A stretch of DNA of 63,270 bases, filler included, from Reclinomonas americana ATCC 50394 (taxonomy: Eukaryota), in the NCBI GenBank assembly GCA_048213135.1. It is 3 parts of 3 records of this genome, joined end to end, with 100 filler letters (N's around TTAATTAATTAA, not from the genome) between each part and the next. Parts side by side here need not be neighbours in the genome. Positions count along the whole stretch, not along the records: positions 30,011 to 59,800 come from PS015618.1; 2 more parts are not named here. One strand, 5' to 3'. Below are positions 1-63,270 of the stretch, one piece after another. Each line of letters starts with the position of its first letter. Within the stretch, counting starts at the first letter, position 1. The notes under the pieces were generated by a model. That model saw only the letters and a program-made list of their open reading frames with translations, did no database searches and was not told the origin of the DNA. The translations under genes were made by a program, and so were the position numbers.

Positions 1-19
1 CGGTGGCGGCGGCTACGAT

Positions 20-3000
20 ATGGGACCGACAGTGTCGGCACCGATGATTGACACGGATCCGCCACCGCGACCATACATTGTGTTCCTCTTGCAAAAGGCC
101 ATGAGCAAGAAGAAGAAGAACAAGCTGTCGCAGATCGAGTCGAATGATATGCAGCAGTTCCGTGAGCGCATGTCGAGTGCCGAGTGGGCGCAGCTGCAGC
201 GTGAAGCCGACGGTATGAGAGGAGGAGTTTCCTCGTGGCATGTTTCTCTCCTCTGTCGTTCCCTCACCGCCGCCCTTGCTCGCAGACATGCGCCGCCGCT
301 ACAAGAATATGAAGCCGCACGAGCGTGAACGTGCAGAGGCGGATGAGGAGCGGCGTGCGCGCCTCGACAAGGTCTCGTACGAGTTGCGCATGTCGCACAA
401 GGCCTCGCAGAATCGCTACCTCAGCCACCGAGAGATGCTTCCGCCGGGCGGTGTGTCACTCACCGGCGGTCCCCCTGGGGCGACATACATGGATGGGGGC
501 TTGTCGGAGCCGGTGAGTGGGGGGAAAGGCGAAGTTTCGCTCGTGAGGATCACGATTCGCGTGTTGGCTCACCCTCTGTGCGTGTGTGCAGGCCTCGGAG
601 ATCAGTCACCGTGTCGGCGACATTGGCGAAGAGCGCACTCCGTTTTACGTGCCGCCCGAGTACGCCACAGTTGCGTATGTGCACATGTGAGAGAGGAAGA
701 GAGAGTCTCCTCCTGGTACTCACTCGTGTTCGCGCAGTTGATTCCTCCGGCCATCGCACAACCCACATCACCGTCGTATGTGAGTAATCATGGAGCCTCG
801 GTTCCGGGCGTCAGCAACTCGGTGGGCACCGTGTTCCACCCGTCACCCACACACGGCTCGGCCGACGTGGTCAGCCCGAGTAGCATGGGTGGGACCGGCT
901 CGGGCATGCTGCAAATTCCGCCTCCCGCCGGCACCGTGCCACAAGCGGGATCGGTGCGTTGTCATCATGGTTGTGATGACGATGGTGTTTGTGGCCATGC
1001 TCATCCGTAAGTGTCTCGCGCAGCACAACTCGCTGATGCAACGCGTGGCATCGCTGGCGCGCCGACCATCCGTCATTGGCCCGTCGCTCTCTCTGCGACA
1101 ACAGGTGGACGACCTCACTGCGCGACTCGAGACCAAGCAGCAGGAGCTGTTGGATGAGCGAGCGGAGAGCACTGAGACGATTCTCAAGTATCGCGAGGAG
1201 ATGTCGCGCTTGGAGGAGATTATCAGTCGCTACGCGGAAGAGACAAGACGGCTGGTGGAGGAGCACGACCAGCTAATTGCCAATGCGCAGCGGTCGGCCG
1301 AAGCCTGTGCGGAGATGGAACGGCAGATGCACGCTGGCGACTCGAATGCGCAGGTGCGCGCACTAGAGGCGCAGGTGCGAGAGCTGCAAGCGGAGAATCA
1401 GCGTTTGCGGACGGCGGAGACGGTTTGTCGTCTGTTGATTGCAGCACTGACGACCTCGGAAGCACTCACTCACTTTTCTCTCTCGTGTGTGTGTTTGCAA
1501 TAATGTGTAGGCGGTGGTCGATCGCAGTTGCGCCTGTTTACTGCATGTTAATAATGAGCGCTGTCTGTGTGACTAACAATCGGTGGCTGTTGTTGTGACG
1601 CAGGCGCCTCATCGGATGCCGAAAGCAACTTGGTGGTGGCTCGCCAGTTGAATGAGCATTTGGCGGCACAAGTGGATCATCTGCAGGCCGAGAAGCAGAA
1701 ACTCGAACGTGCGCTGCAGGAGCGCAACATGGACACGGAGAGGCAACTGGATCAGCGCACATCGCGGCTGCAAGTGGAGCTGGATAGCTTGGTGAGCGGA
1801 AGGGAGAGCGCGATATTCTCCATGTGAGGCCTATTCAACTCACGTGCTGGCGCAGAAATCCGAGTACGCCTCTTCATTGGCTCGCGAATCGCGACTGCAA
1901 GAGCAACTCAGTCGACTCGAGCTGTCACGTTCCTCATTACGACGGGCCGTGCAGCGTGTTGGTCACGTTGTCAAGGTGCGAAAGAGCACCCTTGCCTCTT
2001 CATCTTTCCTCACTGCTGTGTCACTCTTTTATTACGACCTGCGACTCACCGACATTGAATAACAGGGTCTCGCCCACGAGCACCGATCAGTGGAGAGCTA
2101 CGTGAAACAATACCTGGCCGACATGCAGTTCCAGATCGACGAGTTTGCGCTGCGGTTTGCGCGCTCGTGGGCCGACCAGAGTTGCGATCACTTGTCGACA
2201 AATGATTCCACTTGTCGCATCCCGCTTGACTGACAACCCGAAATGCAGTGCTGCAAGGCGAGGAGGCGGTGTCGCTTGTCCGGGAAAGCTCATCGCGTCT
2301 GGCCGTGACGCAGAAGCTGCCTCTTCGTGAATCACAAGCAGTGGTGGTGCGTGTGCTCCTTGGTTGTTTTGCCGTACCTCTTTCCTCGTCACCTCATTCG
2401 CCTCGCAGGAGCAATGTGTGCGTGTGTGCGTCCGACTGCGCCCTCTTCCTGTCGAGTCCAAGTCAGCGGTGCGTCTCATCTCTTTATTGCTCTTGCGTCA
2501 CGCTGTCACTCACTCGCTTGCGACAACAGGTTACAGTTGTCGACTCCAACACCCTCGAGATCCAGCGCGGCGGCGACAGGAGATCGTTTATTTTCGACCG
2601 TGTGTACGGACCGCAGGCCTACAATGGTGAGCTGTCAAGTGAAATCTTTCCGTGCCCGCGCAGCCCGTTGGATTCACTCACCTCCGTGGCGCAGAGGACA
2701 TTGAGGCGGAAATCGTACCGCTTGCCAAGCGTGTTCTCTCCGGCGAGCGCATGTGTGTGCTGGCGTACGGTGAAACCGGAGCAGGCAAGGGTCACTTGCT
2801 GGTGCGTCGAGTCTTGTGATCATAGCATGCGATCATTCTTCTTCTGTATTCTGACGTGTTGTTGCCGTGCTGTTCACAGGAGGGCGACAGCGAAGATGTG
2901 GGTTTGGTAGAACGACTGGCGCTGAGCGTATTCCGGGAAATGAGTTCCCTGCAACGTGACCATACGTTCCGCGTGAAGTTGTCGGCGTTTGAGGTGTACG

Positions 3001-4146
3001 ATGACCAGATTCGTGATCTGCTGGCACAGCAGCCGATTTCCGCCCCCGAGTGCACGTCGCTTGCAGGTGAGAAGTCAAGTGTTGAGAGGGAGGGAGAGGA
3101 GAGAAGAGAAGAGGGGAGAGGGAGAGAGTGCATGTCGCTTGCAGGTGTGGTATCGTGTGTGTGAGAAAGAGAGAGGGAAAGAGTGCGACCAGAGATATGC
3201 GCTGCATTGCTGACGACCGCTAATTCGCATGATTGACAGACGTGTTCCAAGCGGATGTCACTGGTGTGCCGCACTTCCAAGGTCTGCTGGAAGAAGCGTT
3301 GGCGCGTCGTCGCCAGCCTCTCGATGCCGGTCGCCTTGCCACGAGGTCACACAATCCACGAGCCCACGGGTACGCGCGTCTCTTGATTGATATCAGTGCC
3401 ACGGGTTGGCGTATTTACTAGCGCCACTGCACACAGCGTGTATCGTATCCTGGTGGATGTCACCAACACGGAGACACTGTCGCAGACGTTTGGTGTGCTG
3501 ACGCTGCTCGACTTGGCTGGTGCCGAAACCGGAATGCGCGGCACCACTGGCATCGACATGTCACGCGAAGTCACTCGTGTGCGCAAGTCGCTCGCCACCA
3601 TGCACGACGTGTTGCTGGCCATTGCACACAAGCAGACACACATTCCGCATCGGAATTCGTTCCTCACCAATGTGCTGCGAGAGGATCTCGGTGTGTGCAC
3701 TGCACTGCGCATCCTTTCTTTTGTGAAATCTCGGTGCTTGTTCTCACCGCCCTTTTCCCGCAGATCCGTCGTCGGCCCTTGTGCTCTTCCTGTGCTTGCA
3801 CCCTGCCGTCGACCACTACGGCGAGAGCCTGAAGTCGTTGCTGTACGGCTCCAAGGTACGAGCCGCTCGTCTGCACTCATACTTTGCCGAGACGAACATG
3901 CTGCAAGACGCGACGCTGAGCACGCTGGCCGCGGCGTCCGGCCTCGGCGCCGGCGCTCCGTCGACACCGGGCTCAACCGGCAGCAACGGTGCCTCTAGTG
4001 CGGCAGCCATGATCGCCGGCAGTGGCGGACCTGTCTCGCCGCAGTCCATGAGCAGTGGAGCCCTGTTGCGCAGCGCGGCGTCGGGCAGCGGCTCTGCGGC
4101 CTCTGCGTCGGTGCCTGTGGTGCCGGCCAGCCTCAGGCGGCCAGCC
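20..4146 (+). CDS. Kinesin-like protein with coiled coil and C-terminal (kinesin-14-like), degenerate motor domain; ~16 introns; start uncertain, 3' end in gap
   Basis: Spliced exons give VRVCVRLRP, FIFDRVYGP, LAYGETGAGK, LSAFEVYDDQIRDLL, LTLLDLAGAE, KSL, HIPHRNSFLTNVL and ESLKSLLYGSKVR, preceded by a coiled coil (~1020-2350). Confidence 0.85.
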
Positions 4147-4699
4147 NNNNNNNNNNNNNNNNNNNNNNNNNNNNNNNNNNNNNNNNNNNNNNNNNNNNNN
4201 NNNNNNNNNNNNNNNNNNNNNNNNNNNNNNNNNNNNNNNNNNNNNNNNNNNNNNNNNNNNNNNNNNNNNNNNNNNNNNNNNNNNNNNNNNNNNNNNNNNN
4301 NNNNNNNNNNNNNNNNNNNNNNNNNNNNNNNNNNNNNNNNNNNNNNNNNNNNNNNNNNNNNNNNNNNNNNNNNNNNNNNNNNNNNNNNNNNNNNNNNNNN
4401 NNNNNNNNNNNNNNNNNNNNNNNNNNNNNNNNNNNNNNNNNNNNNNNNNNNNNNNNNNNNNNNNNNNNNNNNNNNNNNNNNNNNNNNNNNNNNNNNNNNN
4501 NNNNNNNNNNNNNNNNNNNNNNNNNNNNNNNNNNNNNNNNNNNNNNNNNNNNNNNNNNNNNNNNNNNNNNNNNNNNNNNNNNNNNNNNNNNNNNNNNNNN
4601 NNNNNNNNNNNNNNNNNNNNNNNNNNNNNNNNNNNNNNNNNNNNNNNNNNNNNNNNNNNNNNNNNNNNNNNNNNNNNNNNNNNNNNNNNNNNNNNNNNN

Positions 4700-6390
4700 C
4701 CGGCTCGTAGCACGAGTCGGTCGGCGGCAACAACATCGAGACCAGGGGGCTGCCGAGCACCAGTGGTGACATGGCTGGGGCCGCCGACATGGCACCCGAC
4801 GGCATCGCGCCATACATTGACGACGACAGCGGCACCGGCGCTGGCATTGATTGCCGCGCCATTGTCGTAGTCGTCGTCACCGCGGTCGACGCGGACAAGG
4901 GCAGCAGCTTGGGCAGGCGTGGCGGAGGGGCGCGACGCTTGCGAGGTGGTGGGCACACATCCTCATCCTCCTCCTCGTCGTCGTCATCGTCCTCGGTCCA
5001 CAGGTCCTCGGCCGACGACGCGCGCACCATGTCCACGTCGCCCTCGTCCACAAACATCTCGCTGCCGCTGACGCTGACAATGTCGCACTCCTCCTCGCCG
5101 TCATCGCGGTAGTCGTCGTCGTGAGAGTGGCGACGCTTGGTGCCGGCGCCGGCCAGGATGGTGACGGCGGCCTTGCTCGACTGGCGGGCACGCGCCAGCG
5201 ACGAGTACCACATGGGCGGCGGCGCAATGTCCACACCCTTCTCGCGCATGCGGGCACGAGCCGATGTCCAGTACACCTTGACCTGCTTGGGCGTCACACC
5301 GAGGCGGTGAGCCACCTCAATCTTGTCGTTTTGATCGAGGTACGGCTGCGCTTCAAAGGCGGCCTGCAGCGCGGCCAGGGTCTCCGGCGGGAACCGGTCG
5401 GGACGAGTGGGCTTCTCCTCGTCACGAGTGGCCTCGCGGCGCGCCTTGGCGCGGCGCTGGTTGAACCAGTTGACAATGCGCTGCACTGGCACCTGGGCCG
5501 CGCGCGACAGGCGCTCCATGGCGGCGGCACTGTGTGTGCGCGAGAGAGATGCCATCAGCACAAATCACCAAAGAGGACCGGGGGAAAACATTGAAGACGC
5601 AACTCGGGATAGCGGTTGGCGGCAAAGGCACCCTCGAGGATGCTGCGCTGCGACTGCGACAGATGCTTCTGGCCAGTCTTCAGCACCTCGACGTCCTCGC
5701 CAATCTCGGCGTTCTGCTCGGCAATGCGGCGCATGCGCTCAATCTTGCGCTCAAACCACAGCGCAATGAGATCCGTCGTCAGGCCAGTGGCCTCGGCGAG
5801 TTGCACCAGGTGCTCGGCCGGTGGCGCCGTGACGCCAGCGGCCGGCAAGCGGCGACGCTTGTCGGTGAACTCATCGAGGGCGGCCGTCAACGTGACCAGC
5901 TGCTCCGGAGCCAGCACCGACGACTTGATCTTTTGGATCTTGCGCTTGATCTCGCCGCCGCCGACGCTGCAGCCAGCGCCCGCAGCCGCAGTCGCCAGCG
6001 AGCGCTTGGGCTTTGGGGCATGCACAATAGGCGGCAGCACAGGCGGAGGCGGCAGCAGCAACGACAGCGGAGCAGTCGACGGCTGCACAGAGGCCACGGC
6101 CGCAGCGGCCGCCGACGCACGAGTCTCCAAGTACGCCGGCACAGGCTCGCCGCGATCGCGATACTCCTGGCGCAGCTTGCGCCGGCGATGCTCGAACCAC
6201 TTCTTGACCTGATCGGCCGTCAGACCCGTCACACGCGACAGCCGGTCAAGCTCATCAGGCAGCACAAAGGCGCACACCTCAAACGAGGCTGCCAGCGCCG
6301 CAGTCTACACAAGCACAAGGCGGTTATTAAGACCAATGTCCATAAATAGCACCATGACCCAGAAATAGTCACCTGGTCGGGAGTCTTCAT
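4700..6390 (-). CDS. Protein with four homeodomain-like repeats; 2 introns; 3' end in gap
   Basis: Helix-3 motifs QVKKWFEHRRRK, LIALWFERKIER, RIVNWFNQRRAK and QVKVYWTSARAR, each preceded by helix-1/2-like segments (e.g. LEGAFAANRYP, LQAAFEAQPYL). Confidence 0.8.
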
Positions 6391-8270
6391 ACGTGAAGAA
6401 GATGGAGGTGAAGAGCGTAGGGTCGCCAATGAAGCGATGTTGAGTTGATGTGGTGGTGGTAAGATGTTGTTGTGGAGGTTGTTGTGGAGAGGTCAGTCAC
6501 AGGGGACATGTTGGTCGCATGAAGCGCCATGGTTGAATCGTTAAAAGTTGGAGANNNNNNNNNNNNNNNNNNNNNNNNNNNNNNNNNNNNNNNNNNNNNN
6601 NNNNNNNNNNNNNNNNNNNNNNNNNNNNNNNNNNNNNNNNNNNNNNNNNNNNNNNNNNNNNNNNNNNNNNNNNNNNNNNNNNNNNNNNNNNNNNNNNNNN
6701 NNNNNNNNNNNNNNNNNNNNNNNNNNNNNNNNNNNNNNNNNNNNNNNNNNNNNNNNNNNNNNNNNNNNNNNNNNNNNNNNNNNNNNNNNNNNNNNNNNNN
6801 NNNNNNNNNNNNNNNNNNNNNNNNNNNNNNNNNNNNNNNNNNNNNNNNNNNNNNNNNNNNNNNNNNNNNNNNNNNNNNNNNNNNNNNNNNNNNNNNNNNN
6901 NNNNNNNNNNNNNNNNNNNNNNNNNNNNNNNNNNNNNNNNNNNNNNNNNNNNNNNNNNNNNNNNNNNNNNNNNNNNNNNNNNNNNNNNNNNNNNNNNNNN
7001 NNNNNNNNNNNNNNNNNNNNNNNNNNNNNNNNNNNNNNNNNNNNNNNNNNNNNNNNNNNNNNNNNNNNNNNNNNNNNNNNNNNNNNNNNNNNNNNNNNNN
7101 NNNNNNNNNNNNNNNNNNNNNNNNNNNNNNNNNNNNNNNNNNNNNNNNNNNNNNNNNNNNNNNNNNNNNNNNNNNNNNNNNNNNNNNNNNNNNNNNNNNN
7201 NNNNNNNNNNNNNNNNNNNNNNNNNNNNNNNNNNNNNNNNGGAAAGAACTGGGGAGGGAGGGCAGCTGAAGAGAGCGCGGGCCAATATAGCTCGTCGTCT
7301 TTCTTGAGGGGGGTTTTCCGTCGCGAGAATCGCAGAAGGAGAAGAAGAAAGCGCACCACACACACACACAAAGGTGGGTTTGGTTTAGGCAGACATGATC
7401 ACGTAGATCGCACACACAAGGGACACTGGGGGATAACTGTGGCGCACATATCGGANNNNNNNNNNNNNNNNNNNNNNNNNNNNNNNNNNNNNNNNNNNNN
7501 NNNNNNNNNNNNNNNNNNNNNNNNNNNNNNNNNNNNNNNNNNNNNNNNNNNNNNNNNNNNNNNNNNNNNNNNNNNNNNNNNNNNNNNNNNNNNNNNNNNN
7601 NNNNNNNNNNNNNNNNNNNNNNNNNNNNNNNNNNNNNNNNNNNNNNNNNNNNNNNNNNNNNNNNNNNNNNNNNNNNNNNNNNNNNNNNNNNNNNNNNNNN
7701 NNNNNNNNNNNNNNNNNNNNNNNNNNNNNNNNNNNNNNNNNNNNNNNNNNNNNNNNNNNNNNNNNNNNNNNNNNNNNNNNNNNNNNNNNNNNNNNNNNNN
7801 NNNNNNGGGAGGGGGGTTAGCAGGGCGGGTGGGTGGGAGGTGTGCAGGGAATGTGGGGATCTTCGCGCTCACCGAGATCTGAAATGTAACTAAAAACCCC
7901 CCACCCACTTGTCCTGCATGTTCGGTTCCCGAAAACGGCGCGAAGACAAGCTTGTGCACTGGGAAAGGTGGATGCAACTGCTGCGACAACTGTAGTGTCT
8001 GCACACGCGTTTGGAATGCATCGCTTGTTGCAAACGCGCATGTATCTGATGATATTTGAACCAACGTCGACGTCGCCGATATCTCAACAACAAAACCCTC
8101 AGTTGACCGATGATCTTGACCTCCTGGATGTTCGGAGGAGGAGCAGGAGCAGGAGAAGAAGGAAAGAAGGAGAGGAGGAAAGAAGGGCCAGGGAAACCAC
8201 GAGGTTGTTGCTTGCTGCATTCCCATCGTCATCCCATAAACACCAGTCTACACTATGCACAATGCGCCTC

Positions 8271-12675
<4,405 letters not shown>

Positions 12676-12760
12676 GAGAAAAGGAGTAAGACCAATGCAA
12701 TAACGCGAGTCTGTCTCTCTCTTTAACAACTCTGTCTCTCTGTCTCTCACACGTTGGTGC

Positions 12761-13029
12761 ATGAGCAGTGGTGGCGATCGGCAACCACTCCTGCACACCA
12801 TTACCACACCAAACACCGCATCAGCAGCAGCTTCGTCTTACGGAAGTGCGCACATGCAGCGACCACCCTCATCTCCGCGCATTGCCGCGCTCGTCCTCGG
12901 TCGCCTTGGAGAAGCAGGAGGAGGAGGAGGAGGAGGAGGAAGAAGAGAGCAGGAGGCAGTACCACCACTGCGTGAGGAAGGCACTGTGGCGTCATCAGCT
13001 GCAGCTGACACTGGTGACTCACAAAGACA

Positions 13030-13108
<79 letters not shown>

Positions 13109-13168
13109 NNNNNNNNNNNNNNNNNNNNNNNNNNNNNNNNNNNNNNNNNNNNNNNNNNNGACGACGAC

Positions 13169-13239
<71 letters not shown>

Positions 13240-14597
13240 CTCTCTCCATCTCTCATGATCTCCGATGCGTCTGACATTGCTTTTTTTGTCTCAGTGACAG
13301 ATGCGGGTGTGAAGGGCACGCCGACTGGAGGCGAGGATGCTCTCGTGCACCTCGAGTCGATTGATCCGGAGGTGGAGAGGGAGATTGATTCACGGCCAGA
13401 GTTGCAGGTGCAGGAGCCGATTCCGCCGACGCACAGTCACGTGTATCGAGGTGCATCTCTCCTGTCTGCTGTCTGCTGCCTGTGCTCTGTGTCTCACTTG
13501 TTTGTTTGTGGTGCTGTAAGACGCGTTCTGCTGTGGTGGATTGTGCGTCGTGTCGTGTCGTGTTGTTTTTTCCCTTCCATGCTCGTGCGCTCACCTGCGC
13601 GTCGCAGTTGTGAGAAGGAGTGCTCCTGCGGGTGCGTGCGGACGTTTGTGTTGACCATCATTCTCTTTCCGTGCTGTTGTATACCAATCTGTGTGCAAGC
13701 GAAATCGTTGCGCGCTGCTCCGCTCGCCCCTCCTCGCCCTCATCCCCTCTGTATTCACGCTTCCCTCCGTGCACAGACGACGCGAAGCGCTGCGAGACGA
13801 GGCCGAGAGGGAGAGGATAAGCGACGAACTATACCGCGAGCAGCTCATGCGCCTGCCGGTGGAGAACCGAGAAAAGGAGCGTGAGCGTGAGCGGCTGAAG
13901 GAGGTGGCGAGGGTACGCAAGAGGGCACTGTCGTCGTCGCCAGGCTCGCCCGTTTTTGAGGTTTGGTTGGGGCGAGTGGGCTTCGTGCTTTGTTTTCCTC
14001 CCCCCAGAGTCATGACGCGCGCTGTTCGGAAAAAACTAGGATAAGCGTGTGGCGACGGTGCCGATGGGAGTGACCACGCCGAGTACCATGGCGAATCCGG
14101 ATGCGTTTGTGTTGCGCGCACCATCGGCTGGCCAGGCGGAGCTGGCCATGAGAACAGGGGCGGTGCGTGTTCGAAAACCAGGAGTGATGCGTCCACCTCC
14201 TCTCTCATGCTCTTTCTTCCCGCCGCAGGTTCCAGAGGAAGAGTGGGTGGAGGAATCGTTGGCGCCACCCAAGGCGATCATCGAGTTCCAGCTGCGCGGG
14301 CGGAACGTAAACTTCACCGTGCCCTCGAAGGAGTGCGTCGTGGTCGACTGTGTGTCGGTGAGTCCCGCACCAGGGGAGGCCACAGCCTTCTTTTCACTCA
14401 CTCACTCACTCCCCCCACCGCAGGACCTCTACGAGCACGTCCAGCTGACGCTCATCGCGCATGAGCGGTTCAACTTTGAAATGTTCTACCGGCGCGCCGA
14501 CGGCCACCTCGAGTCGCTCTTTGATCACCGGCAGGCCACCGTTGTCGGTTTCCTCGGTCAGGGAGTGCAGACCGTGTTTGTGGAGATTGCAGACTGA
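12761..14597 (+). CDS. Hypothetical spliced protein; C-terminus may be ubiquitin/UBX-like
   Basis: ATG at 12761, GT-AG introns and coherent exons ending ...VFVEIAD*. One internal junction could not be phased unambiguously. The fold is a guess from the beta-beta-alpha-beta pattern. Confidence 0.5.
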
Positions 14598-14689
14598 CGA
14601 GGGGGAGAGCAGAAAAAAGGCGGGCGGAGGAGAGACAATGAAGAAACATGTGTGCTTGAATATTCATTTTGCATCTCTCTCTCTCTCTT

Positions 14690-16329
14690 ATGGACGACGA
14701 GAAGGAGGAGGGGCCGTCGTCCTCATCGGCATTCTCGTCAGAGGCCTTGAGAGAACGACTGGAGGCCTTTTGCAGACAGCACGAGATTGATCCGCGAGTG
14801 TACTTTGAGGCCCCTGCAGAGCTCCCACGATACTTTAGGTGAGAGACAAGCATGCATGCCCTCTCTCTGTGTGTGTGGTCTCTCTCTCTTTGACACACGC
14901 ATGCAGAGTGACACTGCGTGATCGTCTTCTCGACGCACAATGGGGATCATCGCATGTGAGTGACTGATGCCACCCTTGTCATCGTCAATCACTCATAATC
15001 TCTCTGTGCAGTCGGCGTTGTCGAGAGAGTGGCTATGTGAGCAATTGAACACAGCAACAGTGCAGGAGGTGCCGTGGTTGCCCACGTTCTTCCAGTGTGT
15101 CGCTGATGTGAAGCTGGCTGGCGTGCCATTGTAAGCAACCTCTTGTCATCTTCTTCCCTCATACACCCCTCACGCCATGCCCTTTCTCTCACCAGATACA
15201 CCTCTGGCACTCTGTTTGGCATGGACGCGGCCTCGGCGTTTGCAGTCTGCACGCTGGATCCGCAGCCGGGCGAGTCGGTGCTGGACCTGTGCTGTGCGCC
15301 AGGCGCCAAGTTGTGCCTCATGGCAGAACTCATGCACAATCGCGGTCGTGTGGTCGGCGTTGACGTGGATCAACCGCGGCTGCTGTCGTGTCGCAGTGTA
15401 CTGCGCAAGTACCGACTGGGAGCACGACCGCCGGTGCGCGTGAGAGGTCACACGAGAGAGGTGTCACGTCGTCAGCGACGCAAGCGACTGCGTGAGGAGG
15501 AAGAAGAGGCGCTGTTTGTCACGGTGGGAGCGTCGTCGTCTGCTGTGGTGGAGGAGGAGGAGCAAAAGGCGGAGGCGGGTGAGCTGGTGCCGGATCCAGA
15601 TGGCGGCATTGTGCACTTGGCGCTCGCCGACGGAACCACCTTTTGGGAGGCAGAGGGCGATGGAGCGCGGCAGTACGACCGGTGGGCGAAGTGACGCCCT
15701 ATATTTGTTGCTGCGACACAAGCGCTCATTCGCCCCACTCCTGCAGAGTGCTGGTCGACGCGCAGTGCACACACGACGGCTCCCTGCGGCACGTGCAGAA
15801 ATCGGCAGAGACCAAGGGCATGGAGCACTTGGAGCAGCGTGTGATTGGCGAGAGTGTGGTGGAGGAGACCGTGCAGCTGCAGCGCCGCCTGCTCGAAAAC
15901 GGTTTCCGACTCACGCGACCGGGAGGCGTGCTGGTGTACAGCACGTGCAGTCTCACTCGCGTGCAAAACGAAGGTGTTTTCGTTTGGGGTGTTTCGCCAC
16001 TATTCTCTTCATCGCTCACACACAGACACACAGGTGTCGTGGAGTGGATCCTGCGGCAGCACGCCGACGAGCTGGTGCTGGAGGATGCATCGGTGGAGTT
16101 TTCGAGAAGTGCGGCGCTCCGGCTGCTTCGTGAAGTGCAGGTGGCATCGATGCAGAGCGTGGCTGCCGAGCCAGCGCCAGCGCCACCGCCACCGCCACCA
16201 TGTCCACCACCATGCCTGGCTGGCACACTGCCGGGTACAGTGCGCTTTGATCCGCTGCATTCTCGGACCAGCGGACTGTTTGTGGCTCGGCTCCGACGAC
16301 TGCCAACAGCAGCGGATGCAGAGCGGTGA
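14690..16329 (+). CDS. NOL1/NOP2/Sun (NSUN/RsmB-type) RNA m5C methyltransferase
   Basis: GMDAAS, VLDLCCAPGAK (motif I), YDRVLVDAQCTHDG (motif IV), GGVLVYSTCSL..QNEGVV (motif VI) and SGLFVARL; 5 introns. Confidence 0.9.
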
Positions 16330-16523
16330 CATCCACTCCCTAAATGCGTGTTTTGCGCGATATCAGATCGATGCCACAACTGCAGGCCGGTCATTCCGGG
16401 AGAGCCAAGTCTGACCTGCAGCTCTGCAACAGAGCGAGTGCGCGACGCAAGTCGTCGTACGGACGTGCGTAAACAAACCACACACACACTACTTCATCAT
16501 CATTATTCCGGTTCCCGCCACTG

Positions 16524-29966: not shown

Positions 29967-30285
29967 NNNNNNNNNNNNNNNNNNNNNNNNNNNNNNNNNN
30001 NNNNNNNNNNCTTTCCCTTCGAAGCACTACTCCTCTCATTCTCGTGGCCATCGCTTACTTGCTTGTCGCCCTGGTCTTCTCTCCCTGTTTTACTGTCGCG
30101 CTGTCCCTCCTCTCATTCCCCCCTGCTTCTCTCTTCCATCTCCGTCTTCTTCCCCTCTCACTGTCTCCCCCCTGTCCTTGTGTCGCACTGTTCTCCTTTC
30201 TCTGTCCCCACTTCTCTCGCCTTCTCTTTCCCCTTTCCCCTGTCTCCCTCACCCTTCCCCCTTTTCCCCTTCCCCCTCACCGCAG

Positions 30286-31204
30286 CTCAAGCTCAGCCGC
30301 AACCACCACCACGCCCGCGCACGCTGGGTCGAGCTCCGCGGCTCTCGCATCTACTGGTGCCGCTTCCACAACGACACCCGCCCGCATGCCTTTTTCGAGG
30401 TGTGCCTTGCCTCCCCCCTCATCATCTTCTCCTCCTCGCTCCTCACTCACTCCTCCCCCCTGCGCACAGCTCACCGACATCACCTCGATGTTCACGTACG
30501 TGTCACCGTCGCTGGCTCCGGCGCTGCGCATCAACACCCGCTCGCGCGCCTACGTGTTTGTCGACGAGACCTCGGCGCCGTGCGACATGACCAACATCAA
30601 CGAGTGGCGCGACGCCATCACCGATGCCATGCTGCAGGCGGGTCTGGAGCCGCCGCCAGTGAGCGAGGCCGGACACCCGGTGGTGGCCTCGGCGCAGGTG
30701 CCGCCGGGCATGGTGCCGGCCCACGTGCACTACATTCCCGTGCCGCAGGAGGACGGCAGTGTGATTATTGTGGCGAGCCCGGTGCCGGACAACTCCCACG
30801 ATGTCGTTGCGTCCCTGCTCCTGCACTTCTTTTCTCCCCTTCCCTCTGTCTCATCATTTCTCACGCAGCCCACCATCGACCCCACCATGGTGCCACGTCC
30901 GCGTCAGCCGTCGTCGTCATCATCGACCACCACCACCACGACGACCGCCTCGTCGGGCATGACCCCGATGCCGCCGTCACCGCAGGTCGTTGCCCCGCCG
31001 CCGCCTTACCCGGTGGTGTCGACCGTGCAGCGGTCGGCCGCCGCCTCGCCTGGCGTGGGCATGTTTGTGGCCCCCACCGGCACCATCAATCCGGGCAGCA
31101 CCACCACTACCACAGTGCCGAGTGCGCCGGTGGCGCGCGACCCGCTGTTCGGGCTCGGCTCCGACGACAGTGACGAGCAACATTCCGTCAGTCGTCGCGT
31201 GTAA
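30286..31204 (+). CDS. PH-domain protein with Pro/Ser/Thr-rich tail (5'-partial)
   Basis: RARWVELRGSRIYW...LRINTRSRAYVF...NINEWRDAITDAM matches the PH strand and C-terminal helix pattern with conserved Trp. Confidence 0.7.
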
Positions 31205-31457
31205 ATAGCCAGGGGTGCTGTTGTACATAGATCTGCGAGAGAGAAGAGATGACGCGCACGATTGCAAGAGAAAAAAGAGACATGAATACAAAAGAAATGC
31301 AACCCTCACTAGTTTCGGCAACAAGGTAGATCCACGCTAAAGGTATTCTCCTTCCTGTCCCCTCCTTTTCATCCTGCTTCTCAGTTTTCGGCAGAAATAG
31401 AAGCCATAACCTCCGCATTATCTCTGCCTCCCCACCACTCCTCCCCTCCTTTCAGCA

Positions 31458-31850
31458 TTAACAAAAGCCATTTCCATTCCGTTTATAAATCTGTACAAAT
31501 TATCTCTCTCCCACTGTCTCGTTCTCCTCCTCCTGCTTCTCAATCACCTCATATTCCACTTACTAGCATCTTTGTACACCGGTGGCTCTCTCTCTTCCTC
31601 CCCTCTCCGCTCTTCTGCTTCTCGGTTTTAACAGGAGCCACTTCCCATTCCATTTATTCAATATATCTCTCACCCACTGTCTCCTTCTCCTCCTCCTGCT
31701 TCTCAGTCACCTCACATTCCATTGATTAGCACCTCTGTACACAAGTGGCACTCTCTCTCCTCCACTTCCCCCTGCCTCCCCTCTCCTGCTTCACAGTTTC
31801 CGCACAAAACAAAAGCCACTTCCCATTCCATTTATTATCACCTCTACACA
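31458..31850. repeat. Degenerate ~170-180-bp tandem repeat (about 2.3 copies), AT/CT-rich
   Basis: aaca(a/g)(a/g)agccac/tttcccattcc...ttctcctcctcctgcttctca...tagca.ct.tgtacac recurs near 31460, 31630 and 31808. Confidence 0.7.
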
Positions 31851-33667
31851 TCAATGGCATTCTCTCTCCCTCTCCTCCTCTCTTCCCCCACCTCCCCCAC
31901 CTCTTCCTCCTCCTCTTGCTTCTCCCCCCTGTCCCCCTCTGCTCTCTCACTGGCGTCATTACGATTATTATTGGTGCGCTCAGTGTCCCCGGCAAATCCA
32001 TCGATGCCACCACCTGCGTCGTCGTCGTAGTTGTCGTTGTCCGGGAGCTCCGTGAGAACCTGGTGCGAGTCGTGCGCATGCGCGCCACCCCTACGATGCG
32101 AGGGAATCAAGTGCGGTCGTAACCGGCGGTGCAGGTACTTGAGCACCACCGCCATCACGCCGCCAAATAGCGTGATGCAGCCGCACACGACAATGCCGGT
32201 GGCGTAGGAGCCGGTGCGCGTCAGCGACAGGCCGAGAATGCCGGGCCCGAGCCAGCCACCGACGTTGCCGATCGAGACGACAATGGCGGTGCCGACGGCC
32301 TTGGAGGTGCCGCCGTGCAGACTCTCCGACAACCACGCAATGGTCGGCGCCAGCATGCACCACGCCGCACTCGACACAAACACCAGCACCACGTACTGGA
32401 AGGCCAGGCTGCCGGTGGAGATGGCCACGCCCATCAGGAAGAAGCACACACCGGAAACGGTGGCCGGCACCGTAATGTGCCACGCGCGCTCGTGTGTGCG
32501 ATCCGAGTGGAGCGCGTTGAAGAGCGTGAACACGAGAGCGACGGCATACACCGGCACCGTCATGAGGTTGCTGACGAGCGAGCCGAAGCCCGTCGACGCA
32601 ATCAGCGTCGGCAGGAAAAACGCGACCCCATAAAACGGCAGCACCATGCAAAAGTAGACGAGCGCCGTCATCCACAGATTCCAGTCCAACACCGTCTGCT
32701 TCACCTCCACGCACGAAATCGACCGATCGGCGTGACCCGTCGCGTGCCCGAGGCGCGCACATGCAATGTACCGCTCACGCTCCGTCAGCCACTTGGAGTC
32801 GGCCGGGCGATCCGGCAGCACGAACCAGGTGAGGATGCCGAACAGCACCGTCACCGAACCCTCCACGAGAAAGATCCACTGCCAGCCGCGCAGGCCTCCA
32901 TAGCCGTCCAACTGCAACAAGAAGTACGCCACAACGCCGCCAAACACGCCCGCCACCGTCGACGACGAGAAGAACAGAGCGATGCGCAGCGCCTGCTCCG
33001 CCGGCTTGAACCACAGCGTCAGGTAAAACACAATGCCCGGAAAGAAGCCGGCCTCCGCAATGCCCAAGAAGAGGCGCGCCACGCACAAGCCCGTCAGATT
33101 GTTGACAAACACCATCAGTGCAGTGATGAGACCCCAGGTGAACATGATGCGGGCGTTCCACAGCGACGGGCTGGTCTTTTTCAGAATCATGTTGCTCGGC
33201 ACCTCGAACAGGCAGTAGCCAATGAAGAAGACGCCAACGGCGGTGGTGTAGTCGGTGGCGGTGAGGTGCAAGTCGGCGAGCAGTGAGTCGTGCGCGTTGG
33301 AGAGGTTGACGCGGTCGAGGAAGGAGAGCATGTAGAGCACGGAGGCGTAGGGAATGATGCGGACGGTCATTTTGTGCACGAGAAGGCGTTCTTCCTCGGC
33401 TGTCCACGGACTGAGACAGAGAGGGAGGAGTGAGGATGCAGAGTGTGAGGGTGGTGCTCTCTCTCTCTCTGTGTGTGTGTGCTCACCCCTGTGCATTGCT
33501 TGCAACGCTGTCCTTGTCGGCGACGGGAGATGCAGATGATGATGCATGTTCCTCATCATGCAATCGTTGCGATGGACTGTGTGCGTGTGAGAGAGAGATA
33601 GGGTGAGCATGGACACAGGGAGAGGAGAGTGGTGCATTTTGCAAGGACGTAACTGCGTGCTGGCCAT
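31844..33667 (-). CDS. MFS transporter, anion:cation symporter (Dal5/TtuB-like) family; C-terminal end uncertain
   Basis: SFLDRVNLSNA, FFIGYCLFEVPSNM, ARLFLGIAEAGFFPG, GLRGWQWIFLVEG, PADSKWLTERER and SDRTHER; two short N-terminal introns. Confidence 0.92.
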   Translation of the reverse strand: MASTQLRPCKMHHSPLPVSMLTLSLSHTHTVHRNDCMMRNMHHHLHLPSPTRTALQAMHRGEHTHTERERAPPSHSASSLLPLCLSPWTAEEERLLVHKMTVRIIPYASVLYMLSFLDRVNLSNAHDSLLADLHLTATDYTTAVGVFFIGYCLFEVPSNMILKKTSPSLWNARIMFTWGLITALMVFVNNLTGLCVARLFLGIAEAGFFPGIVFYLTLWFKPAEQALRIALFFSSSTVAGVFGGVVAYFLLQLDGYGGLRGWQWIFLVEGSVTVLFGILTWFVLPDRPADSKWLTERERYIACARLGHATGHADRSISCVEVKQTVLDWNLWMTALVYFCMVLPFYGVAFFLPTLIASTGFGSLVSNLMTVPVYAVALVFTLFNALHSDRTHERAWHITVPATVSGVCFFLMGVAISTGSLAFQYVVLVFVSSAAWCMLAPTIAWLSESLHGGTSKAVGTAIVVSIGNVGGWLGPGILGLSLTRTGSYATGIVVCGCITLFGGVMAVVLKYLHRRLRPHLIPSHRRGGAHAHDSHQVLTELPDNDNYDDDAGGGIDGFAGDTERTNNNRNDASERAEGDRGEKQEEEEEVGEVGEERRRGRENAIDV

Positions 33668-33784
33668 CGCTCTGCCCAGGCGACGTTCAATGTGTGGGCG
33701 CGTGTGGGACAAGGCGACGCACGCTGGACCACGCTGGCAGTTGACGAAGGACGGTAGGAGGGTGGTAGATGTAGTAGGTACTCA

Positions 33785-36249
33785 ATGCGCGTGACGAGCA
33801 GCTTCCACCTGCCTCCTCCTCCCAACAACTTCAAACGCATGCGCAGGACACTATTTCGAACGCAACAATCACGCGACGAACTCCCCACCTCGCCCTCGGC
33901 CTTGCTGTGGCCCTCATTGCTGTGTGCATTGTACTCCTACACAGCATGCTTCACGACGACGACGAAGCCGCGGAAGACAGAGTGGCTGTCGGTGAGAGAC
34001 AGACAGACAGACAGAGAAACACACGCAGATTGCTCATTCCCGCCAGCAGCACCACTGGCACTCTCAGCAAGACAATGGATCGATGTGAGAGACGATGGTA
34101 TGCATGCATTCCCCTCTTCTCGTTTATCTCTTCTCCTTTCCCTCACTCTCACACNNNNNNNNNNNNNNNNNNNNNNNNNNNNNNNNNNNNNNNNNNNNNN
34201 NNNNNNNNNNNNNNNNNNNNNNNNNNNNNNNNNNNNNNNNNNNNNNNNNNNNNNNNNNNNNNNNNNNNNNNNNNNNNNNNNNNNNNNNNNNNNNNNNNNN
34301 NNNNNNNNNNNNNNNNNNNNNNNNNNNNNNNNNNNNNNNNNNNNNNNNNNNNNNNNNNNNNNNNNNNNNNNNNNNNNNNNNNNNNNNNNNNNNNNNNNNN
34401 NNNNNNNNNNNNNNNNNNNNNNNNNNNNNNNNNNNNNNNNNNNNNNNNNNNNNNNNNNNNNNNNNNNNNNNNNNNNNNNNNNNNNNNNNNNNNNNNNNNN
34501 NNNNNNNNNNNNNNNNNNNNNNNNNNNNNNNNNNNNNNNNNNNNNNNNNNNNNNNNNNNNNNNNNNNNNNNNNNNNNNNNNNNNNNNNNNNNNNNNNNNN
34601 NNNNNNNNNNNNNNNNNNNNNNNNNNNNNNNNNNNNNNNNNNNNNNNNNNNNNNNNNNNNNNNNNNNNNNNNNNNNNNNNNNNNNNNNNNNNNNNNNNNN
34701 NNNNNNNNNNNNNNNNNNNNNNNNNNNNNNNNNNNNNNNNNNNNNNNNNNNNNNNNNNNNNNNNNNNNNNNNNNNNNNNNNNNNNNNNNNNNNNNNNNNN
34801 NNNNNNNNNNNNNNNNNNNNNNNNNNNNNNNNNNNNNNNNNNNNNNNNNNNNNNNNNNNNNNNNNNNNNNNNNNNNNNNNNNNNNCATCCGTACTGGGAT
34901 CCGCGATTTGCCGATGTGGTGCGTCTGTCGTACTTGCCAGCATATCTCTCTCTTTGCGGGCTCACGCTCAGTGTGACGCACAGAAATTGTGGCAAGTTCG
35001 TGAATTCGTGCTGCAAGTCGAGGATTTTGCGAGGGAGCAGGCGGGCTTGTGGCAGGGTGACGGCATTGGTGCGTGAAGAGTGAGTGACTCCGCAGCAGAA
35101 TGACATCGCCTCACGGTCTCTTGCAGCTCCACCCGTAATCATGGTTGGCGACTTCAACTCGCTGCCCTGGAGTGCCGTCTACTCGTACCTGGCCGAGCAG
35201 CGCGTCGATCCGGCACACCCCGAAGTGCAGGTGAAGATGGGTGAGGAGATTGTTGTTGTGCGCTCTTGACGTTTAACTGCTGCATGTTGCAGCTCGACCC
35301 CACTGGTTTCCTGTCCACCATGGAGCTGGAGAGTGCGCTCCGCTTTACCAGGTGCGCCCATGGTTTCCCCCATTTCCTAGACACCGCCGTCGCTCACTCG
35401 TCGCACAGTGTGTACTCGTTGGTGCCGGAGCACGCCCAGAGTGAGGCTCCTCCGCACGCACTGCGTCGGCCAGAGGAATACGAACCTCTTGTGGCGGCCG
35501 TCTCGGAAAGAGAGGCACACTTCACCACCCTCACACCGACGTTTGCTGGCGTGCTGGATTACTTGTGGTACTGTCCGGCGGCAGATGGCGCCACATGGAC
35601 CGTTGGTCGCCATTTGCTGCCGCAACGAGCACTACAACTGCCGACTCTGGATGACATTGAGGGGGATGGTGCGTCGCTCTTTCTCACTCATTATGATTTT
35701 CTCTTTTTTTTCTTGCCTGTTCAACCCGTTTCCTGACTCTCTCCCATATACTCTTCTGTCTCGCCCTCCTCTCTCTCTCCCCTCATCCCTTTGATGTTCT
35801 TTGTGTCCTTCTCATTCTTCTTCTCCTCTTATTCTTCTTCTTCGTCGTGTTCTCTCTTTTCACCCTCACACACGCATACACTCGTTGCTCTTTGTCCCTC
35901 CCTCCTTCGCTTCTCTTCCCTCGTCTTCTTCTCCTTACATTCTCTTCCCCTGTCCTCTTCTTCCGTTCCGTTCCCCTTAGTTCCTTTCCCCTCCTTCTGT
36001 CGCTCTCGAACGCTTTGCACTCTGTGCCTCCCTCCCTCTCTCTACCCTCTTCTTTTCGCCCTCTCTCTCTTCTCTCTTTACTTCCTCCCTTCACCTCCCC
36101 TTCTTCCTTCTCTCTCTCCTCGCTCACCATGACCGCCAGAATGGAGGAGAGGAGACCACGCACAAACGCGTGGCGCCCCCAACGAGCGCTTCCCCAGCGA
36201 CCACTTCCTCCTGTGCGCCGAGTTCGCCTGGGTGAGACCCGACACGTGA
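33785..36249 (+). CDS. CCR4/nocturnin/angel-family EEP deadenylase-like protein (middle in gap, start uncertain)
   Basis: HPYWDPRFADVKLWQ, PVIMVGDFNSLPWSAVY, FTTLTPTFAGVLDYLWY and PNERFPSDHFLL. Confidence 0.85.
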
Positions 36250-36291
36250 AACTGCAAATACAAGAAAACCTTCGATGTGCTACTATCGTCT

Positions 36292-37139
36292 TTAAAAGAA
36301 TTTAACACCCGACCGCTCCTGGTCGCCACTCCCAAAGATACGCGCCTTGCCGGCCTCCTCCAGGCACTCGACAATCTTCAAAAAGTAGCCAGTCGGCAGC
36401 CCATGAAACTCTGCAAGCAGTCGTGTGAGAAAACAAGTCGCCGCACCCACCCATGCAGCACACACCTTGTCCCTCGCCCGTCGGCCCCTCAATCAACTCA
36501 AACACCGTGTACACCGTGTCGTTGCCGCCCACAGAAACCACCTGCAACACAGCAAAACTCAGCACAAGAAGCACTGAATCAGCACAAGCGCCTCGACGCA
36601 CCCACTGATACACAATCTGCGCCCACTCGATTGGTTTCCTCCAAAACACATAACATGAGCGACCAGGCTCGTGCCACACTCCTCGCCCTGCGCAACCACC
36701 ACTCTAAGACGAGTGAAAGAGACAACACTCCACTTGCACACACGCGCGCGCACCTGTGCTGACCAGCTCCTCGAAAACGAGTCGAATGAGCTCGGCGTCT
36801 GCTTTCCCTGCAGACACAGAGAGAGTGAGCGCAGAGAGAGAGAGAGACACAGACAGAGACACAGGCACAACTCGCGCAACTCGCAATCAGTGCATTCTCA
36901 AACAAGCCCGACGCATACAACACACGCTCGTTGTCGAGTGACAGCTCGTGTACTTGGTGTCTCTGTGCCCAGTCGACCACCAGCGATGCCCACAAGGCGA
37001 GTTGTCGCGCGCGAGTGGCCAGTGTCGGCTGCAGAGTGTACGAGGGTGGAAAGCGATGGAACTCGGGGAATTCACTGGCTTCGCGGGCGGCGGCTGCAGG
37101 GATGGCGGTGGTGGAGGAGGAGGAAGAGGAGGAGGCCAT
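36292..37139 (-). CDS. VPS25: ESCRT-II subunit VPS25; 4 introns
   Basis: FPEFHRFPPSYTLQP..TRARQLALW, VFWRKPIEWAQIVYQWV, TVYTVFELIEG, EFHGL and C-terminal GVKFF*. Confidence 0.93.
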
Positions 37140-37246
37140 GGTGTTGGCGAGACAAGACAAGACAATGATATGAAGGGACAGGGGACGAGCGATCAAGTGT
37201 CTCGTGACTTCTCACTCTCCCCCTTACATGCCGTACACCAGGGTGC

Positions 37247-40200
37247 CTATTGCATGAGGAAGAAGCGTGCGAAGCCTGCAACTTCTTGACCTAAGGTGCG
37301 TTGGATGCAGAGAGAGAGAGAGGTGAGAGAGAGAGAGATCACAGAACCACTCCCTTGTCTTCTCTTGCATCTCTCTCCGTCAGGCGTTTTTACTAACAGA
37401 TATACGTGAAACAGTTGGATCTGTGCATGCGAGAGTGGGGTGAGTACGAGGCGCGGTGAGCGAGTCCACCAGTCCAGCACGAACCCGCTGAAACACTGCA
37501 GGTGATGGAGAGGGAAAAGAGTCAGAACCACGCAAACACGGAGCGGCTTCTCCTATTGCACTATCTCGCCAGCAAGTAGCTCCTCTTTCCCTCTCTCATT
37601 CTCGCTCGATTCCTTCTTTCGTTCCTGTATTTGCATCATGACTTTCTGGGTCCTTCGGCCTCCTCGCCGTTTTCTTTCTCTCTCTCTCTCTCTCACTCGC
37701 TCGCTCGATATCTTTGTGTCTGTATTCGCATCACTCCTTGCCGTTCTCCTCGCTTGGTTCTCAATCCCTTTCACTTTTCTTCTTTCGTTCTTGTGTTTAC
37801 ATCATGACTTTCTCTGTTCGTAAGCAAGTGCCTGCCTCCTTGCCGTTCTTTTCGCTTGGTATTCAATCCCTTTCACTTTTCTTCTTTCGTTCTTGTTTGC
37901 ATCATGTTTTCCTCTTTTCGCAAGCAAGTTGCCTGTGGGTGCCTGCCTCCTTGCCGTTCTCTCTCTCTCTCTCTCGCTCAAATTCTTTGTGTCTGTGTTC
38001 ACATCATGACTATCTCTGTTCGTAAGCAAGTGCCTGCCTCATTGCCGTTCTCCTCGCTTGCTTCTCGATTCTGTTCTCTTCCTCTCTCTCGATCCCTTCT
38101 TTCGTGCCTGTTTCTCCCACCACCGCTCTCCATTCGTCAGCAACTCTGTGATTTCTGTCTCTCTCTCCCTCCCCTTTCCTCCCTTTCCCTTCCCCCTTCC
38201 CTCCCTTTCCCCTCCCCCTTCCCTCCCTATCCGACTCGTACCTTGCTGCACTTTTCGCAAAACGTGCCCGTGTATTGCACCTGCATGCGACGTATGCAAG
38301 GGTGAGCAAGATATATGTATCATCAATCTCTACAAAGGCGCAACATTGCAGACGCAGTTGCCGGCCGCGTCGCATTGCCCTCGTCCGTTGCACTGCGCAC
38401 AGACTTGTCAATGGAAGAACACTCACTCGTTCATCGGCAACAGCATTCGCAACTTTCTCCACTGGTCGGCAGGAGCAGTCGGGACCACCGAAACTGTCCC
38501 CCGCGAAAGCAGGCGGTGAGAAAAAACTGAATGTGGCTTATACGAGCCACCCCCATCTGCCACTTTCTCACCCGACATAACACTTGCAAGTTCCTGTGAT
38601 GCCCTGGTTTCAGCACAAAGAGTAAATGGGGAAGAGGAGGGAGAGAAGAGACGAGCTCACCATCGGCATTGCACGTTCCACCATTATTGCACGTGGTCTG
38701 TGCGTTGCACACTGCCGGCGTCTGCATGCGCACACATATCGCGACTGTGTCAACGAATCGCACGTCATGAACCTCAGCACACTGAACCAACCGCGGACTT
38801 CTCGCAGCGAGTGCCCGAGTAACCCGACTTGCAGATGCAGCCGGTGCCAGTGAGGCCTTGCGAGCACGAAGCCGTTCCGGTGGCATCACTGGATGATTAC
38901 AAAACGTCAGGCATCTATATTGGACGACATGCACGCAGCGCAACCAGTTATCGAACCATAGTGAACACTGCAGCGAGCAACGAATGATGAGCAACCGGGT
39001 GCAACGACAGTCACTCTCACGAACTCACTTGGCCAGAGCAGTCGGCGCCAAAGTATCCAGTAGCACACGTGTCGCAACTCGCTCCGGAATAGTTGCCGGT
39101 GCATAGGCTTCAGAGACGCACGTGAGAGATGATCCAGAGCATGATTCTCAGTATCAACTGACACCCTCCCCACCCGCCCCTCCCACTCACCATGTACCCG
39201 TGGCGGTGCACGTTCCACGCCCGTTGCAGGTGGTGGCCGCCGAGCACTGGCACAGCGGACCACCAAAGCCAGTGGCACATACGCAGCCGGTGCCCGTTCT
39301 TCCCTGGCTGCACGACGCAGTGTTGGTGGCGATGCACGACGAGCACAGGTTGGAGCACGTGGCTCCCCAGCGACCGGCCGCGCACTCGGCACACAGGGCT
39401 CCGGTGAAATTCGCCACGCAAATGCACCCGCCAAGTGTGCCCGAAACACAGGTGCCAGTGCCTGTAGTGTAGCAGCTGCTGCACTGACTGGAGCACGTGG
39501 CTCCAAAGTATCCAGCTGCGCACGCATCGCAAGCAGCGCCGGTCCAGTTTGTCGCACACTGGCAGGTCCCAGCCGCCGTGCAGACACCGTTGCCCGAGCA
39601 AGTGGTAGCCGACGAGCACCCGGCTACCGACGCCTCGCTGACTGTGAGTGGTGCCGTCAGGCGATTACCGGTGCTGTCAGTGGCCGTCACCGAAAACGAC
39701 AGCGTTCCGCGAACGCCAGCCACCGCCAACTGCACTTGACCGCCGCTGCTGACTGTGACAGACTGAGCGACAGTCACCGTGTCGTTTGCATCCGGATCCA
39801 CGGCAGTTACCGTGCCAATAACAGTGCCGGCACTGGCGCCTGGAGCACAGAGGGGTCACAAAACGGGAAGTGCAGAGAGCACAAAGAGTGAGACAAACCA
39901 GACGGGTACGTGGCGTTGGAGAGCAAGATGCTGGTGGGTGCGCGGTTGGTGTTGGGGACCACAGCCGTTTGGCACAGTGTACCAGTGAAACCGGACGGAC
40001 ACGAGCAGCCACCGTCGCCCAGGCTGCCGTCACGGCACGTGCCGCCATTTTGGCAAGCAGGGCATGTACCTGTGTCGGAGAAGCCCGTCAGTTCGCCCCT
40101 CGCTGTGCGCAGAGGTGAAGGCATACAGAACAGACCGTCGCACTTGGCGCCAAAGTAGCCACTCGCACAAGTGCACGAAACCGAGCCAGCACTATTCACT

Positions 40201-42269
40201 GCACACGCTCCACGTCCAGAGCACCTGCACACGTGCGAGTGAGAATTCACTCGCCCTGTTCAACCATGTCGCGACCGCACGAACCACACGGTGCTGTCGC
40301 ACACACTGCAGGAGGAACCGGACCAGCCAGAGTTGCATGTGCATCCACCCGCGGTGTTGCAAGTGCCGCGACCATTGCTGCACGACAAGTAGAGTAAGAC
40401 ACTGCGAAAACGAACCGAGCACTCCAAACGCAGCGCACCATGTGGTTGCCGCATTGCATGTCGATGTGGTCAGCGAGCAGTTTGTCTTGGTAGAGCCGTT
40501 GATGCAGAGGCACGTGCCGTCATCTGCTCAGAGCGGGTGAGCGCGGAATTCCTATACATACAAACAAACACACACTGACCAAGACACAAGCCGCCGCCGC
40601 TGCAAGTCGTCGCTGGCGAGCAGGCAACAGGGTTCTGTGCGATATTGTGAATCGTGAGCATGTTGNNNNNNNNNNNNNNNNNNNNAGGGGGGGACACTTG
40701 AGCCAACAGATCCCTGCAACGAACCGGAACAAACGTGCGGCAGTACGGCCACTCGCCGTGCTTGTACGCTGGAGCGCACGCCTGGCATGTGGGGCCCTGT
40801 ACGCAGAGAGAGCGCGCGTGTCACAACAAGTGCATAACACAATGTGTCATGTGCTCCAGTGCATTACCTGGTACTGTACGTTGCAAACACACGATCCTGC
40901 ATTGCCGATGCGTGAGCACATGCCTTCTGCAAGCGAATGGCACAACAAGACACGCACCTCCAATACAGTTGCCAGCAGGCTGGTTGCAATCCGACTGCGA
41001 GACGCAATTGCCGGCCGAGACACCCGACTGTGTAGCCACAATGACAGTGAATACTCACCCCCTCGCCCTTCACAACACCGAAAGTACGCACTGCACTGCA
41101 CGAAGATCCGAGCCATCCCGACGTGCATTTGCACGTGTTGTCGGCGTTGCAGGTGCCGTGACCCGAGCTGAGCACACCGAGTCAGGAAACACAAATCAAG
41201 GGAAAGAAGAACAGCTCTTGCATCATCACAAACCAAGTGGAGGCAGCCGAGCACGTGGGAACTGCACACCACCAGGAAATGTCGTCAGCAGTGTGCACAC
41301 AGAAAGATCAGTGGTCGGTGAGACGCACCAACCGCAGCGCACAGCGACTGCGTGCACACAGACTTGGAGGTTGGGCACGAAGAGCACGAGGCGCCCGCCG
41401 AGTACGGATCACCACTGGCCACATTCTGCAACCAAAAGTCTGCACACTACTTTTTGCACGCACAGCGCGACAGACCAGCAGCACTCACCGCCGACGAAGC
41501 ATAGCGACACACCATCATCCTATACGCACGCAGATCAATCAACAAAGGGCCTGCATTCGCGTGTGTACCACGCACGTCACTGGGCACGCAACACGCCAAG
41601 ACCCGGGCACACCGCCGTGCCGCATCCCACGAGATCGTTGGAGGCGACCACGAGTTGCTGATAGTCGGCACAGTTGGCGCCCGGTGCACACGACTTCGGG
41701 AACGTCCACTTCGACGCTTGCGCAGTCCAGCGGGCAAACAACGCCAGCGGGGAAGCTACGCAAGCCCGTCAATCACTCACTGACATGAGGTACGTGCGAT
41801 CGGTGATCTACAAACCAGAAGCGTCACTCGACAGCACCACTGTCTCGCCTACGGCGCCAGAGCCACCCGCAGCCTGCCACGTCAGCGACGCGCTCACGTC
41901 GCGCACATTGATACACTGCGCGGCGTACGACGTTGCCTGCGCGGCAAGATCTGTGCATGCACGATCAGTAAGTATTTCAACTTCCTTCGACCTCTTCGCC
42001 TCCCTCTCACCAGTGTTCCACGACACGCGAAGCATGTTGGTGGCCGTGGGCGTCACAGCCGAGCGCGCAGCGTTCAGTGCAGTCACGAGTCCATCGGCAT
42101 CGGTTGCGCTCATCGAGGCCACATCGCGCACAAGAAACACTGTCGAGGTCGACAACGGTCGCAGTGCCTCGCTCGGCTGGCGGTTCTCGTCAGCGTGCGC
42201 ACACACACCGAGGAGCACGCAGAAGAGAGTGATCACGACAACGCGGAGGCAACGATCGCGCGCTCGCAT
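37247..42269 (-). CDS. Secreted or cell-surface protein: signal peptide, CAP/SCP-like domain, many EGF-like repeats, one cadherin-like domain; 3' end uncertain
   Basis: MRARDRCLRVVVITLFCVLLG; ALNAARSAV..NMLRVSWN..LAAQA..YAAQC and CADYQQLV..VGCGTAVC..MMVCRY; repeated CSGxGxC..CxC..GWxGxxC; NRAPTSILLS..GTVIGTVTAVDPD. Confidence 0.75.
37600..38080. repeat. Degenerate intronic tandem repeats (~100-200 bp units)
   Basis: catcatgact.tct..gttcgtaagcaagtgcctgcctc.ttgccgttct and ttcaatccctttcacttttcttctttcgttcttg recur several times. Confidence 0.7.
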
Positions 42270-42492
42270 GATGGGCGGAAACAAAAAATGGCGCGAAAAA
42301 TATCGGGACAGCTTTCGTCCGTCGTCGTCGTTCCTTTGCTGCCAGACTTTTGTTTCTTTGGAGTGCGCGTCAGTGAGAGAGAGAGAAGCAGCAAAGAGAG
42401 ACGGAGTTGTATCTAACAAATTTCTGTTCATTTCATTACGCTACTTGTCGCAGCAGCGATGCGGCACTCGTGCGATTGCTCGAGGCCTGTGC

Positions 42493-44320
42493 TCACTGTG
42501 GTGGGCGGTACATGATGCTGGTGCCTTGGTGCGTCGTGAACCTCACGCCAGTGTTGTCCTCGATGATGCGGCCCAGAGGGCGCGATGCCAGGTCGCGCTC
42601 AAACTGTGTCAGCGATCCCGGCCACTCGTAGAAGAAGCGATCGCCGGCCTTCAGCATCGCAAACTGCTGCACGAGGATCGCCCGGAACGTCTCGCCGACC
42701 ATGCCACCGGCCACATGCGGCTCCGCCAGCCCGCCCACCCACAGATCCACCATCTCAATGTCGCCATTGTAGGCCGCCGCCAGCTGCGCCGCCACCACCA
42801 CATCGCCGCCCGTAATGTCGGTGAAGAGTGCGCGCGCAGGCAGGCCGAGGCGACGACGAGTCTGGTTGTAGGTGGTGAGGCCGTGGTCGCGGCCGCGCTG
42901 AATATTGAGGGCGGCGAGGTCGAGGCCACGCGCCATGCCCGGCACGTGCTCAAACAGCATGTTGCGCACGCTGTCGGCAATGTGAATGTCGACCTCCTCG
43001 CTCGGGTAGTTGGCCAGGCCGCGCAGCACCGGATCCACGCCGTGCGTCAGGATCTCGGTGGCATCGAAGAAGAAGTCGGCAAGCGACGGCTCGCGCGGCT
43101 CCGGGTCCGCCTCGTCCATCAGCGGCAGTGCATCGCTCAGCATCGTGTGGCCGACGCGGTACGCCGCAGCCGCAAACTCGTTGCTGATGGTGGCGTCGGC
43201 GTTGGAGTTGTACGCGGTGATCCTGTTGATCGGCGTGCAGTCGCCCAGCAGCACCGGCAGGAACTCCTTGTAGGTGATGCGTTGCATCTCGGCACCCACA
43301 ATGCGACGAGCGCGCTGGTACACAATCTCGTCCTTCTTCGCCAAGTCCGTCATGGCCGCCAGCTGCGCGTCGTTGGCCAAGATGATGCCGCACAGCTTGT
43401 TGTGTTCGCGCACAAACACCGTGTGCATGGCGGTGAGGCCAGACTGCTCGTTGACGCGCACATCGCCCGCCACAAAGTACGACGAGATCGCCGGCGAGGC
43501 GCCGTTCGTCGGCAGCAGGTTGCCGTCCGAGGTCTTCATCTTGCCGTCGATAAAGGTGCGCAGCGAGTTGGCCGTGGTCGCGTCGGAGCCGTACACTTGC
43601 GAGGCGTCGATCCACGCAGTGATGTGGTTGGTCTGCTCACGGCGACCATTGATCGTCTGGTAGTCGTCGCGTGACTGCGGAATGGCGCCGCCAAACAGCG
43701 GGTCCGCCGGATCCAGCACGGCGATCGACGAGTCCTGCGTGGGACTGACGCTGGCCGTCTGCGTAATGTCGTGGTCCAGGAACTGACCCCACTGCCACAC
43801 CATGCCCGACACGTTGTTGGCGGCCTCGAACTCATTCGGCTCGCCATTGGCGTCGACGCCCTGCTGCAGCACCAGGTTGGAGATGTCGCGGGCATTGGGT
43901 CCCGCGCGCAGGCTGTCGCTGGCGCCGTAGTTGGCGAGGTTGGCGTAGCGAATGTATGCCTGGCCGGCCGAGCCGAGCGGGCACTTCTTCCCGTTGGGTG
44001 CCAACGCATCCGGAACGCATCGCTGTTGCAGGTTGTTGTTGGCGCCGTCAATCGAGCGCCACTCGGGTGCCGAGGGCGCTGGCGCAGGCGCAGGGGCTGG
44101 GGCTGGGGCTGGCGCAGGGGCTGGCGCAGGAGCAGGAGCTGGCGCAGGAGCAGGCGCAGGCTTCGGTGGTGGAGGAGAGGCGGCTTGTGCACTGCGTGAC
44201 CAGCAGAGGTGAGTGGGCTGTGGTGTGGCGGGAGAGGGGGGGGAGAGAAGAAGAGACTCACATGACGGCCACGATGACCAAGAGTGCCAGCACGGCAAGC
44301 ACACGAGGAGAGAACATCAT
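42493..44320 (-). CDS. Secreted heme peroxidase (peroxidase-cyclooxygenase superfamily) with Pro-Ala linker; one intron in the signal peptide
   Basis: RSIDGANNN, WGQFLDHDI, ITAWIDASQVYGS, AGDVRVNE, FVREHN, EFAAAAYRVGH, DLAALNIQRGRDHG, DLWVGGLAE and GDRFFYE. Confidence 0.95.
44078..44160 (-). repeat. Coding hexamer repeat encoding a (Pro-Ala)n linker
   Basis: About 14 PA units between the signal peptide and the peroxidase domain. Confidence 0.9.
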
Positions 44321-45000
44321 GATGATTGTTGTTTGTTGTTGTTGTTGTTGTTGTGTGGAAGGAGGTTGTCAGCTCTCACAAGTGAGGTGGAATGGGAGTG
44401 GGTTGGTTGCAAGGGGCATCGTGGCAGCTTTATGGCGTGTGCGAGTCGGGTGGCGAAGACTGCCGCGATGGTCTTCGTTGCGCTGCGGCGAATACAAGTG
44501 CAAATTGAGGTGGATTTTTGGACAGGCGAATGTTTTGTGTGGCGAGGGAACAACTGTTGGTGAGGGGGAGGGGTGGGAGTGAGTGGGGGTGATGCAGCTG
44601 GAGGGGTGGGCGTAAAGAAAGAAGCGGCGGAGGAGGGTGGGGGAAGAGAGACATGAATGGTGTCCGGTTGCAAGTGTGTAGATATCGAACGTGTGTTCGC
44701 TTTGTAAATGGGCAACGACCTCTGCACATCGCCACGGCCATACAAGTGCATCAAGAGCACTGCAGTACCACTTGAGAGAGTTACATGCGGTTCTCACATG
44801 TGGCAAGAAATATCGAATTCTTCAGGTCCGGACATCGTCATCGCCTGCACCGCCATACCACCTGCAGCTGCACCCACGCAGCTGCAACACAGCAATCGCC
44901 TCCATGCACGACCAGCACGCTCCACGCCGCAATTCCTTTCGGTGTGACAATGCATGCACTGCTCGCGCGCGCACTGTCCAAACGAATTTGACACCAAGAA

Positions 45001-47878
45001 ATGTCTGCGCCCACGGCAGCTGCTGGTGGTGCTGCTGCTACGTCTGCAACAACAGCAAGCGTGCCTTCCTCAGGCAACTCTCCACGTCACACTCGCCAAT
45101 CATCGTCGGGCGGTGGCGTGCTGGTCGCGCCAGCTGCTCCCGCACAGCACCGCTTCCGCGCACACGTGAGCAGTCCCACCTCATCATCATCATCATCGGC
45201 GATCGAGATGACAGTGATCAATAGCGACCACGGCGATGGAGAGCGTGTGGCGCTGATCAATGAGGAGATTCATCGCATGCCGTTGCCGCCGCGCACGCTG
45301 CCGCGTGTGAACAGCACCGACGACGACGCAGGCGATGTGGAAGAGATCGAGGCAATGGTGGCCGCACAGAGCCACAATCGGCGGCTGCGGAGGGCGCTGG
45401 ATCACGAGGTCGAAGATGAGTACGATAATGAGGATAAGCGACAGCCGACGCTGATGAGACGGCGCACGCCTGTGGAGCTGTTGCTGCCGCCTGGCTCGTC
45501 GTCGTCATCGTCGTCGTCAATGACTGTGGTGCCGGCGACACAAGTGCATTCACCTGCGCTGTTGTCTCCATCACCGACTGCTGCTTCCGCTGGCCATGGT
45601 GGTGCTGCGGCGATGCCGGCTGTGGCGACTGCGGAGTCGTCGTCGTCGTCGTCGCCGTCGGGCGGTCTGCTGATGACGGGGGTATCGGTGGCGTCGCTCT
45701 CCAACGCCAACTTGTCGCTGGTGGCGGGCGTCGACAACAGCAGCGGGGATGAGGGCGGCGAAGGCTCGGGCTACCTGCGTGACATTGATGCGGCGCCGGC
45801 TACGGCGACCGTCACGCGTGGCATGAGTCACTTTTGTGGCGCCAGCTTCCTCATTGCGATGTTGCGTCGCTGTGCTGCTGTAGGTTGTGCGATGTAGGTC
45901 ACTCACTGCTCCCGTGTGCGTGTGCGTTGCAGTGGGTGCGTGTATGCACATGAATAATCTCTGTGTCGTGTGTGTGTGCGCGCTGGCGACTAATGGCTGT
46001 GCAGGTACATTGATCCCGGCAACTACGCCTCCAACATTGAAGCCGGATCGACGTACGGATACTCGCTCTGTTGGATTCTGCTGGTGGCCTCGGCGATTGG
46101 TGTCTTTGTGCAGATATTAGCCGCTCGTGTCGGTGTTTGCACAGGTGTGTGTGTGTGCGACAAGGAACGAGGCTCGTGAGTTGGTGCTTGTATGCCACTC
46201 ACCCTGTCAATAGGGCGCACGCTGTCGGCCCTGTGCCGTCGGTGCTACAAGAGCCCGTGGATCAACTACCCACTCTTTGCGCTCGCGGAAATCGCCATTA
46301 TCAGTACGGATCTTGCCGAAGTGCTCGGCACAGTGGTAGCGTTGCGTGCGCTTGCGGCGTGCAAGCCCTCCCACAGTTGCTGCAGACTGACGCGATGCCT
46401 GTTTACGTGCGCCAGTCTCAATCTGTTATTTGGAATACCCTTTGCTTGGTGTTTGGTGATCACCGGACTCGACACGATTCTGTTTCTCGCCATCCAGCAC
46501 TTGGGTGCGTGACGAGTGGAGTCGAAGCACAACTGTGCCGTCGTCTCATCCTCTGTGCTTAGGGCAACGTGTTCTCGAGGCCGTCATTGGCGTCTTGTTG
46601 GTGGCCGTCTCCATGTGCTACGTGGTGGAGATGTTCTTTGTGCAGCCGAATGTGTTGGCGATCATGCGTGGCTTTGTGCCGTCATTACCGAGTGGCTCGA
46701 TTCTCGTCGCCGTCTCCATTCTTGGTGCCACGGTGATGCCGCACAATCTCTACCTGCACTCGTGGGTGGTGCAGTCGCGCAATGTCAACCATCACGACCC
46801 AGTGGAGACCGCCAAGGCCACAAAGATGCTCAGCATCGACACGACGATCTCGCTGTCCATGTCGTTCTTTGTCAATCTGGCCATTCTCATTGGTGCGTGA
46901 GAGTTGGCGATGAGGGAGGGGGACAGCGAGCGACGACAAGTCTCAATGCTCTCTGTGTGTGCAGTGGCCGCGGGAACGTTCTTCGGCGTGCAGGAGGTGT
47001 CGACGCTGCAGGAGGCGTACTTGCTGCTGGATCACGTGTTTGGCGACGCGGCGAAGATCCTGTTCGGTCTCTCATTGCTGCTCTCCGGTGCGACCTTGAG
47101 AGCTCCTCGCACATTTTTTCGTGTGCTCACCGTGACTGCACTCCAGGTCAAAGCTCCACGATCACTGGCACGCTGGCTGGCGAGACTGTGATGCATGTTG
47201 AGTCGTCGTCGCACTGGCCGGCAATTCTTCCTCCCTTCGTTTTCCTCACCGCAGCAAGGCAGGGCTTTTTGCGACTCCGCTGGAAGCCGTGGCTGATCCG
47301 ACTGGTCACGCGCGGGCTGGCTCTCTTGCCGGCCTGCATTGCGGTGCTGAGTTTCGGTGACAAGGGCACGTACGCAGCACTTGTTGCATCGCAGGTTTGC
47401 TAGCAGCTGTCCTCTGTCGTGGGGAGGTTGTCTCTCATCACCAAGCACCCTACTAGGCCGTGCTCTCGGTCCAGCTCCCGTTCGCACTAATTCCACTGGT
47501 CCGTGTGGCCGGCAGTAAGCTCATGCAGCCGTGTCACCGACTCGGAGGCATTGTTGCGTTTTCAATCTCTGGCCATCGCGCGCCACCGCCGTCGCGAATT
47601 GATCTCATTGTGTGGTGCTTGCGTTCGTGCAGGGTGCCGCCGCCGCATGGATCATCACCGGCTTTGTGCTGTCGCTGAATGTGTGGCTGGTGGGCGACAC
47701 TGTAATCTCCGTGGTCGAAGACATGACGTCGACCGTTGGCGCCGTCATGTTCATCATCGCCTGCTCCATCGGCGTCGCCGCCCTGCTCACCCTGCTCATC
47801 TTCATCTCCTTTTCGCGATTACCCGAGTCTCTCTCGCGGGCCGAGAAGCCCCTAATCATCAATGGCGCCATAAACTAG
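45001..47878 (+). CDS. NRAMP (SLC11/MntH) divalent metal transporter with long Ser-rich N-terminus
   Basis: AIGYIDPGNY, AEIAIISTDLAEVLG, ILGATVMPHNLYLHS, SGQSSTITGTLAG, RLVTRGLALLPA and SQAVLSVQLPFALIPL. Confidence 0.95.
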
Positions 47879-48088
47879 AAGAAACACACACAACCCCTTG
47901 GTTTTTCGTGTTTTTTGTTCAATTGTCGAACGCCACAGCGCCAAGAGACGAAACCCAAGTAACACAACACAGACATCCACACACAGGCACCGCACCCGCG
48001 CCGAAACTCCCGCGGAGACACCTGAAACGAGCGTCCCAAAGAAGCTCCGGCAACGGGCGAGATGCCGAGCACGGCGTGCGCGTATTGC

Positions 48089-48985
<897 letters not shown>

Positions 48986-49170
48986 GGCTGTGCACACAAA
49001 GAGAGACAAACAACAACGCCACACAGTGTTGAGCAGCAGTTGTGGGCGTAGAGAAGAACGGCCACAAGCACAAGGCCACAGCAAACCTGCTGGCGCCCGA
49101 CTGGTGGCGAAAATGGGGGTGAGAGGACACTTGACGCGCGCAGGACACCTTCAGAAACTGATTGCGAAGA

Positions 49171-49467
49171 ATGGCCTCGTTGCCGCTGCCACCCTTCCTG
49201 CCTGCGGGCTTCTCCAGGTGAAACATGCACGCACGCGCACACAGTCTCTCTTACTCACTCACTGACCCTCACTCTCTTGTGTGTCAGTGTGGAGGAGTAC
49301 GCGGAGGCATTGTATGCGTTTCTGCAGCCGGCGGGAGGTGCAGAGGCCGAGGATGAACTGGCGCGCTTGGCATGGCGTCTGCAGCAGGTGTTTGCGGTGC
49401 GCTTTGTGGAGGATAACCAGTGGGAGAGCACGTTGCCGGAGGAGTGGCAGAGGGCACTGGTGAGTGC

Positions 49468-49508
<41 letters not shown>

Positions 49509-49715
49509 TTCGTTACGTACGTGTAGTACGTACTACTACAACTAGTCGACTACGTTACGGGTAAGGGGTAAAGGTTACGTTTACGTACGTCGTACNNNNN
49601 NNNNNNNNNNNNNNNCGTACGTACGTCGTACGACGTACGTACGTCGTCGTCGTCGTCGTACGTACGTACCTCCGTCCGACCTACGCGTCGTACGACGTAG
49701 CGTCGTGGTCGAGTG

Positions 49716-49757
<42 letters not shown>

Positions 49758-52004
49758 CAGAGTGTTTCTTACGCGTGTAGTCACTCACAATTGCATTCTG
49801 GGGAAAGGATTTCGACTGCACGTTTGAGGAGGCCATGGCGATGCCGAGTGGCATTGTCAAGGTGTGTGGGTGTATGCTCTTCTGCTCCTCCATGCTTGCC
49901 ACTCATGATGGTGATGATGTGATAGGACTCGTGGCCGCAGTCTCTAAAGGACTACGTGAGTCGGGCACGATCGCTGACCATGAATCGCTTCCCCGACGAT
50001 GACTATCTGCGTGCGCTCTCCGACTCGGTGATGCCGACGATCGATGCGTACGACGAACTCAAGCGCGCCATTGGCGACAAGAAGCTGTATGAGGTGGCGC
50101 AGCTTGTCTCTCATCTCGCGTGCCACTGTGACCACGCCTCACTCTCACATGCAGGTGGTGCATCTGGCACCGCTGGTCTCCCGCTTGTGCGACACGCTGG
50201 CGGTGGACACGGTGCTGGACATTGGCGCCGGCCAGGGCTACCTCTCGCAGGTGCTGTCGTTTGTGTGCGGCAAGCGCGTCATTGGCGTCGAGTCGCGCGC
50301 GCACAACTCGGAGCAGGCGTACACACGCATGACTCGCGTGGCGGAGAAGCTCAGCAAGCAGATGCACATGGATCCGAGTCAGCGTGGTCGGCGGCGGCGA
50401 AAGCAGCGCGCCAATGAGAAGCGACAGCTGCTGGAGAAGACTGCGCGTGATGCACTGGATGCCGCGTATGCGCGTGGCGTCACGGATGAGAGGGAGTTGG
50501 AGGCGGTGCGCACGGAGGCATTGCGCGCTTTGGAGGCATCGCTGGAGCCACCGAAACTCAAGTTCGGTCAGTACATTCCGCTGACGAGCTGGGTCACGGC
50601 AGATACGACGCCGGAGGAGATTTGCAGCGTGTTGCATGGGTGCGTGTTGCATGGGTGTTTGTTCAAGGATTCGTATGCGTGTGTGCTGATGTGCAAGCAG
50701 GTCGGAATTCGCCTCCGAGTACGCCCTGTCGCACACGGTGACTGTCGCTGCTGCCGCACCACCGCCACCGCCACCACCACCATCAGCGTCAACACTGCCG
50801 AATGAAGGTCCTTCGTCTTCTGCTGCGCCGCCAAATGAAGGTCCCTCGTCTTCTGCTGCAACACCGTCGGGCGGTCGGGGCTNNNNNNNNNNNNNNNNNN
50901 NNNNNNNNNNNNNNNNNNNNNNNNNNNNNNNNNNNNNNNNNNNNNNNNNNNNNNNNNNNNNNNNNNNNNNNNNNNNNNNNNNNNNNNNNNNNNNNNNNNN
51001 NNNNNNNNNNNNNNNNNNNNNNNNNNNNNNNNNNNNNNNNNNNNNNNNNNNNNNNNNNNNNNNNNNNNNNNNNNNNNNNNNNNNNNNNNNNNNNNNNNNN
51101 NNNNNNNNNNNNNNNNNNNNNNNNNNNNNNNNNNNNNNNNNNNNNNNNNNNNNNNNNNNNNNNNNNNNNNNNNNNNNNNNNNNNNNNNNNNNNNNNNNNN
51201 NNNNNNNNNNNNNNNNNNNNNNNNNNNNNNNNNNNNNNNNNNNNNNNNNNNNNNNNNNNNNNNNNNNNNNNNNNNNNNNNNNNNNNNNNNNNNNNNNNNN
51301 NNNNNNNNNNNNNNNNNNNNNNNNNNNNNNNNNNNNNNNNNNNNNNNNNNNNNNNNNNNNNNNNNNNNNNNNNNNNNNNNNNNNNNNNNNNNNNNNNNNN
51401 NNNNNNNNNNNNNNNNNNNNNNNNNNNNNNNNNNNNNNNNNNNNNNNNNNNNNNNNNNNNNNNNNNNNNNNNNNNNNNNNNNNNNNNNNNNNNNNNNNNN
51501 NNNNNNNNNNNNNNNNNNNNNNNNNNNNNNNNNNNNNNNNNNNNNNNNNNNNNNNNNNNNNNNNNNNNNNNNNNNNNNNNNNNNNNNNNNNNNNNNNNNN
51601 NNNNNNNNNNNNNNNNNNNNNNNNNNNNNNNNNNNNNNNNNNNNNNNTTGGACCGCTACCTGTACGTGCAATACGACGTGCAACGGGAGCTTCGCTCGCG
51701 ACCACCGGAACAGGGCGGCCTGGCGCCCGACGAACACATCTATGCGACGGTGCTCCCGGTGTTCCATCCGTGCAAGTCACCGCGCAATCTGGCACTGGTT
51801 GCGGTGCGCTGTCGCGACGTGCAGGCCGTCATCTCGTGTTTGTATCACGAGACGGCGACGGCAACAGCGGCCAGTGGTAGCGCTGACGATGCGTCCGCCG
51901 TGGAAGTGGCTGGCGTACCACAGAAGAGACCGTGGGAAGAAGTAGAGGAGGACGAGGAGAAGAGTGGAGAGAAAGGAGGAGAGGAAGACGAGATAATAGA
52001 ATGA
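49171..52004 (+). CDS. METTL25/RRNAD1-like SAM-dependent methyltransferase (part in gap)
   Basis: KKLYEV, VLDIGAGQGYLS..VIGVE and C-terminal LDRYLYVQ..VLPVFHPCKSPRNLALVA. Confidence 0.8.
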
Positions 52005-52045
52005 GAATGAATAGTGAACGGCACGTCAACTAGTGTGGCTTCCCT

Positions 52046-54834
52046 TCACTGCACAGACTGATGGTGATTCCACCAGCGACGAACTGCATCGGGTGTTGAG
52101 TTGAGCTCCTCAGCCGCTCGATGCACGGCCTCTTCCACCATCTCCGCGAACAGCTCGTTGTACTCGGACACTCGCAGAGCAACTCGATGCACGGGGCGCG
52201 AGGGGATCTGCATGGCAAACTCCGTGCAGAGACAGTCGCGCGTGTCGGGCGGCAGATCCGGGAAGAAGCGAGAGAGTGCGGATGCCAGCACACCACCGGC
52301 GCTGACGGATGGGCAATGGAGAGCATCGACGGCAGCACACATGGCCACGGCGGCCTCCGAGCACGTTGTGTCCAACGAGCGCATGCGTGGATCGTCGGCC
52401 TCCAGTTCGCCACTCACTTGTTGCGTGAGGCGGAAGCGGTACAACTCTTCAGTGGACCGGCGCTGTGTGCGGTCATGAATCGTGGTGAGGTGGAAGGGGG
52501 AATTGGAGAGATGCTTTGTCTCCTGTTCAGTGCGCACCTTGATGTACGAACTGAGATCTCCCATGGCCACGCGATGTCTATCCCTGGCGACCATGTACTC
52601 GCGTCGAAGACGAGTCACAGCACGAGCGAGGAAGCGATCGACACTGTCTGATTCACTGTGCACAAAACAGTGAGCGAGGAGAGAGAGCGCGAGGAAACAC
52701 GCAGCATCGACGCACCCTCGAAGCCACTGACGAATAAACACACGACCGCGACGACCCTTGGCTTTCTTGAACTTGGCCTTTTTCGCTCCACTGCGGCAGT
52801 GCATCCGTGCATGAGCAAAAAATACCCCAAACAAAATGCTCGCGCCACACAACGCAACTGCATAGAGGCCAGTCGCTCATCCTCCGGCAGGTCCGTTTCC
52901 ATCCCGTCGACCACACTCGTGCGACGCGAACCGCCCACGTCGCTGCCGTCGGGCCACTTGGGCGCAGCAGCAGCCACCAACCGCGACACCTCCTGCTCGA
53001 AATACCTGAGCCACTGACGACGCAGCAGTTCACGCCGAGCCGCATTGGCCTGGCACCAGTTGTAGACGTGGCGCTGGCAGATTTTGTCTGCAACGAGCCA
53101 CAGAGTTAGTCACACAGAGCGGCAGCAATATCCGGAGCAGATGCAGTGCGCAACAGCTCAGAAGTGCCTCACGAACAAGGCCGAACAAGCGTTGTCGCTT
53201 TTGCATGGATCGCTGCAGGCGACGAAGAGAGGACATTACACACAGTCGACACGCATACAACTACGTGCTCGCAGTGCGCACCATGTAATCGATGATGAGA
53301 TTGGCCGCACGCCGTCTCCTGGCCACGCGGCGACCAATGGCTATTCTCAGTGAATGCCTGCCGAGGAGAGCTGAGTTTAGCCAACCACACACCCCCAGAT
53401 GCAAGCCACAGCCGCAACTTGTCAATCACATACGCCAGGCGTTCCCGACGCTCGCCGATGCGTCGCCGAATCAGAGGCCAGCAGCGACGACTGAGAATGG
53501 CCACGGCACGAGAGTACCGTTGGATTGCCACGCGCCAGGCCCGCTCAGACTGCACGCAGGCAAGAGTGAGGCGGCTGTCCATTCAACAAACGACGAAGAG
53601 GACGCAACTATGACGGCCTGCTGGAGAACTTGCATGCGAGAGAACACGGCAATGAATGTCAACCACTTGCGCCATCGTCGCACCAACTGCGGATGCTCCA
53701 CCAGCATGTAGTTGCGGCGGGCTTCTGCCGCACGCGTCTCCTCCTCGGCCTCTTGACGTCGCTGCCGTGCCTCGGCCTCGACTCTTGCACGCTCCTGCAG
53801 CTGCCGCTCGTACACCAGACGCATGCGTTCTTCCTCGCGTTGCCTCTGCGACAAAGAGAGAAAGGAGTGAGGCAGGCACTGCTGATCATGAGTCGTGAGT
53901 GTGCCAAGACGCACCACTGCCTCCAACTCTTGCGCCACCACATCCCGCGTGCGCGTCACCGCCAGCGTCTTGTTGGCCTCCACCAGATCGACCAGCATCG
54001 CACTCGCGGCTGCCGCTCGCCTCTCCGCCACATAGCCGTCGACACGAGCGTTCAGCTTGGAGCGTTCGCGCGGACTGCGCTGCATCAGCTCCAGCTTGTC
54101 CAGCAGCGCACTGCCGAGCTTATCGCCGGTGCTGGTCGAGCGCAACAACGGCTGTCGACCACCATTCTCCGGGCCTACAAGCTACCAGTGAGCAACCACG
54201 CAGTGCGCGAGACGAGCAGCATGCACCGCATCGCAACTGACAGGCGGCGTTGCGACTCTCCGATTCTTGCTGCTGCTTCTGCTCTGCTGTTGAGGGCTGT
54301 TATGGTCACTGTCTGTCGCAGCAGTGGCTGCAGCCGGACTCCCACTCTGCACCGTAGACAGCTTCCACGCCTCAGGCGACGCCGGGGTGCTGCTGATCCT
54401 ATGCACCTCCTCCAGCAACGCCTGCATCTCGCGATCAAATGACGACATGCTGCTGCTGTTGCTCGCTGCACGCCCAGCACGCGCAGCGCCCAGCAGCATC
54501 GTCGTGGAGCCGACTCGCGCCAGTCCCTCCGACTCCATTCGCCTCAGCAGCAGTGCACTTGGCGCGCGAGCCACGGGCGACACTGGAGATGACACGGTCG
54601 GCGGTGGAGCGGTCAGCAGAGGCAGGATCGGCAGCAGTGCGGGATCGGGGATGTCGCGTCCGTAGGAGGCGGCATGAGAGCGCGGGCGGTGGGAGGCGGA
54701 GTAGGTGAGAGATGAGCGGGGGCGTTGCCGCGGTTTTGCCGTGGGTGATGACTACACAAGCAGTTTTTACAGATCAGCGCAGGCACGGAGAGAGCGAGAG
54801 AGAGAGAGTGAGCACAGAGCACACACACCTGCAT
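52046..54834 (-). CDS. Hypothetical spliced protein with coiled coil and basic (possibly IQ-like) helices
   Basis: Several exons join in frame through ~70-nt GT-AG introns; no recognisable family; start tentative. Confidence 0.5.
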
Positions 54835-55127
54835 GTGTGTAGCAGAGGATGACACTGGTCTCTGGCGGTCCTCGACGGAACACACACTCACTGGCTCGCA
54901 CGGTGTTGCAGACAGACGTTATTCCGCTCAGTCTCTCTGCTAGCCGTGAGTCTCACTCACGCACTGTGCCTCTGCCTTGAATGACTGCGATGAGTGACAG
55001 CGTGTGTGGAGAGAGGAAAAGAAAGACACGCCACACTGGCGCCGGGCGTTAAGGTCGGTGATTATTGGCCATCTTCGGACACATCACGGCGGCAGGACAC
55101 TTCATGCATTCATTTCCATCGCTCTTT

Positions 55128-63270: not shown

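Follow-up and report, generated by a model that had tools for sequence, protein, structure and literature searches.

The window, i.e. the whole stretch of 63,270 nucleotides that was analysed, carries an NRAMP gene of the MntH type, predicted to encode a manganese/iron transporter, on its plus strand (45001..47878). The exons of this gene were located by tblastn with bacterial homologues, and their edges were then fixed by GT-AG ends and by the reading frame. Joining the 11 exons gives an open frame of 731 amino acids that ends with a TAG stop codon (47876-47878), and the joined protein scores 490.8 bits with a profile built from 120 homologues. With the Pfam model Nramp (PF01566), exon 6 scores 114 bits (cut-off 29.8) and other exons score between 24 and 40 bits; the NCBIfam model MntH (NF001923) ranks at the top of its collection in all three NRAMP exons tested. 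Both hallmarks of the family are present, namely DPGN in TM1 and M-P-H-N in TM6 (A-T-V-M-P-H-N-L-Y, exon 6). To judge by these profile matches and motifs, the gene is a member of the NRAMP/MntH family of divalent metal transporters. The N-terminal 270 residues of the protein form a low-complexity extension with serine runs. We also observed V-M-H-G-F (47188-47196 / 47263) where both tblastn-aligned bacterial homologues have V-M-E-G-Y.

The neighbours of the NRAMP gene are ordinary eukaryotic genes. On one side lies an intron-less ORF of 607 codons for an animal haem peroxidase (42496-44316, minus strand; 419 bits), with ESCRT-II and EGF-like pieces further upstream of it. Because this ORF adjoins a gene with ten introns, intron density differs sharply between neighbours. 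On the other side, a gene for a fusion of ubiquitin with ribosomal protein L40 (ubiquitin-L40; 48985-48089, minus strand) gives a clean product of 128 amino acids. Its first intron (48882-48456) is 427 nt long and starts at G/GTGCGT, the slash marking the exon-intron boundary, and its second intron (48265-48183) is 83 nt long and starts at A/GTTGCGT. A methyltransferase domain was found at 50032-50802. The window also contains 17 runs of N, which make up about 7% of its length (e.g. 4147-4699, 6555-7240, 34155-34885 and 50883-51647) and which, rather than AT-rich DNA, account for the low-GC bins of the composition profile; none of them lies within 45001-47878.

The original prediction placed an exon of only three nucleotides (TGG) between two complete introns, just ahead of the metal-binding motif of the transporter. 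The stretch 45861..46004 is laid out exactly in this way: GTTGCG..TTGCAG, TGG, GTGCGT..TGCAG and then G TAC ATT GAT CCC GGC AAC (Table 1). Both introns are complete, of usual size and provided with a branch-like motif, as had been announced, and our translations agree that the two forms of the protein are in frame, i.e. A-I-G-Y-I-D-P-G-N when TGG is kept and A-M-Y-I-D-P-G-N when it is skipped. Exon 1 ends with ..GCG AT, two bases into a codon. TGG would provide the third base of this Ile codon and the first two bases of the following Gly codon, the two residues standing at D-4 and D-3, counted from the D of DPGN.

Table 1. Exons, introns and branch-like motifs of the NRAMP gene (positions in the window; slash, exon-intron boundary)
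Feature	Position	Strand	Remarks
Exon 1	45001-45860	+	Low-complexity N-terminal region and TM1a start G-A-S-F-L-I-A; start codon at 45001 assumed
Intron 1a	45861-45932	+	72 nt; donor T/GTTGCGT (second donor class); acceptor TTGCAG
Branch-like CTCAC of intron 1a	45902-45906	+	Motif, 26 nt ahead of the acceptor
Micro-exon TGG	45933-45935	+	Predicted from homology and splice signals
Intron 1b	45936-46004	+	69 nt; donor G/GTGCGTG (first donor class); acceptor GTGCAG
Branch-like GACTAA/CTAAT of intron 1b	45988-45994 (CTAAT 45990-45994)	+	Motif only; 10 nt before the acceptor
Exon 3	46005-46144	+	Last base of the Gly codon, Y-I-D-P-G-N, TM1b/TM2; DPGN at 46012-46023
Exon 4	46214-46340	+	Exon joining
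Exon 5	46416-46504	+	Exon joining
Exon 6	46563-46892	+	Exon joining
Exon 7	46965-47087	+	Exon joining
Exon 8	47147-47196	+	Exon joining
Exon 9	47263-47394	+	Exon joining
Exon 10	47457-47552	+	Exon joining
Exon 11	47633-47878	+	Exon joining

The eight bases TGCGATGT, which comprise the exon end and the GT of intron 1a, are present twice in this region (45855-45862 and 45888-45895, 33 nt apart). The second copy forms a donor in the same phase (GTAGGT at 45894), use of which would lengthen TM1a by 11 residues. This repeat could be a relic of the intron's origin, or could be due to chance.

An alignment with NRAMP homologues had been proposed as a check of the prediction. Segments of 18 residues with DPGN at their end were extracted from 112 of the 120 homologue proteins (8 were left out, being truncated or devoid of the region) and from 67 of 68 metagenome loci, which gave 179 sequences and 54 distinct 18-mers; the homologues are bacterial MntH proteins with about 45-54% identity to exon 6. 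Among these 54 distinct segments, D-4 is occupied by V (49 segments) or I (5 segments) and D-3 by G or A (27 segments each), while G is found at D-11 in 52 of them. With TGG included, the protein of the window reads G-A-S-F-L-I-A-I-G-Y-I-D-P-G-N, so that I stands at D-4 and G at both D-3 and D-11. With TGG skipped (..L-I-A-M-Y-I-D-P-G-N), A is at D-4, M at D-3, and there is no G at D-11. The alignment therefore speaks for the prediction: V/I at D-4 together with G/A at D-3 occurs in 54 out of 54 segments, only inclusion yields I-G, and the fixed spacing of TM1a is obtained only with TGG. The TM1a of the window is somewhat atypical in having A at D-10 (G-A-S), a position held by P in 53 of the 54 segments.

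We also enumerated the splice models with one or two GT/GC-AG introns between 45830 and 46030. From these 219 models, 49 were open and in frame, and the TGG model ranks first among them with the profile HMM of the 120 homologues; the runner-up (483.9 bits) is 6.9 bits behind and needs a GC donor. Lower scores were obtained with a GC-AG intron giving A-M-L-Y (483.7 bits), with an exon of 9 nt instead of 3 (483.0 bits) and with plain skipping (479.6 bits, i.e. 11.2 bits under inclusion), and the in-phase donor at 45894 gave the lowest score of the five models scored (472.6 bits). Very probably, the gene contains the three-base exon, by which a conserved pair of residues is restored to the metal-binding helix.

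The position of this residue pair can be related to the structure of DraNramp. In solved chains of this protein (PDB 8e5s, 6d91 and 5kte), the corresponding segment is G-P-A-V-I-A-S-I-A-Y-M-D-P-G-N, with the same spacing as the TGG-included form. According to excerpts of PMC6398981, Mn2+ is bound in the outward-open state by D56, N59, M230 and the backbone carbonyl of A53, and P57 is a helix-breaking proline. Since P57 is named in this way, D56-P57-G58-N59 corresponds to DPGN, and A53 to D-3. The Gly at D-3 of the window protein is thus at the position of A53, and TGG would give two of the three codon bases for that residue. Without these bases, TM1a would moreover be shifted in register with respect to the metal site. 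The bacterial proteins and the window protein share the spacing G-x-x-x-x-x-x-I-[AG]-Y-x-D-P-G-N, with the Gly of the micro-exon at the A53 position; the bacterial genes are however intron-less and encode a TM1a that starts with G-P-A, whereas the window protein has G-A-S and the long low-complexity N-terminus.

Apart from introns 1a and 1b, ten introns of the window were considered as trusted (8 in the NRAMP gene and 2 in the ubiquitin-L40 gene). Their lengths are 69, 75, 58, 72, 59, 66, 62, 80, 83 and 427 nt, with 58-80 nt for those of the NRAMP gene, and the GT-AG introns 1a and 1b fit the range of 58-83 nt that comprises nine of the ten. Two classes of donors were distinguished among the 12 introns. 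The first class (G/GTGCGT-like) is found in 6 introns, including 1b, each time preceded by an exonic G, and the second class (N/GTTGCG(T) or GTTGAG) in 5 introns, including 1a, each time after a base other than G; a single donor (G/GTTTGC) falls outside this exon-base rule. Both donors around TGG obey the rule, and hexamer counts on both strands go in the same direction, as G precedes GTGCGT in 34 out of 82 cases and GTTGCG in 8 out of 65. The GTTGCGT donor of intron 1a is also found at 46341, 47553 and 48265 (minus strand, ubiquitin-L40), where the junctions give conserved protein, and the GTGCGTG heptamer of intron 1b is identical at the intron starts 46505 and 46893. CTCAY motifs lie ahead of the acceptors of NRAMP introns 3, 5, 6, 7, 8, 9 and 10. 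In introns 8 and 9 (47197-47262 and 47395-47456), the acceptor that keeps frame and homology is not the first AG past CTCAY, and AGs at 6-11 nt are bypassed, which suggests a minimum distance between branch and acceptor.

The probability of such an arrangement by chance was estimated with 100,000 random introns of 144 nt, generated by a first-order Markov model of the introns of the NRAMP gene. In 24,192 of them, an AG-NNN-GT was present with 50 nt or more in each of the two remaining parts. The number fell to 2,121 when the donor had to be among the six hexamers seen in the other introns of the gene, to 1,143 with YAG in addition, to 188 with an upstream branch-like motif, and finally to 26 when the three bases also had to code for I plus G/A. 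Chance is a poor explanation, since, besides this low frequency, homology independently predicts that one residue pair, and no more, is missing. The predicted RNA fold of 45851-46014 is no better than that of shuffled sequences (z = -0.66; 49 of 200 shuffles as good), and Rfam and tRNA scans gave no matches. A search for introner-like copies showed that the ten introns have only (TG)n stretches in common with the rest of the window. Long microsatellites of the (TG)n/(CA)n type are located at about 12460-12645 and 13040-13235, and they give short matches to the GT-rich starts of several introns.

Several other readings of the stretch have to be weighed against these data. The whole segment 45861-46004 may be a single GT-AG intron of 144 nt, with A-M-Y-I-D-P-G-N as its product and an internal AG-TGG-GT that is a chance occurrence or a decoy. 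Both the outer donor (45861) and the outer acceptor (46004) are good sites, so that their direct joining is mechanically possible, the product is open and in frame, and size is no obstacle, as the 427-nt intron of the neighbouring ubiquitin-L40 gene indicates that longer introns are tolerated. We nevertheless consider this reading as improbable. Its product is the form that loses 11.2 bits against the homologue profile, that has M at D-3 (G/A in 54/54) and that lacks the G at D-11 (present in 52/54). Moreover, the internal donor and acceptor reproduce exactly the consensus employed by other introns of the gene, the AG at 45931-45932 is the first to follow the branch-like CTCAC, and the chance estimate for the arrangement is 26 in 100,000. 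Other splice patterns, i.e. a GC-AG intron at 45864-46004 (A-M-L-Y) or an exon of 9 nt at 45933-45941 (A-I-G-C-V-Y), are also open and in frame and score above plain skipping, but both remain about 7 bits under the TGG model and their donors (GCGTCG and GTATGC) match no donor hexamer of the ten other trusted introns. In addition, M-L conflicts with the V/I and G/A pair of 54/54 segments, and the 9-nt exon breaks the spacing held by 52 of the 54. These patterns have even less credit than the single intron.

The original prediction had further suggested that TGG could act as a switch, i.e. as a regulated cassette exon of which both forms are made, skipping being a way to change or shut off the transporter. 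Skipping does stay in frame, and micro-exon switches exist in animals and have been reported in a fungus, according to excerpts of PMC7935315 and PMC11121469. The form so produced would have M in place of I-G and a TM1a shorter by one residue beside the carbonyl ligand; that this yields an inactive or differently selective protein serving as a switch seems to us improbable. Where introns are short and splicing proceeds by intron definition, exons are seldom skipped, which counts against the switch. The skipped form also breaks two positions that are invariant in the 54-segment comparison and that lie beside the metal site, and for this reason a dead protein is more likely than an alternative function: if made at all, this form would probably be inactive, and a defective by-product. 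The switch is consequently given little weight, about as little as the single intron, and what small probability is still left goes to an NRAMP gene that is not expressed. The micro-exon part of the prediction stands, as the best of the enumerated models by homology, splice signals and intron size, while the switch, for which the basis was in-frame skipping, gained no support. It is thus likely, from the sequence, that TGG is a constitutive 3-nt exon between two ordinary short introns.

For this constitutive exon, the following course of splicing can be proposed. Intron definition may reasonably be supposed, the other introns of the NRAMP gene being 58-80 nt long: each of the two introns would be recognised separately, with its sites paired across about 70 nt. 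Such a pairing would be natural because an exon of 3 nt cannot be defined across the exon and the introns are of about 70 nt. The upstream intron would be recognised through the GTTGCGT donor class after a non-G exon end, and the downstream intron through the G/GTGCGT class, whose exonic G would here be the final base of the micro-exon. With three bases between them, acceptor and donor can hardly be bound at the same time, so that removal of the two introns is probably successive. The order would be free, since either removal would leave the remaining site intact. With intron 1b removed first, a normal exon would follow the acceptor at 45932; with intron 1a removed first, the donor would keep its T-G-G/GTGCGT context. 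A transcript from which only intron 1a is removed would meet TGA after six codons and would therefore be unproductive. The complete mRNA would then encode A-I-G-Y-I-D-P-G-N, with the invariant spacing of TM1a back and Gly at D-3. We infer the inclusion of TGG in the mRNA, its constitutive use and the sequential removal of the introns from the anatomy of the stretch, the fit to homologues and the agreement with the other introns, which are themselves observed.

Coding micro-exons are already known, down to 1 nt in plants and from 3 to 27 nt in animals, and the particular value of the present case is its position in an invariant NRAMP motif. In plants, constitutive micro-exons of 1-15 nt have been described, including the 1-nt exons of APC11 and VPS55 (PMC8831610, excerpts). 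As far as these excerpts go, the plant cases resemble the one described here in that a tiny coding exon lies between complete introns, is needed for a conserved protein, is usually missed by annotation and can be recognised by homology; they differ from it in being proved by RNA-seq and RT-PCR and conserved across species, whereas the case of the window is predicted from sequence. The hosts also differ, the window coming from a protist-like eukaryote with introns of 58-83 nt and unusual donor motifs. The animal micro-exons of 3-27 nt are neuronal and depend on SRRM4 or PRP-40 (excerpts of PMC7935315, PMC8378409 and PMC9929638). According to the same excerpts, they share with TGG the lower limit of 3 nt, the preserved frame and the change of one or two residues at a functional surface, but they are alternative, flanked by long introns and under dedicated regulators, whereas TGG has short introns and its inclusion looks obligatory.

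Comparison can also be made with systems in which nothing is kept. Recursive splice sites, which correspond to zero-length exons, and nested stwintrons leave no base in the mRNA. Like them, the stretch described here has 3' and 5' splice sites that are almost adjacent, and a stepwise removal of a longer segment is likely; unlike them, it must keep three bases for the conserved protein. A recursive site or stwintron with removal of the whole stretch was considered for the window and rejected, as total removal gives the lower-scoring A-M-Y, in conflict with 54/54 segments.

These results would have consequences for annotation and for splicing. A correct model of the NRAMP gene would need the 3-nt exon; with a lower limit on exon length, a gene finder would connect 45860 with 46005 and annotate a transporter whose metal-binding helix is damaged. 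The spacing of three bases between acceptor and donor would constrain the assembly of the spliceosome and point to a stepwise removal. The TGG site offers a clean test of one-codon exon splicing, the easiest here, because its motif is invariant from bacteria to humans and structurally understood, and each residue of the predicted product can be checked, since the micro-exon lies inside a highly conserved motif of a well-studied transporter family. Should the switch prove true, the organism would tune its metal uptake through splicing, with a spliceosome that deals with exons of one codon as a matter of routine.

We searched for relatives of the gene at the protein and DNA levels. With exon 6 as a query, the protein search retrieved only bacterial-type Nramp proteins (at most 54% identity, about 45-54%), none from the organism of the window. 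A metagenome scan with the last exon detected no relative, and a scan with exon 3 detected 68 loci (40-64% identity), all 68 with an uninterrupted x-D-P-G-N context; the one that was read by eye (L001) is an uninterrupted bacterial gene. Genome contigs were scanned twice for an acceptor placed directly before G-TAY-ATN-GAY-CCN-GGN-AAY, which gave 0 loci the first time and 72 the second time. None of the 72 is an Nramp gene by flanking translation, and many of them are unrelated proteins with R-Y-M-D-P-G-N. A close eukaryotic relative or a paralogue carrying the micro-exon was thus not found by these protein, metagenome and genome-contig scans, which returned bacterial or unrelated DNA only. 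Literature on micro-exons in protists contained nothing relevant by title or abstract among the matches listed, and the excerpts of PMC8042270 hold nothing on a size minimum.

Finally, we scanned the window for tandem introns around exons of at most 12 nt. Six pairs were identified at four places, against 0.46 in shuffled sequences. We make no claim of an enrichment in micro-exons, because at least one of the six pairs is false and the others are unanchored. Three places correspond to candidate micro-exons of 9-11 nt, at 25962-25972 (plus strand), 29083-29091 (minus strand) and 16806-16814 (minus strand). The last one looks false and was rejected, as its second ‘intron’ (16805-16710) reads as coding. 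The candidate at 29083-29091 is located just upstream of an exon that we take to resemble a cation exchanger.
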